Shown here: positions 1 to 64,000 of the stretch, piece by piece
Numbering within the stretch: position 1 is the first letter of the stretch
Layout of the letters: every line of letters begins with the position of its first letter
NCBI GenBank assembly: GCA_965197905.1
Contig: CBDAOB010000003.1
Coordinates: 416,001-480,000, forward strand
DNA length: 64,000 nucleotides
Reading direction: 5' to 3'
DNA from: Candidatus Latescibacterota bacterium
GTDB taxonomy: Bacteria > Latescibacterota > UBA2968 > UBA8231
Made by a program: the position numbers and the translations under genes
Notes under the pieces: model-generated
The model's input: the letters and a program-made list of their open reading frames with translations, nothing else
Database searches by the model: none
Told to the model about the DNA's origin: nothing

Positions 1-4063
<4,063 letters not shown>

Positions 4064-4175
4064 AATCGACTCCATTCGGCTTTCAGCCGATCTTCTGCCG
4101 AAAAATCGAAAACCGCGGCATCGGAAAGGGTACCCAGCTAACGTAATTATTGCCATAATCCTTACCTGCTAGCCA

Positions 4176-4401
4176 TCACGGTCCCGTTGAAAGATCAGCT
4201 TGCGCACGCGATGAACTCTGGAGCCGGTTGGTGCCGCATCCGATGACCTGCCTAGCCAGGTCGTGTAGATCGTCGAAGAAGGTATAGCACAGTGGCACCA
4301 CCAACAGGGCCGATCCAACCGATCACGAGCAAGGCGACGAGAATCATCACCGCAATAACCGGCCGGTCGACGGATAACCGAGGCAGCAGGTATTTCTGCA
4401 A
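4176..4401 (-). pseudogene. Collapsed AcrB/RND efflux permease remnant (first TM joined to last TM)
   Basis: LPRLSVDRPVIAVMILVALLVIGWI (typical RND N-terminus) abuts, out of frame at ~4310, ALLVVPLCYTFFDDL (typical RND C-terminus). Confidence 0.65.
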
Positions 4402-4423
4402 ATCAAACGTCGATGGTACTACG

Positions 4424-4600
4424 CTACCTCAGCACTGCATCCTTGCGTTTTTGTTTCCTGACATATGGCGTTTCGATGCTATGCCGACGGCAGATGCGCC
4501 CGAAACTGCGAAGATCGATTCCGAGAGCAGCCGCCGCTTCCTTGTTGGAGGCATACAGTCGTGCCACACGGCGAACCGATTCTAAGGGTGTCTTGACCAT
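4424..4600 (-). CDS. Small basic HTH-like protein (58 aa)
   Basis: ATG at 4600 preceded by CAGGAG; SNKEAAAALGIDLRSFGRICRRHSI resembles a Fis-type HTH. Confidence 0.7.
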   Translation of the reverse strand: MVKTPLESVRRVARLYASNKEAAAALGIDLRSFGRICRRHSIETPYVRKQKRKDAVLR

Positions 4601-4801
4601 GGCTATCTCCTGTCGAATAGTCTGTTCTCTTTGCAAGGGGCATGCCGGACGTGGAGAAACTGAACGCAGACATGGGTGTTCGCCTACGAAGTTTCTCGCT
4701 AATTGACGCTACGAGAAGGACCTGTCTAACATCGCGTGAAACCAAAGCGGAGATCTACTGAAAAATTAGGACGGATAGAAGAGCGACGACTGTACCGCGG
4801 A

Positions 4802-4848
4802 TGGAACAATCGTTACAGATCTGGTACAGGATGTTAGATATTTGGTAC
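4802..4848. promoter_or_regulatory. Three ~21-bp spaced direct repeats TGG(A/T)AC...GTTA upstream of the small HTH gene
   Basis: TGGAAC 4802, TGGTAC 4822, TGGTAC 4843; GTTA at 4812 and 4833. Confidence 0.4.
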
Positions 4849-4913
4849 GGTCATAAAGCCAGACTGATGTACTTCAGGATGCAATGCCAAGCGATACCCG
4901 ACTGCACTCCACC

Positions 4914-5981
4914 TCACTCTGAAGGTAGCCAACGATCCACATCCGCAACGGCAACTTCCTTTGTCTCACCCTCCAACCGTACCCGAGCGCCCACTTCATC
5001 GAGCTTGTAGATGGCCTGTTGCCAGAAACTGTCTGCGGTTCCCTCCTCGACTGCGTCGACGATGGCAACCAGAGCGTCCTCCAAGTAGCTTACGCCGTGG
5101 TGCTTGCCATATCGCTCGCGGACCTCGAACAGGCCGCGTAACACGCTGTCTCGATCCAATTGTGGTATACGGATGGGTGCGAAGCAGTCGACCAATCGTG
5201 GGTTCAATCTGCGACAATAGTCCATCTCGACGGTGACTCCGGTGAGCAACTGGAGGGTACCTTCCTCCAGAGCTGGCCGCAAAACTGATCCGTTCAAACT
5301 CTTCTCAAGGTCGACGAGATCTGCGAGACTGTGGAAATACAACAATACGTTGGCGATCGTTTTCGCCTCCTTCGCCATCGCGGTGACTCGCTCCTCCAAT
5401 TGCCCCCGGTATTTTACACCCGATTGGAGGCCGTCTATCGTCAGTAGGCGTCTGCTCGCGAGAGGTTCGGGAGCCGTCCCTGACGCAATATCCACCGCCA
5501 AAGCGTGTACTATGCCGCGTATCTCTGCGCTGTTGTCTCCGACGAGTACAACGCTGTTTCTATGGCGTCGGACCACCACGCAGGCGATTTCATCTATTAT
5601 CCGTTGACGGCCGGGAGCAGGGTCGAGCTCGTCGCGTCGCGCGTCGTCAACGAGGTCCCGCTGGAAGTAGTCGATAAATGGGGTCTCGCTTCTCTGTCCA
5701 GTCTGATCGTGGCGAGTGTCGGCGGGAACCGTTTCGAGAACGGTGTCCGCTCGCCCTTGGTCTTTAGCCGCCGAGGCGATGAGTTCTTGACCGATCTCTT
5801 CGGCTCGGCTGGGTTGCAGCAGACAAGCCCATGCCAGAATCGTCGAGTCGTTCGGGGGGTTGCGCCTGCCGCGCTCGATATCTGATAGGTAAGCTGGTGA
5901 GATGCGCTCATTCGAGATGTGGCTCAAATCGGAGGGGATCACAGGATACGAAACCCGGCACGAGTTCAGCCTCCCATCCAC
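4914..5981 (-). CDS. XRE-type HTH fused to degenerate ClpA/ClpB NBD1 AAA+ domain
   Basis: ISPAYLSDIERGRRNPP (XRE recognition helix); RDLVDDARRDELDP.PGR, RRHRNSVVLVG, SGVKYRGQLEERV, LRPALEEG, ERYGKHHGVSY, A...LDEVGARVRL match ClpB NBD1; Walker A and B are degenerate; start uncertain. Confidence 0.75.
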   Translation of the reverse strand: MDGRLNSCRVSYPVIPSDLSHISNERISPAYLSDIERGRRNPPNDSTILAWACLLQPSRAEEIGQELIASAAKDQGRADTVLETVPADTRHDQTGQRSETPFIDYFQRDLVDDARRDELDPAPGRQRIIDEIACVVVRRHRNSVVLVGDNSAEIRGIVHALAVDIASGTAPEPLASRRLLTIDGLQSGVKYRGQLEERVTAMAKEAKTIANVLLYFHSLADLVDLEKSLNGSVLRPALEEGTLQLLTGVTVEMDYCRRLNPRLVDCFAPIRIPQLDRDSVLRGLFEVRERYGKHHGVSYLEDALVAIVDAVEEGTADSFWQQAIYKLDEVGARVRLEGETKEVAVADVDRWLPSE

Positions 5982-6001
5982 TTACTTAACTAGTTGTTTA
6001 A
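5982..6001. promoter_or_regulatory. Palindromic operator-like site TTA-N3-AACTAGTT-N3-TAA in AT-rich promoter region
   Basis: TTACTTAACTAGTTGTTTAA lies just upstream of the GGGAGG RBS of the XRE-AAA gene; minus-strand TATAAT nearby (~6016-6021). Confidence 0.4.
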
Positions 6002-6136
6002 TCAATCTTTATAACATTATATCGGATCTAAATGTGGGGAAGCGTATCCGCTAAGGCATTGGCGATGTCACACCGAGCAGAGCCATGCACCAACGCCGGA
6101 ATGGGCTCTCCCCCCCCCGCCGAGACGGCGATGATC

Positions 6137-6874
6137 TCACGCCTTCCCGCCCGTCAGAATCGACACCACCTGCGGGACAGCCTCCGCCACACTTTCATCG
6201 AATTCATCGCCTTCCACGGGTGCAGCGTACGCCCGCAGTTCGATACTCCTGTAGCCTGCAACGCCGTCAAAGGTGCTCGACCAGGCGCCGGCTCCGGCGG
6301 TCCTGACTCTGGACTCCAGCTCCTTTCGAGGATATTCCCATCGCAGCTCCCTGCCACCGTAGCGGACCGTGTCTCCCTCCTTCACCCCGCTCATCCGCAT
6401 CCTGCGGTGTACCCCGAAGTGGATCAGCCTTCGATGCACGCCGTCGGTCTGTTGACCGGAGTCCTCCCATCCTTCTACCAGATAGCTCCCCGTCAAATGC
6501 GACAGCCTGAACCCATCACCATCGCGTTCGATCATCGGAACCCTTCCAGCGGCCGTGATATAGGCGGTCGGGATGCCTCTCAACTCGAACTCCAGCATAT
6601 CGTGCAAACTGCACGAACTGGCGCCGCATCAGTCCACGACTCCCATCACAAGCCCATCGCACCGCGGAACGATCTCCTCCAGAAGCTTCTTCGAGCAGAC
6701 CCGGTAGGGAGATGACTTCCTCCACGGTCCGACCACATTCGCGTCATACTCTCCTCCGAGCCGTTCCCCTACCGCCTCGAGAACGGCTGCTGAAGTACGC
6801 TTTCCCGGATCCAGAAGTCCGATCCTGGCACTGCTCAAGCGGGTCAATCGGGATGCAGGTTCGATACCTGACAT
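6137..6874 (-). CDS. UGSC-family thioredoxin-like selenoprotein (245 aa, Sec at TGA 6629-6631)
   Basis: ORFs 6629..6874 and 6137..6607 are in the same frame; readthrough gives RIGLLDPGK...CDGLVMGVVD-U-CGASSCSLHDMLEFELRGIPT, aligning with the family pattern DUGSCTSCS.HD...E.RGIPT; AAGGAG RBS; SECIS-like hairpin follows the TGA. Confidence 0.75.
6600..6616 (-). promoter_or_regulatory. Putative bacterial SECIS element
   Basis: Minus strand TCGTGCA-GTT-TGCACGA: perfect 7-bp stem with a G-led loop 19 nt after the UGA. Confidence 0.65.
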
Positions 6875-7118
6875 AGCTCTGCTCCTTTCCTTGGAGTGTT
6901 CCGCGCGTCAGTGACAAATATTGGTGAATGATTCCACGATAGCGAGTCTTGAGACGGGTGCCGTCTATCGTAGTGAATAGTGCGCAGCGACAGTCCGTCC
7001 GGGTCCTCGGCCATACACGACAGCGCCGGAGTGAAACGAAATGGAGCAGACAGCGGCGTTGCAACAGAGCATCGCCGAGATGCACTAATATCAAGTGTGC
7101 TAAAGTATCTAAAGTGAT

Positions 7119-7988
7119 TTATGTCTGGGGACGCCCCGCATGCGCGGATTTGTGCTGGTGGTTCAGTTCCAAAGGCATACCTGCGGTAATATCGTTGCCC
7201 GATCCAGCAGTGACCGGCCAGGCCTGGCCGCCCTCGAATACAAAGTCTTCCCGGCCGCACAGCCACAGGAACAGACGCGCAACGCGGACGGAGTCGTGCC
7301 ATTTCTCGGGCATTTGGTGGCCGGTGCTGAAGTCGATCTTGGCGAAATCGCACTGCGGGTCGACAACCCAGTCGCGCCTGGGCGCGGCCGTGCGCCGGTA
7401 GTTGTATTTGAGCAGGTTGCGGATGCCGCTGGCCGTGGAGGGGGTAGCGCGATGCCAGATCGAGTAGTGGGTGATAAAGATCGAGCCGGCCGGCGCCACC
7501 GTCTGCACGGCCTGGCGAATGCTGCCGTATTGGGTCATGTACCGGCGCTTGACGCGAAGAAGGTGGGAACTGGGCAGGACCTCGGTAGGACCCAGCTCCG
7601 CGGGCGTATCCTGCGGGTAGTAGAAAACCTGTAGGCTGTCGAGCCGCGGCGAGTCGACAGCCCCGCCGTCGCGGTGCCAGCCGCCACTCATGGCGCGCGG
7701 GCACTGGACGCGGTGGTTGCCCATGATCATGGGTACTTTGAAGTCTTTGCCCAGGAGCGAGCGCACCGCCCCCGCTGCCTGCGGGTTCTTAATGACGTGG
7801 TCGACGAACCACTCCTCATCCAGGATTTCGATCGGCACTATCTCGGGATACCTGTCGACGAATTCCGTCGTGCGGCGGTTGACCTCGGCGGGGACCACGG
7901 CCTCGAGCATCATGAAGCCATTCTTGCAGAATTCAATCACTTGCTGGTCGGTCAGCGTCGGTTCACAATCGTATATTTCTCCCAACAT
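7119..7988 (-). CDS. Phytanoyl-CoA dioxygenase (PhyH) family Fe/2OG dioxygenase
   Basis: LTDQQVIEFCKNGF, WHRD, GPTEVLPSSH, AGSIFITHYSIWHR. Confidence 0.85.
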   Translation of the reverse strand: MLGEIYDCEPTLTDQQVIEFCKNGFMMLEAVVPAEVNRRTTEFVDRYPEIVPIEILDEEWFVDHVIKNPQAAGAVRSLLGKDFKVPMIMGNHRVQCPRAMSGGWHRDGGAVDSPRLDSLQVFYYPQDTPAELGPTEVLPSSHLLRVKRRYMTQYGSIRQAVQTVAPAGSIFITHYSIWHRATPSTASGIRNLLKYNYRRTAAPRRDWVVDPQCDFAKIDFSTGHQMPEKWHDSVRVARLFLWLCGREDFVFEGGQAWPVTAGSGNDITAGMPLELNHQHKSAHAGRPQT

Positions 7989-8517
7989 GATCCGTCCTTT
8001 CGTGGATTTATTTTGGTGTTCATTTTCCGCTTCTTTCTAGAGCGGCACCGCATCTGCTTTTTGCGGCCAGGACGGCCGCTTTGTCTTTGTGCCACATGCC
8101 CGTTAACTCTTTGTATCTGAACCTTGTGGGGTTGCTGTACAGACTACTATGTCACCCTGGAATATAGTGTGAACCATTAATTAAATTCCTTTTCGGAGGG
8201 AAGCTGGGGGGTTGGGTTAAAATTCCAACATGGCTTTGACCACCCTCTGGTCGGGGTCTAACCCCAGGTGGGGCAGTCTTCGATTATGGTGTCGGTGGTC
8301 GTTGGGTCAAGTCAGGTGGCGCAATCGCTTCGTTTTCCAATGAGTCGGCCATTGGGTACCTCCGATGTGTGGTTGGGAATACACCAATCTTGCAATTTTC
8401 GTGTCGAGAGACAAGAAAGCGATGGCAGACCCGAAGCAGTGGAAATTCCAGAGTGTAAGCATGTGGTCACGATACGTTCAGGCTGGCGCTGGCACCGCGA
8501 CGGTATTTCGGTCGCTC

Positions 8518-8544
8518 ACACGCGTTCGAATCCCATACGGGCCA
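8518..8544 (+). other. Degenerate tRNA 3'-half remnant (tRNA-Glu-like), possible old att site
   Basis: ACACGCGTTCGAATCCCATACGGGCCA has a T-loop GTTCGAATC and acceptor-like end; no matching 5' half upstream. Confidence 0.35.
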
Positions 8545-8747
8545 ACGTAAAAGGGTATCTGATCAGATTCAGGGTCCCCTTCCCTTCTTTGGAACATTTC
8601 GTCAAATTATCGACTCTTCCCTTTCCAGCTAGCGACACCAGTGGTAAGTACGCCGTCAGAAGCCTCGATTCGGAGATGCTTCAGTCATAATTCAGATGCT
8701 GAGGGTAAAGCGAGCCAAACCCATCCCAATTTGAGCCCAACTCACAT

Positions 8748-9413
8748 ATGAAAATCCAGATTACCGGATTATTGATAGCTATTCCGATTCTTGCTTCGAG
8801 TGCAGGAGCACAGGAAATCACAGGTTCTATTTTCAAGGATGCGTACCACCCCGTGCTGCTACGACATAGTAGACTTCCTGTAGTTCGTCGCATCCAGCAG
8901 AATAGCAGGTTCCTTCATTCCGGATTTTTGCAAACATCAATGCCAGTCATCGCAATGCAACCCCCAAGAATGAATCACGCTTCAGGACCTCGGCTTGTGC
9001 CTTGGATGGGAGGAAGAGATGGCATCACGAAAAACCAAGAGAAAGTCCGTATGGAATCTTGGAATTTAGCTCTGCGCGGCCTGCTTGAGTTATCGAGCTT
9101 AGCCGCGATGGGATATTGGGGATTTGAAAAGGGAGATGGTGCAGGACGTTACGCTCTGATGATCGGCGTGCCCCTGGTATCAGCAGCTGCCTGGGGCATT
9201 TTTGCCGTTGAAGGTGATCCGAGTCGGTCAGGGACCACAGTTGTTCATACGCCTAGCATCCTGCGATTGGCGTTGGAGGTGGGTTTTTTCACGTTTTCGA
9301 CCTGGGCAATTCAAGATGTTGGCGCGAAACCTCTTGCTATAGGTTTTGGAGGTGCCGCTGTTTTTCACTATGCGGTGTCGTACAAACGCGTGCTGTGGCT
9401 TCTGCATCTGTAG
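8748..9413 (+). CDS. YrdB/DUF2568-like membrane protein with N-terminal extension (alternative start 9051)
   Basis: NLALRGLLEL..LAAMGYWG, AAAWGIFA..GDPSRSG, LRLALE. Confidence 0.7.
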   Translation: MKIQITGLLIAIPILASSAGAQEITGSIFKDAYHPVLLRHSRLPVVRRIQQNSRFLHSGFLQTSMPVIAMQPPRMNHASGPRLVPWMGGRDGITKNQEKVRMESWNLALRGLLELSSLAAMGYWGFEKGDGAGRYALMIGVPLVSAAAWGIFAVEGDPSRSGTTVVHTPSILRLALEVGFFTFSTWAIQDVGAKPLAIGFGGAAVFHYAVSYKRVLWLLHL

Positions 9414-9507
9414 AATTTGAACCAATCCATGAGGCACATTTCATATGACCGCGGTCGAGAGTGGTCACCAACGGGAGTGAGATCGGTCTTCAAGATAGGA
9501 GGATTCC

Positions 9508-10180
9508 ATGTTTGTCGGACACTTCGGCGTGGGATTGGGTCTTAAATCGGTGGTTCCAGCCCTTTCGCTAGGCACCCTCTTTCTCGCTGCGCAGTTCATT
9601 GATTTGCTGTGGCCCTCGCTGCTCCTGGTCGGACTGGAGCACGTCGAGATCGCACCCGGCATTACACGCGTTACTCCGCTGGACTTCGTTAATTATCCGA
9701 TCTCCCACAGCCTGCTGGCCGTCCTCGGCTGGGCCGTCCTATTTGCCTTGACATATCTGCTGATACGGAGGCATCGGCTCGGTGCCGTCATCTGCGGGGT
9801 AGCCGTACTGTCACTGGCTGCTCGACCTGGTGACCCATCGTCCTGATCTCCCCCTATATCCCGGCAGCGAGTCCCTGGTTGGTTTTGGCCTGTGGAATTC
9901 ATTGTGGGCAACACTGGTGGTTGAATTGTTGCTCTTCGGAGGCGGCATCTGGCTCTACCTTCGCAGCACCCATGCCCGTGATCGGATTGGGTCCATTGGA
10001 TTGTGGGCGCTGCTCGGATTCCTGCTTCTGGTTTATCTAGGCAACCTCTTTGGACCTCCACCAGAGAACGTCACCGCGCTGGCATGGGTATGCCAAGCCC
10101 AATGGCTGGTAGTCGTATGGGGGTACTGGGTTGACAATCATCGGCACGAGACACTGAGTCAGGAATCACTATCCAGTTGA
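9508..10180 (+). pseudogene. Membrane-bound metal-dependent hydrolase (YdjM-like), frameshifted near 9812
   Basis: MFVGHFG...SHSLL in one frame, then HWLLDLVTHRPDLPL continues in another; GGAGG RBS. Confidence 0.8.
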
Positions 10181-10254
10181 GGAGTGGAGATTGACATCAC
10201 CTCCGCCTGTTGGATGTCCGTTCAACCGCTTCTTCGCAGTAGTAATTATCCCGA

Positions 10255-10320
10255 TCACGCGGCTTTGCGGGCCGGGTAGAGACCGAAGAAAGTCAGGAGG
10301 GCAACAGCACTTATCAGCTG
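10255..10320 (-). pseudogene. C-terminal remnant of a MacB/FtsX-type ABC permease
   Basis: Translates as LISAVALLTFFGLYPARKAA-stop. Confidence 0.45.
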
Positions 10321-10324
10321 TGCC

Positions 10325-10531
10325 ATGCGCGCTGACGGCGGGCCCGTGAAGGTGTTCGCCAACGCCGATCTGTCGCAGCACTGTCCGCTGACGGTGGAGG
10401 TGGAGGTGCTGGATGAGCAGTTTCAGCCGCTGCCGGCGGGGGAGTCGTTCCGCTTGCAGGTTAACTACGGTGGCGGTTTGCGGCCGGAGGATGCGAAGCT
10501 CTACGTGTTGTATGTTGCGGGGGACGGCTAG
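10325..10531 (+). pseudogene. Gene remnant, probable C-terminus of a larger protein
   Basis: Coding-like codon usage; VEVLDEQFQPLP...RLQVNYGG..PEDAKLYVLYV; no plausible N-terminus. Confidence 0.35.
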
Positions 10532-10638
10532 ACTAAGTGCTGGCCTTTACTGATCAGGTTGAGCCAAGAGCAAGCCGCAACCTCGAAGGTTCGATACAAG
10601 GAACCGCTCCAGAATTTACGGCTCGCGACGCCCGATCT

Positions 10639-11661
10639 CTACCCCCCGAGCTCCACCGCCAGCACCCACATCGGAGCCTTACCCACGTCGTAGATCACCC
10701 GGTCTGTCAGCTCTCCGCTGTCTTGATCGATGCCGTAGGCCGACATCTTGCCGCTCACGGCGCCGGCCGCGAAAAAGAACTTTCCCTGCGGGTCCACCTC
10801 GATCCCTCTCACGTGATTTTCGGTGGGCACCCGGCCGATGAGTGACAACTCTCCGGAGTTTTCGTCTATGTTGAAGCAAGCGACGCTGTCGTGGCCTCGA
10901 TTCGGGGCGTAGAGGAACTTGCCGCTCGGATGCACGCGAAGCTGGGAGGTCGAGTTCTCGCTCCTGTCAAAATCGTCAGGCAGGGTCGAGATTGTCTGAA
11001 AGGCGAACACCGTTCCCGATTCGCTGACATTGTAAGCCGAAATGCTGTTGCCCTGTTCATCGGTCGTATACATCACCGCCATTTTCGGATGGAAACGGAT
11101 GTGACGCGGACCCAGTCTTTCTGACGGCACCATTTTTAGTGGCGTATTCGGTGTGATCTCACCCGTGTCCCCGTCGTATTTGTATTGATAGAGTGCATTC
11201 GAATTGATGCAGTTCGGCACGTAGACGAATCTATTCGACGGGTGCACCTCCACCGAGTGCGCCCCCGGTTCCGTTCTCACCGTGCACACGGCGGGCTCCG
11301 CCAGCACACCATCGCCGCCGACACGGTAGCTGCTCGCCCTGGCCCCGCGCTGGCCCGAGGTGAGCACGAACTTGCCGGTTCCATCCACGGTTACGTAAGC
11401 GGAATCCGATTCTTCCTCGATTGTGCCGAGGTGCGCCAGGGTGCCCGTCGCCTGGTCGATGGCCAGTGTGGCTAGTTTGCTGATGGGACGGCGCACGGCG
11501 TACAGGAAGTTCTTGTTCGGAGCTAACGCCAGCGCTGCTGGTCCCCCCTCCAACGGCAGGTCTTCCTGCTTTTCCAGCACGCCGGTTTCGGCGTCCATCT
11601 CAAAGATGCTGATCTTGTCTTCGCCGCTGATGCTAACGTACAGGTAGTAGGCCATCGTCAC
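10639..11661 (-). CDS. pgl: 6-phosphogluconolactonase-like 7-blade lactonase
   Basis: GAHSV..HPSNRFVYVP, GPRHIRFHP, HPSGKFLYAPNRGHDS, PMWV. Confidence 0.85.
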   Translation of the reverse strand: MTMAYYLYVSISGEDKISIFEMDAETGVLEKQEDLPLEGGPAALALAPNKNFLYAVRRPISKLATLAIDQATGTLAHLGTIEEESDSAYVTVDGTGKFVLTSGQRGARASSYRVGGDGVLAEPAVCTVRTEPGAHSVEVHPSNRFVYVPNCINSNALYQYKYDGDTGEITPNTPLKMVPSERLGPRHIRFHPKMAVMYTTDEQGNSISAYNVSESGTVFAFQTISTLPDDFDRSENSTSQLRVHPSGKFLYAPNRGHDSVACFNIDENSGELSLIGRVPTENHVRGIEVDPQGKFFFAAGAVSGKMSAYGIDQDSGELTDRVIYDVGKAPMWVLAVELGG

Positions 11662-11720
11662 CTCTCTCCCGTTGAATTGTCGTCCGGTTGCTGGCAGAAG
11701 CTAGGCAATTCTCTATCCGA

Positions 11721-12548
11721 TCAATATCGCCTTTTCCAGCGCCAGCTGTCGCTGCCCGAGATGAGCGGCTTGATGTCTTCAGGCAAGGTTTCGATGAATT
11801 CAGGGCTGACCTCGTTCCTCGGCCACTCGCGGAGCATCGGTGGTGTATAGCCGGCGATTAGGATTGTACGTTCCGCATCGCTACGGATCGCAGTACTGCT
11901 GTGGAGGAGAGATTCCGTAAAAAGCAAGGTTGACCCGGCCATTGCTTCGACCTGATGAATCAACCTGTCATCCGCAAGCGCAGCATTAATCATCTCTTCA
12001 GCTGACCACGTCAGGCGATGTGAGCCTGGAATCACACACGTTCCACCGTCATCCGGACCGACGTCTGTCAGGTAGGATAACGTCTTGACGAAGATAGCGT
12101 GGAATTTGTTCTGCTCGATGTAGGTTCCCCAGCCGTGCTTGGTTCCTCTATGAAACTTGGTCGGATTATAGCGCCTCTTGTAAAGCTCATGGAGGGCCAG
12201 GACTGGATCCTTTCGGTTAATGATTGCCTCGGTTTCCTCCAGACGAACCTTACCGCCAACGACCTCCTCGACAAGCGGAACGAGCTTCCGGTGAGCGGCG
12301 TATTCCAAAAGTGCCGGGTCGTATTCGACGAGATTGCCCATCTTGGTATAATGATCGCTTCGGCTGGCATAGACTCGTTTGGATTCGAGATCTGGGTCAA
12401 CGCGGATCCGGTGGAGAGCGTCCTTCATCCGACCAACCTCGTCAGACGTCAAGGCGTTCTCTAGCAACACGTAACCGTAAATATCAAAGTGTAGGCGTTG
12501 TGCAGGTGTCAAACGGATGGTTTCGTTGTTATCCATTGATTTAGCCAA
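11721..12548 (-). CDS. PhyH-family Fe/2OG enzyme with HxG iron motif
   Basis: FDIYGYVLLENAL, FHRG, YLTDVGPDDGGTCVIPGSH, AGSTLLFTESLLH. Confidence 0.85.
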   Translation of the reverse strand: MAKSMDNNETIRLTPAQRLHFDIYGYVLLENALTSDEVGRMKDALHRIRVDPDLESKRVYASRSDHYTKMGNLVEYDPALLEYAAHRKLVPLVEEVVGGKVRLEETEAIINRKDPVLALHELYKRRYNPTKFHRGTKHGWGTYIEQNKFHAIFVKTLSYLTDVGPDDGGTCVIPGSHRLTWSAEEMINAALADDRLIHQVEAMAGSTLLFTESLLHSSTAIRSDAERTILIAGYTPPMLREWPRNEVSPEFIETLPEDIKPLISGSDSWRWKRRY

Positions 12549-12606
12549 GCAAAGAGAAATCCAAATTTGAAACGGCTCAGTAGAGGGTATGGATAGTTAA
12601 AATACG

Positions 12607-12876
12607 GTGGCATTAGTTTTTGTGACAATAGCAATTTCCGGTTGCACAGCAGGGAGTGTCGCGCTGAGCGGCAGGGTGGTAAGGGACACAACGGGTATAC
12701 CTCTGACAAATGCTCGAATTGATATATATACCAAACCCAATGAAGTCCTAGGCCCGGTAGCCCAAACCTATACAGACAGCAGCGGAAGATCGAGCTGGGT
12801 GATCCACCTGATCAAGGATCAAGTTTTTTGCTTCATGTTAATCATATTATCCACGAACCCGTATCGGTCCATGTGA
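12607..12876 (+). pseudogene. Lipoprotein with carboxypeptidase-regulatory-like domain, probably disrupted
   Basis: Lipobox-like ISGC; LSGRVVRDTTGIPLTNARI...TDSSG. Confidence 0.4.
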
Positions 12877-13092
12877 CTTTCCTGGGTCAGAGTGCCATGC
12901 ATTTTGCTCCAGGAGACTGCCAACTTTTACGACCTATCGATAAGTTTCGCAAGACAAATCTTCAAGAACCGAGCGAACCTCAATGACCGCATAGGTACTT
13001 GATGCGAAGCCGCTGGATAACTCGGACTTTGACAAATTAGTCCGAGATCTTCCGGCATTTCGAAATCACGGAAGGAAGAAGGCGGAATTCTG

Positions 13093-13287
13093 CTAGATCA
13101 GGGCTTTTATCTCCACAAACCAGGAACGAACGTTGTGACCTGCGGTGGGAAACCAGATGAGGTCGACGCAAACCGAGACGATTATTCCACTTACATAGCC
13201 GATTGCCAGACCGTAGAAAAACGGCTTGCCCGCCAGGTAAGCGCCTTTGCCGCCGAAGCGCAACAGCAACACCTTCACCAATGGCAC
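13093..13287 (-). pseudogene. C-terminal fragment of a DUF6784-like multi-TM membrane protein
   Basis: KVLLLRFGG..AY..GKPFFYGLAIG...VDLIWFP; N-terminal part absent. Confidence 0.55.
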
Positions 13288-13523
13288 TAGCTGGTGGATG
13301 GCCTCATGGAAGCGGGATTCGATATGCCGAGCGTTTCCGGAGGTCCCCTTTCATACATCGTATCAGCTTGTTGGCAGCGGAATGAAGGCGGAGGTTTTTG
13401 AAAACGGGAACAAATGAGAAAATCTGTCTTTCAAATGGCCTCACGGTAGACCCGGCGCCGGAACATGCACGCTAGTTCGAAAATTTTCGAGAATCCTGAA
13501 TACTCTAATCCGCTGAAAACACT

Positions 13524-15701
13524 TTGACATTGTTCATCGCGAAACATTGGTTTGCCTTGATGAACAGCTCGTTGGTCTTCCCTATTACACGTGCCTGGAA
13601 CGAGGTGTCATCGTCGTGTTCCGCACGCACCACTCGACTTCGCCCGCTGGTGTGGACGGTACTCTGTTGTCTTTGTATGCCGGTGCAGGCTCCAGGTGTC
13701 GCTTCCTTCGCAGAGGCAGCTGAAAAGCGTTTCGTGACCGCTCTGCGGGTGGAGGAACCAATTTTGGTCGATGGAGACCTGGCAGAGTCGTCGTGGCGCC
13801 TCTCCGAACGCGCCCGAGACTTCTATCGCGTTGAGCGAACTCGAGGCGTACTGGCGGAATTGCGAACAGAAGCAATGGTCCTCTACGACGATACTCATCT
13901 CTACGTTGGATTCAAATGCTTTGAGCCGGACATAAACTCCCTACGCGAAACACTGACGCGGCGCGATTCCAGGATCTGGCACGACGACGCAGTTGAGGTC
14001 GTACTCGACACCTACGACGACGATCGAAACGGCTACATATTTGGCGTCAACTCACTGGGTACGCAGATGGACGAGCATGTTAGCAACGAGTCTGTGTTCA
14101 CCATGACCTGGGATGCCCATTGGCAAGCGCAAGTGATGAAATATGAGGATTCGTGGAGTGTCGAATTCGCCATTCCACTTGCTGAACTGCGATTCGGAGA
14201 GAACACAACGTGGGGTATTAATTTCTGGCGGGCCCATCCAATCGACCGAGAAGCGTACTCCTGGTCGGATACGGGCGGTGATTTCGGCCGCGTATCCGAA
14301 TTCGGTGAGCTACGCGGACTCCAATTCGTCACATCGAGACAGAGAAGGTTCGGAATCCTACCCTATGCTACCTATCGCGCACTTGAGCAGCTGCCAGACG
14401 ACCGCGACTATGGGGTAGATTTTTCACTGCAGCCGCTGACCAGTCTGACGTCGAACATCACCATAAATCCAGATTTTTCGCAGTTGGAGAGTGACCCGAC
14501 GCAGATTGATGTATCCAGTGACAGAGAGCTGTCGCTTCCCGAGCGGCGGCCTTTCTTTCGCGAAGGCGCCGAGCTCTTCCGGCTTCCCCTCAACCTTTTC
14601 TACAGCCGCCGTGTACAGGAGATTGATTTCGGCCTGAAAACAACGGGAAGGATAGGGTCATACAATCTTGCACTGCTCAATACCTACGGTCGCATCGTAG
14701 ACCGCTACGACGATGACCGCAAACGGCGGGCAAACCTATTCAATCTGCGAGCCAACCGCGATATCGGGGATCGCGCCGTCGTCGGTTTCATGGGTGTTCA
14801 AAAGCATCAAGCGGATCGCGATGTCAGCTTGCTCTCAATAAACAGCAGACTGGCGTTGCGGAGGGACTGGTCCGTCCAACTGCAGTCGGTGGTGAATCAT
14901 GTAGAGGGTGAAGAAAACTGGGCTTACCATGCCTCAACCAGATGGACGCACGAACAGGGATGGTTCGGCGATCTTGCAGTTTCCGAGATTCAAAACGGAT
15001 TCCGCCCCAACGAAACCGGCTTGGAGGACGAAGCGTATCGAAAAGTAAACGGTCAATTTGGCTACAGGCACGAGTACCCTGAAGGCAGCAGGCTAAAATC
15101 ATATCGAGTCAGATACAGCATCTTCTATCAGACCAACGAAGAACAGAAGCTACGCGAACGACTCTCGACTTTGTGGGGAGGCGTCAATGTTGGCCGTTTC
15201 GGCTTCATCGCGGTGGGCCGCACCGGAAAACAACGCGATGAAGGCATCTTATTTGACCGGGAGGTGCTCAACCTTCAAGCCACGTACAGTTCCACCTGGA
15301 ACAATGTCCTATTGTTCAGCAGGTTCGCCAAACGTCAAAACCGAAGCATTCGGCAATTCCTCGTGCTTGCGAATGCGACCCTGCTTGAAAAGGTGACACT
15401 CGACTTCCGGGGCGACAGAACTCATTGGCGCGATCACCGGAAAACCTGGCTCGTGAGAATCAAGGGGAACTACCAGTTTGCTAGAAAGGTAGGCAGCCGA
15501 CTTTATATCGAACGCGTCGACGAGCAGTTGGAAGAGGAGATAAATTACAATTTCAACTGGGTCTTTGACTACGAATTTACGCCGGAAAGTCACTTTTATC
15601 TCGTCTTCGTGCGCGACCAGGAAAATCGTCGAGCTATGTTTACCAAGTTAGCCTACCTCTTCGACTCTAACGCCCTACGTTGGAGGCGTCATGAACAATG
15701 A
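13524..15701 (+). CDS. CBM9-like plus DUF5916-like outer-membrane protein
   Basis: ILVDGDL.E..W, DDAVEVVLDT, WSVEFAIP, NITINPDFSQLESD, LPERRPFFREG, LFYSRR; true start uncertain. Confidence 0.8.
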   Translation: MTLFIAKHWFALMNSSLVFPITRAWNEVSSSCSARTTRLRPLVWTVLCCLCMPVQAPGVASFAEAAEKRFVTALRVEEPILVDGDLAESSWRLSERARDFYRVERTRGVLAELRTEAMVLYDDTHLYVGFKCFEPDINSLRETLTRRDSRIWHDDAVEVVLDTYDDDRNGYIFGVNSLGTQMDEHVSNESVFTMTWDAHWQAQVMKYEDSWSVEFAIPLAELRFGENTTWGINFWRAHPIDREAYSWSDTGGDFGRVSEFGELRGLQFVTSRQRRFGILPYATYRALEQLPDDRDYGVDFSLQPLTSLTSNITINPDFSQLESDPTQIDVSSDRELSLPERRPFFREGAELFRLPLNLFYSRRVQEIDFGLKTTGRIGSYNLALLNTYGRIVDRYDDDRKRRANLFNLRANRDIGDRAVVGFMGVQKHQADRDVSLLSINSRLALRRDWSVQLQSVVNHVEGEENWAYHASTRWTHEQGWFGDLAVSEIQNGFRPNETGLEDEAYRKVNGQFGYRHEYPEGSRLKSYRVRYSIFYQTNEEQKLRERLSTLWGGVNVGRFGFIAVGRTGKQRDEGILFDREVLNLQATYSSTWNNVLLFSRFAKRQNRSIRQFLVLANATLLEKVTLDFRGDRTHWRDHRKTWLVRIKGNYQFARKVGSRLYIERVDEQLEEEINYNFNWVFDYEFTPESHFYLVFVRDQENRRAMFTKLAYLFDSNALRWRRHEQ

Positions 15702-15772
15702 TCTGCATTTTCCGAGCTTCCTGTAGATCTGCGTCCACAGGAAGCTGCTGTCAGGTGGTAAAGCAACTGCTT

Positions 15773-16822
15773 TCATATGGTGTCATCATTCCCCAGCTCT
15801 CGACGCACTAGTCGTGTTCCCTCGACCAGGGCGACAAGCTTGGCATAGGCCACATCCCGGTCCAAATACTTCAGTCCGCAGTCGGGTGCCGGCAGCAGCC
15901 GCTCGGGTGAGGTGTGCTGGAGCGCCCCGCGTATGCGCTCGGCCACCACCTCAGGTGTCTCGATCTCGTTGGTCCCCAGGTCGATGACACCGTAGATGAA
16001 GGTCCTGTCGGGAAGGTCAGCGAGCAGGCTCGGATCGAGGCGTGGCTGGGCCCCCTCGATGGAGATCTGCTGCACGTCGGTGTCGCGCAAGGCGGAGAGC
16101 ATCGTATAGTGGGGCTTGCCGCCCTTGTCGTGCACGAAGTGGCCGTAACCGCAGCAGATGTGGATCGCCTTCGTGGCCTGGACGCCGTCGAGGGCCGCAT
16201 TGAAGGCGTCGATCCCGTACTCGAGCGCCTGCTCGGTCCGCGCTTCCATGTAGGGTTCGTCCAGCTGGATCACGTCGGCACCGGTCGCGGCCAGATCGTG
16301 CATCTCCTCGTTCACGGCACGCGCGAGATCCATCGCCAGCCGGCTAGGGTCCCCATAATGATCATCCTGCGCCTGTTGCGACATGGTGAAGGGACCGGGC
16401 AGCGTGATCTTGATCGGTCGATCGGTGTGGCGGCGCAGAAACTCGACGTCACCAACGGCAACCGGGCGGCGCCGGCCCACAGGACTAACAACCAGTGGCA
16501 CCGGAACCTCGCGTCCGGTCCGATCGATAGCCTTACCGGGTGGATCGATAGATACGCCGTCCAGCGTCGTAGCGAAGTAGTTGGAGTAACTCTCACGCCG
16601 CTGCTCGCCGTCGGTGATGATGTCGATGCCGGCCCGTTGCTGGTCATGAATGGCCAGGATCGTGGCATCATTTTGGGCTTCGGCCAGGAATTCCTCCGAA
16701 ATGCGCCACCAGTCCCAGTCACGCACGCGAGGCGGGAGATGATCGCGCAGATAGTCGCGCTTTACGAGCCACGCTGGCTGTGGGTAGCTCCCAACTACGG
16801 TGGTCAGCAATGCTCCTTCCAT
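15773..16822 (-). CDS. Cobalamin-independent methionine synthase catalytic-domain-only (core MetE-like) Zn methyltransferase
   Basis: TTVVGSYPQP, DIITDGEQRR, LPGPFT, IQLDEP, HICCG, PDCGL. Confidence 0.85.
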   Translation of the reverse strand: MEGALLTTVVGSYPQPAWLVKRDYLRDHLPPRVRDWDWWRISEEFLAEAQNDATILAIHDQQRAGIDIITDGEQRRESYSNYFATTLDGVSIDPPGKAIDRTGREVPVPLVVSPVGRRRPVAVGDVEFLRRHTDRPIKITLPGPFTMSQQAQDDHYGDPSRLAMDLARAVNEEMHDLAATGADVIQLDEPYMEARTEQALEYGIDAFNAALDGVQATKAIHICCGYGHFVHDKGGKPHYTMLSALRDTDVQQISIEGAQPRLDPSLLADLPDRTFIYGVIDLGTNEIETPEVVAERIRGALQHTSPERLLPAPDCGLKYLDRDVAYAKLVALVEGTRLVRRELGNDDTI

Positions 16823-17083
16823 CTGTACAGCCCTCCTGGTTTATAAGTATCCCTGTTGGTCGGCATTTACAACCTGACTGATTAGTGGCCTAATACTGCC
16901 TCTCAATGTTCCCTCAATACACGTATCCATGAGGGCGCAAAGCGACTAGTTAGAACATTGCGATAGACGTCTGCTGAGAGTAATTACATTGATCCCGAGC
17001 CATTCACTTCCGGGCTGTCATCGTCCCAGAGTTCCTGTCGCACATTGCGACGCAGCGCAACCTGTGCATCCGCGCCTCTCTTA

Positions 17084-17626
17084 TCAACGATTCAGGGATT
17101 TTTCGAGGAACGGTCGGTAATATTCGAGGTCCGGGACGTCCAAGTCAGGGAGTTTGCCAGCCTCGTCGTAGAGGCGGAGTTGGATGGCTCGTTTGAAGTA
17201 TGGGTTGGCTTCAAATTCGCGAACCTCCTCCTCGTTGAAGGGACCTCCCTGGACCTCGAGACTGATCATCGAGGCCGGTGAAACCGTTTTCAGATACTCT
17301 TCGTCCGTTGCCACGAGATACCGCTTGGCCGCGACATGTAGACGCATCGGTTCGATCACCTCAGTCCTGAAGTGATCGCGTAGCGCCTCGGCCCCCAGCT
17401 CTTCATGAATCGCATCAATACCCTTTTCGGCGATATCTTCGCCTAAGTCGTGTACGAAATGACCGTAATCATGTAAAAAGGCCGCGGCAATCATCAAATC
17501 GTCGGCCCCATCACGCTCGGCAAATACAGCCGTCTGTATGCTATGGGCCACAATGGTCACTCGCTCCCCATACTCCATATGGGTATTCCGCCGCATATTG
17601 GCAATAATCTCGTCAATGATAGACAT
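17084..17626 (-). CDS. tmpB: HD-domain diiron phosphonate C-P cleaving oxygenase (TmpB/PhnZ-like)
   Basis: YGERVT..AHSIQTA, AAFLHDYGH, HEELGA, LHVAAKRYL, SLEVQGGP, LRLYDEAGK; directly downstream of a BBOX-like gene. Confidence 0.75.
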   Translation of the reverse strand: MSIIDEIIANMRRNTHMEYGERVTIVAHSIQTAVFAERDGADDLMIAAAFLHDYGHFVHDLGEDIAEKGIDAIHEELGAEALRDHFRTEVIEPMRLHVAAKRYLVATDEEYLKTVSPASMISLEVQGGPFNEEEVREFEANPYFKRAIQLRLYDEAGKLPDLDVPDLEYYRPFLEKSLNR

Positions 17627-17636
17627 CCGTGTCTCC

Positions 17637-18749
17637 CTACTCTCTTTCCAACACCGCTAACTTGCTTAGTAAGCTATCAATATCGGCATAGCAACCCTGT
17701 AAGTGGCGGTCACCTGTACTCTGATAGCTAATACGCCCATGCAGGATTCGCTGATTGTCGCAAAGCACCGCATCGCCAGGACCCATTTTGAACGTGATCT
17801 TGAAGCGCTCTTCTTCCAACATGCGGGCGAACGCGTGATAAGCGGCATAAAACATCGGCATCGTCTCCGTTTCGACGTAAAACGTCTGTATTGAGCGATT
17901 GTTAAAAAGAATGCCAACAACCTCGCCGCGAGGATTGGTCTGGATAATTGTTGCCTCATGGCTTAGATCGGCGTCCTCACTACTAAAGCGGAACGTAACT
18001 AACGTTGAGGTCAACAGGTCAAACTGGTCCGGTGCCTCCTGACGAAACACTTCTGCTACGCGAAAGCCATCTGCCAGGGTACTGTCGCCTCCAGTAACGT
18101 AATTACTTAACACATGCAACATCTGCAGCGTCGGCACTGGATGCCGATAGGGGTTATCGGTATGGCCAACGAGCGTTGCACTTGTGAAGGCGAGATTGCT
18201 TGGGTTGGCCACCACCTTTAGGTCGAAGTAGGGACCATAATTTGTATTGCGCACGTAACCAAACAGGTCGATCACCTTGAGCAGTGACTCAGATTCAACG
18301 GGAATTTCAGCTATCAAGGCAAACCCGTAATTGCGTACCTGGGCCAGCATCTCTCGTAGATAGGTATCCTCCTTCGTTAGTCGTGGAAGTGTAAAGGAGG
18401 TAGGCAGCTTGGGAAACGTTGCCGCCTCCCACAACCGCTTGTGACGACGACGGGCCTCTATCTCAGCCCGTTCATAAGCATTGGACCGCAGCCACTCGGG
18501 CATGAACTCCGTTACGTGGCCATCGTTAGCCCACTCTATTTTGACTGTATCGCCTACAGTGACACTTCTAGCTCCTAGATCTAGCGGAATCGATAGAATA
18601 TCCACGAGTTTCTGCCCGTTGACATGCCGGTTCTCGGGCGCATTATCTCTGAGCCAGATATAATGGAAAACGCTGCGATGGCCGTCTCCCCATTCGATAA
18701 CAAGCTGATTCTGCTCCACTCTATGATTAACAATGACGCTATTAATCAC
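17637..18749 (-). CDS. tmpA: Gamma-butyrobetaine dioxygenase-like Fe/2OG enzyme (TmpA-like)
   Basis: WLRDN N-domain, VRNTNYG, NLAFT, HTDNPYR, DNQRILHGR, RHLQGCYAD; paired with the HD gene. Confidence 0.75.
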   Translation of the reverse strand: MINSVIVNHRVEQNQLVIEWGDGHRSVFHYIWLRDNAPENRHVNGQKLVDILSIPLDLGARSVTVGDTVKIEWANDGHVTEFMPEWLRSNAYERAEIEARRRHKRLWEAATFPKLPTSFTLPRLTKEDTYLREMLAQVRNYGFALIAEIPVESESLLKVIDLFGYVRNTNYGPYFDLKVVANPSNLAFTSATLVGHTDNPYRHPVPTLQMLHVLSNYVTGGDSTLADGFRVAEVFRQEAPDQFDLLTSTLVTFRFSSEDADLSHEATIIQTNPRGEVVGILFNNRSIQTFYVETETMPMFYAAYHAFARMLEEERFKITFKMGPGDAVLCDNQRILHGRISYQSTGDRHLQGCYADIDSLLSKLAVLERE

Positions 18750-18785
18750 CGCTAGCTCCTCAAAGATAAATTGGGCTACGCAAAA

Positions 18786-19365
18786 TCATTCAAGTATTTC
18801 CTCGTGCTCCTCGTTGCACCGCAGGTCCTCCTTCAAGGGCGGCGGCCATCTCGATCGCCCGGCGGGCCTGCAGTTCCTCCCAGATGGTCGTCCATCGGTC
18901 GTTCGGCGCGCGACGCAACTGTAGTGAGTTTCAGATGGGGGGGTGGACAGATCGAAGCGAACTCCATTGAAGTCCACCTTGTAGAGGGTCAACGGCGTAA
19001 AATGCGCAATCAGCCCGTCTCCCACGATGAGATGGTAACCCCAGTTACCGTAGCCGCCGCTGGTGGCCACCATGTAGTCGAAGGCGCTGTTCCAGGAGCC
19101 AGGCACGTGTTTGAATATGTCACTGCCGAACCGGCCCCGTCATAAGGAAGCTGCCGAAGGAGTCGTAGTGCGCCCTCGGTGTATCGATGTAGGGAGATTC
19201 ATGGTTGGGATAGTTTTCGTAACTCTGCCAGCCGAAGTTGTGGTAGGGGACGCGATTCCAACGCAGGAATGGCCGTGCCGACACCACTTCACCCAGAGGC
19301 AGATCGTCGCCGTGGACCGCGAAACCGCACAGGGCTAATAGGGGAAATAGACGCCAGCGCATCAT
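18786..19365 (-). pseudogene. Fragmented secreted protein of unknown function
   Basis: Signal-peptide ORF 19120..19365 followed by out-of-frame fragment 18786..19106. Confidence 0.45.
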
Positions 19366-19902
19366 CGCCCACAGTCCTTTCGGGAATGGAAGAGCTGTTG
19401 AAGCTGATGGACTTGGATATTGCTGTGGGTGCTCCTAAAACGGATGTATGCTGGTTGAACTGAGGCTATTCAGAACCGATGTCCTCTATGGTAATCTCTC
19501 CTTCATAACCATTTGCAACCAGTCTGTTTGCCAGTACTCCGTACCGCATCTTCGAACCTTCTCGACAGCGACAATGTAGTTTTCCCAAGTAGGAAAATCA
19601 ACCGCTCACGGCGCGCAACAAAGGATTCACCCGAAAAGACTCGGCATAATATTCCTCGGCGCGATCTTGTTGTGGACATAGTGGATCACCAACCCGCACC
19701 CGGCAAATCCGCTGCCGGAATCGCGCCAAGGAATCATTTGAATCCACCAGCGGCCGGCAGCAATCTAAGTTGCTGAGGCGTGGCCGGTAGAATATCCTCT
19801 GTGCCGCAGCAAAACTCCGGAAACTCTTGCGAGTTGGATGTCCATTTCATTACTGCAACTGCGGTCCCAAGCGATCCGACAGAGTTCGATGGAAGAATGT
19901 AG

Positions 19903-20763
19903 ATGAGCACCACAAGAAGGATTGTTCTGGCCCTAACCGCTTGGTCCCTCGCCGCGATAGGCCCCGCCACCGCAAAAGTTCCCTTAAAAGGGGACCCCGC
20001 GCCCGACTTTCGGCTGCGAGTCTTTGGAGGGGGGGAGCTGTCTCTCAGCGATCTCCGTGGCAAGGTGGTGCTGATCGACTTCTTTGGCTACGGGTGAGAT
20101 TTCTGTATCTCGGAGGCTCCGAGAATCGAAAAGATCTGGCAGGAATTCAAGAGTTCCGACTTCCAAACCATCGGAGTTGATGTCTGGGACGGCTCAACGA
20201 AACAGGTTCAGCGCACTTTTCTCGGGAGAACCTCCGTCACCTTTCCGCTATTGATGAAGGCAAGTTCCTTGAAGGGGTTGTACGGACTCCAACAAACAAG
20301 CTTCGTCGTCGTGGATCACGAGGGCATCGTCCGCTACAGCTCCGGCAGCATTGTCTTCCTCGACCGGGCGGATATCCTGGCCATCCGCTCTGCCATCGTC
20401 CAGGCCCTGGCAGACTTGGCAGCGGCCCGCGCCACGGACCAAGGTTCCATAACTGCCGTCTCGGCGGATGATCGGTTGCCGACTCAGTTCTCGCTAGAGG
20501 CGAACTTTCCGAATCCGTTCAATGCCAGCACCAACCTTCCGTTCTCGGTGCGGATTGAAGGACCTGTGTCACTGGAAATATTCGATGTTACCGGCCGCAC
20601 GGTGCGACGACTTTTGGAGCACCAATGGTTGGCCCCGGGAACATACGATCTGACTTGGGACGGAAGGAGCGAACGGGGTGACGATGTGGCTAGCGGTCTC
20701 TACATCTATCGTCTCGCCACTCCCGCAGCGTCGTTAGCCCGACCGATGATGCTGGTGCGATAA
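19903..20763 (+). CDS. Secreted TlpA/AhpC-TSA redoxin selenoprotein (UxxC) with C-terminal FlgD-Ig/T9SS-type domain (286 aa)
   Basis: ORFs 19903..20097 and 20251..20763 are in the same frame with only the TGA at 20095-20097 between them: APDFRL...SLSDLRGKVVLIDFFGYG-U-DFCISEAPRIEKIWQEF...TFPLL; C-terminus NFPNPFN...WDGR...ASGLYIYRL. Confidence 0.85.
20108..20124 (+). promoter_or_regulatory. Putative bacterial SECIS element
   Basis: TCTCGGA-GGC-TCCGAGA perfect 7-bp stem with a G-led loop 17 nt after the UGA; flanking GAT/ATC can extend it. Confidence 0.7.
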
Positions 20764-21120
20764 TCCCGCAGCGTCGAGCCCAATGAGCCTGAGCCCAGGG
20801 GCCGCGCCCAACTGCGGCTGAATGACCTTTGTGTGGTACTCAGCTCGGAACACCCTTTTCTCATAGGGTAGCTCCTTCAACCTCTGCGCTGTGAACCCTG
20901 TTCGTTTCAGGATCACACCTCCTCGTGGCGATTTCCTATTGAGCCTCGCACGATCGCGGACTTTCGCGAAGGGACTTTCACCCCATCAGAGACGCAGCCT
21001 TGTCGGCTGCTCCCCCCACTGATTACTTTCAGATGAGGCCCTGATGTTCGCCCGCCAATTGGGGGCCTTTGCCGGCGGGGGGGGCCGATGCGAATGACCC
21101 CAGTCTACAGGAACGAGAGC

Positions 21121-21999
21121 ATGGCAGTTCAAGTCACTGAAGTGCAAGTAAAAAGCGTGCTTACTCGGACCTCCGGGTTTCTCAGAACTGTTTCTTCCCA
21201 TTCTCTGCAGCCCTATCGCGGATGCACCTTCAGAAAGGCCCTTTGCGGCGTCGGCTGCTACGTGCAGCACAACGCAATTCTCACTCGACATCAACCCTGG
21301 GGCAGTTTTCTCGAGGTGCGTACAAACGCTGCGGAAGTCTATAGGAGACAGTTCTCTGGAGAGCGCAAATGGGCGCGAAATCGTCGGGGAGAGTTCTGTG
21401 TTTTTATGTCCAGTTCTACAGATCCGTTCCTGCCCCAGGAGGACAGATACAGGATAACCCTGCAGATCCTAGAGGCCATGGTGGAGTTCCCGCCGGACAC
21501 TCTGATCATTCAATCCCATACCCACCGTGTCACCAGGTACCTGGACGAATATTTGTCGTTGAACAGGCGCGCAGCCCTGCGTATTCACATCTCCATAGAA
21601 AGTGACCTGTCGCGGTTGCCGGGTTTGCCTCCGCCAGCAAGTTCGATAGACAGTCGATTGCAGGCGGCCGCCGAGTTGAAGAGCGCCGGGTTGCGTGTCG
21701 TAGTTACGGTGGCACCACTGCTGCCAATTCAAGATCCGGAGCGATTTTTTGAGCGCATTTCGCACGTGGCCGATGCCGTTGTTTTGGATCATTTCATAGA
21801 AGGTGATGGCAGTTCGAACGGAAGCCGGACCTCGAAAACGGCTTTGCCTGGCGCCATGTCGACCCTTGATCCCCACTCCACTTCTCTGGACTACCGAGAT
21901 CGAATGTTGGCCATCGCCCAGGGAATCATGCCTGGCAGGGTTGGACTGAGTGTGGATGGATTCGCTGGAAGATTTTTCGAAGATTGCGCCTGCCGATAA
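21121..21999 (+). CDS. Radical SAM protein, spore photoproduct lyase-like family
   Basis: LQPYRGCTFRKALCGVGCYV, FMSSSTDPFLPQE..YRIT..ILE, VTVAPLLP. Confidence 0.8.
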   Translation: MAVQVTEVQVKSVLTRTSGFLRTVSSHSLQPYRGCTFRKALCGVGCYVQHNAILTRHQPWGSFLEVRTNAAEVYRRQFSGERKWARNRRGEFCVFMSSSTDPFLPQEDRYRITLQILEAMVEFPPDTLIIQSHTHRVTRYLDEYLSLNRRAALRIHISIESDLSRLPGLPPPASSIDSRLQAAAELKSAGLRVVVTVAPLLPIQDPERFFERISHVADAVVLDHFIEGDGSSNGSRTSKTALPGAMSTLDPHSTSLDYRDRMLAIAQGIMPGRVGLSVDGFAGRFFEDCACR

Positions 22000-22046
22000 T
22001 CGGCTCACCTCTTTTGGGGACGTTATCCCGGACATATATCGAACAG

Positions 22047-22787
22047 CTATGTCCGCATGCTGGGCTGCGAGTCGAAACCCAGCAGCCGCTTCAAAGTCGG
22101 CGTCGCTCGTCTGACGACCTCCGGCTGCGCCAGTCTGAACTGGTCTTGCTGCGGCCTAATAAACGAGCGGCAGAAAAACCCCAGCAGGATCATCCGCTCC
22201 CGCTTGGTGCGATTGGCACCGCTGCCGTGCCAGGTCGCCCCGTGGAAAACGACTATATCGCCCTTGTGGGCGCTGAGCTGGATCGCGTCGTCGTACTCCT
22301 TCTCCGGCTCGGGGCTGCACCCGTGCCTGTAGCTGCCCGGCACCATCCAGGTTGCCCCATTCTCCGGTGTAAAGTCATCGAGCACGTAGATCGTATTTGA
22401 CGTAAAAGGCGCAGAGGGAATGTCGGGCAGTGGAGCATCACAATGCAACCGGCCGGCCGGCGACGCAGACCCGATGAGATTGACAGTAAAGCTACTCAAT
22501 ATGCAATTGTCCCCCAGCAAGTGTTGCTGCAACTCCAGCACCTGCGGATGCTGGATCATCTCCTCGTAGATCCGTCCCTTGTTGACCAGATTCCAGACCC
22601 GCTGCGACTTGCCGTCCAAATAGATCTCCCTACCCCTTCCTTCCTCTGCGCGCCCGGACGCCCTTTCTTCCGCGATCAGCTCGGCCGAGCGAGCTCGCAG
22701 CTCGTTGGCCTGGTCAGAGGTCAACGCCCCCTCGAGCACGACATAACCGTCCTCGTCGAGATGGGCGATTGCTTCATCTCTGTTCAT
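22047..22787 (-). CDS. PhyH-family dioxygenase
   Basis: DGYVVLEGAL, RVWNLVNKG, LHCD, DDFTPENGAT..VPGS, WHGSGAN. Confidence 0.85.
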   Translation of the reverse strand: MNRDEAIAHLDEDGYVVLEGALTSDQANELRARSAELIAEERASGRAEEGRGREIYLDGKSQRVWNLVNKGRIYEEMIQHPQVLELQQHLLGDNCILSSFTVNLIGSASPAGRLHCDAPLPDIPSAPFTSNTIYVLDDFTPENGATWMVPGSYRHGCSPEPEKEYDDAIQLSAHKGDIVVFHGATWHGSGANRTKRERMILLGFFCRSFIRPQQDQFRLAQPEVVRRATPTLKRLLGFDSQPSMRT

Positions 22788-23017
22788 GGAGACATTCTCC
22801 TTTCGTCCAACTCGATCAATCCGGCCGGACGACCATTGAGGCTCCTAACGGTCCTCCTTACAGCCCGAACAATCGAGCGACATTTCCCCCGCACATGAGC
22901 GTGTGAGTCGATAATCATTCGGCATCTAATCTGTGCTAAGAGAAGCGGATCGATTGGTCTCATCGAGACTCTCCAGCCTCTGAGCAGTGTGGCCGCGCAC
23001 CCGACTTGGTTAAATCG

Positions 23018-24091
23018 CTACCCAAGGCGCGGCAGTACTTCTTCCTTCAGGAGTTTCATGGAGTGGTGCCATGGTTCCTGCGGTTCCCACTCGTGTCCCA
23101 TCGCCAAAAGGACTCCAAAGCCACCCACATCTTCATAGAGCTGCTGTAACTTTGTGGTGGCATCGTCCGGACTGCCGACGATCCAGACGTTGTCGAGCAG
23201 ATATTCGACAGTTACGTCGGAATCCGACATGTCGGGATCCGTTTTCATCATGTCGAGCATCTTCATCTTGGGCAAGAGATGCAAGAAGTAATCTCGGTAA
23301 TCTCTAGCCAGTGTTCCCTCTAACGCGAGCTTCCTCGCCTCTTCGGTCGTGTCGGCGACAAGCACCTCGCGGGCGATGCGCCATTGCGAGCGGTCGGCGA
23401 CCTTGCCGGCTTCGGTAGCTCCCTCTTCAACAGCCGCCCAGTGAGATTGGAGAACCCGTGTCGGCACAAGATTGATGCTCATCGGAAGCCAACCGCGCTT
23501 GCCAGCCGTCACCAGCGTGCCGGATTTGACGGTTACGCCGGCCACGCCAATCGGCGGGTGCGGCTTCTGGTAGGGCTCTAGCTGAAAGCGCAGACCGATT
23601 CCGTCGTCCTCTTCCGGTACGGTAAACCGCCAGTACTTGTGCTCATACAAACCTGGACGGGGATCCTTCCACAGCTGGAGCACGAGCTCGATGGCATCGC
23701 TGGTCATGCTTCGCTGCTCGCCCGTTTTCGGGTCGAACCCGAAAACCTCGAAGTCTCCCGGGAAGCCGCCAGATCCCACTCCCCAGTAGAATCGCCCGTG
23801 GCACATGTGGTCCAATTGAGCGATACGACTGGCAATGACGAACGGATTGTGGTTGGGCATGCAGGTTACGCCGGTGCCCAGGACGATGTCTTGTGTCTGG
23901 TGAATGGCGCTGGCGATCAATAGGTCAGGAGCGGGGATGTTCTCCCAAACGCTGGTGAAATGCTCTCCGATCCACGCCTCTCGAAATCCGAGCCCGTCCA
24001 GAGTGACGATCTGTTCGAGATCGTTGTCCAATCCCTGCGTGTAATCAGCGCCGGGCGGATGCAATGGCATGGTAAAGAATCCGAGTTGCAT
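23018..24091 (-). CDS. Luciferase-like (LLM) flavin-dependent monooxygenase
   Basis: LGFFTMPLHP, AWIGEHF, LGTGV, IAQLDH, PYQKPHPP. Confidence 0.9.
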   Translation of the reverse strand: MQLGFFTMPLHPPGADYTQGLDNDLEQIVTLDGLGFREAWIGEHFTSVWENIPAPDLLIASAIHQTQDIVLGTGVTCMPNHNPFVIASRIAQLDHMCHGRFYWGVGSGGFPGDFEVFGFDPKTGEQRSMTSDAIELVLQLWKDPRPGLYEHKYWRFTVPEEDDGIGLRFQLEPYQKPHPPIGVAGVTVKSGTLVTAGKRGWLPMSINLVPTRVLQSHWAAVEEGATEAGKVADRSQWRIAREVLVADTTEEARKLALEGTLARDYRDYFLHLLPKMKMLDMMKTDPDMSDSDVTVEYLLDNVWIVGSPDDATTKLQQLYEDVGGFGVLLAMGHEWEPQEPWHHSMKLLKEEVLPRLG

Positions 24092-24166
24092 AAGATCTCC
24101 TACCTTATGAAGGGTGCCGTCGGCGTATTACGCCGGCGTCCATTCCGATCGACGTGCTCGTCTCGT

Positions 24167-25039
24167 TCACGACACCTTTGGATTGAGTTTCTGGGTCCAC
24201 TGGTCCATCACTTCTCCGTCGAGCGAGACCGCCTCACCTCGAATCGACGAATCCCCAAGAGTAAAGCCGACGTAACCCTGTCGCTCGTCGAAAACCTTGC
24301 TGTGCTTTCCAAGCGGCTTTTCGCGCATGTGGGCATAGGCGATTTCCGGGGCGCCGGCCATGATCTGCGTGATGCCTCGATACCGTGCACGCTCGTAGGC
24401 ATGGAGGTGACCGCATAGGTAGAGGTCCACACCCCCATCCAGAAGCATCGGCAGCAACGCGCCCTGTTTCACTGCTGCATCAATGTCATACAACCAGGAT
24501 GCTGTGAAGATCGGGTAGTGACCCACTACGATCGTACACCGTGCCTTTCTGGGGCGTTGCAGATCCTGGCGCAGCCAGCGCTCCTGGGCGGTCCCCGCTG
24601 GAAAACCACCCCGGTGCCGGCGGACAACGGTATCGACTGTGACCACGTGCACTCCCCGCATTGTCGTGGCGTAGTAGGTCGGCTTCCCGGCGCGACCTAT
24701 CTGGCGGCAGTACTCTTCTGATGCAGCAGCCGATCCGGTCTGGTCGTGATTACCGATGGCCGATATCACGGGGCAAACGCTCTTCAGAGGTTTCATGACG
24801 CGATGGTAATCCGCCCACATCCGTTTCACGTTCGCCCGCTCTGATGGATCGTCGTTTACGGCGCCGTTGATGTGATCGCCGCCATTGATGACGAAATCGG
24901 GCTTCTCCTCGGCGACCCGCTCGATCAACCGGCGGGCCCGCTCGTCGTTGTCTCGGACAAGCCCGCTGGAATGCCCGAGCTGTGGATCGCTGATGAAAAT
25001 CCAACGCGTGGGACGATCGTTGTTTGGTTTGCTCGGCAT
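24167..25039 (-). CDS. Calcineurin-like metallophosphoesterase
   Basis: ISDPQ, GGD, IGNHD, GHYP, LCGHLH. Confidence 0.85.
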   Translation of the reverse strand: MPSKPNNDRPTRWIFISDPQLGHSSGLVRDNDERARRLIERVAEEKPDFVINGGDHINGAVNDDPSERANVKRMWADYHRVMKPLKSVCPVISAIGNHDQTGSAAASEEYCRQIGRAGKPTYYATTMRGVHVVTVDTVVRRHRGGFPAGTAQERWLRQDLQRPRKARCTIVVGHYPIFTASWLYDIDAAVKQGALLPMLLDGGVDLYLCGHLHAYERARYRGITQIMAGAPEIAYAHMREKPLGKHSKVFDERQGYVGFTLGDSSIRGEAVSLDGEVMDQWTQKLNPKVS

Positions 25040-25185
25040 TATTTAGAACCTTTCACAGGTACATGTGCGGAGCTGTTTGGTGCGCGAATGCCTTGTGCCA
25101 GCAGGTGTGCCTGGAAGGCGCAGCCCGATGACTTGGTGCAACATCGTGCTGCTCGGACGAATATTGCGGACAAGGCTGGCGTAGT

Positions 25186-26583
25186 CTATATCCGGTACGC
25201 GAACAGCTTCGCCTGGAACATCTTCACGCGAATGGCCGCCATCTCGCCGACGCCGGATATATCGCTGTTTCCCTGCCAGGTGACGACCTGGTCCACTTCA
25301 TCTCCCACCAGGCGGTCGCATGCCGCGAAGGTGAAACCCTCGAGTGGGTCCACGTCCGGGCAATCCTTGGCGGGTACAGCCTGCAGCAGCTCTATGCTTA
25401 TCCAGCCACCGGGAGCACAGCGATAGTTCAGGCGTAGTTCCTTTTCCTGGCGAAACACCGTGGGGATGGTGAATCTTCCTTCATTCTCTGCCTCGACGCC
25501 GCAGAGGCGATGGGCGGTCCAGCGCGCCCACCTGTGCTGCGGTGGACCAATCTCTGGAAACAGAGCTTTCTGGTACTCCGGGTCGACGGTGTGCAAGCCC
25601 GAGCGCGACATGTAGGGCAGCGCCCAATAGCCATCCGGAAGCACCACCGGCGGCCGGCGAGGGTAGACCTGGCCTTCCTCTCCGCTTCCCCGCGAGCCCA
25701 CGCTCAGGATGGCGCGGCGCTCAGGGCGCGTCCAGACATGACCATCGCGGCTGAAGGAGATCTGCAAGTCCACATGGTCGGTTACCTGGTGGAAGACCGG
25801 AAGGACCACTACATGAAGGTCTTGCCGTCCCGGATAGGGGAAATAGCAGGTGCCGTAGAACGATATGTCCATGGGGTCCTGGGCGTCGGGATGGAGCAGG
25901 AGTTTGGGGCCTGGCCAGTGGCGGAAGTCCTTGGTCCGTGCGATGCCAACCGCCCGGCGTACGACTTCGGTCTCGGGCACGCCGGTGCCCAGGTTGACCT
26001 CTTCGGGTGCGACTCCCTGAGGCTGCAAGAAGCAGTAGTAGGTCTTGTTGTGCGCGTCGTAGCCCGGAGACATACCGCCGTTCACCGAATAATTGGCAAG
26101 GGGTTCTTCGATCCTGGTCCAGTTGATGCGGTCGGGCGAGACTCTGCCCAACAGCTGACCCTTGAGGATTACCTTGCGACCGGAGTAGGCGCGCCCCTCG
26201 AACTGTTCCGCACGCCAGCACTTGTCTGCTTCATCATGGTCGACTTCCTCACCAGTGTCGCGATCGAGCCAGAATCCCTTGGCGTCCATGGCCTTGTAGC
26301 GCTCTTCGGGGGGGGCGGAGGGATCCTCGAAACCTTCGAGATTCCATTCATTTTCGGGTATGGGTATCGGCTCGCACCTCTGCAAATCTTCAACCCGAAG
26401 ATTCACCCCAAGGGGTCCGTCGAACATGTCGTAGCTTCCCTCGCGGGTGATACTGCGGTGGCCCGGAAAGATTTCCATTACGTCCACCATCGCCAACCAG
26501 GTACCGGGGTTGAACCGGGGGCGCACCCAGTCGCCTGGGAAGTAACTACCGCGTGTTGTGATATCCAGCCATTGGTCGGGCAT
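25186..26583 (-). CDS. Hypothetical protein, glycoside-hydrolase-like beta-propeller plus C-terminal beta-sandwich
   Basis: Asp-box-like SPDRINW, TKDFRHW, SRDGHVW; DPSAPPEERYK; AEN.GRFT...LRLN. Confidence 0.6.
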   Translation of the reverse strand: MPDQWLDITTRGSYFPGDWVRPRFNPGTWLAMVDVMEIFPGHRSITREGSYDMFDGPLGVNLRVEDLQRCEPIPIPENEWNLEGFEDPSAPPEERYKAMDAKGFWLDRDTGEEVDHDEADKCWRAEQFEGRAYSGRKVILKGQLLGRVSPDRINWTRIEEPLANYSVNGGMSPGYDAHNKTYYCFLQPQGVAPEEVNLGTGVPETEVVRRAVGIARTKDFRHWPGPKLLLHPDAQDPMDISFYGTCYFPYPGRQDLHVVVLPVFHQVTDHVDLQISFSRDGHVWTRPERRAILSVGSRGSGEEGQVYPRRPPVVLPDGYWALPYMSRSGLHTVDPEYQKALFPEIGPPQHRWARWTAHRLCGVEAENEGRFTIPTVFRQEKELRLNYRCAPGGWISIELLQAVPAKDCPDVDPLEGFTFAACDRLVGDEVDQVVTWQGNSDISGVGEMAAIRVKMFQAKLFAYRI

Positions 26584-26835
26584 TTTCCACCTCTAGGATT
26601 AAGGGATCGAGCGGCTATAACCAATCGTAGATGGCGTGCTTGCCGTTCTGTTGGCACCCAAAAAAGACAATCGGGTTAGTGTGGTCGCGGCAGGCCACCT
26701 ATCGGTTAGCGATGTGAGATATCAGACTGCGGATTCGGTCTCAGTCAGGATAAACGCTCTTATCGATAGCCAGGGCAAGGGAGACATGCGAGGGGCTACG
26801 CGGTACTGGGGTTGGTCCTCACTCATAGTGTCTTT

Positions 26836-27570
26836 TTACAACTGTTCTTTCTTGATGTCGGCAACGATACGGACAAGGACATCGACGGCAGCATTAATGA
26901 AGCGCTCCCCCTTTTCGGCCGACCCGAAGGTGGGATCCCCATGTACTCCTCTATCGCTCGCTTCGGACATATTCCTAAAGCGTCTTACCTGTCCGGTGTA
27001 CTCCGACTTCATAGGATGGCCGTCTTTTTGGAATCTGTCACTCTTGACCAGATCGGGATGGATTGCCAGCATCATCGAGGTCTCCATCTCACCGGCGTGT
27101 CCCCAGCCGTGTGGGCCCGCTTCCCTAATCTCCCCAACTTCATCGAAGGTAAACCAGGAGGTTCCATACACTTTTGCTTCGGGTAACTCTTCCAGAATCC
27201 TTTGCAGAGCTACCTGCATGTTGGCTACGTTGCCGCCGTGGCCGTTGACGATCAGGATTCGGTTAAAGTCGGCGCTCACCATGCTGGTTACCGTTTCGAC
27301 GATGAGGTTAATGTGGGTCTCCGATTTTGCCGTTACAGTGCCCTTAAACCTCATATGGTGGGGGGAATAGCCGAGCCACTGGGTAGGGAGACAAAGGATT
27401 TCATCGGAAATTTTCTGGTCAAGGCGGTCTACCACGGCTGTAACCTCGGCCGTGTCGGTGATGAAGGGCAGATGGGGGCCGTGCTGCTCCAGAGACGCTA
27501 TGGGATAAACTACCACCGTCTCTCTCGATACCTTCTCCAGATCGGGCCAATTGAGATGTGCCAGCTTCAT
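26836..27570 (-). CDS. Creatininase-family amidohydrolase
   Basis: SLEQHGPHLP..TD, GYSPHH, VNGHGGN, HAGEMETS. Confidence 0.9.
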   Translation of the reverse strand: MKLAHLNWPDLEKVSRETVVVYPIASLEQHGPHLPFITDTAEVTAVVDRLDQKISDEILCLPTQWLGYSPHHMRFKGTVTAKSETHINLIVETVTSMVSADFNRILIVNGHGGNVANMQVALQRILEELPEAKVYGTSWFTFDEVGEIREAGPHGWGHAGEMETSMMLAIHPDLVKSDRFQKDGHPMKSEYTGQVRRFRNMSEASDRGVHGDPTFGSAEKGERFINAAVDVLVRIVADIKKEQL

Positions 27571-27669
27571 GGTTAGCTCTCCTTTCAGGTTTACAGTAGA
27601 ATATATCAGGCTGAAGGGTATTCATTCCCTATCCCACATTGAGGCTAGTCAAGATCACTGATAGAACGC

Positions 27670-28005
27670 TCATGGTTGGGAGCATTTTCGGAATCCACCC
27701 TGGTACACGGGAGTCGCCGCGTCTGCTTCGTAATCGTAGAACGTGCTCGTGCCGTTGACGCCGTCGCCGCGATGAATCGACTGCGCGTGCATGAAGCCAA
27801 GCTCGGGATCGTACGCCCAGATGGGGTGCACCCCATCTGGGCCGGTGCCGGCAACCATGCGCTCGATCTCTTCGCTCGCCGGTATCAGCGTCTCGAGGTA
27901 TTCCCGAATCTCTGCTCTGCGTGACAGTTCATGTGTTTGCATTGAAAACTTTGACCCTGCGAGAGCCCCACTATACCCTATACCCATCAGGCGATCAACT
28001 TGCAC
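27670..28005 (-). pseudogene. Probably truncated hypothetical protein
   Basis: Coding-like N-terminal part (YDPELGF...DGVNGTST.Y.YE) that degenerates abruptly. Confidence 0.35.
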
Positions 28006-28105
28006 TCCCCCCCGAGGTGTGCGACGACGCCCTGCTTGACCACCTAAACATCGAACGATCTCGTCGGCACCGGACCCATCGCGGGTGGCAGCGAATCGAG
28101 GACTG

Positions 28106-29062
28106 ATGGACTTCAGACGACTGACTCCAGAAGAGCGCCAGCAGTGGGACCGCGATGGCTATTTCACTATTGAGGGCGCGCTGTCCGAGGATGAGATGGC
28201 GCGGATCGACGCCGAGATCGACCGCTATGACGAGCTCTCGCAAGAGCACTTTCGCGAAGCTGGTAGCTACCTCGATCTTTCGAACATCGTCGATCGGACC
28301 ATCGACCGATCCAACGGCAATGCCTCACTTCCGACTCAGCCCAATCAGGTCTTCATCGACCTGCTCGACCACTACAATCACCTCGGCATCGTGTGCGAGC
28401 TCATGGGTGCCTCCATCCATGCCCTTGCCACCCAGATAATGGTCCGCCCCCCCAGTCCGAAACCCAAGAGTCGCTGGCATCGCGACACCATGGCGCCCTA
28501 CGGTTTCCCTCCCGCCGACGGCCGTATGACGCTGCAGCAGTTCCGGATCGGCTGGTTTCTCACCGACATGCCGGATGAGGACATGGGCAACTTCTGCGTC
28601 ATTCCGGGATCTCATCGCGAGGGGTTTCCGAAGATCCCCGCGGGCATCGACCACGCCCTCAAGCTGTCGTCGTTCGCTCGCTACGAGGAGCTCGACGATA
28701 TTTGTGAAGGCTGCCCAGGTGCGCGCCAGGTTACTCTGAAGCGGGGCGATGCCCTCGTCTTCCACAACGCCCTCTTTCACGCCGTCTCCCGCAACACGTC
28801 CGACGTCTACCGCCGCAATCTGTACTACGTCTACGGACCATGGTGGGCCCGGCTCAGCGACCGCAACGAGGTGTCCCCCGAAGCCACGGCCATGTGCACG
28901 CCGGTACAGCAGCAGCTCATTGGCGCAACCCTTGAGCCCAGTGCCAACTCACCGGTTCCACCCGACGAGCGCATGCCCCTAATCGAAATGTTTGAGGGTC
29001 GCACCTTCAAGCAGACCTTCGACTACGAGACGGAGCAGTACATTCTCCAGACGCAAACGTGA
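28106..29062 (+). CDS. PhyH-family dioxygenase
   Basis: LTPEERQQWDRDGYF, WHRD, FLTDM..EDMGNFCVIPGSH, FHNALFH; GAGGA RBS. Confidence 0.85.
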   Translation: MDFRRLTPEERQQWDRDGYFTIEGALSEDEMARIDAEIDRYDELSQEHFREAGSYLDLSNIVDRTIDRSNGNASLPTQPNQVFIDLLDHYNHLGIVCELMGASIHALATQIMVRPPSPKPKSRWHRDTMAPYGFPPADGRMTLQQFRIGWFLTDMPDEDMGNFCVIPGSHREGFPKIPAGIDHALKLSSFARYEELDDICEGCPGARQVTLKRGDALVFHNALFHAVSRNTSDVYRRNLYYVYGPWWARLSDRNEVSPEATAMCTPVQQQLIGATLEPSANSPVPPDERMPLIEMFEGRTFKQTFDYETEQYILQTQT

Positions 29063-29161
29063 TGTCCATCCTTCAACCCGTGACCTTCCTGGAGGATTCG
29101 TTTCTCGTAAGAGAACGCATCGTCCCTATCCCGTCGCCGACAACCGCCTGACAACCCAACT

Positions 29162-30490
29162 ATGATCTACCAAAGACTGAAAGAGCTCGAGGACAACGGC
29201 ACGCCCGTAAACGTCGGTCTCATCGCCACCGGAACGTTCGGCGCCCAGATCGTTGCGCAGACATGCCAGATGGTCGGCATCCGCATCGCTGCCATCGCCG
29301 AGCTCGATCCCGAGAAGGCAAAAACTGCCTACGAACGAGGGGGCATCGCCAGAGAGCACATCGCCGATGCCGACGGGTCCGGTGACATCGACCGCGCCAT
29401 CGCCGACGGCCACCCCGCCGTCACCAGGGATTCCGCCGCCCTCATCGAGAGCGACGTCCACGTCATCGTCGAGGCTACGGGCAACGTCGAAGTCGCAGCG
29501 CGGCACGCCAGAGATGCCATCGCAAACCAGAAGCACGTCGCTATGGTTACCGTCGAAGGCGATGTCGTCTACGGGAATCAGCTCAAGAAGCTCGCCGATG
29601 AGGCCGGTGTGCTCTACAGCGCTGCCCACGGCGACGAGCCCTCCATCGCCTTTCAGTTGTGGGACTGGGCCCGCGCCCTCGGTTTCCGCGTCGTCGCCGC
29701 CGGCAAGGGGACGCGGTTCATCACCTCCTTCCGCAAGGCCAACCCCGACGACGTGCCCAGACTCTACGGCTTCACCGGTGAGGACTACAACGCCCAGATG
29801 TTCGGCTCCTTCCTCGACGGCACCAAGCACGCCATCGAGATGTGCGCTCTTTCCAACATGACCGGCCTCGTGCCCGACGTTCGCGGCATGCACTTTCCGG
29901 CCATAGACCTCCGAGAGATGCCGGACAAGCTCTGCCACAAAGACAAGGGTGGAATTCTCGAGAGCGAAGGCGTCGTCGAAGCAGTGAGCGCGGCGCACGA
30001 GGACGACACCCCGGTAGAGCGCAACCTCAGAGGCGGCCTCTACGCCGTCGTCGATGGTCCCGTGCCTGCACTGGTCGAGTGGATGAAGTCTTATGGCGAG
30101 ATCACCGGCATGATCACCGGTGAAAAGAGCGATTACGCCATGATCTACCGGCCTCAGCACTTCGTCGGCCTCGAGATGCCTTTGACGATCGCCCACATGG
30201 TGCTCGACGGGGTTGTGACCGGCACGCCTATCGGTCAGTTCTCGGAGGTTGTCTGCGCCGCCAAGAAACCCATGAAGGCCGGAGAATCCCTGGATGGGGA
30301 AGGTGGTTACTGTGTTTACGGACTGCTCGAAAAAGCCGCTATCGCCAAAGAAGAGAACCTGTTGCCCGTGGGCTTGAGCCAGGGCGCCGAGCTCGTACGC
30401 GACGTCGCCGAAGACGAAATGATCAACTACGACGACGTCGAGCTGCCCAATTCTGTCGCCCTCGAATTGCGCCGGGCGCAGGACGCCTGA
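29162..30490 (+). CDS. Homoserine dehydrogenase-like NAD(P)-oxidoreductase with C-terminal SAF domain
   Basis: VGLIATGTFG, VEATG, GDEP, AAGKG, DGTK.AIEM, LDGEGGY, LLPVGL. Confidence 0.85.
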   Translation: MIYQRLKELEDNGTPVNVGLIATGTFGAQIVAQTCQMVGIRIAAIAELDPEKAKTAYERGGIAREHIADADGSGDIDRAIADGHPAVTRDSAALIESDVHVIVEATGNVEVAARHARDAIANQKHVAMVTVEGDVVYGNQLKKLADEAGVLYSAAHGDEPSIAFQLWDWARALGFRVVAAGKGTRFITSFRKANPDDVPRLYGFTGEDYNAQMFGSFLDGTKHAIEMCALSNMTGLVPDVRGMHFPAIDLREMPDKLCHKDKGGILESEGVVEAVSAAHEDDTPVERNLRGGLYAVVDGPVPALVEWMKSYGEITGMITGEKSDYAMIYRPQHFVGLEMPLTIAHMVLDGVVTGTPIGQFSEVVCAAKKPMKAGESLDGEGGYCVYGLLEKAAIAKEENLLPVGLSQGAELVRDVAEDEMINYDDVELPNSVALELRRAQDA

Positions 30491-30527
30491 TCTCCTCCTA
30501 TGGCCGGAACATTATCAAGACCGAAAT

Positions 30528-30560
30528 GCGTCCCCGATTTTTGGGCGCGCCCTTTTTTCT
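30528..30560 (+). terminator. Possible rho-independent terminator
   Basis: GCGTCC/GGGCGC stem followed by a T6 run after the stop codon. Confidence 0.3.
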
Positions 30561-30608
30561 GCCTTTCTGAGGACAGGTTCGATCCATAATGACCGACGTG
30601 GAGGACAT

Positions 30609-31064
30609 ATGAACGAGACAACGCCAACCGTCCTGTGCAGGATCTGGCGGCAGGCGACCGCCCCCAACGGCTGCGGGCGAGACGCCGGGCTGCTGCTGCT
30701 GCGGGCCACCACTGGTCTGCTGATGTTAACCCAACATGGTTGGGGCAAACTGCAAAGTTACGCCGACAAGGCCGACACCTGGGCCGATCCGATCGGGCTC
30801 GGGGGGCCGACCAGCCTGGCTCTGGCCATCTTTGCCGAAGTCTTCTGTTCCCTTCTGGTCTTTATTGGGTTGACGACACGGCTGGCGGCAATCCCGCTGG
30901 CAATCACGATGCTGGTGGCGGCGGGCATCGTGCATTGGGACGATCCCTTCGGAAAGAAGGAGTTTGCCCTGCTCTTTCTGGTTCCCTTTCTGACCCTGAT
31001 CCTCACCGGAGCGGGACGGTACTCTCTGGACGGCTGGCTGGCGCACCGAAGGCACCCCGACTGA
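30609..31064 (+). CDS. DoxX family membrane protein
   Basis: GLLLLR..G..M..HGWGK, AEV.C.LL..GL.TRLAA, G.GRYSLD. Confidence 0.9.
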   Translation: MNETTPTVLCRIWRQATAPNGCGRDAGLLLLRATTGLLMLTQHGWGKLQSYADKADTWADPIGLGGPTSLALAIFAEVFCSLLVFIGLTTRLAAIPLAITMLVAAGIVHWDDPFGKKEFALLFLVPFLTLILTGAGRYSLDGWLAHRRHPD

Positions 31065-31217
31065 GCTCCACTCTGCCAGAGCACGTCCCTTGCTGGGACC
31101 AACGATAGTGGTGTTGATTCGCCCAATCCTCAGGCTGGGACCGGAGGGCTGGCGACTCAAAGATGTGCGGCTGCGGCTGGACGGTACGGATGCCGACGCA
31201 GGTCGTACTCGCGTCGC

Positions 31218-32312
31218 CTACTCTATGGCACTCGCAGCCGCCTGCGCCTCGCCCCCTACCCGATCCAGCCCCCCGAAATGCCGCTCGACCTGCGGTAGAA
31301 CCTCTGCGGTGAACCGCTCGATGGTGCGCGTGACGCCGTTCGCAGGGATCCCGCCGATCGACATGTGGCAACTGAGGTGGCTCGGCCGGAGCCGTTCTAG
31401 CTGCACGATCATGCGCTCCGCTACCTCGTTGGGGCTGCCGATGTAAGTGGTTGGCAGCATGTCTTCCAATGTCATCTCCTCCGCCGCCACCTGCTCACGC
31501 AGCCACCCATTGTCGAGCTCCACGTAGTCCCCACGCATCGCCGCCACCACCCGGCGGATGAAACGCACGTTGTCTGCCGCCTCAAGAGCTTCGTTGTGGT
31601 CGTCGGTGATGTGCACGTACTGTTGGAAAGCCAGTGGCATGGTCGCCGGGTCCAGCCCGGCCGCACGGTACGTCTCTTCGACGCGGCCGCGATTCTCTAT
31701 CGCGTTTTCCATGGGGATCGCTCCGGCTGTGTTCACGGACACGTAGCCCTTCCGCGCCATGTGCTGCTGGGTCGCCGAATCACGCAGCAGTCCCGCGACA
31801 TAGGTGTCCGGGCTCCTTTGCAGCGGCCGAACACTGAAATACGTCTCCGGGATCTTCAGATACTTGCCCTTGTAGGAGAGCGGTTCGGACTCGAAGAACT
31901 GCCCGACCACGTCCAGGTACTCGACAAAGCGATCGCGGGACTCGTCCAGATCGAGCCCGAACTTGTGGAACTCGTGACGCTGATAACCGCACCCAAGGCC
32001 GACCACCAGGCGCCCGTCGCTGATCTGATCGAGCACCGCAAGGTCCTCGAGCATGCGTAGCGGTTCGTACAGGGGCGCAACGATCACCGCAGGGCCGAGC
32101 TTGATGCTCGAGGTCTGGCCGGCCATGTAGGTTGCCATCGTCAGCGGCGAGGGGCACAGGCCGTAGTTCGAAAAATGATGTTCGGCGAACCAGGCTATCT
32201 CGAACCCGCATGCCTCGGCTAGCTGAACCTGCTCGCGCATATCCGCATAGACCTCGCGGGTCGGCTTGTCCGGGCTGCGATTCGACATCAGGTTGAAGAG
32301 TCCGAGGTGCAT
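31218..32312 (-). CDS. LLM flavin-dependent oxidoreductase
   Basis: AWFAEHHFS, IKLGPAV, LDQISDGRL..GLG.GY. Confidence 0.9.
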   Translation of the reverse strand: MHLGLFNLMSNRSPDKPTREVYADMREQVQLAEACGFEIAWFAEHHFSNYGLCPSPLTMATYMAGQTSSIKLGPAVIVAPLYEPLRMLEDLAVLDQISDGRLVVGLGCGYQRHEFHKFGLDLDESRDRFVEYLDVVGQFFESEPLSYKGKYLKIPETYFSVRPLQRSPDTYVAGLLRDSATQQHMARKGYVSVNTAGAIPMENAIENRGRVEETYRAAGLDPATMPLAFQQYVHITDDHNEALEAADNVRFIRRVVAAMRGDYVELDNGWLREQVAAEEMTLEDMLPTTYIGSPNEVAERMIVQLERLRPSHLSCHMSIGGIPANGVTRTIERFTAEVLPQVERHFGGLDRVGGEAQAAASAIE

Positions 32313-32473
32313 GGCGGTCTCCCGGTGAACGTCTTGGCGGGGTCGGGCGGTCCCGACGTCGATCGGGACAGTACCGTCAACCCCGTCGACTGATCATAGC
32401 CTATGTTTTGAGCAGAGGGGCGTCAACACGGAATTCGCAGCGCCTGAGCCCGAAATCACCGTCCAGACTCGCG

Positions 32474-33430
32474 TCAGATGGCAGGCAACCCGTGCTCTTG
32501 CCTTACGCTGTTGATCGTCTCCTTGATCCCCCGTTCCATCGACCACTCGGAGCGATAGCCGATCTCCTCCTCCACGGGGCCGGTGTCCAACTTAACGGGG
32601 TCTCCGGTAAAGCTGCCGGGCAGCAACGTGATCGCAGCGTCGGGAATGATCTCTCTCACGTAGTCGGCGACCTCTTTCAGAGTGCGGGGATCCCCCATGA
32701 TGGAAAAATTTCTCGTCTTTGTCCTGTGCACCGTGCTGGCCAGCACGGTCGCTCGAGCCGGATCATCCACATAGCTCCAGCCGATGAGGGCGTCGTCATA
32801 AGGAACTCGACCGGGCTTGCCCATTGCCGGATTCAAGACGAGCTCCCGGACCACGGCGCCGAATACTCCCCGGCTCTGGCCGACACCGTAGACCGTCTGA
32901 TACCTGATCCCCGTGATGTCCACGCCATACTGATCAAAGTAATAGTTCGATGCGGATTCACCGAAAGATTTGGTCGCCGCGTAGATATTCGATGGATCAT
33001 GCATGGCATCGTTCGGAATGAACTTCTGAGGATACTTCTCGGGCGGGCCAAAGACGGAGTTCGAGCTCGACCATACCACCTTTTTCAGCCCGAGAATCCT
33101 GGCGGCTTCGAACACGCAGATGGTCCCTTCACAGTTGACCTTCAGGGCCATGGGAGGGTTTGCATTCGCTTCCAGGGTCAGCAGAGAGGCCGTGTGAATG
33201 ATCCTCTCGATACGGTGTTTCGTAATCGTGCGGATGAGATGAGGCAGGTCAGTGACATCACCCTGGACGATAGTGACCATGCTTTCTACTTCGCGGTCAT
33301 TGAGAACCCGCTCCAGAAACGGTATAGACGGTTGCCAGTCATAAACGACCACTTGCCGACCTTCGCGAACCAGGTCGCGAACGATGCGTGATCCAATGAG
33401 ACCCGTGCCACCCGTAACCAGGTAAGTCAT
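32474..33430 (-). CDS. NAD-dependent epimerase/dehydratase
   Basis: MTYLVTGGTGLIG, YAATK; start taken at ATG 33430. Confidence 0.9.
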   Translation of the reverse strand: MTYLVTGGTGLIGSRIVRDLVREGRQVVVYDWQPSIPFLERVLNDREVESMVTIVQGDVTDLPHLIRTITKHRIERIIHTASLLTLEANANPPMALKVNCEGTICVFEAARILGLKKVVWSSSNSVFGPPEKYPQKFIPNDAMHDPSNIYAATKSFGESASNYYFDQYGVDITGIRYQTVYGVGQSRGVFGAVVRELVLNPAMGKPGRVPYDDALIGWSYVDDPARATVLASTVHRTKTRNFSIMGDPRTLKEVADYVREIIPDAAITLLPGSFTGDPVKLDTGPVEEEIGYRSEWSMERGIKETINSVRQEHGLPAI

Positions 33431-33696
33431 GACCGATGCCCCTTTTCCGGAGTTCCCCGGATGAGATAGATTCGCCAGAGTTGAGCTGAGCTGTTTCGAT
33501 CTAAGACAGCGTCTCAAGGCGGAGGGGTGGTGCGTACGATTCGAGGAATTCGTCCCCACCAGGCCATGGGACGCAGGCGTAGCCTACATCACATCCTCGA
33601 CACAGCCCGATCCCCGCTCGATACTATCCATTCGTAGTACGATTACGAGCCTTATGCCGATTTTGATCGGGAACGTTTAAAGAATAACGGCGGACA

Positions 33697-34824
33697 ATGA
33701 AACTAAACACTAGGCTTAAAAGAGTTTTATGTGGACTTGGATTGTTGGTCTCAATCGTTGTGGTGGGAATAGGACTGATTTTAAATAGCGCCCCTTTTGG
33801 TGGTAAAATCTCAGGTATACGCTTAGAACGGATCAAGGCAAACCCACACTATGAAAAGGGCGAATTCGTCAATGTAGAGCCTCAGACCCCGATGGAAGTT
33901 ACCTGGGATTCCGTTAAAGAGCAATTTTTCGGTGACCCGCTTCGAACGCCACAAGCACCCATTCCAGTCATCGAGATCGAACCTGAAACACTAGAAACCC
34001 CTCCCAAGCAAGGTTTGAGGGCGATGTGGATTGGTCATGCCGGTGTCCTCATCGAAATTGATGGTCACCGCTTTCTAATTGATCCTGTATTCTCAGAATA
34101 CGCCTCTCCTTTTGATTATATTGGGCCTAAGCGTTTCCATCCTCCGCCCGTTGCTCTAAAGGACTTAATCAATATTGATGCGGTCATGATTTCTCACGAC
34201 CACTATGATCACCTAGATATGTCCACTATAGAGCATCTGTCCCCACAGGGAACTCTATTTTTTGTGCCTCTAGGAATTGGAGCCCATTTAGAGAGGTGGG
34301 ATGTTCCTGATTCTCAGATTTTCGAACTTGAATGGTGGGAAGTCCAAAAATTGGGAAGCTTAACAATTGTATGTACGCCCAATCGTCATTATTCTGGCCG
34401 AGGCCTGTTCGATTATAAGGCTACGTTATGGTCTTCTTGGTCAGTGCTTGGCCCTGAGCACCGATTTTTCTTCAGCGGGGATACAGGCTACTCTAAGCTC
34501 TTTCAAGAAATTGGTGATAAATTCGGCCCATTTGATTTAAGCATCATCAAGGTCGGAGCTTACGGCCCAGGTGCCTCGTGGTTGGACATCCACATGACCC
34601 CCGAAGATGCCATCAAGGTCCACTTGGAAATTCGAGGAAAGCGCATGCTGCCGGTTCATTGGGCTACATTCGACATGGCCCTTCACCCTTGGGACGAACC
34701 AATTAAACGAGCCCTAGTTGCTGCAGAAGAAAACAATGTCGAATTGGTGACGCCTCGTATTGGAGACGTGGTTGCAACAGGACAGCCTTTTAGTTCCACC
34801 AATTGGTGGGAGCGCGTGAAATAG
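33697..34824 (+). CDS. MBL-fold metallo-hydrolase (NAPE-PLD/RomA-like) with N-terminal TM
   Basis: WIGHA, ISHDHYDHLD, HYSGR, FSGDTGY, PVHWATF. Confidence 0.9.
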   Translation: MKLNTRLKRVLCGLGLLVSIVVVGIGLILNSAPFGGKISGIRLERIKANPHYEKGEFVNVEPQTPMEVTWDSVKEQFFGDPLRTPQAPIPVIEIEPETLETPPKQGLRAMWIGHAGVLIEIDGHRFLIDPVFSEYASPFDYIGPKRFHPPPVALKDLINIDAVMISHDHYDHLDMSTIEHLSPQGTLFFVPLGIGAHLERWDVPDSQIFELEWWEVQKLGSLTIVCTPNRHYSGRGLFDYKATLWSSWSVLGPEHRFFFSGDTGYSKLFQEIGDKFGPFDLSIIKVGAYGPGASWLDIHMTPEDAIKVHLEIRGKRMLPVHWATFDMALHPWDEPIKRALVAAEENNVELVTPRIGDVVATGQPFSSTNWWERVK

Positions 34825-34991
34825 ATTAATGTAACGAAATTCACACCTAGGCATTCGGCTTTCCGAAGAGACATCGCAGGCTCGAGCGCTCGCCGAAATA
34901 TTGGCTCGAATCAAACGTTTACGTTATTACTTACTAAAGAATTCCGGTGAACACCGTTGGCATCTTGATCCCACTCTTCTAGTCCCTTGAT

Positions 34992-35920
34992 ATGAATGCT
35001 CTCTTTTTTCACGAACACGGCGACGCCGATGTACTGATGTACGGAGACGTGCCCGAGCCGCAAGCGGCTGCCCTGGAGTGTGTCGTTCGATTGCGGGCGG
35101 CCGCCTTAAACCATCTGGACGTATGGGTGCGACGAGGATGGCCTGGCCTCAAGCTCGCCCTGCCCCACATCGGTGGAGCGGATGGCGCGGGTGAGATCGT
35201 AGCCGTCGGTACAGAGGTGGAGGAGTTCCGCGAGGGCATGCGGGTAGCCATCTGTCCCGGTTTTGCCACCGGCGACGATGAATTCACCCGGCGCGACGAG
35301 GCCCCCCTGAGTCCGTCGTACCGCATTTTGGGCGAGCACACGACAGGCACCTTTGCCGAATGTTGGTGACCCAGGCCGGCCTTAAGCGGGGGGAGACCGT
35401 GCTGCTTGTTGGCACGGGTGGCGGGGTAAACACAGCAGCACTTCAGATTGCGAAACAAATAGATGCTAGCGTGATCGCTTTGACTAGCTCAGACCGCAAA
35501 ATGAATCAGGCCCGCGAGTTGGGGGCCAATCACGTCCTTGACTACAATGCCGGCGACTGGGTGAAAAGAATCAAGGAACTAACCAATCGTCGAGGAGCTG
35601 ATATTGTAGTGGACAATGTTGGGCAAGCCACTCTACAAAAGAGTTTGGAAGCAGCCTGCCGCGGCGGGCGCATCGTAATTGTAGGAAACACGACGGGGCC
35701 AAAGGCCGAGATTGATATTCGCTACATCTTCTCTAAGCAGCTACGCGTAATTGGGTCGACCATGGGTACCTTGCACGAGTTCCGCAGTGTGATGCAATTG
35801 GTATGGAGGGGTGAGCTTCAGCCAATCATAGACCGGGTGCTCCCTCTCAGCGATGGGGGAGAGGCACACAAGGTGATGGAACGAGGAGAACAGTTTGGCA
35901 AAATTGTATTATCTGTTTGA
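34992..35920 (+). pseudogene. MDR-family alcohol dehydrogenase/quinone oxidoreductase with internal deletion and frameshift at ~35360
   Basis: ALNHLDVW..G, G.DGAG, GTFAE joined directly to MLVTQAGLKRGETVLLVGTGGGV; the usual ~30-35 aa linker is absent. Confidence 0.8.
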
Positions 35921-35988
35921 ACGTGAAATATGGATAGAGAAGTCGTTCTGGTGACGTTGCCGCTTATATCGTGAAGCCGAATACACCG

Positions 35989-36906
35989 ATGGCAAACCCG
36001 GAAACCGAACGCGTTGAAAAAATGCTGCGGGAGCACGACTACGTCGCTGATCCCGCCATCTCCATGTCCATCCACCTGGCCCGGTTGCTGAACAAACCGC
36101 TCCTGGTCGAAGGGCCTGCCGGTGTCGGCAAGACCGAGATAGCCAAGGTGATGGCGCGCGCACTCGGGACGGACCTGATCCGACTGCAGTGCTACGAAGG
36201 CCTGGACACGAGCACGGCGCTGTACGAATGGAACTACCAGCGCCAACTGCTACAGATCCGCCTCGAAGAAGGTGGCGACCGCTCCGTCGACGAGCGTCAG
36301 TCGCACATTTTCAGCGAGTCGTTTCTGCTCAAGCGGCCGTTGCTCGAGGCGATCACGAAGCAGCGGTCACCGGTGCTGCTCATTGACGAACTGGATCGCG
36401 CCGACGAGGAGTTCGAGAGCTTCTTGCTCGAACTGCTGTCCGACTGGCAGATCACCATCCCCGAGATCGGTACCATCGCGGCGACGTGCGTCCCCCACGT
36501 GGTCATCACCTCGAATCGCACCCGCGAGCTCTCGGACGCCATTCGCCGACGCTGCCTCTATCTGTGGATCGATTATCCCGATTTCGACAAAGAGCTGGCA
36601 ATCGTTCGCAGCAAGGTCGACGGTCTCGATGCACAGTTGGGCGAGCAGATCTGTCGCTTCATGGAGTCCGTCCGACACCAGAAGCTGGAGAAGGTGCCGG
36701 GTATCGCGGAGACGCTCGACTGGGCCAAGGCCCTCGTCGCCCTGCACCGCAACCATCTCGATGCAGACGTCGTGGAAGAAACCCTCGGCGTCGTCTTCAA
36801 AGACTGGACCGACGTGCGTCAGATGAAGACCTCCCTCGCCGAATTCCTCGAGGGGCTGGGCATCCGACCCAAAAGCGCACTAGCAGAAGCCGCAGATGGA
36901 GAATAA
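35989..36906 (+). CDS. coxD: MoxR-type AAA+ ATPase, CoxD
   Basis: LLVEGPAGVGKT, RLQCYEGLD...ALYEWNY.RQLL, LLIDELDRAD, TSNRTREL. Confidence 0.9.
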   Translation: MANPETERVEKMLREHDYVADPAISMSIHLARLLNKPLLVEGPAGVGKTEIAKVMARALGTDLIRLQCYEGLDTSTALYEWNYQRQLLQIRLEEGGDRSVDERQSHIFSESFLLKRPLLEAITKQRSPVLLIDELDRADEEFESFLLELLSDWQITIPEIGTIAATCVPHVVITSNRTRELSDAIRRRCLYLWIDYPDFDKELAIVRSKVDGLDAQLGEQICRFMESVRHQKLEKVPGIAETLDWAKALVALHRNHLDADVVEETLGVVFKDWTDVRQMKTSLAEFLEGLGIRPKSALAEAADGE

Positions 36907-38269
36907 CTGGTCTCAGAACCTGGCAGGGGCCGACGATCTGGCCTTTCGCGGGGAATTGAGCTCGAATGTCGTTGGTTTTTGCCGGCTGCTGCGTCGAGAA
37001 GGGTCTGGCGTGGGTTCGGCTGAAGCGGCAGATGCATTGCGGGCGTTGGAGACCGTTGATCTGGGTGAGGAGAGCCAGTTCTGCGCGGCGATGCGCGCCT
37101 GCCTCGCCAAGAGTCAGCGCGAGCTGGAGATATTCGACGCCCGTTTCAGCTCGTATTGGAAGGTGTGGCATCGTGCCGGTGAGCTCTTGCGCGGAGAAGC
37201 CCAAACAGAGGAAAATGCGAACACAGAGATGCCGCCCCCCTTGGCTCCGCAGCGACAACCTGCGCTCAAGTCCGTGACCGCCTGGCTCAAGGGTGAGAAG
37301 AACACCGAAGAGGAGGAGACGGCAGGCTACAGCCCGTTCGAAGTCCTGACACAGCGGGACTTCTCCGGCTTTCGCGCCGACGAGCTGGACGAGATCGCGC
37401 GCCTCGTCATGCTCATAGCCAGACAACTGGCCAAACGCTTCAACCGGCGCTATCGCGACAGCGCTCGCGGCGACAAGCTTGATGTCAGACGGACACTGAG
37501 GCGCAATCTGCGGCGCGGGGGCGAGTTGATCGACTTGAGCTTTCGCCGTCGCCGCCGCCGCAAGCTCAAGCTTGTGTTGCTGTGTGACGTCAGCCGCTCG
37601 ATGGACCTCTACAGCAGTTTCCTGATCCAATTCGTCTACGCCTTCCAGCTCGCCTATCGACGCGTTGAGACCTTCGCTTTCAGCACCTCGCTGCGCTGCA
37701 TTTCGGACACCCTCGACGGCGAGGATCTCGACGATGTGCTGGCGGCTCTTTCCCGCGACGTTCCACAGTGGTCGGGCGGTACGCGGATCGGCGTCTCGTT
37801 GCAGTCGTTTCTCGATGAGTACGGCGATTCGCTGCTCGATAACCAGACCGCCGTCATCGTGCTCAGTGACGGCTGGGACACGGGAGACATCGAGATTCTG
37901 CGCGATGCAATGCGCGATATCCATAGGCGGTCGCTTGCCGTCGTGTGGTTAAATCCGCTCCTCGGCTCCGAGGACTATCGGCCGGATACGAGAGGGATGC
38001 AGGCGGCGCTGCCGCACGTGGACGTCTTTGCACCGGCGCACAACGCCGCGAGCTTGAAAGAGCTGGCCACCATCATCGGACGCATTCACACCGGCAGGGT
38101 GCCGGAGCGTTTCGGCCTGTACGATCGCGAGGACCTGACGTTGGGCGAGGTGGTGAGTGTCGAAGAAACCCCCAGGCGACCGACCTCCGCCGACAATCTG
38201 AAAGCGCTGGCAAGGCAAAGGCAGGAGCAACGGGAGATTGCCGGCCGCGGAGGGCACGCTTCGCTCTGA
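36896..38269 (+). CDS. coxE: VWA-domain protein CoxE
   Basis: LLCDVSRSM, FAFSTSL, WSGGTRIG, VLSDGWD, WLNPL. Confidence 0.9.
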   Translation: MENNWSQNLAGADDLAFRGELSSNVVGFCRLLRREGSGVGSAEAADALRALETVDLGEESQFCAAMRACLAKSQRELEIFDARFSSYWKVWHRAGELLRGEAQTEENANTEMPPPLAPQRQPALKSVTAWLKGEKNTEEEETAGYSPFEVLTQRDFSGFRADELDEIARLVMLIARQLAKRFNRRYRDSARGDKLDVRRTLRRNLRRGGELIDLSFRRRRRRKLKLVLLCDVSRSMDLYSSFLIQFVYAFQLAYRRVETFAFSTSLRCISDTLDGEDLDDVLAALSRDVPQWSGGTRIGVSLQSFLDEYGDSLLDNQTAVIVLSDGWDTGDIEILRDAMRDIHRRSLAVVWLNPLLGSEDYRPDTRGMQAALPHVDVFAPAHNAASLKELATIIGRIHTGRVPERFGLYDREDLTLGEVVSVEETPRRPTSADNLKALARQRQEQREIAGRGGHASL

Positions 38270-38335
38270 CGCCCGTGGTTTTCGATTTGAATCCGTTTTG
38301 GACCCAGGCTCAATTCTACTGATGTGTTGTTGCGA

Positions 38336-38935
38336 TTACGGCCTGAGGTCGCGGTATGTCTGTGGCGTGTCGACGTCGGTCAGGATTCCAGCGTTGTCAG
38401 CACCTACCTCGACGACCCACTTTGGGTGAGCGTCAATGACCGGCCTGGCGCCGCGGTCACCCGATAACGACAACAACTCATCGCGAAGACCTCTTCCGAA
38501 CAACACCGGATGACCTCGCTGGCCATCCTTCACCGGGAGGACGATAGTTTCGGGACCCGCTTCGACCATGCGTTCGCAGAGGCCAGTGACTGTCTTCTCG
38601 TCGATCTCGGGCATGTCGCCGAGAGCGACGAGATAGCCGCTTACAGTCGTAGCACAGGTTTCGATGCCGCGGCGCAGCGACGATGCCATGCCCTTGTCGA
38701 ACCGCTCGTTGACCACTGCGTGGACGGGATAGCCGCGTAGCGCCGTTTCCACTTGTTCGCTCTGGTGTCCCACGACCACGACCACCTCGTGCAGCGACGC
38801 GGCAACCAGGGTCTCGACGACCGTTTCGATAATGCGCTTGCCCCGCCAGGGCAGCAACAGCTTGTTCTCCGCTCCCATGCGGCTCGAGCGACCGGCGGCG
38901 AGAACGACAGCTGAGATCTGATATGATTCTGACAA
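38336..38935 (-). CDS. mocA: Molybdenum cofactor cytidylyltransferase
   Basis: VLAAGRSSRMG.NKLL, GMASSL, LGDMP, GHPVLF, GDRGAR, DVDTP. Confidence 0.85.
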   Translation of the reverse strand: MSESYQISAVVLAAGRSSRMGAENKLLLPWRGKRIIETVVETLVAASLHEVVVVVGHQSEQVETALRGYPVHAVVNERFDKGMASSLRRGIETCATTVSGYLVALGDMPEIDEKTVTGLCERMVEAGPETIVLPVKDGQRGHPVLFGRGLRDELLSLSGDRGARPVIDAHPKWVVEVGADNAGILTDVDTPQTYRDLRP

Positions 38936-38943
38936 AAGCGGAG

Positions 38944-39987
38944 TTATGTAGAACCTGAGCGCCTCACGGCGATCACTTCAGCCATGATGCTGAGCGCGAT
39001 CTCTGCCGGGGTCTCGGCGCCGATGTCGAGGCCGACAGGCCCTTTGATGAGGTCGATTGCGTCATCTGAAAACCCCGCTTCCTGCAGCCGAACGCGACGC
39101 TTGGTGTGGGATTTGCGACCCCCCAGCGCGCCTATGTAGGCCACCGGCGCTTTGAGGAAGAAGTGCAGGGCTTCATCGTCGATTTTGGGGTCGTGACTGA
39201 GAACGATGCAGTAGCTGTCTTCGTTGAGGTCCCATTCCGACAGGACCGCCCGCGGCCATTTCGGGTGCAGTTGCGTCGGCTGCACCGGAAACCGCTCGGG
39301 CTTGGCAAACACCTCGCGGGGATCGATGACAACGGTGTCCAGATTGAGGAGATGCGCGTATTGCACCAGTGGTAGAGCGATGTGCCCCGCCCCTATGATG
39401 AGCAGTTGCCCGCGCCGCGGAAACACATGCGCGAAGACCGCCTCCCCCTCCAACTGGGTTACCTCGCTCTCACGCCGCTCGTACGCGGCGACCGCCGCCG
39501 ACTTCGCGCTCTCCGTGGCGGCACCCCAGTCTCCGATGACTTTACCGTCGGGCGATACGAGCAGGTGTGGTGTCGCTGCCGCGCCCAACCGGGTCAGGAG
39601 TATCGCCGGTCGATTGGACTCGACCCGCGCTCGCAACGCCTCCCAGACCTTGCCGCTGGTGTACCCACTCGATTGCGGGAGGTGTCTCTCGACGAACACC
39701 GAGACCTCTCCTCCGCACGTCAGGCCTACGGACCACGCCGCCTCGTCGTCTACACCGTAGGACAGCTTCTTCGGAATCCCCGTCGCCAGCACTTGCAGCG
39801 CTTCTTCGATCACCGCTCCCTCGATGCAGCCGCCACTGACCGAGCCGGCAATTCGCATGGAGTCATCGACGATCATGGCCGACCCCACGGCTTGTGGTGA
39901 CGAGCCCCAGGTCTCGACGACACGCGCCAGGGCAAACGGCCTTCCATCCCCGTTCCACTCGATCAGCTCGCTCCAGATGTCTCGCAT
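38944..39987 (-). CDS. xdhC: XdhC/CoxF molybdoenzyme maturation factor
   Basis: TWGSSP, GSVSGGCIE, VGLTCGG, HDPKIDD, YIGALG, GPVGLDIGAETPAEIA; start at MRDIW. Confidence 0.9.
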   Translation of the reverse strand: MRDIWSELIEWNGDGRPFALARVVETWGSSPQAVGSAMIVDDSMRIAGSVSGGCIEGAVIEEALQVLATGIPKKLSYGVDDEAAWSVGLTCGGEVSVFVERHLPQSSGYTSGKVWEALRARVESNRPAILLTRLGAAATPHLLVSPDGKVIGDWGAATESAKSAAVAAYERRESEVTQLEGEAVFAHVFPRRGQLLIIGAGHIALPLVQYAHLLNLDTVVIDPREVFAKPERFPVQPTQLHPKWPRAVLSEWDLNEDSYCIVLSHDPKIDDEALHFFLKAPVAYIGALGGRKSHTKRRVRLQEAGFSDDAIDLIKGPVGLDIGAETPAEIALSIMAEVIAVRRSGST

Positions 39988-40165
39988 CACGAATCTCTGC
40001 TTTTCACTTCTATTTGCGTCGATTAAGAGTCGAACGAATATACGCCCGCCACCCGCGATTGACATACCCATATAACATTTATATAGTAGCCCCCTCGCAA
40101 CGTCCGCGGCTTCGGCCCCCTCAAGACCGTCGGCGCGAGGACGCTTCACGACAAGGACAGGCGGA

Positions 40166-40600
40166 TTGCATTTCGAAGGCAGCCACAAGCTCGAAGCAGA
40201 CGCAGAGTCGATCTGGAAGCTCCTCACCGATCCCGACGTAATCAGCCGCTGCACGCCGGGCGTCAAGGAGCTTAAGCCCCTTCAAGAGGACAAGTTCCAG
40301 GCCGTCTTCGACATCAAGATGGGTCCGATTAACAGCAGCTTCGACGGCACCATGGAAATGGCCGACAAAGTGCCGCCACAGCGGTACCGCTTGATCGTCA
40401 ACGTGAACGGCAAGATTGGAACCGTGGCGGCCGAAGGTACCTTCGATCTGGAAGCCCAAAACGGCGCAACGATCGTCTCCTTCGTTGGTGATGGCCAACT
40501 GACGGGTGTGCTCGCCCGCATGGGACAGCGCGTCTTGTCCGGCGTTGCCCGTTTGTTTACAAACCAGTTTTTCAAAGCACTCGAAGACGAGATTCCTTAA
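40166..40600 (+). CDS. coxG: CoxG (SRPBCC) protein
   Basis: W..L.DP..I.RC.PG, G.LARMGQR; TTG start. Confidence 0.85.
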
Positions 40601-40643
40601 CCGGCTCCGGTTGGCACCGGAGTTCCCACGGGAGGTACACTCA

Positions 40644-41105
40644 ATGGCCGTACCGATTGAAGTAACCGTTAACGGGCAGACCCACCAACACGAGGTGGAG
40701 CCCCGAACCTTGCTCGTCAGCTACCTGCGTGAAATACTGGGACTCACCGGAACGCATGTAGGCTGCGATACCAGTAGCTGTGGCGCCTGCACCATCGTCG
40801 TCGATGGGCGGGCGGTAAAATCCTGCACTATGCTCGCGGTGCAAGCCGATGGCGCCGAGATCACCACGATCGAGGGGCTGGCCACCAACGGCGATCTCCA
40901 CCCGATCCAGCAGGGGTTCCGCGAGGAGCACGGCTTACAATGCGGATTCTGCACTCCGGGCATGATCATGACCGCGTGGCAGATTCTCGAGGATAATCCC
41001 AAACCGTCCGACGATGAAATCCGGCACGGGCTCGAAGGCAACTTCTGCCGCTGCACGGGTTACGACAACATTGTCCGCGCCGTTCAGCACGCGGCCAAGA
41101 GCTAG
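40644..41105 (+). CDS. coxS: CODH/xanthine dehydrogenase family 2Fe-2S small subunit
   Basis: [36 protein letters not shown]. Confidence 0.93.
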
Positions 41106-41114
41106 GAGGAAGCC

Positions 41115-43481
41115 ATGAGCGTACTCGGACAATCCGTCAAACGCGTAGAAGATCGGAAGTTCATCACGGGTAAGGGCCGCTACACAGACGACATCGTTCT
41201 GCCGCGGATGACCTTCGCCGCTATCGTGCGATCTCCCCACGCGCACGCTGAGATCAAGAGCATCGACGCGTCCGCCGCCGTCGCTGCCGACGGCGTCGTC
41301 GCTGTCTTCAATGGCGAGGAGATGGCCGCAGACGGCGTCGGCGGACTCCCGGTGGGCTGGCAGGTCGATTTCAAGAACGGCGACACCATGCAAGAGCCGC
41401 CGCATCCGCCGCTGGCAGTCGGCAAAGTCCGCCACGTTGGCGACGCAGTCGTTGTCGTCGTCGCCGAGACGCGGGAGCAGGCCAAAGATGCCGCGGAGCT
41501 CGTCAAGGTCGACTACAAACCTCTCGACGCGGTGGCCGACGTCGTCGCGGCGACCAAATCGGGGGCGCCTCAGGTCCACGACGGCGTCGCCAACAACATC
41601 CCCTTCGACTGGGAACTGGGCGACAAAGAAGCCGCCGACAAGGCCATCGAGGGAGCGGCTCACGTCACCTCACTGGAATACGCCAACCAGCGGCTGATTG
41701 CGAATGCCATCGAGCCGCGCTGCGCCATCGGCGACTACGACGACACTCGCGATCACTACACCCTGTACACCTCGTCCCAGAACCCGCACGTCATCCGCCT
41801 GTTGATGTCGGCTTTCGTGATGGGCCTTCCCGAGCACAAGGTACGCGTGGTCTCACCCGATGTCGGCGGCGGTTTCGGCAGCAAAATTTTTCATTACGCG
41901 GAGGAAGTCATCGCCATGTGGTCGTCCAAACGTATCTGTCGCCCGGTGAAGTGGACCGCCGAGCGCAGCGAGAGCTTCGTCACCGATGCCCATGGCCGCG
42001 ACCATTTCACCAAGGCCGAAATGGGCTTCGACAGCGACGGCAACGTCGTTGGCCTGCGCATCGACACGCATGCCAACATGGGGGCCTACTTATCGACCTT
42101 CGGCCCCTGTGTTCCGACCTATCTCTACGGCACCCTGATGCAGGGTCTCTACACGACGCCGGCCGTTCACGTCAACGTCACGGCCGCCTTTACCAACACC
42201 GTTCCGGTGGATGCCCTGCGTGGCGCCGGGCGCCCCGAAGCCACCTACTGTATCGAGCGCCTGATGGATCAGGCGGCGCACGAAATGGGCAAAGACCCGG
42301 CTGAGCTGCGCCGCCAGAACCTCATTCCGGCGTTTGACGGCGTCGAGCAACCCGGGTACGAGACCCAGGTGGCCCTGGTCTACGACAGCGGCAACTATGA
42401 AGCCGTGCTCGACAAGGCCCTCGAGAATTCCGATTACGCCGGTCTTCGCAAGGAGCAGACATCGGCACGTGCAGAAGGTCGCTTGATGGGTATTGGTTTG
42501 TCGACCTACATCGAGGCCTGCGGCATCGCGCCCTCCGCCGTCGTCGGCGCCCTGGGTGCCCGCGCCGGACTTTACGAGAGCGGCACCGTGCGGGTGCAGC
42601 CCACCGGCAAGGTGTCGGTCTTCACCGGCAGCCACTCCCAGGGGCAGGGTCACGACACCACCTTCTCGCAGCTAGTTTCCGACAGCCTAGGTATCCCGAT
42701 GGAAGACATAGAGATCATCCACGGCGACACCGACCAGGTGCCGTTCGGTATGGGCACCTACGGCTCGCGCTCGCTGGCTGTGGGCGGTATGGCGATCACC
42801 ACCAGTCTGGAGAAGGTTAAGGAGAAGGGCGCCAAGATCGCCGCCCACCTGCTCGAAGCGTCCGCAGACGACCTCGAGTACGCCGATGCAGCCTGGACGG
42901 TGAAGGGCACGAACAAGTCAGTCGGCTTCGGGGACGTCGCCCTGACGGCGTACGTGCCACACAACTATCCCGAGGGCCTCGAACCAGGTCTCGAGTTCAC
43001 CAGTTTCTACGATCCGGCGAACTTCACCTTTCCCTACGGCGCTCACATCGCAGTCGTTGAGATCTGTCCCGACACCGGAAAGGTGCAGCTGAAACGCTAT
43101 GTCGCCGTCGACGACGTGGGCAATGTGGTAAACCCGATGATTGTCGATGGACAGCTTCACGGCGGCATTACCCACGGTGTAGGTCAAGCCCTGCTCGAGG
43201 GCGCCCTCTACGACGACAGCGGTCAATTGACCAACGGCTCGTACATGGATTACGCCATGCCTCGCGCCGATGACGTGCCCCGATTTGAGACCGATCGCAC
43301 CGTCACTCCGTGCCCCCACAACACCCTCGGCGTCAAGGGTGTCGGAGAGGCCGGCACTATCGGTTCCACGGCGGCCGTCGTCAACGCCGTCGTCGATGCT
43401 CTTTGGCACCTAGGCGTCCGCGATATTCAGATGCCCTTGACGTCGCAGCGCGTGTGGCAGGCCATTCAGGCAGCGGTATAG
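41115..43481 (+). CDS. coxL: Form II-type CoxL molybdopterin large subunit
   Basis: VGGGFGSK, active-site loop ALRGAGRPEA (form II AYRGAGR type, not form I AYxCSFR), GQGH.T, TYGSRS, KGVGEAG. Confidence 0.9.
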   Translation: MSVLGQSVKRVEDRKFITGKGRYTDDIVLPRMTFAAIVRSPHAHAEIKSIDASAAVAADGVVAVFNGEEMAADGVGGLPVGWQVDFKNGDTMQEPPHPPLAVGKVRHVGDAVVVVVAETREQAKDAAELVKVDYKPLDAVADVVAATKSGAPQVHDGVANNIPFDWELGDKEAADKAIEGAAHVTSLEYANQRLIANAIEPRCAIGDYDDTRDHYTLYTSSQNPHVIRLLMSAFVMGLPEHKVRVVSPDVGGGFGSKIFHYAEEVIAMWSSKRICRPVKWTAERSESFVTDAHGRDHFTKAEMGFDSDGNVVGLRIDTHANMGAYLSTFGPCVPTYLYGTLMQGLYTTPAVHVNVTAAFTNTVPVDALRGAGRPEATYCIERLMDQAAHEMGKDPAELRRQNLIPAFDGVEQPGYETQVALVYDSGNYEAVLDKALENSDYAGLRKEQTSARAEGRLMGIGLSTYIEACGIAPSAVVGALGARAGLYESGTVRVQPTGKVSVFTGSHSQGQGHDTTFSQLVSDSLGIPMEDIEIIHGDTDQVPFGMGTYGSRSLAVGGMAITTSLEKVKEKGAKIAAHLLEASADDLEYADAAWTVKGTNKSVGFGDVALTAYVPHNYPEGLEPGLEFTSFYDPANFTFPYGAHIAVVEICPDTGKVQLKRYVAVDDVGNVVNPMIVDGQLHGGITHGVGQALLEGALYDDSGQLTNGSYMDYAMPRADDVPRFETDRTVTPCPHNTLGVKGVGEAGTIGSTAAVVNAVVDALWHLGVRDIQMPLTSQRVWQAIQAAV

Positions 43482-43493
43482 GAGGATACACAG

Positions 43494-44354
43494 ATGATAC
43501 CTGAAGCATTTGAATACCATCGTCCGTCCACAGTCGACGAAGCGCTGTCTCTGCTCAGTGAGCACGGCGATGACGCCAAGCTGTTGGCCGGCGGCCACAG
43601 TCTACTGCCAGCAATGAAACTGCGTCTCTCGTCACCCGGCCACGTCATCGACATCGGCCGGATCCGCGAACTGCAGCAAATTTCGACTGATGGAGACGAC
43701 GTGGTCATCGGCAGCAGCGCCACCCATCACGACATTGAGTCTTCTGACGTTGTGCAGAGCAATGCCCCCGTTTTTGCCAAAGCGGCCGCGTCGATCGGCG
43801 ACGTGCAGGTCCGGAATATGGGCACTATAGGCGGCAGCCTCGCGCACGCCGATCCGGCGGCCGACTATCCGGCGGCAGTACTGGCGGCAGACGCCCGGAT
43901 TCGCGTCAAGGGTCCTGGTGGCGAGCGTACAATCGCGAGTTCCGACTTTTTCCTCGAGCTTTTCATGACCAGTTTAGCTCCCGATGAGATCGTCGTCGAT
44001 GTCCGCGTTCCGTCCCAAGGCTCGGGAACCGGCTCGGCATATGTGAAGTTTCCCCACCCCGCCTCGCGGTTTGCCGTGTGCGGGTGCGCCGCGTCTGTCA
44101 CCATGAGCGGGGGCAGCTGCAGCGATGTCCGGGTCGGCTTTACCGGCATCGCCAACGCTGCTTTCAGGGATGCAGGAGTAGAAGCCGCCATGAACGGTAG
44201 TCCCGGCGATGCCGCGGCGATCGAGGCGGCAGTAGCCAACGCCGCCGATGGCGCCGAGTTATTGAGTGATTCATTCGCCGGCGAGGACTATCGACGGCAC
44301 CTGGCCAAGGTATTTGCCAGGCATGCTCTGACTGCCGCGGTGGAAGCGGCGTAG
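43494..44354 (+). CDS. coxM: CoxM FAD-binding subunit
   Basis: AKLLAGGHSL.P.MKLR, IGDVQVRN.GTIGGS.AHADPAAD. Confidence 0.92.
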   Translation: MIPEAFEYHRPSTVDEALSLLSEHGDDAKLLAGGHSLLPAMKLRLSSPGHVIDIGRIRELQQISTDGDDVVIGSSATHHDIESSDVVQSNAPVFAKAAASIGDVQVRNMGTIGGSLAHADPAADYPAAVLAADARIRVKGPGGERTIASSDFFLELFMTSLAPDEIVVDVRVPSQGSGTGSAYVKFPHPASRFAVCGCAASVTMSGGSCSDVRVGFTGIANAAFRDAGVEAAMNGSPGDAAAIEAAVANAADGAELLSDSFAGEDYRRHLAKVFARHALTAAVEAA

Positions 44355-44434
44355 AGCATTCGCCAAACCGCGAACACACCGCAGCGGGCGCAGGCGATTT
44401 GCGGTACGACGTCCGCGACTTTGAGCATCAAACT

Positions 44435-45298
44435 ATGAGGTTAGGTATCGTCGGCATGCTGCCGGGCGACTTTCGGAGCTTTGTGCCGCAGCAGATGGAA
44501 GCGATCCGCGCACAGGGATTCACCGGCTTCGGCTTTCACCTCGCCGGCGACGACCTGTTCGACATAACCGACGATGATTGCGCCGGCTATCGCCGCTTCA
44601 TGGCCGGCGAGGACCTCGATCTTGCCCAGTTTGCCGTCACTTATGACGAGTGTCTCTTCGACACCGACCCGAGCCCGCGCCAGGCCGTATCGGCCAAGAT
44701 CGATCGCGGAACAGAGCTGGCGGCCCGACTGGAAGCGCAGGCCTTTCTGCTGCGGCCGGGCAGCGTCAATCCCGACGGTCCCTGGACACCCCACCGCGAC
44801 AACCACCTACCCGAGCAGGTCGACGGGCTGGTCGACACCCTGCGGCCGTTAGCGCGCAAAGCGGAAACAGAGGGTGTGATCCTGGCCATGGAAACCCACG
44901 CTATCTCCATTATGGATCCCCCGGAAAAGTGCCGGGACATCGTCGAGGCCGTCGGGTCGGATCACCTCCGGCTGATCATGGATGCGGTCAACCACTTCCA
45001 GTGCCTGCAGCAGGTCTACCACAGCAGCGATTGGGTCAACCACATCTTCGACGAGATGGGGCCTATCGCGCCGCTGGCCCATATCAAGGACTTAAAGGTC
45101 TCCAACGGCCTCGTTATGCATATCGATCAGGAAGTACCCGGCGACGGAGAGCTGGATCTCGCTCTGGTGCTCAAACGCTTCGAGGCGCTCCACCCCAACG
45201 GCTACGGGCTGATCGAACACCTCCGCGCCGATCAGATTCCAAGGGCTGCCGCCAATGTGCGGCGCATTGCAGCGGAAAATGGTGTAACTATCCACTAA
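44435..45298 (+). CDS. Sugar phosphate isomerase/epimerase (xylose isomerase-like TIM barrel)
   Basis: LAMETH, MDAVN, AHIKD, PGDG.LD, LIEH. Confidence 0.85.
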   Translation: MRLGIVGMLPGDFRSFVPQQMEAIRAQGFTGFGFHLAGDDLFDITDDDCAGYRRFMAGEDLDLAQFAVTYDECLFDTDPSPRQAVSAKIDRGTELAARLEAQAFLLRPGSVNPDGPWTPHRDNHLPEQVDGLVDTLRPLARKAETEGVILAMETHAISIMDPPEKCRDIVEAVGSDHLRLIMDAVNHFQCLQQVYHSSDWVNHIFDEMGPIAPLAHIKDLKVSNGLVMHIDQEVPGDGELDLALVLKRFEALHPNGYGLIEHLRADQIPRAAANVRRIAAENGVTIH

Positions 45299-45321
45299 AG
45301 CCAGCGCCCGGGTTCCGAATG

Positions 45322-47177
45322 TCACGCGTCGAGAACATCGCGCACGGTGCGCGCCAGATTCGCAAACCTATAGGGCTTTCGCACAATTGCCTGAACGTCG
45401 ACCGTTCGTGATTCGTCGACAGAATATCCAGTGACAAGAACCACCCGTATCTCGGGATCGAGGCCACGGACGATCGGCAGAAACTCGTAGCCAGACATCT
45501 TTGGCATGGAAAGATCGAGTAGGATAAGCGCAATCTCATCGCGGCTTCGCCGGAACACTTCCAAGCCGTCGGTGCCATCCGATCCTTGGAGCACCTTGTA
45601 ACCATAGCTTGTCAACTGCGTAGCTACCGTACTCCGAATAGCGTCTTCGTCGTCGATAACCAATAGTGTTTCGGTGCCACCTGAAACGGCAGATTCGATT
45701 TCGTCATTCGGCACGGAGGCCTCTGCAAGACAGGCAGTCGGCAAGCAAACGGTAAAACGGGTTCCCTTTCCGAGATGACTCTCACATGTTATCCATCCTT
45801 CGTGCTGTTGTATTACCGCGTATGCGGTAGCCAGCCCCAGTCCCGTGCCTTTCCCCATTTCTTTGGTGGTAAAGAACGGCTCGAAGACGCGTTCCTGGAC
45901 CTCGGAGTTCATGCCTATCCCGTTGTCCGAAAATATCGCGCGAAGATACTCTCCGGGGCGCGCTTCGGGATGGGCCTTCACGGCCTCCTCGTGGGAAATT
46001 TCATCCACCGTTATTTCGACCCGGGGGTTGTCACTGTCTGTTTCTTCCAGTGCGTCACGCGCGTTCAGACAGAAGTTAAGGAAGGCTTGTTGCAGCTGAC
46101 TTTCATTTCCCTTGATGGCGAGCGGATGTTCGGGCGGGCTGAAGGCAATTTGATTCTTCGGTCAAACGTCTTTCGACATATGCGGACCGTATCGTCTAGC
46201 AACGTCTGCACATCGATCCGACTGTACTGGTCGGAGCTGGACCTTTGCCCAAATAACATGAGTTGCTCAACCACACCCGCTGCTCTTTCCGCGGCTGACA
46301 TCGCCTCGATCAGACCCGGTCGTTGGGACTCAGATGCATTTTGCAGTGCCAGCTCTATGTCGCCTATTACGATCATGAGCATATTGTTGAAATTATGGGC
46401 AACGCCAGAAGAGAGTTTCCCGATAGCCTCCATTTTTTGGGCCTGGCGTAAACTCTCTTCCAACTGTTGACGTTCGATGGACCGAGCTCGGAGTTGCGCG
46501 ATCATGGCGCTGAAGGCGTCTATAAGCTGGCCGACTTCATCAGTACCTGCCTTTTGAATTTCCTTTTCATAATCCTCCGCCCTTCCTATCTCGCCGATGG
46601 TTTCGACCAGGCGGGAAAGCGGGGTGGTAATGAGTCTGCTCAAGTAGATGGAGAGCAAGACTCCAGACACCAGTATCGCGAAGCTGACGACGAAGCCGGT
46701 TGCACGAATCGACTCAATGGCCCGATCCCTTTCGCGCAATGAGAATCCGACTATCAAATCACTCTCAATAGCCGATATCTGAAGCGGCGATCTCGCATGT
46801 AACCTTCCGACTTTCTCGACAGTATCTCCAGCGCTGAATAAATCGATTGACGGTAAATCTATATCCTGCGGATTGAAAGAGAACGTAGCTTTTCCGTCCT
46901 CTCCAAAGATGGCGATATATAGAATGCTTTCATCTTCCTTTGCTTGTTTGAAAAGCTCATCAATAAACGCGAAATCGCCCTCCTCAAGAGCTAGTGATAC
47001 TCCGGCGGCAAGCATTTGCGTAATACTTTCAGCCCTGTCCGTCATAGCCTGGGTAACCTGCTGCTTCTGTTTCCAGGGGAAATAGCCGAAATTGAGAAAA
47101 ACAGCCAGCAGGAGTACGAGCACGAAGACACTGAGTATCTTTGTGCGGATCGACAAATTTCTGAATAGTTGAATCAA
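45322..47177 (-). pseudogene. Hybrid sensor kinase (TM-sensor-TM-HAMP-HisKA-HATPase-REC), frameshifted near 46149
   Basis: QAQKMEAIGKLSSGVAHNFNNML; after the shift in an A run QLQQAFLNFCLNARDA, FEPFFTTK..GKGTGLGL, LLDLSMP. Confidence 0.85.
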
Positions 47178-47178
47178 A

Positions 47179-47685
47179 CTACTTGGCGGGGATTTCCCGC
47201 GATTGGAGAGGATATTTGCTGTCCGAGATCTCTTTGCCGTCAACCTTGATCACCTTGACGGAATCCAAGGAAGGATCGAAGTCAGATATATGGATGAACC
47301 CGATGGCAAAAGGGTTAGTGGCGATGTAATCTAGCATCTTTCTCTCAGAGTCCATACTCACAGGCAAATTCTGAAATTCTCCATTCAGTATCATGCTGAG
47401 CCACTTCATCCGAATTCTTATTGACGATATGCCCGCTACGGTCCGATAGAATTTCTCGGCAACCTCTTTTTTGCCCTTGTAGTCAATCAAATTGATGTGT
47501 CCACTCGTTCCACGCCCAGACACCCACGTTAACCTCTCGCCCAGGAAGATCCGTTTCAACTCAGCCATGCGAAGGGATTCTACCGGGTTCGTGCCGTTCA
47601 CGACTACTGCGATCTGAGCACGAGCGTCTGTGCTGAGCAGAAGGCAGGTCCCCCCGACAAGCAGCAAAGTTCTCGCTATGCTCAT
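47179..47685 (-). CDS. Small periplasmic phosphate-binding-like protein
   Basis: Signal peptide; IAVVVN..NPV..L...ELKRIFLG; AIGFI. Confidence 0.75.
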   Translation of the reverse strand: MSIARTLLLVGGTCLLLSTDARAQIAVVVNGTNPVESLRMAELKRIFLGERLTWVSGRGTSGHINLIDYKGKKEVAEKFYRTVAGISSIRIRMKWLSMILNGEFQNLPVSMDSERKMLDYIATNPFAIGFIHISDFDPSLDSVKVIKVDGKEISDSKYPLQSREIPAK

Positions 47686-47724
47686 GCGCGACCCCAACGG
47701 TGCCGAATCCGCATTCGGTCTCCT

Positions 47725-48750
47725 CTAAAAGCCGATGGCAAGCTGAGTAGAGAATCTATTCGAATTGTCGGCACCATCGACGGACTGATAGCGATATTGC
47801 GTCTTCACGACGGCGAGATGAGACAGACGGTAATTCAAGCCAAGTGATATCGCCCTGGTATCAAGCGGTTCAAAGAATGGATCATCCTCGATGTCTATGA
47901 AATCCAGCCTTGCAAAGGGTACGTACTGTCCCAGGGCATACGACCCCAACAGGTAACCTCCCTTACTCCAGTTGTTCCCGGAGCTTTTTCCATCGTTGTT
48001 GGCAAAGGCCAACTCCGCCAGCAACTCAGCGCCACGCTTTTCTATGACGCAGCTTGCAACCAGGACCGACATGTCTACATCCTCGGCGAGTGAATCGAAG
48101 TGTGCCAGGTGCGGTGTCCCGGACTCATCCATGCCCTCCTTCGATGCGCGATCGCGATAGTAGGAAAAACCGAAATCAAAACCATCAACCGCCTTGGAAT
48201 GGATATCGAAAATCACGGACTTGGTATCGTCATTGTCTTCCACGGGACTGGAGCCGATTCCATTGCCAATCATCAACCCGTAATAAAATCGGCCCGAGCC
48301 GATTTCCCTTCCCGTGACATAGACTCCGAGAGTATGAATGGGAATCATCTCCTGGAAGAAAGGTTTGTCGACCGAGGTGTAGAGGAGAACTCCGTGGTGA
48401 AAGGCGCGATTCCAGTATCCGAGGGGTGTATGAAATTTCCCCACGGAAACTCGCAGGTAGTCATTGAAGGTGTATCTAACCCACAGACGCCTTAAACTTA
48501 TGATCCATTCTTCTCTATATTCATAGGTTACCTCACTCAAAAATGAGGTCCCCGGTGCCAGAGTACCGGTTATATAGGTATCGTACTCGCCAATCCGGAA
48601 GCGGGAATTGCTCGAATCATCATCATCAATCTCGAAGTTCAGGTCAGCGAACCCTCGAATGGTCCTGCTACTGGTTTCTGAACCTTCGACAGATTCGATC
48701 GCCAAATGACAAAGTGAAACGAGGAGTACCGCGATAACACGTAACATCAT
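47725..48750 (-). CDS. Outer-membrane porin-like beta-barrel
   Basis: Signal peptide, GKFHTPLGYWN..FHHG, C-terminal QLAIGF. Confidence 0.75.
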   Translation of the reverse strand: MMLRVIAVLLVSLCHLAIESVEGSETSSRTIRGFADLNFEIDDDDSSNSRFRIGEYDTYITGTLAPGTSFLSEVTYEYREEWIISLRRLWVRYTFNDYLRVSVGKFHTPLGYWNRAFHHGVLLYTSVDKPFFQEMIPIHTLGVYVTGREIGSGRFYYGLMIGNGIGSSPVEDNDDTKSVIFDIHSKAVDGFDFGFSYYRDRASKEGMDESGTPHLAHFDSLAEDVDMSVLVASCVIEKRGAELLAELAFANNDGKSSGNNWSKGGYLLGSYALGQYVPFARLDFIDIEDDPFFEPLDTRAISLGLNYRLSHLAVVKTQYRYQSVDGADNSNRFSTQLAIGF

Positions 48751-48990
48751 TCGATCCCCATCGTGACCAGATCCTGCTTGTTGCCTGTAAGAAACCCAAA
48801 GAATATCAAGATTTACATATTTCTATGGTGTTTGGCTTTTTTCAAACCTAGCAATATAGCACTCAGGCGTCACCAGATAAAACGTATACGGCTCGGCACA
48901 GGATGGCTTTTCTTCGGCCGTTAAACGACCCAAGGAAATTCTCGGGTCCTATTGTTTTTGTTGTGAGTTACTACCGAGCCGCAGAAGCCT

Positions 48991-50682
48991 TCAAACGTAT
49001 CGGCGGATCAGTCCCGCCATCCGATCGTTCCCCCGTTTTTCCACCCACGCAAGAGGCGTCGACCAGGCGGCGCCGGACCGTTCAGGATCGGCGCCGTTCT
49101 CCAGATACAGCTCGGCAAGCTCGTAGCGATCCCAGCGAACCGACCACCCAAGCGGAGTCGACTGCAGAAGATCGTCGAGCACGTTCAGGTCGGCACCATA
49201 CTCGATCAGGATCCGGCCAAAGGCGATTCGGTCACTCTCTAGCATGACCACGTGGCGGCCCCACACCTTTCCCTTCGCTGCGAGGTGATGGGCCAGCCGG
49301 TAACCGTATCTGCCCACCACGTTGGGACTAGCGCCGTGTTCGAGAATCATGCGAAATATCTCGGGATAGACTCTGCGGTCGATGTCCTTGAAATTGCGGT
49401 GCGGGTGCAGGCGCCATAACCGGAGCGGCTGCTCCAACACGTCCATCCAGCGGTTGTCCTCGCTCTCCCAATTCAGCTGGCGCAGACAAAGGCCGGCCAG
49501 ATTGATATCCCCTCCGCAGCCCGCGGCCCTGAGCAGTTTCTCAGCCAGGTCAGGGTCCCTGTGAAGGTACACCGCAGCAGCCGCGGTCTCACCCTCGACC
49601 CCTGCGGAGGTAGGTTCGAGGACGCCACCATACCGATAAAGCAGTCCTTTCATCCGATCATCGCGGTTGTTGTACGCGTAGCCGACAGGGTTGCCGCTGG
49701 CGTACGGTCCCTTGTTCGGGTCCGCGCCGGCTTCGAGGAGAATCTGAGCGATCTCGTATTGCCCTGAGCCCGCCGCCCTTGTCAATGGCTCCCCGCCGCT
49801 CTTGGGCCGATTCTCATACTCGGTAAGTTCGTGCTCGTCATCCGGGTGACAGCCCAGTTCCAACAGTAGCTTGATCATTTCAACGTTGTCGGCCTCGACC
49901 GCCCGTTGGAGCAGCCCGAGTCGTTTGACCCCGTCGTTGAGGAAACGCTCGGGACGGTCTGCCGCCGCCTGCCGGACGTGAGGCATGTCTCCGAGAGCTA
50001 CGGCGGTTTCGAGACTGACATCGCAACCGGCCTGGAGCAGGAGGCCCGTTGCGATCAGACAACCCTCGTTGAGCGGGAGAGCTCGCGGGTGGGCACTCTG
50101 GACCGCGCCGTCCAGGGGCGAAGCGCCCGCGGGCGTGAGATGGCGATAGTCCGCCCCGCGCTCGAGAAGCTGGTGCACCAGGTTGTACAGACCTGCACAA
50201 GCGGCGGCATACAGAACGCTACCACCGTTCCGATGACACGCGTTCAGCAGTTCCGGCTGCGCGTCGAGGAGTCGGAGCGCCTCGACCTCGTCCTTCTCCG
50301 TAACCGCCTCGAAGAGTGCATCGTTTGCGGGGCTGATCTCGATGTTCTCGCAGGCCGCCAACTTTAGTTTTTCGTCCTCGTCACGAATGATTTCGACGAT
50401 GCTGCCGAGCCCCCGTTCCTGCGCTATGGTCAGCGCGCCTGTCGCCTCCCGATGCGGGAAGATCCCTTCGTCGACCTTGGCACCACGCTGAACGAGCAGA
50501 CGAACCGCTTCGTCATGACCATTCATCACGGCGAAGTGAATCGCGCGGTGCACGTTTCTTTCGGCTACCATTACGTTGACCAGGTCGGGCTGCCGATCCA
50601 AAATCAGACCAATGCGCGAGACATCGCCATCGGCCGCCGCATCGCAGAGGTCTGCGATCTTTGTCGGGCCATTTAGTGTCAT
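48991..50682 (-). CDS. Ankyrin repeat protein
   Basis: Multiple ANK motifs (AIHFAVMNGH, LLEAGADPN, STPLGW...LENGADP). Confidence 0.85.
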   Translation of the reverse strand: MTLNGPTKIADLCDAAADGDVSRIGLILDRQPDLVNVMVAERNVHRAIHFAVMNGHDEAVRLLVQRGAKVDEGIFPHREATGALTIAQERGLGSIVEIIRDEDEKLKLAACENIEISPANDALFEAVTEKDEVEALRLLDAQPELLNACHRNGGSVLYAAACAGLYNLVHQLLERGADYRHLTPAGASPLDGAVQSAHPRALPLNEGCLIATGLLLQAGCDVSLETAVALGDMPHVRQAAADRPERFLNDGVKRLGLLQRAVEADNVEMIKLLLELGCHPDDEHELTEYENRPKSGGEPLTRAAGSGQYEIAQILLEAGADPNKGPYASGNPVGYAYNNRDDRMKGLLYRYGGVLEPTSAGVEGETAAAAVYLHRDPDLAEKLLRAAGCGGDINLAGLCLRQLNWESEDNRWMDVLEQPLRLWRLHPHRNFKDIDRRVYPEIFRMILEHGASPNVVGRYGYRLAHHLAAKGKVWGRHVVMLESDRIAFGRILIEYGADLNVLDDLLQSTPLGWSVRWDRYELAELYLENGADPERSGAAWSTPLAWVEKRGNDRMAGLIRRYV

Positions 50683-50836
50683 TCAGAACCTCGGGAGTCA
50701 AGATCTGTTCGGGGTTGTGGCTATAGTACGAAGATATAAAGGAGGATCCAATACCTCGAGGTCCGTTAACACCGTAGCCGCCCATCTCCCGGCTAGATCC
50801 GATTCTGCAAGCTAAGGGATGAAAGCTGCCTGCCGA

Positions 50837-51754
50837 TCATCCAACTAACAGCTGAGCAATCAGGAGAAGGTGATTTGTCCAGCTCACCTCCGGGTTGGTT
50901 TCGCTCATTTGCGAACATAGACACGATGCGATGTCGATCGTTCCGCAGGCCCGGATTCGCTCTTCGCTGTGGCCGAGTTCCCGGCTGAATATTTGGACTG
51001 GCTGATCCAGCAACCTTTGCTTCTCATCTCGGGATATCTCATCCGGTAACCCGTTATGCAAGAATCGGCCCACCTCCAGACACGGGACACCGACCACCCC
51101 TTTCGGATCTATCGCTAACCACCCGACCTGCTCATCGAGGAGGATCTTCTGATGGTGCAAATCGCCATGCAACAAGACATCCTGCGCTTTCGTGCTCTGG
51201 ATCTCCTTGAACAGATGCGTAGCCGTGTCGATCAACTCCGCCGGAAATGGGGCCCCGTCTCTAGCGCAAATGGGCTTTGACCTGTGAAACCTGCGTTCTA
51301 CTTGCTCCGCATAGATTGGCAGGCAGTGAACCGACGGCACGGCAACCTGAAGATTTTTCATTACGCCGGCCGCCAGGAGCGACTCTTCTGCGTTGTTCCG
51401 GAGTTCGTTCAGCTTGGTTCCCGGTCGAATGCGCTCTAGCAGTAGTGCCCCGAGTTCGGGGTCGCTATCTACGTATCTGACGATCCCGCGTCCCTGGTAG
51501 ATACGCAATGCTTCCATTTCCGTAACGAGATCGTGGTGAGGCACCCCCACTTTGAGCACCAGTTCGTCGCCGGAGTCATTACAGGCGAATGTCAGGTAGT
51601 TAGCCTTGAGATCTTCGACAGCGGGGCCGAGATCCAGCTTCCAGCGGGTTGCCAGTTCTGTCAGGAGCTCCGGTAATTGGACAAGCCAGGCCTTGCCGGC
51701 GCCACCGAATACACGGCAGATCGATTGCTGAAAATATTCGGGGAAGGGTTCCAT
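50837..51754 (-). CDS. APH(6)/hydroxyurea-resistance kinase family phosphotransferase
   Basis: WL..LP.LL..L..RW.L, VLKV, ALLLERIRPG, LLHGDLHH.K(N)IL, WLAIDPKG. Confidence 0.85.
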   Translation of the reverse strand: MEPFPEYFQQSICRVFGGAGKAWLVQLPELLTELATRWKLDLGPAVEDLKANYLTFACNDSGDELVLKVGVPHHDLVTEMEALRIYQGRGIVRYVDSDPELGALLLERIRPGTKLNELRNNAEESLLAAGVMKNLQVAVPSVHCLPIYAEQVERRFHRSKPICARDGAPFPAELIDTATHLFKEIQSTKAQDVLLHGDLHHQKILLDEQVGWLAIDPKGVVGVPCLEVGRFLHNGLPDEISRDEKQRLLDQPVQIFSRELGHSEERIRACGTIDIASCLCSQMSETNPEVSWTNHLLLIAQLLVG

Positions 51755-51804
51755 CGGTATCTAGCAAGGTGCGCGAGGGGTTGCCGAGGCCTTGGCGCGT
51801 ACCA

Positions 51805-52938
51805 TCACTCAGGTGCACCGACCTGGCGCAGTCTTTCTATCTCGCGAGCCGTTGTCAGTCGAGGAACTGGCAGCTGCTTCGGGTAGAAGTCCGATCGGGC
51901 AAGTGCGTAACCTAGCGGCGTGAATTCGCGAATCCTGCCATCGTGATTCATGCTAGCGCGCACGGTCAAATCAGGCCCCTTAGCAAGGAGACAATCGAAT
52001 GTATCGTAACACGAACCACGAGGCGTGCCAATCGTGTGATAGAGCGGCGTCTGCCCTCCCGATCCGTCTTGTAGCATTTGCGCCTTTGCATTGATGTCAG
52101 CGCCGTGTTGAATAAGAAGCTCCGCACACTTGCTTTCATTGTGCGAAGCCGCGATGTGGAGCAATGTGTACCCCATAACCGTTTTGTCCACTATTTTGTA
52201 ATTGAAGAAGCCAGTAACCAGCGACGGATCACGGACAATTCTGACTTCGAGCGCGTCGTGGCGACCTCGGTGGATGTCCATCACAGGCCCATCCTCACAG
52301 ACAGCTCCAGCTTCAATCAAGGTATTGATACATTCGTGACGTAGGCCGACATCGAAGACCCACGAGGACCCAATCGCCGCCCCCATGACGCCAGCCCTGT
52401 TTGGATCGACGCCGAGTGACAACAATCTCCTGATTTGTGCGAGGTCCAGGTTGTAGGCATTGCACCAAAGCATGTGGCCAAGAAACCGCGAATCCGCTCC
52501 GGCTCTTTTCAGGATCTCCATGCTTCCCAACGAACTTCGCATGTGTGCATACCTGAAGGGCGTAATGAACCTGGGACGTCTCTTGCGGTCAGTCCACTCG
52601 AATTTCGCCTGAACGAGAGCCGGATGTTCACTGAGCAACCTGCTCAACCTGGCGCCGTCATCCCGCTCAATTGCGTCTCTTACGAGGCCCGGCCTATCCT
52701 CCCTCTCCTCGACAGCCTCGACGCACCTTTGCCAGCTGAGAAATCCGTATTCGATGGCGACGACGAGCTGCGCATCTTCAAGCGTGAACTCTGCGCTAAG
52801 AATATCAGCAGTTCCAGATGTCGAAAAACTCGGATGAGACTGCTTGATGCGTGACATGGCTTCCGCTTTAAGGGCATGGTAATCCCTAAGCAACCCGTCG
52901 GCTTGCTTCCGGTGATTCTCAATAGTGGGAGAGCGCAC
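51805..52938 (-). CDS. Ankyrin repeat protein with N-terminal (E..RKQA..LL / DAQLVVA.EYGF.SW) domain
   Basis: TLLHIAA, LIQHGADINAK, GQTPLY, TPLGYA; characteristic N-terminal helical domain. Confidence 0.85.
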   Translation of the reverse strand: MRSPTIENHRKQADGLLRDYHALKAEAMSRIKQSHPSFSTSGTADILSAEFTLEDAQLVVAIEYGFLSWQRCVEAVEEREDRPGLVRDAIERDDGARLSRLLSEHPALVQAKFEWTDRKRRPRFITPFRYAHMRSSLGSMEILKRAGADSRFLGHMLWCNAYNLDLAQIRRLLSLGVDPNRAGVMGAAIGSSWVFDVGLRHECINTLIEAGAVCEDGPVMDIHRGRHDALEVRIVRDPSLVTGFFNYKIVDKTVMGYTLLHIAASHNESKCAELLIQHGADINAKAQMLQDGSGGQTPLYHTIGTPRGSCYDTFDCLLAKGPDLTVRASMNHDGRIREFTPLGYALARSDFYPKQLPVPRLTTAREIERLRQVGAPE

Positions 52939-53266
52939 GGGAATTCGCCTTTTTGCTTACAAATGTTTTCGTGCTTCCGTAACCGCCCAACGTTGTCCGC
53001 CTCCAGGAAGATGCAACCGACCTAAAACCTCCACAACGGCTATGTGTAGTTCTTGGTCGAAGAGCACACAGTATGAGCCCGGCCGATCCCGATAGCCGTT
53101 CCCCTCAAGTGCCTGGCCGAATATCTGCATTCAGTTGACCGCGGGGCGCATCGGTCCAGGTGGACACGCGTATCGCTGACTCTGGATCTCGGTACCAGGG
53201 ATCCTGCTGCCGGATAGTGGGTATATTGAATTCCAATTGAAACCTCTGTTTATATGCGATGCGTGA

Positions 53267-54151
53267 TCAGCTGTCTTTTCCCGCTTTCGAGGAACCCCCA
53301 GGATAAGAACTCGATGGCCGCGGATTGCGCTGCTCGAAAAGGTCTTCATAACGCATGCGGACCCTCCCTTCCAGCTCCGGATGCGGCCGAATCCAGAACC
53401 TCCCGTCAATGATGGCAGCAAAAACATGATCCGCCAGCTCTTTGGGAGACATGCCCACCCGGATCGCTCGACGAAAAGCCTCGACCGTCGCATCATCCGC
53501 GCCAATCGCATCGTCTTGTTCAGATTCATCTCTCAATGCCGACGGACGATTTCGTGCTGAATCCATAATTTCGGTGTTCACAAAACTTGGACACAAGACA
53601 GAGACTCCTATCTGTGCGTGTCGCTGCGACAACTCATGGTAGAGCTGCTCCGAGAGTGCGATGACGGCATGTTTGGTCATTCCGTAACTTGCGGAGGGAT
53701 GAGGAGAAATCAGTCCTGCAATAGAAGCCGTGTTCACGATATGACACTCGGTATTCTGCTCAAGCATAATCGGAACAAACGTCCGCAAGCCATGAATGAT
53801 GCCCCAAAGGTTCACCCCCATCGCCCATTTCCAATCATTCAGGGTACTTTCCCAGATAGAACCATCGGTACGGACACCAGCGTTGTTGCAGAGCAGGTGT
53901 ACTGCCCCGAAATAATCAATCGACCTCTCGGCCAGTCGCTCGACATCCACGGGATCGGACACATCAGTCGGTATCGACCGGACATCTGCTCCCATTGCTT
54001 CCATTGCTGATCTGGTTTTAGACAGGGCTTCTCGCTCGATGTCGGCAAGAACAACCTTCATACCCTCGGCTATACAACGCTCAGCCATCCCGCACCCGAT
54101 TCCGCTGGCTGCTCCGGTGATGACAGCTACCTTACCTTTGAGATTCTTCAT
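53267..54151 (-). CDS. Short-chain dehydrogenase/reductase
   Basis: VITGAASGIG, NNAG, NTAS, YGMTK. Confidence 0.9.
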   Translation of the reverse strand: MKNLKGKVAVITGAASGIGCGMAERCIAEGMKVVLADIEREALSKTRSAMEAMGADVRSIPTDVSDPVDVERLAERSIDYFGAVHLLCNNAGVRTDGSIWESTLNDWKWAMGVNLWGIIHGLRTFVPIMLEQNTECHIVNTASIAGLISPHPSASYGMTKHAVIALSEQLYHELSQRHAQIGVSVLCPSFVNTEIMDSARNRPSALRDESEQDDAIGADDATVEAFRRAIRVGMSPKELADHVFAAIIDGRFWIRPHPELEGRVRMRYEDLFEQRNPRPSSSYPGGSSKAGKDS

Positions 54152-54162
54152 CCGTGAAAATG

Positions 54163-54309
54163 CTACGACTTGACCGCTTCGATGATGCACACGGGCGATT
54201 GTGTCGGTAGGATGCGGGACAGCTTCAGATCCGCCTTTGCTAACAGCGCTTCAAACTCTTCCTCGGTTCGTTGGCGATCTCCAGTAGTGGCGGGAGGATT
54301 GGCATGCAT
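54163..54309 (-). pseudogene. Collapsed O-methyltransferase (Methyltransf_2) remnant, 48 aa
   Basis: RBS GAGGGAG, then MHANPPA fused in frame to TGDRQRTEEEFEALLAKADLKLSRILPTQSPVCIIEA (typical OMT C-terminus). Confidence 0.6.
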
Positions 54310-54402
54310 ATAGTGCTCTCCCTCAAAGTTGATTCAAAGGGAAGTTTCTAAACTGCATCAATGCCACAAGGCGGGCAATATCAATGTTTAGCGACGAACA
54401 TC

Positions 54403-57256
54403 TCACAGCTTCTTGACCAAGTATCGATATAGCTCCTCGTCATGATGGGAATTTCCATCGGGATCCGCATAGGTGTATCCGGAGAGAAATTCGCCGTATC
54501 CACTATCTTCAAACCCCAATGTCTCGTAGAGTACGCGGGCGGCCTTCTGCTTTGGACTATGCGATGTTACCCGAAGCCCGACGAGACTGATGCCTCTTGC
54601 TCGGACAAGGGCTTCGGCCACTTCCATTAGCTGGCGACCAATCCCCCGACCACGGGCAATCTCCGTAACTCTGAGGTCGCCGACTTCCGCGCAATGTAAC
54701 TCCTCAGCCATGTTTGTACGCTGGCACTTTCCCCCCGGCCAGCTTACAAATACGTACCCAACGGGCTCGGTATCGTCCCACGCTGCTAGGCAAGTAACCT
54801 CACCTGCCTGCTGACCTTCAAATCTTTCGACGTGACGATTGATTGGCGCACCCGCCTCCTCCGGATATGTTGCCACCAAATATCGCACGTCCCTTCCACA
54901 TGAAATCTTTTGCAACTCTGTAACGTGCTCTGCAAATCCAATGAACTGATCGTCCGCTCTCAATTCGGCAGCTCGGTTTTCGATACCAAGCATGTTTCCA
55001 GATGTAGCAAGGTCCAGAAACACCGCCAGTTCGGACGCCGGCGGCGCTACTACTACCCGATCAGCTTCTCCCAATGCTTGAGACTGCGGCTCGGCATATT
55101 CCGAGGTTAGTTGCAATCGCTCTGCGAGGAGTCTCGTCAGGTGGTCTTGTCGAACGGGTATTGCAACAAACTCGTCCGCGCCTGCATCCGCGCTCTCTTT
55201 CCTGTCAGCCTCGAAGGCACTGGCAGTAACAGCCACTAAGACAACCTGGCTTCCCCCAGGTTTCGATTTAATCTCCTTCATCGCGTCATTGCCGTCCATC
55301 ACTGGCATTCGCAAATCCATAAACACAAGGTCAGGATGCCATGTCAGCGTCTTGTCCACGGCGGCGCGCCCGTCCTCAACCTCTTCCACCAGAAATCCCA
55401 GGGGGATCAGCATGTCTACGAGCACCCTGCGATTCTCCTCTTGATCGTCTGCTACCAAGACTTTCCGCGGGTCGCCTTGATAACCGGTAATCTGCTTTGC
55501 CTCCTGAGCAACAGAAGGCGTGTAGTTTGGGAGTTCCTCGACCTCGAGCTCGAACCAGAAGCTGCTGCCCTTTGACAACTCGCTTTGAACCTGCAATTCG
55601 CCTCCCATCAACTCGACCAGGCGGGCACTGATCGGCAGTCCCAGACCTGTCCCCTCTATGGCATCGCTTTGAGCGCCCACTTGCTTGAAACCTTCAAAAA
55701 TCGCCCCAAGCGACTCTTTGGCAATACCGATGCCAGTGTCATCCACTTGAAATCGCAGACGTTTGCCTCCGGACTGGCTGATTCTGAGACTAACATTCCC
55801 ATGTTTGGTGAATTTGATCGCATTGCCAAGTAGATTGGTCAGGATCTGCCGGAGTTTCTTTTCATCCATGCAGACACCCACCGGCACGTCGGTAAATTCG
55901 CAGCTGAACGAGAGACCCCGCTGCTGAGCGCGGATCTTGAAAACGGTTTCTAGATTCTCGATAAGCTCTCGCAAAGAGAATTCGTTCTTCTCGAGCTCCA
56001 TTCGACCGGCTTCCACCTTGGCCATGTCGAGAATGTCGTTGATCAATGAAAGGAGATGCTCACCACTCCGGCGTATTACCTCGACACCCTCATGCTGCTG
56101 CTGGTTCAAGGAGCGATCTCTGCCCAAAATCTGTGCGTAACCGAAGATTCCGTTTAGCGGTGTGCGAAGTTCGTGGCTCATATTGGCCAGAAATGTACTC
56201 TTGGCGCGACTGGCAGCTTCCGCATCTTCTTTGGCTCGACGCAGCTCGGTCTCCGTTCGCCGCTGCACGGAGATACTGTCGTGCAGAGCCCGCTCGGTGC
56301 GTTCGTGTTCGGCGATCTCCCTGGAGAGTTTGCGGTTCGAATGGAATATAGAGGCCGCCACCAGCGCGATTACGAGGAACGGGACACCAGCCCACAGGCC
56401 CACCATTTTCCAGTCGGTTTGACGTTCTACACGCAGATTTACCCATTTCTCCTTTATCAGCTTCTTCTCCTGCTCCGTAAAGCGGGCGAGGGTTTTGTTC
56501 AGAATGGGTACCAACGGCGCCAGGTCCTTGCGGACGCCTATCGATATATCGATATCGTACGGCGTGAGCGCCGCTACTCGCAGATTGGTCAAGCCGAGTT
56601 TTCTCTCGAAGAACTCGATTACCGCCAATTCGCCAACGGTTGCGTCGGCGTCCCCCTTGGCGACTACAAGCATTGCTTCATCCATCCGGTCTACCAGCAT
56701 CAGCTCCAATTCAGGATGGTCGCGTTCGATCCAATACTGCGTGACGTATCCTTTAACAATGGCGACCGATTTTCCTTTGAAATCCCCCAATCCTTCAACG
56801 TGCGGGAAGTCCTTGCGGGAGACGATGACGGTGGGTAACCGCAAATACGGTTCGGTAAAGCTCAGATACTCCGACCGCTTCTGTGTTCATGATGGCTGTG
56901 ATGACATCGATATCGCCACTCCGGGCTCTATTCAGAATCGCATCCCAGGTAAGGCCGTACACCGCCGCCATCTCCAGGTTCAACTGCTCATTGAGAATGC
57001 GGACATAATCCGAGGTTATGCCGGCGTGCTTCTTCTCATCGTCAAAAAATTCAAAGGGTGCCCAGGCCGGCGCAACGCCCACACGAAGGCTGCGATGCGC
57101 TATCAGCCATTTGCGCTCCTCCGGCGTACGCTCGTCCGCCCAAACGTGGAAAACTCCCATCAACACAGCCAACACGGCGATGGGGAATGGGGCGATCGTG
57201 TGGCAGTCCTTCATACCGATTTTGTCCCAGATTTGTGGCAATCGAAACGCATCCAC
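54403..57256 (-). pseudogene. PBP-sensor hybrid histidine kinase (EvgS/BvgS-like) fused at C-terminus to a GNAT acetyltransferase; frameshift near 56880
   Basis: LRVG..P.WAPFEF (PBP); ANMSHELRTPLN, NAIKFT, GTGLGL, VFMDLRMP; C-terminus RGRGIGRQLM...ARVLYETLGF. Confidence 0.8.
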
Positions 57257-57352
57257 CTCAGAGTCTCCGTACTAAGAAAGTATTATGCCATTCCCAAAAC
57301 AAGATCTATCACCTAATATTCGCTGGAGTTTACGTCCCATTTTCCTGATGGA

Positions 57353-57748
57353 GTGCCGGTGGGCGCCAGTGGCCCCAAATCCCCCCAGTCAGACGTCCTG
57401 ATCGTCGATGACACCGTGGCTAACCTTCGTGTGCTTTCGACCATGCTGAGCAGTCAGGGGTATAAGGTCCGTGGAGTAACCTCCGGTCCCATGGCCCTCA
57501 CCGCCGCGAGGGCGGCGCCACCGGCGCTGATTCTTCTTGATATCAAAATGCCCGAGATGGACGGATACGAGGTCTGTCGAGAGCTGAAAGGCGATGAGCA
57601 AACCCGCGCTATTCCGGTCATTTTCATAAGTGCAATCTACGAAGATGTGGATAGGGCCAAGGCATCTGACGCGGGAGGTGCGGATTTCTTGACCAAGCCC
57701 TTTGATATGGACAAGGTCTTGGCATGTGTGGAGAAGCATTTGGCCTGA
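57353..57748 (+). CDS. Single-domain response regulator
   Basis: VLIVDD, ILLDIKMPEMDG, IFISA, FLTKPF. Confidence 0.9.
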   Translation: MPVGASGPKSPQSDVLIVDDTVANLRVLSTMLSSQGYKVRGVTSGPMALTAARAAPPALILLDIKMPEMDGYEVCRELKGDEQTRAIPVIFISAIYEDVDRAKASDAGGADFLTKPFDMDKVLACVEKHLA

Positions 57749-57835
57749 GCGTGACAACAATCTCGTTGTTCGCCCTGCCCTTTCGCGAAGCGAAGCAAAT
57801 GAACATGCTGCTGCAAAGTAGGAGGGTCTAAACAA

Positions 57836-58426
57836 ATGCTGTTCACAGCCAACATCCTGAAGCACATTCCAACGGGCGAAGTTACCCTCGCGTTTCGCCG
57901 CTGGCGTCGCCCGTCGGTCAAGACGAACGGCACGATGAAGACTGGAATAGGTGTGCTTGCGATCGAGAGTGTGGAGAAGATATCTGAGGATGAGATAGCG
58001 GAAGCGGACGCCGTGAACGCGGGATATGCCGACCGTCGCACGCTCCTCGAAGAGCTCCAGGGCAGTGAGGGAGAGCTTTATCGAATTGCATTCTCCTATC
58101 GTGGAGAAGACCCGCGAATCCAGCTCCGGGAGGACGACGCGCTCACCGATTCAGATTTCACAGAGATCTGCGCTCGTCTCAAACGTTTCGACGTAGCGTC
58201 ACGGCAGGGAGCATGGACCCGACAGATTCTCGATGTTATTCGCAAACATCCGGGAGTCGTATCCGGCGAACTATCCAGGATGACCGGCCACGAACAGAAA
58301 TGGTTCAAGGCCCAAGTGCGGAAGTTGAAAAACCTCGGACTGACCATAAGTCTCGAAGTGGGGTACAAACTCTCTCCCCGAGGTACCGCTTTCTTAGACC
58401 GATTGGGTCGAACTGGCTGTGCATGA
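57836..58426 (+). CDS. ASCH-domain plus winged-helix protein
   Basis: G.VTLAFRRWRRP.VK, DPR..LR, FK.QVRKLK.LGLT.SLEVGY.LSPRG. Confidence 0.7.
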   Translation: MLFTANILKHIPTGEVTLAFRRWRRPSVKTNGTMKTGIGVLAIESVEKISEDEIAEADAVNAGYADRRTLLEELQGSEGELYRIAFSYRGEDPRIQLREDDALTDSDFTEICARLKRFDVASRQGAWTRQILDVIRKHPGVVSGELSRMTGHEQKWFKAQVRKLKNLGLTISLEVGYKLSPRGTAFLDRLGRTGCA

Positions 58427-58539
58427 TCGCGCACGCATGCAATAGCCTTGCCGCAAGCAGTTCACCGAGCGCGGGCGCTTTGTGAAGGTGAGGCAGGCCG
58501 ACAGCGGCGGCGCCCACGACGCAACCTTAGGAGATAGGG

Positions 58540-59391
58540 ATGATCAACTTTGTTGGTTCCAATTTTACCTGGAAATCGCACCCTTGGACCCCCGATCCGT
58601 ATTACAAATGGGCCGGTGGTTTTGTTGGCGAGCCCGGACAGATCTATCATGTGCGCTTCAATTTGGAAGGCCACTGTCAGATTCGCGACCCTGCCGCTGG
58701 TGGCGGCGGCACGGAGATATTTCTAGGTGCTCCTTGTCGCTCTGAGTACACCATTGCCCGGCGCAACCTCTTTCAGGTGCCCAGCGCCGAATGGCGCATG
58801 GCTTTCAGCAGAGATCGAAAGGTGGCCATCGCCAGACGGCCCAGCTGGGAAAAGGAAGAAAGCGCCGAAAGATTGCTGAAAGAAGCCCACCAAGACCACC
58901 GCATCGATTTAAGGCGATATTCCGTATACGACGGCCTGGAGGATGCCGGCCAGATCGTCGAGGCGACTTTGGCCAACGACATATTGGGAGCACAGAGCAC
59001 CTATGAGGACCGTGGGTTGGAAGTGACGGTCGAATATCCCGTCAATTTGATCAACATAAACGAAGCCGACAGCGAGTTTCAGATCTGTACCGGACCGGTA
59101 ATTGTGCCCGATTTACAAACCTGGGACGGCAGCCAGGTGAGTCGCGTTTTCCTCGCCCACGCGGCTGTGACCCAGTTCGATCACGTCGAGTTCATTCTGC
59201 AGCGCGAGGTCGACGCGACGCCAGAGGACCGCCAGTGGCTCGACCAACCACAGGGCCGCGACCGGCTGGAGTTGCTCGATCCGAACAACAAACCGCCTGG
59301 CTATCCACCGCCACGCCCGCGCCCGACGGTCTACAACGAAGTGTGGGAATTCGCCGCACGCAACCAGGTCTGGCGCGCCGACAATAATTGA
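58540..59391 (+). CDS. Hypothetical protein
   Basis: 283-aa ORF with AGGAG RBS and coding-like codon usage; no family recognised. Confidence 0.7.
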   Translation: MINFVGSNFTWKSHPWTPDPYYKWAGGFVGEPGQIYHVRFNLEGHCQIRDPAAGGGGTEIFLGAPCRSEYTIARRNLFQVPSAEWRMAFSRDRKVAIARRPSWEKEESAERLLKEAHQDHRIDLRRYSVYDGLEDAGQIVEATLANDILGAQSTYEDRGLEVTVEYPVNLININEADSEFQICTGPVIVPDLQTWDGSQVSRVFLAHAAVTQFDHVEFILQREVDATPEDRQWLDQPQGRDRLELLDPNNKPPGYPPPRPRPTVYNEVWEFAARNQVWRADNN

Positions 59392-59472
59392 CGGCGGTAG
59401 GGTGGTGTATGGCGCCACCGGCCGAAAAGCGAGCAGCGCCGCGCTTTCAAGCAGCTGGGGCCACTCTGTTCG

Positions 59473-59877
59473 TTACGCGTGGTACTGGGTATGGGTAGTT
59501 GCTGAGACGCGCCGGCCGAGGCGGCGGCGAACTTCGCGTTTGAGGAACAGCTTGATCAAGTAGCGGCTCCCCGGTACCAGGGCGGCCAGCCCAACGATGT
59601 CAGTCATGAAGCCGGGGGTAAGAAGCAGAATGCCACCAACCAGAATGATGAAACCGTCGAAGATCTCTTCCGCGGGAAACGCAGCCGTTGCGAGCTCCCG
59701 CTGCAGGCGGCGCAACGCCAGCATCCCCTGGGAACGAGCCAGCCAGGCACCGGAAAATCCCGTGGCAAGCACGATGCCCACGGTGGGCAGAACCCCAAAG
59801 GAATCGCCCGCCTGAATCAGCAGGGCTAGCTCGATGACGGGTACGACGGTGAATAGAAGGAGGAGTTTGACAAACAC
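59473..59877 (-). CDS. fxsA: FxsA family membrane protein
   Basis: LFTVVPVIEL.LLI, G..LARSQG, GGILLLTPGF.TD..G. Confidence 0.9.
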   Translation of the reverse strand: MFVKLLLLFTVVPVIELALLIQAGDSFGVLPTVGIVLATGFSGAWLARSQGMLALRRLQRELATAAFPAEEIFDGFIILVGGILLLTPGFMTDIVGLAALVPGSRYLIKLFLKREVRRRLGRRVSATTHTQYHA

Positions 59878-60114
59878 AAAGCGAATATAGATGAGCCGGA
59901 TGTGGACGGCAAAAGGAGTGTTGTCGGATCGCAGCGTACGAGATCACCACACGGCTCGCGCTACGACCTCTTCCAATTCCTCTTCCCGTCGCGGCACCCG
60001 CTTCCACGCAGAGGGGCGCGAATTCACGGGGTCAGCTTGGAACCGATGCGAGGGCCACACCGGAGAACTAACTACTCTCGGTTGAGAATCGATGCTGAAG
60101 CACGTTTGCCGCTG

Positions 60115-61461
60115 CTAACCCAGACACAACTCGACCACGTTCTTGATCTCCGGGACCATGGTCTCAGTAAAGGTTTCTTTGATCTTGTCCACGTCTTCCA
60201 TCTTGAGCTCGAGCTTGGCCAACAGCTCGTCGGTGTAGACCCCCTTCTCGTCTGGAAGGTATCCGAGGCCCAGATCCTTACTGAGGTTGTTAACCAGGTA
60301 AAGCAGCGCGGTCAGAACGGTGGACGATTCCGTGACTGTATGGTGTGAGCTCACCGCTTCCACCAGCTCTTTTCTAACGTTGGATTTTATGAGCAGCATT
60401 TGCCCCACACGCTCATGGTGTGCCGCCTCTCCGATTCCCGATTCTGCTTCCCGGAAAGAAGCCAAATCGTCACGCCCCTCGGCCATTTGAGTGACCACGT
60501 TTTGAAAGTGATCCCAAAAGAAGAAACCGAGAATCATCTTGCCGATGTCGTGGAGGATGGAGCTGATCCAGTAGGTATCGAAAGGAATTTCCTCTTTCAG
60601 CGGCACCAGCTTGTCGTTGCATATCTTTTCGAAACACATGGCGCAGCCAATGGAGTGCTCCCAGAACCGCCTTAAATCGAAGGAGCTGTCTTCGGGTTTG
60701 ATGAAGGTATTCATCTTCTTGACCTGTTGGGCGATGGCGCCCGCCTTCTTCAGACCAAGACGAACGATAGCTTCCTTGAGATTCCACTTTCCCGTCTTGG
60801 CAGCCCCCGCAAAAGACGGGGCGCTTACCACCTGCAGCAGTTTCTGGACAATGGCAGGATCGTTGAGCAGGAGCTGCTCCAGCGCCTCTATGTTGGCATT
60901 GGGATCATTCACCATGCGCATGATTCGCAGCACGATCTCGGGAATCGCGGGGAGGGTCTGCAATCCTTTTACCCTGATCTCTACCCGCTTCTGCAGCTCC
61001 TCGTAGGGGATCTCCTCCTCATTGTTGATCAGCTCCTCGAGACTGCCCTTCAGGTTCTTGGCGATTACCACGCGTAGAGAGTCTGGAGCGTTCTGAAACG
61101 ACCTTTCCCAGGAGCAGACGAAGACGTTTTCGAGACCTTTGCAGACGATCTTGAGCGAACTTTCCGTTGCCAACGGGCAGAGGATGAAGACTGGAATCTT
61201 GCCCTGAAGGCTCAACGCATACACGAACATTTTGTTGGTGATCTTTTCGTTCTGGACAATAAAAACGCTGCGCACGGTAGTTCCATGACCACGAAGTAAT
61301 CCCGCAGCTTCCTTGAGATCCTCGGCGAGAACTACCTGCTGGGCGTACTGATAGTTCAGGGTCAGAACAATGTATTTGAACAGCGTCTGTTGAACCTTGC
61401 CCTCTTGTTTGACGACGAGACCGTAACTCTCATCAGCGTCCAGTAATGACCTGTTTGTCAT
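60115..61461 (-). CDS. HDOD-domain signalling protein with receiver-like N-terminus
   Basis: LPAIPEIV, DPAIV.KLL.V, AIVRLG, FWEHS, ILHDIGK, H.RVG. Confidence 0.85.
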   Translation of the reverse strand: MTNRSLLDADESYGLVVKQEGKVQQTLFKYIVLTLNYQYAQQVVLAEDLKEAAGLLRGHGTTVRSVFIVQNEKITNKMFVYALSLQGKIPVFILCPLATESSLKIVCKGLENVFVCSWERSFQNAPDSLRVVIAKNLKGSLEELINNEEEIPYEELQKRVEIRVKGLQTLPAIPEIVLRIMRMVNDPNANIEALEQLLLNDPAIVQKLLQVVSAPSFAGAAKTGKWNLKEAIVRLGLKKAGAIAQQVKKMNTFIKPEDSSFDLRRFWEHSIGCAMCFEKICNDKLVPLKEEIPFDTYWISSILHDIGKMILGFFFWDHFQNVVTQMAEGRDDLASFREAESGIGEAAHHERVGQMLLIKSNVRKELVEAVSSHHTVTESSTVLTALLYLVNNLSKDLGLGYLPDEKGVYTDELLAKLELKMEDVDKIKETFTETMVPEIKNVVELCLG

Positions 61462-61507
61462 TGGGAAAAACTCATTCGGGGAGATTCAAGCACGGATAGG
61501 ACGTTGT

Positions 61508-61777
61508 TCACGAATTCGGCTCGAGAAAGCGAAGACCCATTCCGGGAGGAGTCCCGTCGACCTGGCGGACGACTTCAAACTCGCCCACGATGCCCAACTC
61601 ACCACCGGTTTCGGGCATCACTTCCACCTCACAAACCGTCCCGGGTGGAAACACCTCGATGCAGCGGGCAAACAAGCCGGACAGCGAAATATCGTTGGTA
61701 AATCCCTTAATAGTCTTGCCGGCACATCGGATGGTTACGGTGACGTCGAACGGAAGACGTGAATCTCTGGGCTTCAA
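61508..61777 (-). CDS. PilZ-domain protein
   Basis: RDSR, NDISLSGLF, GMGLRF. Confidence 0.75.
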   Translation of the reverse strand: MKPRDSRLPFDVTVTIRCAGKTIKGFTNDISLSGLFARCIEVFPPGTVCEVEVMPETGGELGIVGEFEVVRQVDGTPPGMGLRFLEPNS

Positions 61778-61965
61778 TCGTTAGGTATCCGCTTCGTGAA
61801 TACTGGAAGACGCTGCGAAACAAACTTGGGCGCAGAAGAAATCTGCGATAAATGTAGAGGATTCGGCGTGAGAAGGCTACTCAAGAGGATCGGGCAACAT
61901 TGACCCGTCGGTGCGGATGCCAGAAACCGAAGGCTCCGTTCAGCGGCGGCGGCGGTCCGCACGGC

Positions 61966-63453
61966 TCAGCGGTCCAGGTAGTCCATGCCGCTGAGCAACG
62001 ACCAGCGGTACCGGTCCGGCGGCTGCACCCGGTTTCCCCAGGCCTTGAGAATCTTCTGGTCCTCTCGCTGCGCTCCCATCTGCGCCATCACCCACTCGGG
62101 ATCCCAGTCGTGCAACACCCTGTCGAGCAAACGATCACGAATCTCGAAGCATTTGGGATCTTCGGCACGATCCTCCATCTCCCGCGGGTCTTCGTCCAAG
62201 TTGAATAGCTGACACGGCAGGCCATGGTAATAATTGAGCTTCCAGTCGCCACTACGAACCATCCGTTGAAACACCCCAACCTCCGGATACGACCCACCCT
62301 CACCCTCCCCATCCTGGCAAAACTCCGAAAACGCAATGTCCTCCCACTCGGCAGCTGGATTTCGCAGAATCTCCAGCAGACTGCGCCCGCGCGCCCGCGG
62401 CAAGACAGGAGCCACGAGGGCATCGAGCATAGTGGCGTTGAGGTCGAGCGAACTGATCACTCGTTCACACCGTTCTCCGGCAGGGAGTTGGCCCGGCCAC
62501 GACAAAATGGCGGGCACCTTTGCCGAATCTTCGTAGAAGGTCTGCTTCCACCACAGCCCGTGCTCGCCAACCTGCTCGCCATGGTCGGACATATAGAGAA
62601 TGAGGGTGTTGTCGGCCAGCCCGTTGCGGTGCAGAGCTTCGAGAATCTGCCCGATCATGGTGTCCATGCGCGTCACCAGCGCCCAATACGCCGTACGGGC
62701 GCGGAGCACCTCTTCATCCCCAACTACAACCGTATCGGTAGCCTGCCGCCACTCGGCGATGTGAGGGTGTAGTGTTTCGGAAAACGGTTCCGGCGTGCGC
62801 GGCATCGTCATCCTGCCCTGGTAGATCTCGTAATCCTCCTGCCGCGCCACGAACGGCTGGTGCGGTAACATAAATCCGACGGAGATCGAAAATGGCTCGT
62901 AACCACTGGAACGTTTCTTGGCACCGAGGCGGTTCAGGCAGTCGATGGTTGCCGTTGTCACCTCCTCATCATGGACCTGGTAGGAGCTCTGCCCTGGTCC
63001 CGAGTTGGTCAGACTGATGCGCGCTGGCCCGGCGCACCCGTTCAAATCGCCACGATCGGCGACCGGTTTTCCGCCCGGGTGGTTTGGAGAGTGGTCTCCC
63101 ACCAGACGCTCGGCGTAACCGTGCAGCTGGTCTGGCCCCAGAGAATGCATACGCCCGATGAGCACCGGCCGGTAGCCGGCGGCACCCATTGCATGAGCGA
63201 ACGTCGGGATACCCGAGCTCAGGATGTGGCTGTTGGTCCAAACGTGATTTTCATACGGATACCGTCCGCTGAGCATCGACATGCGCGAGGGCACGCAGAT
63301 CGGCGACGGACAATAGACGTTGTCGAGAACCACACCATTGGCGGCGAGAGCGTCGAGATGTGGGGTCTGCACCAGCGCGTCGCCGTAGCAGCCAGCCACG
63401 AACGGACTGTGTTGATCCGAATGAATGTAGAGAAGGTTGGGTCGCTCACGCAT
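61966..63453 (-). CDS. Sulfatase (choline-sulfatase-like)
   Basis: PNLLYIHSDQH, CVPSR formylglycine motif, SDHGE..GEHGLW.K. Confidence 0.9.
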   Translation of the reverse strand: MRERPNLLYIHSDQHSPFVAGCYGDALVQTPHLDALAANGVVLDNVYCPSPICVPSRMSMLSGRYPYENHVWTNSHILSSGIPTFAHAMGAAGYRPVLIGRMHSLGPDQLHGYAERLVGDHSPNHPGGKPVADRGDLNGCAGPARISLTNSGPGQSSYQVHDEEVTTATIDCLNRLGAKKRSSGYEPFSISVGFMLPHQPFVARQEDYEIYQGRMTMPRTPEPFSETLHPHIAEWRQATDTVVVGDEEVLRARTAYWALVTRMDTMIGQILEALHRNGLADNTLILYMSDHGEQVGEHGLWWKQTFYEDSAKVPAILSWPGQLPAGERCERVISSLDLNATMLDALVAPVLPRARGRSLLEILRNPAAEWEDIAFSEFCQDGEGEGGSYPEVGVFQRMVRSGDWKLNYYHGLPCQLFNLDEDPREMEDRAEDPKCFEIRDRLLDRVLHDWDPEWVMAQMGAQREDQKILKAWGNRVQPPDRYRWSLLSGMDYLDR

Positions 63454-63578
63454 CTTGGGCTGTAAGGTTGCTCAGAAAATGCCACAAGGATGGGTGGCCG
63501 GCTTGGGCAGCGGCCGCCCGTCGCGATTGCATATAACTCTACTGTTAAATATGTTGGCCGTCCAGGTGACAACGGACC

Positions 63579-64000
63579 ATGACCTCCATAGAACCGAAAG
63601 CTATCACCTACGGCATGTTCATCATGCCCTTTCATCCGCCAGACAAACCCCTGTCCCGGTGTTTCGACGAGGACATTGAACTGGTTGTTCGAGCGGAGGA
63701 GCTCGGCTTCGACGAGTTCTGGATCGGGGAGCACCACACTATGAGGTACGAGCCGATCGTCGTGCCGGAGGTCTTCATCGGCAGGCTGCTCGGCGAGACC
63801 GAGCGCATTCGCCTTGGACCGGCTCCGGTCTGTCTCAACCAACACCACCCGGCGTACGTAGCCACTCGACTGGCATTCCTCGACCACCTCTCGAAGGGAC
63901 GGTTGAATCTTTGTTTCGGTCCCGGAAGCGTTACTGCCGACCAGGAGCTGTACGGACTGGACCCCAAGCTTGGGGGCGCCATGACCCTTGAAGCGATCGA
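63579..64000 (+). CDS. LLM flavin-dependent monooxygenase, partial (runs off window)
   Basis: YGMFIMPFHPP...AEELGFDEFWIGEHH...LDHLSKGRL. Confidence 0.85.
   Translation, partial: MTSIEPKAITYGMFIMPFHPPDKPLSRCFDEDIELVVRAEELGFDEFWIGEHHTMRYEPIVVPEVFIGRLLGETERIRLGPAPVCLNQHHPAYVATRLAFLDHLSKGRLNLCFGPGSVTADQELYGLDPKLGGAMTLEAI

Follow-up and report, generated by a model that had tools for sequence, protein, structure and literature searches.

A fusion of an XRE-type helix-turn-helix (HTH) domain with the first nucleotide-binding domain (NBD1) and the lid of a ClpC-type protein, about 370 amino acids long, is a real, if rare, protein family that is under purifying selection, and the intact protein is very likely a transcription factor. 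The query gene lies in the window, that is, the whole stretch of 64,000 nucleotides analysed here. The first-pass annotation of this stretch had proposed a transcription factor with a pseudo-ATPase Clp domain; the regulator itself stands, as a conserved XRE-HTH fusion, but the operator and the target that had been assigned to it do not. For the intact protein, autorepression, taken alone, appears quite probable.

Domain architecture of the window gene

The features of the locus are the following.

4424..4600 (-): small HTH gene, 58 aa, of a multicopy lineage family; a neighbour only
4811..4848: imperfect repeat of two copies at 21-bp spacing; borderline, unlike the family operator and not part of the module
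4914..5981 (-): XRE-HTH/dead-ClpC-NBD1 open reading frame (ORF), 355 aa (window allele)
4914..5906 (-): what remains of the fusion gene; its 330 aa are identical to the intact allele P0187 (residues 28-357 there)
4926..5159 (-): AAA lid domain, PF17871 above cut-off, with the ClpC lid Pro replaced by Trp
5169..5690 (-): large domain of a ClpC-type NBD1, catalytically dead
5184..5189 (-): Asp-Cys in place of the Arg-finger pair
5328..5339 (-): YFHS, a degenerate form of Walker B
5388..5420 (-): pore loop 1, GVKYRGQLEER, invariant
5517..5540 (-): GDNSAEIR, a degenerate form of Walker A
5751..5813 (-): long helix that follows the HTH (H59-79 in the predicted model), mean conservation 0.70
5817..5906 (-): XRE HTH, of which helices 3-4 with the recognition helix ISPAYLSDIERG are left; the window allele has no helices 1-2
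5907..5981: 75-bp foreign patch; the intact form has 173 bp here, made up of 27 codons and about 92 bp ahead of them
5982..6030: AT-rich upstream remnant, 22% GC, containing the palindrome of the first-pass annotation

The XRE recognition helix and the ClpB-NBD1-like sequence behind it, as originally annotated, are borne out by Pfam, by NCBIfam and by the match to Bacillus subtilis ClpC, which covers residues 94-342, and the Walker A and Walker B motifs had been read correctly as GDNSAEIR and YFHS in the window ORF. NBD1 and lid together match the NCBIfam ClpB model at an E-value of 2e-31, yet with 109 bits against a cut-off of 1232. A Foldseek comparison, which had been suggested for domain boundaries, superposes the predicted model on the NBD1 of ClpC/ClpC1 with an rmsd of 2.1-2.6 Å over about 255 columns, and the structural match to 9if4_A (VIA) has a Z-score of 27.1 and an rmsd of 2.5 Å for 248 aligned residues. 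The HTH_3 match of the window allele (residues 27-55, 17.9 bits) falls below the Pfam cut-off of 23; in intact alleles a complete XRE HTH scores above it (35.9 bits for P0187, 30.3 bits for P0002). In single-chain models the N-terminal pLDDT is 59-67 for the window allele versus 85-95 for P0187. As to its type, the HTH resembles capH of PADLOC (E-value 5e-5) and the control protein (1e-7), and the long helix behind it in the predicted model is a likely dimerisation helix.

The family and its origin

Of 7999 candidates scored, 40 passed, comprising 37 family members (the query included) and three ordinary Clp proteins; the other members share 38-76% identity with the query. The alignment used below holds 36 full-length sequences, namely the 37 minus four partial ones and the window's own, plus four found later. 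These proteins are 354-381 aa long and contain neither a Clp N-domain nor a second NBD, and Pfam detects just the HTH and the lid in them. They form one clade (SH-aLRT 100 in a quick tree) on a long branch. A position of the family nested within ClpC was considered, and the tree, a quick search with this long branch in it, gave no such placement.

In the AAA part, dN/dS is 0.10-0.46 in 15 of 21 pairs, the other six being saturated; the values are rough, as dS exceeds 1.4 in all pairs but one, and the closest pair (0.46, from 20 N and 15 S) is weak. Absence from other genomes, neutral decay and homologs with intact Walker motifs had been named at the outset as arguments against a functional module; the fusion does occur in other genomes, dN/dS lies below 0.5, and no homolog with intact motifs was found.

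The donor of NBD1 was probably the lineage's own ClpC, since the two share the linker motif F[LIVM][DE]HF, which is present in 21 of the 36 family members, in 7 of 7 ClpC proteins of the same class and in 3 of 81 other Clp proteins. Homology of the family begins at this ClpC linker, and identity to the ClpC of the same genome is about 32%. The ClpC of the fusion genomes groups near Bacteroidota and Calditrichota (support 84 in a quick tree).

Within the phylum, full-length copies are found in 5 of 168 genomes, belonging to four families of one class, and 5 further genomes matched via ClpC only. An alignment-based scan of the genome collection confirmed 595 stretches, of which the best 80 were all ClpC matches at 30-37% identity without the HTH; these served as controls. 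No viral contig matched the HTH-specific pattern. Plasmid (2092) and phage (161) records did match, the eight best of each covering the AAA part only; places covering at least 80% of the protein number 12 in plasmids and one in phages and were inspected in part. None of 45 candidate proteins of 626-2000 aa carries the family HTH, which is weak evidence, and the ESM Atlas returned generic AAA clusters only, at most 0.85. The architecture had been taken to be undescribed, and indeed no description of an XRE-dead-NBD1 fusion was found in the open literature, most subscription journals lying outside this scope. Source databases label individual members ClpC, ClpA or HTH protein; proteins of this family go about there under ClpC or ClpA names.

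A dead ATP site and an invariant pore loop

The reference set consists of 88 canonical Clp NBD1 sequences picked by their KYRG and GKT/S motifs, the conservation of which is therefore by construction. Among the 36 family members, the Walker A lysine is never present and the threonine once (0/36 and 1/36), Asp and Glu of Walker B are both missing throughout (0/36 each), and both Arg fingers are lost (Arg in 0/36 at each position), the second being Cys in 33/36. Conserved loss of the Walker motifs, which had been proposed as a check on homologs, is thus found across the whole alignment. The Ile of the ClpC motif DPVIGR is Pro in 32/36 and the lid Pro is Trp in 34/36, at positions that we take to line the adenine pocket. 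Because the pocket is remodelled in this way, nucleotide sensing, one of the roles originally suggested for the domain, appears unlikely.

No other 11-residue stretch of the AAA part is as well conserved as pore loop 1 (0.96, against an overall 0.64), whose pattern G-x-K-Y-R-G-Q-x-E-E-R has all nine of its fixed residues in 36/36. A word-based search could favour this loop among the members found; it is also kept in P0209 and P0210, retrieved by HTH words only, and in P0041 and P0042, found without the word index. Pore loop 2 has become 4-5 residues shorter, and the face that held the Arg fingers has been rebuilt. According to the part of bioRxiv 10.1101/428458 consulted here, Y251 of ClpB intercalates and grips the substrate, K250 and R252 form cross-protomer salt bridges with E254 and E256, and the pore loops are flexible absent substrate. 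In the family, the K, Y and R and the equivalent of E256 are invariant, and the E254 position is Gln, the same as in the parent ClpC.

The damaged allele of the window

The frame of the window gene had been described as intact, a description that did not hold: its first 25 codons are foreign, and its relatives start with conserved HTH helices 1-2. These 25 residues match the family N-termini in no frame. P0187 shares a 90% cluster with the window protein; its HTH start is complete (27 residues), and the 330 residues that follow are identical. In the public run X1, a contig identical to the window over 4300-5906 goes on with 173 bases that the window lacks and meets it again at 5982. The 27 codons take up 81 of these 173 bases, leaving 92, in which we infer the promoter, operator and ribosome-binding site to lie; in relatives these elements are found within 58-92 bp of the start. 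The patch opens with the GTG start codon of the window ORF, which no Shine-Dalgarno sequence precedes. The window copy is broken because 75 foreign bases replace HTH helices 1-2 together with the presumed promoter and operator; the allele, without half of its HTH and probably without its promoter, is most likely null, and the 355-aa ORF is a by-product of the patch.

No source of the patch was found in its own genome, in phages or in plasmids, nor in 75 genomes of the same family, where one weak 31-bp match was seen. A microhomology-driven microindel of the SPDIR type would fit. For this allele only, an assembly error in place of a real microindel is rather unlikely. It would agree with the 173-bp form being the sole one in X1 and with the intact P0187; against it, the contig of run X2 breaks exactly at 5906, and depth arithmetic for X2 over 5938-6028 requires an extra contig of about 2.7x, which fits the presence of both alleles. 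The contigs of both runs show no difference to the window over 4300-5906, and the joint from 5906 to 5982 has side 255 and depth 4.87 in X1, and side 30 and depth 2 in X2. Four of the 23 listed public runs were compared with the window, and X1 or X2 may be its own source run.

Other alleles from close relatives look damaged as well: P0003 has an altered N-terminus, P0189 an internal deletion of 34 aa after the HTH, and P0010/P0191 is a split gene. These represent either frequent loss in the subclade or assembly errors.

Operator, promoter and gene neighbourhood

Upstream of intact fusion genes lies the palindrome TTAGC-N6-GCTAA, at six loci in five independent contexts (L092 and L093 share one). 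It starts 22 bp after TTGACA in four of the five loci that have a TTGACA, and 19 bp after it in the fifth; with the 22-bp spacing, the palindrome would be expected to cover the predicted -10 element of its own gene, and its left half might double as the -10 hexamer. A zero-mismatch site occurs once per genome, at the fusion gene, in all four intact genomes, and is absent from the genome of the window; since the pattern was derived from the fusion loci, its presence is by construction and only uniqueness and position are tests. The predicted operator of the family is a different palindrome from the one first annotated, placed over the gene's own promoter and missing in the window. In G060, G066 and G061, a second site with at most two mismatches lies 73, 74 and 131 bp upstream, respectively; none is found in L095, L126 or L127. 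Other sites with one or two mismatches are no commoner than those of a reversed-pattern control, none lies at a recognisable chaperone gene, and the distant candidates (L145, L147, L149-L154) are mostly inside or at the ends of unrelated genes.

Six of the 132 class genomes scanned have a perfect site, namely the four fusion genomes, G159 and G131. In G159, it precedes a pair of XRE and Peptidase_M78 (IrrE-like) genes, the former with a similar recognition helix, which suggests where the family HTH may have originated; the two HTHs align weakly (E-value 0.004). One of the two zero-mismatch sites outside the fusion genomes, that of G131, precedes a MOSC-domain gene, which counts against the autorepressor reading.

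As regards the sites themselves, the G159 pair (L157:464-1516) is situated beside a Fic gene, with the palindrome between TTGACG and the start codon, and the G131 palindrome (L156:921-1516) is 35 bp upstream of the MOSC-domain gene, no fusion having been found in that genome.

Most fusion genes look monocistronic from their gene order. The next gene downstream faces the fusion gene (convergent) in 4 of 5 independent contexts, and in L126/L128 it is ychF, on the same strand; a kamA-like gene upstream with a nucleoside deoxyribosyltransferase gene downstream is common to two families. No clpC is present in the five fusion-gene contexts examined, and no M78 metallopeptidase was recognised among the neighbours in L092-L095, L126-L128 or the window. 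CtsR is found in none of five genomes and a McsB-type kinase in two of five, with no clean link. Bases 1-14000 of the window have the fusion gene alone in common with the loci of its relatives; the fusion is missing in five of five close genomes, in which its window neighbours lie apart. The simplest reading is monocistronic self-regulation, in which the gene regulates only itself.

A proposed mechanism and its alternatives

We give about an even chance to the whole chain of a four-step mechanism in which the fusion protein is an XRE autorepressor and a decoy. An HTH would have been fused to a duplicated NBD1 of the lineage's own ClpC, the motor being lost subsequently. HTH dimers would bind TTAGC-N6-GCTAA over the -10 element and block transcription, while the dead NBD1 would oligomerise by ClpC-like stacking of pore loops, such that one assembly holds two operators about seven turns apart. 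Any entrant of the first ClpC ring, be it an unfolded chain, a ClpC-directed inhibitor or a phage protein, would bind the pore loops, alter the assembly and free the promoter, and the sole output would be more protein, a non-translocating decoy or holdase that buffers ClpC. The four steps are built on what the computation gave: the family, its dead ATP site and pore loop, the single clade, selection, a unique palindrome and no linked target. That the assembly is a nucleotide-free pseudo-AAA+ ring whose KYR loops grip unfolded polypeptide, a ClpC-directed toxin or a phage protein, thereby releasing a two-operator DNA loop, we consider somewhat unlikely. If true, such a ring would be a one-component proteostasis sensor-sponge made from the substrate channel of an unfoldase, in a lineage where CtsR was not found. 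ClpB and ClpC rings need nucleotide, and the pore loops of ClpB are flexible absent substrate, so that a nucleotide-free ring cannot be taken for granted. These points, the shortened pore loop 2, the remodelled Arg-finger face, the loci with no second operator and the presence of the gene in just 5 of 168 phylum genomes count against the four-step mechanism as a whole.

The same pore loop can be read differently. The dead NBD1 might co-assemble into host ClpC rings as a brake, with autorepression setting the dose and free ClpC titrating the protein off the DNA; derivation from the lineage's own ClpC and the retained neighbour-contacting residues of the loop, which match the Gln variant of ClpC, speak for this, but the identity to that ClpC of only about 32%, the rebuilt Arg-finger face and pore loop 2, the missing middle domain and NBD2, and the five contexts devoid of clpC make it unlikely. 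Were the Clp domain a mere oligomerisation scaffold for cooperative repression from two operators, with induction coming from elsewhere, for instance from an IrrE/ImmA-type peptidase in trans, the paired operators would be accounted for, as would the zero-mismatch palindrome before the XRE and Peptidase_M78 pair of G159 with its similar recognition helix. However, a scaffold explains neither the peak of conservation at the Tyr loop that faces the substrate nor what is gained by a repressor that targets only itself, and the family and G159 HTHs align weakly; we regard this reading as distinctly unlikely. A thiol or metal switch, with oxidation sensed by cysteines newly acquired near the former Arg finger and the DNA let go in response, draws on C268 (33/36), C258 (30/36) and C27 of the HTH (34/36), the two AAA positions having no Cys in the ClpC consensus; the cysteines are not invariant, though, and a buried Cys may be structural, which makes such a switch improbable.

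Very improbable, finally, is the original model of a nucleotide sensor that controls the downstream small HTH gene through 21-bp repeats. The 58-aa HTH ORF is present, on the same strand and 313 bp from the fusion gene, and the repeats exist as two copies (13 of 17 positions identical). Their significance is borderline: of 300 shuffles at each length, 2 do as well at length 17, 83 at length 12 and 16 at length 21. The repeats are unlike the family operator; the palindrome noted upstream is at chance level, since 257 of 500 shuffles do as well. The small HTH belongs to an unlinked multicopy family, with 11 matches in the genome of the window (G000) and a presence in 70 of 75 genomes of the same family. 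With the same query it turned up in none of the 56 genomes from the three families to which the other four fusion genomes belong, and it was not found in the fusion loci of those genomes, so that neither the synteny nor the target suggested for it stands. The lost Walker motifs and the Ile-to-Pro and Pro-to-Trp changes oppose the nucleotide-sensing half of that model.

Comparison with known systems

The preferred reading, an autorepressor decoy, is best understood as a convergent analogue of ClpC2 built from NBD1, by analogy and not by membership. In the portions available of PMC10030653 and bioRxiv 10.64898/2026.06.30.735635, ClpC2 is described as repressing its own promoter via one or two operators as an oligomer, as being released by phosphoarginine (pArg) or cyclomarin, and as a proposed sponge or holdase. 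Like mycobacterial and actinobacterial ClpC2, which in these portions is a partial, non-proteolytic copy of ClpC with palindromic operators at its own promoter, the fusion has one or more palindromes, in its case predicted computationally. ClpC2 as described there is built on the Clp N-terminal repeat domain, and what it senses is pArg and cyclic peptides, whereas the fusion consists of a dead NBD1, a lid and an XRE HTH; PF02861 was found on neither P0187 nor P0002. If the reading is true, bacteria have twice made a piece of ClpC into an autoregulated decoy, from the N-domain in ClpC2 and from NBD1 here.

With the NBD1 of the class I Hsp100 proteins ClpC, ClpB and ClpA, the fusion shares the fold, the N-linker, the KYR pore loop and the lid; unlike active Hsp100 proteins, it lacks Walker A and B, the Arg fingers, the N-domain, the middle domain and NBD2. 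If the preferred reading is true, the family would also be a natural experiment on a long-standing AAA+ question, namely whether nucleotide is needed for KYR pore loops to assemble and to grip substrate. A comparable turn from ATPase to binding module within a repressor is seen in the ClpB-derived domain of plant SMAX1/D53, the D2 of SMAX1 having a degenerate Walker A and a repurposed pore loop (PMC12639087, in the part available). As portrayed in that part, SMAX1/D53 differs in being eukaryotic, with two NBDs, a D2 loop changed to RGKT, degradation via SCF and no XRE HTH, whereas the fusion has a single NBD1 with the ancestral loop. The HTH type is that of XRE repressors paired with IrrE/ImmA peptidases (CapH-like and C-protein-like), but in the contexts seen the fusion has no adjacent peptidase and carries its sensor domain in cis. 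The family offers a small soluble protein, point mutants and an operator prediction, which puts the idea within direct reach of experiment.

Other observations in the window and its genome

Members of the small HTH family are 50-70 aa long, follow the pattern ERAARIY...AA.ALGI...F.R.CR and have no Pfam match above cut-off. The family, a marker of this lineage, is found in none of the other 92 genomes of the phylum and also occurs inside longer ORFs of 450-650 aa. In G000, at C4:2091022-2094700, a McsB-type kinase gene is directly upstream of clpC, and CtsR was not found in that genome. A 5.7-kb segment is duplicated at 99.9% identity between C1:145520-151230 and C2:457885-463594, at the end of C2, and is possibly an assembly overlap. 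Window positions 6057-6097 (41 bp) match, at 88%, the end of an element that lies at C3:331786, has a transposase-like ORF and is presumably IS5/IS903-like; solo copies are also present on C1 and C2. At 6137-6874 (-), the window encodes a UGSC-family gene, multicopy in relatives (at least four copies in G098), whose 245-codon frame contains a single in-frame TGA followed by Cys, a candidate selenocysteine codon.

Follow-up and report, generated by a model that had tools for sequence, protein, structure and literature searches.

A predicted UGSC-derived selenoprotein of Candidatus Latescibacterota with an Obg C-terminal-type domain inserted in its redox core

In a 64,000-nucleotide stretch of a Candidatus Latescibacterota genome (hereafter the window), we found a gene for a 245-aa protein of the UGSC family that appears to carry the GTPase Obg's C-terminal domain (OCT, DUF1967) in the middle of its core. 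Read-through of the in-frame TGA at codon 82 as selenocysteine (Sec) is, judged from sequence, nearly certain, and the Sec call taken together with this architecture is very likely. The mechanism is much less certain than the architecture and the Sec call. We see roughly an even chance that the gene encodes a stand-alone, laterally transferred, UGSC-derived selenoprotein with an OCT domain in a flavodoxin-like core, in which Sec would carry out redox chemistry, Cys83 would act as the resolving residue and the OCT domain would serve for docking.

The gene lies on the minus strand, which the earlier sequence-only reading of this DNA had left unstated. Two ORFs in the same frame of that strand, 6629-6874 (81 aa) and 6137-6607 (156 aa), become one reading frame of 245 aa when TGA is translated as U, with a single internal TGA (6631-6629, codon 82) in the motif VVD-U-CGASSCSLHD. 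Database gene calls split the locus into pieces of 81 aa and ~153 aa, and the close database matches (30/30) are pieces of 138-196 aa that cover the downstream part only. Relatives gave full-length matches to the 245-aa protein, each with one TGA. From 47 full-length loci we drew 22 distinct genes, with the window gene included and truncated loci dropped, and all 22 have an AGGAG, GGGAG or AGGA site 5′ of the start codon. The features of the window gene are as follows.

6137 to 6874, minus strand: whole gene, predicted 245-aa UGSC-OCT selenoprotein (ATG 6874-6872, stop TGA 6139-6137, internal TGA read as U).
6882 to 6888, minus strand: Shine-Dalgarno-like AAAGGAG, 7 nt 5′ of the ATG, from sequence.
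6542 to 6874, minus strand: first part of the UGSC core (residues 1-111), which comprises four strands and three helices from a flavodoxin-like alpha/beta domain (PF24696 match at residues 5-108, structure model and fold search).
6629 to 6631, minus strand: predicted Sec82, an in-frame TGA at the start of the helix that follows strand 74-80 (TGA in 22/22 distinct genes and in the distant loci L098 and L099; helix 83-98 in the model).
6626 to 6628, minus strand: Cys83, vicinal to Sec and lineage-specific (TGC in 19 and TGT in 2 of 21 genes; also in paralog L024 and in the relative P0033).
6592 to 6621, minus strand: predicted bacterial SECIS overlapping codons S87-C88-S89-L90-H91 (from folding, with 6616-6600 as the upper stem, a GUU loop, and CCAGU/GCUGG as the lower stem).
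6332 to 6541, minus strand: inserted OCT/DUF1967 domain, residues 112-181 (profile and HMM matches; dN/dS 0.18).
6266 to 6331, minus strand: linker, residues 182-203, which returns into the core (alignments; length differs among sub-clades; dN/dS 0.34).
6140 to 6265, minus strand: last strand and C-terminal helix of the UGSC core, residues 204-245 (canonical UGSC rows align here with their C-terminal ends; the model has a strand at 210-213 and a helix at 223-241).

The core of the protein resembles the UGSC family (PF24696, NF041046), with a Pfam score of 81 bits against a cut-off of 25, and shares with it the Sec position, the D..H-D..E.RG[IV]P frame, and the upper stem and spacing of the SECIS. 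The motif D-U-C-G-A-S-S-C-S-L-H-D, together with the TGA at codon 82, was present in all 22 distinct genes. A tRNA-Sec was found in the genome, and selA, selB and selD scored above curated cut-offs, so that the complete set selA/selB/selC/selD, for which the sequence-only reading had proposed to look, is present; selA was likewise found in 5/5 other carrier genomes tested. The suspicion of a hidden UGSC-family selenoprotein is thus sustained by the PF24696 match, the TGA in 22/22 genes and the Sec machinery. Conservation of the TGA taken alone is weak evidence because the true stop is also TGA in 20/21 genes, and an argument for Sec from stop-codon swapping was dropped on that same account.

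According to the Fig. 2 legend of PMC13188914, a bacterial SECIS has a loop of 3-9 nt, an upper stem of 4-16 bp, a G in the first two loop positions and a distance of 16-37 nt from the UGA. The hairpin TCGTGCA-GTT-TGCACGA at 6616-6600 has a 3-nt GUU loop, a 7-bp upper stem and a spacing of 19 nt. The sequence-only reading had set this hairpin 19 nt downstream of the TGA; the hairpin itself is there, but 19 nt is the distance from the TGA to the loop G, and the stem begins 12 nt past the TGA. The 44 nt that follow the TGA fold at -18.5 kcal/mol (z -2.47), a value equalled by 2 of 200 shuffles, while longer spans are less distinct (62 nt, z -1.80; 82 nt, z -0.67). An upper stem like that of the window gene was also seen in L098, L099, L007 and L009.

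To describe selection, we used 21 ungapped genes with 82-99% nucleotide identity, paralog L024 being dropped; since they are such close kin, the 22 genes do not count as independent evidence. The overall dN/dS was 0.18. By region it was 0.135 ahead of the TGA and 0 for codons 83-96, then 0.18 across the insert and 0.30-0.34 for the linker and the C-terminal part; across all segments outside the motif it ranged from 0.04 to 0.34, and inside the motif it was zero. By these ratios both halves around the TGA are under purifying selection. Codons 87-91, which form the upper stem, use one codon each in 21/21 genes, compared with 30 of the 120 other amino-acid-invariant columns, and two of the invariant stem codons are minority choices, AGT accounting for 10% of Ser and TTG for 17% of Leu. 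This synonymous constraint, together with the geometry of the hairpin, agrees with the proposal that a SECIS lies just 3′ of the UGA.

If the TGA were instead a true stop, the locus would be two small genes or a decaying gene, as the 81-aa and ~153-aa database calls and the internally deleted mini-forms in which the N-terminus is joined to the C-terminus (L008, P0229, P0048, P0050) might suggest. We regard this as very improbable indeed, given that the break falls at the Sec site of the family, uninterrupted homologs exist, the two halves form one fold in the model and show the dN/dS values above, and a SECIS and Sec machinery are present. Other irregular copies were also seen among the relatives: a partial 3′ duplicate (L028:11940-12223) lies 6 kb from an intact copy, and genome G052 holds three full-length copies, one only 68% identical.

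Further predicted selenoproteins were noted in the host genome. L043 (G000:C4:218170-218643, plus strand) would be a second UGSC-type selenoprotein, with G-H-U-S-T-C-A-P and a SECIS-like hairpin. L056 (G000:C4:606994-607911, plus strand) is selD with an in-frame TGA (C-G-U-A-A-K) and a hairpin, from which it appears that the SelD of this genome is itself a selenoprotein. In one related genus, loci L009-L021 are canonical UGSC selenoprotein genes, several of them followed by an ORF that, by eye, resembles methionine sulfoxide reductase B.

The protein departs from the UGSC family in several respects: it reads U-C-G-A and has no UxxC, an 81-aa insert interrupts its core, and its NF041046 score is 59.6 against an equivalog cut-off of 125. 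In addition, the partner domain 'Unknown_1' that accompanies some UGSC proteins (PMC2398784 Fig. S1A), and that is not OCT, is neither fused to nor near the window gene. The long C-terminal domain of L043 resembles this partner by eye. Because U, C+6, H and D stand in the same register as in canonical UGSC selenoproteins of relatives, the changes of +3 Cys to Ala and of +1 Gly to Cys are real, and the earlier remark that the +3 Cys is lost while a Cys stands beside Sec is correct.

We then placed these changes in the wider family. A search of 1.84 billion representatives gave distant proteins of the same architecture that are 25-45% identical to the window protein. In a core-only tree (55 rows and 102 columns, few columns for that many rows; unrooted; canonical rows limited to those that the query matched), the 19 insert-bearing rows fell on one side of a branch with support 99/95. 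The insert-bearing proteins therefore probably share one origin and constitute a wider UGSC-OCT clade, in line with the distinct subfamily that had been proposed. In the 12 distant full-length members, three of which come from one cluster and all of which were seen as protein, so that some C may be Sec, Cys occurs at position 0 in 12, at +1 in 1, at +3 in 1 and at +6 in 6. In the 36 canonical UGSC rows it occurs at +1 in 0, at +3 in 33 and at +6 in 12. Two distant metagenome loci (L098 and L099) read D-U-G-H-G-S-A/S-C with TGA and the upper stem mentioned above; a metagenome scan with A7 gave two 1.3-kb contigs, and one with P0041 alone gave no match. Position 0 is C or U wherever it was seen in the clade, which answers the proposed homolog check at the TGA site, and only this Sec/Cys is invariant. 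Loss of the +3 Cys thus appears to mark nearly the whole OCT clade.

The vicinal Cys is distributed differently. It was found in the 22 Latescibacterota-type genes and in 1/12 distant full-length proteins, namely the nearest relative P0033 (D-C-C-A-C-S-A-C), whose grouping with the window sub-lineage had support 94/79 and was not starred. It seems confined to this sub-lineage and P0033, and Cys83 is not required for the function of the clade since most of the clade lacks it. As for the +6 Cys (C88), the TGC that encodes it is paired within the upper stem of the SECIS, and the stem also encodes H91. Both residues are lost in several presumed Cys forms, so it may be the RNA that preserves them, which leaves the +6 Cys a weak candidate for a resolving residue. 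The subfamily using "a vicinal Se-S pair or the +6 Cys" that the sequence-only reading had suggested can accordingly be kept for the vicinal Cys within the sub-lineage, but not as a clade-wide feature, and hardly for the +6 Cys.

These patterns also bear on a simpler scheme, that of a single-Sec enzyme in which Cys83 is a bystander and either an external thiol or Cys88 recycles Sec82, as would have to be the case in most of the clade. The +1 Cys is absent from 11/12 distant full-length members and from both distant Sec loci, and several distant members have the position-0 Cys only, as this scheme would have it. On the other hand, Cys83 persists through a synonymous TGC/TGT change and is present too in a paralog (68% identical) and a relative (45% identical), and the SECIS pairing can account for Cys88. 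On balance we think a single-Sec enzyme possible but unlikely, and favor Cys83 as the partner of Sec82.

A similarity to GrdB/PrdB (PF07355, UxxCxxC) was also found, with TUGSCNRC...ELAREGI aligned to DUCGASSC...EFELRGI, but it is marginal (HH probability 55%, E 1.2e-4, 39 columns, one GrdB sequence). The window protein gave no PF07355 match at E up to 1, has no UxxC and is much shorter, and no grd or prd neighbours were found near the gene. A GRDB search gave no match in the host genome and matches in 4/168 genomes of the phylum. Two genomes of the same family (G154, G159) each hold a GrdB-family selenoprotein (L100, L101) with T-U-G-S-C-N-R-C and a strong hairpin, and two other genomes have shorter PF07355 matches.

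We next turn to the insert. From GIPT to residue 241 the window protein has 138 residues; the corresponding stretch in 33 canonical UGSC rows has 56-60, with a median of 57, which gives a net insert of 81 residues. The large insertion seen after GIPT in the sequence-only reading is real, but its size had been put slightly too high, at roughly 90-100 residues. According to the alignment, the insert replaces the helix that comes after the GIPT strand. For the window protein alone the domain matches are below threshold: Pfam DUF1967 at residues 146-179 with E 4.7e-4 and 20.6 bits (cut-off 27), and NCBIfam TIGR03595, the Obg C-terminal extension, with E 0.001 and a score of 18.9 (cut-off 37.65). 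A profile of 29 insert-bearing proteins matched, at positions 112-178, residues 344-411 of Thermus thermophilus Obg (1UDX) with E 8.3e-5, the sole PDB match at E <0.01. The tail of an Obg from a cluster named Chloroflexota ObgE (P0123) matched the same 29-protein profile with an HH probability of 96% and E 4e-9. DUF1967 was matched by 20/29 family members at E up to 0.05 (best 4e-12), and an HMM built from the insert only found Obg tails at ~1e-13 and, in the host genome, the window gene only. Atlas feature matches to DUF1967 clusters, at 0.85, are taken only as a lead.

From the 1UDX, P0123, DUF1967 and insert-HMM matches, residues 112-181 are, at the level of sequence homology, the OCT/DUF1967 domain of the Obg C-terminus, and a linker comes after it. 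The expected added domain is thus not merely present but recognisable. It shares ~70 homologous residues with the OCT domain of Obg (DUF1967/PF09269, TIGR03595, 1UDX 344-411), including a hairpin, two helices, G-V-x-x-x-L-R-x-x-G-x-x-x-G-D-x-V and terminal strands. Unlike the OCT domain of Obg, which ends a GTPase, the insert sits inside a redox core, and neither Pfam nor NCBIfam gave an Obg fold or G domain in the 245-aa protein. Conserved across the family is the insert motif G-x-H-R-x-x-R-x-x-G-x-x-x-G-D, and G154, H156, R157, R160, G167, D168 and W179 are kept in 34-37 of 37 rows. Within the conserved His-Arg, H156 (34/37 rows) is replaced by Glu in both aligned Obg tails (1UDX, P0123). 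No longer proteins containing the insert were found among 110 candidates, which is weak evidence.

The structure was predicted by AlphaFold with a 73-row alignment (pLDDT 93.9, pTM 0.90); the single-sequence model reached a pLDDT of only 31.8. In the 73-row model the insert forms its own folded unit, made of a hairpin, three short helices and two strands; strand 74-80 precedes Sec82 and helix 83-98 follows it. The best fold match was 8S7V_H, a chain of the methyl-coenzyme M reductase activation complex (Z 11.0, rmsd 3.2, 129 aligned), below which stood many generic flavodoxin-like rows at Z 8-10; no thioredoxin-fold protein was named in the top 50 fold matches. The model shows the core as a flavodoxin-like alpha/beta domain rather than a thioredoxin fold, whereas UGSC had been guessed to be Trx-like in PMC2398784. 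In whole-model fold searches, core matches filled the lists, and 1UDX was not among the matches listed.

The same fold match can be turned toward another function, in which U82, C83, C88 and H91 ligate a soft metal or cluster and the OCT domain passes it on to a target. Adjacent Sec and Cys are shared with the CU selenoproteins SaoL, SaoB, SaoC, HgcA, MbdU and KCU-star and with the GxUC 2Fe-2S-binding form 1 in Table 1 of PMC13188914, and among these adjacent CU/UC families SaoL, HgcA, MbdU and the 2Fe-2S-binding proteins speak for metal binding, as does 8S7V_H at the top of the fold matches. Yet these families are unrelated to the window protein and nearly all C-U, while the window protein is U-C; 8S7V_H stands only ~1 Z above the generic flavodoxin-like rows; C88 and H91 are encoded within the SECIS stem, and several presumed Cys forms have lost both residues; and no metal-handling neighbours recur. 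We therefore hold metal transfer to be improbable, and keep to a redox role for Sec82 and Cys83.

Within the phylum, which is reported to include sponge-associated members (PMC12993501), the insert form was found in 22/168 genomes (two copies cut by contig ends). In 22 other genomes only the N-terminal core was found, and those translated are canonical UGSC selenoproteins. Relatives from titled MAGs were assigned to Candidatus Latescibacterota (11/16), Gemmatimonadota (4) and uncultured bacterium (1). When the identity of the gene was compared with that of Obg, the gene was the closer of the two in 5/6 genome comparisons: 95.5% versus 59% for G069, of another class, and 88% versus 56% for G052, compared with 91% versus 95% for G002, of the same genus. 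This excess indicates that the gene moves laterally, with a mis-assigned contig being possible in G069.

The neighbourhood of the gene agrees with a stand-alone unit. In comparisons of the window with 16/16 loci, the common stretch was the gene plus at most ~165 bp upstream, and no recurring operon partner and no linkage to obg were found in these 16 loci. Local synteny, involving two genes that by eye look dioxygenase-like and glyoxalase-like, was found in one close-relative group only. The downstream gene (4914-5981, minus strand) encodes a 355-aa protein with an HTH and a single ClpA/ClpB-like AAA module, and is absent from related loci; upstream are two PhyH-family dioxygenase genes (7119-7988 and 11721-12548, both minus strand), and similar but non-orthologous genes occur near other copies. 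Searches of plasmids and viral contigs gave no match to the gene, and those for an Rfam family, a promoter or a terminator gave none either. In two RNA runs with small word shares, a single short contig per run fell on the gene (245 bp in one, 267 bp in the other), which does not show transcription.

Given the OCT-type insert, we examined the Obg of the host. It is encoded on another contig, has 333 aa and stops after the G domain, without an OCT domain. The same holds for 30/30 Obg frames parsed in the phylum (30 of 31 loci), all of 320-335 aa, and DUF1967 scored above cut-off in 0/168 genomes of the phylum compared with 6/14 control genomes. The insert thus occurs in a phylum whose own Obg has no OCT, and with no DUF1967 above cut-off in 168 genomes and a short Obg in every frame parsed, the OCT domain most likely came, on these sequence data, from a lineage whose Obg has one.

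It could be imagined that the OCT domain binds the same target as in Obg, so that the selenoenzyme would be recruited to the Obg GTPase or to the 50S subunit and act there as a redox regulator of ribosome assembly or the stress response. In T. thermophilus crystals the OCT is reported to touch the nucleotide site of a neighbouring Obg (PMC9545696), and in Bacillus subtilis mutating the OCT of Obg is reported to weaken both its association with ribosomes and the stress response (PMC5765353, which cites Kuo 2008). The short host Obg fits as well, and so does the insert as the sole OCT-like sequence found in the genome. Against this, only 22/168 genomes carry the gene and yet none has an OCT above cut-off, so the gene does not complement a needed function; the His156 that is Glu in the two Obg tails suggests a new specificity; and the gene is not linked to obg. 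A complex prediction of host Obg with the OCT part scored 0.00 twice, with controls that did not fold, and so speaks neither for nor against binding. Docking of the Obg type is quite improbable in our view. If true, with the domain captured from an Obg of another phylum, it would put ribosome assembly or the stringent response under a redox switch that is mobile, depends on selenium and uses a U-C pair in this lineage.

Taking a redox enzyme with a docking domain as the preferred reading, the following course may be proposed. SelB would read the hairpin and Sec82 would be inserted, a step for which the support is strong. Sec82, placed at a helix start as in GrdB's UxxCxxC site (PMC13188914, section 7), would then be the nucleophile that attacks an oxidised or electrophilic target. 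As the clade is without the +3 resolving Cys, in the window sub-lineage Cys83 most likely resolves or protects Sec through a vicinal Se-S pair, and other clade members would need an outside thiol. The OCT domain would probably dock the target through its conserved basic H-R-x-x-R face; docking is suggested because the domain replaces a core helix and because the partner domain of some canonical UGSC proteins is absent.

With respect to existing descriptions, the protein descends from UGSC, but its motif is not UxxC, its core exceeds the family's length and its NCBIfam score falls below the cut-off; nor is there an NCBIfam model for the fusion. The accessible text of a 2026 catalogue of 119 prokaryotic families (PMC13188914) has no such entry and no 'obg' or 'DUF1967', and names UGSC once in a table. 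Literature searches of titles and abstract starts, whose coverage mostly leaves out subscription papers, returned no description of a UGSC-OCT fusion. The architecture is nonetheless latent in databases, where two proteins bear both Pfam labels and one has been auto-named 'Obg family GTPase CgtA-like protein'.

Taken as such, the gene would represent a selenoprotein subfamily whose domain architecture is new and whose members standard annotation breaks up into pairs of hypothetical proteins, and it would place an OCT domain outside Obg. What an OCT domain binds becomes a testable question here, because a small soluble protein with an OCT domain beside a reactive Sec/Cys allows partner trapping. 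The clade offers a natural motif series (UGSC, CCAC, UCGA, UGHG, single-Cys) in which the Sec site is kept without UxxC, and it illustrates how a Cys that looks conserved can owe this to a constraint on the RNA, here the SECIS. Finally, the model would place UGSC in the flavodoxin-like fold instead of the thioredoxin-like one suggested earlier.
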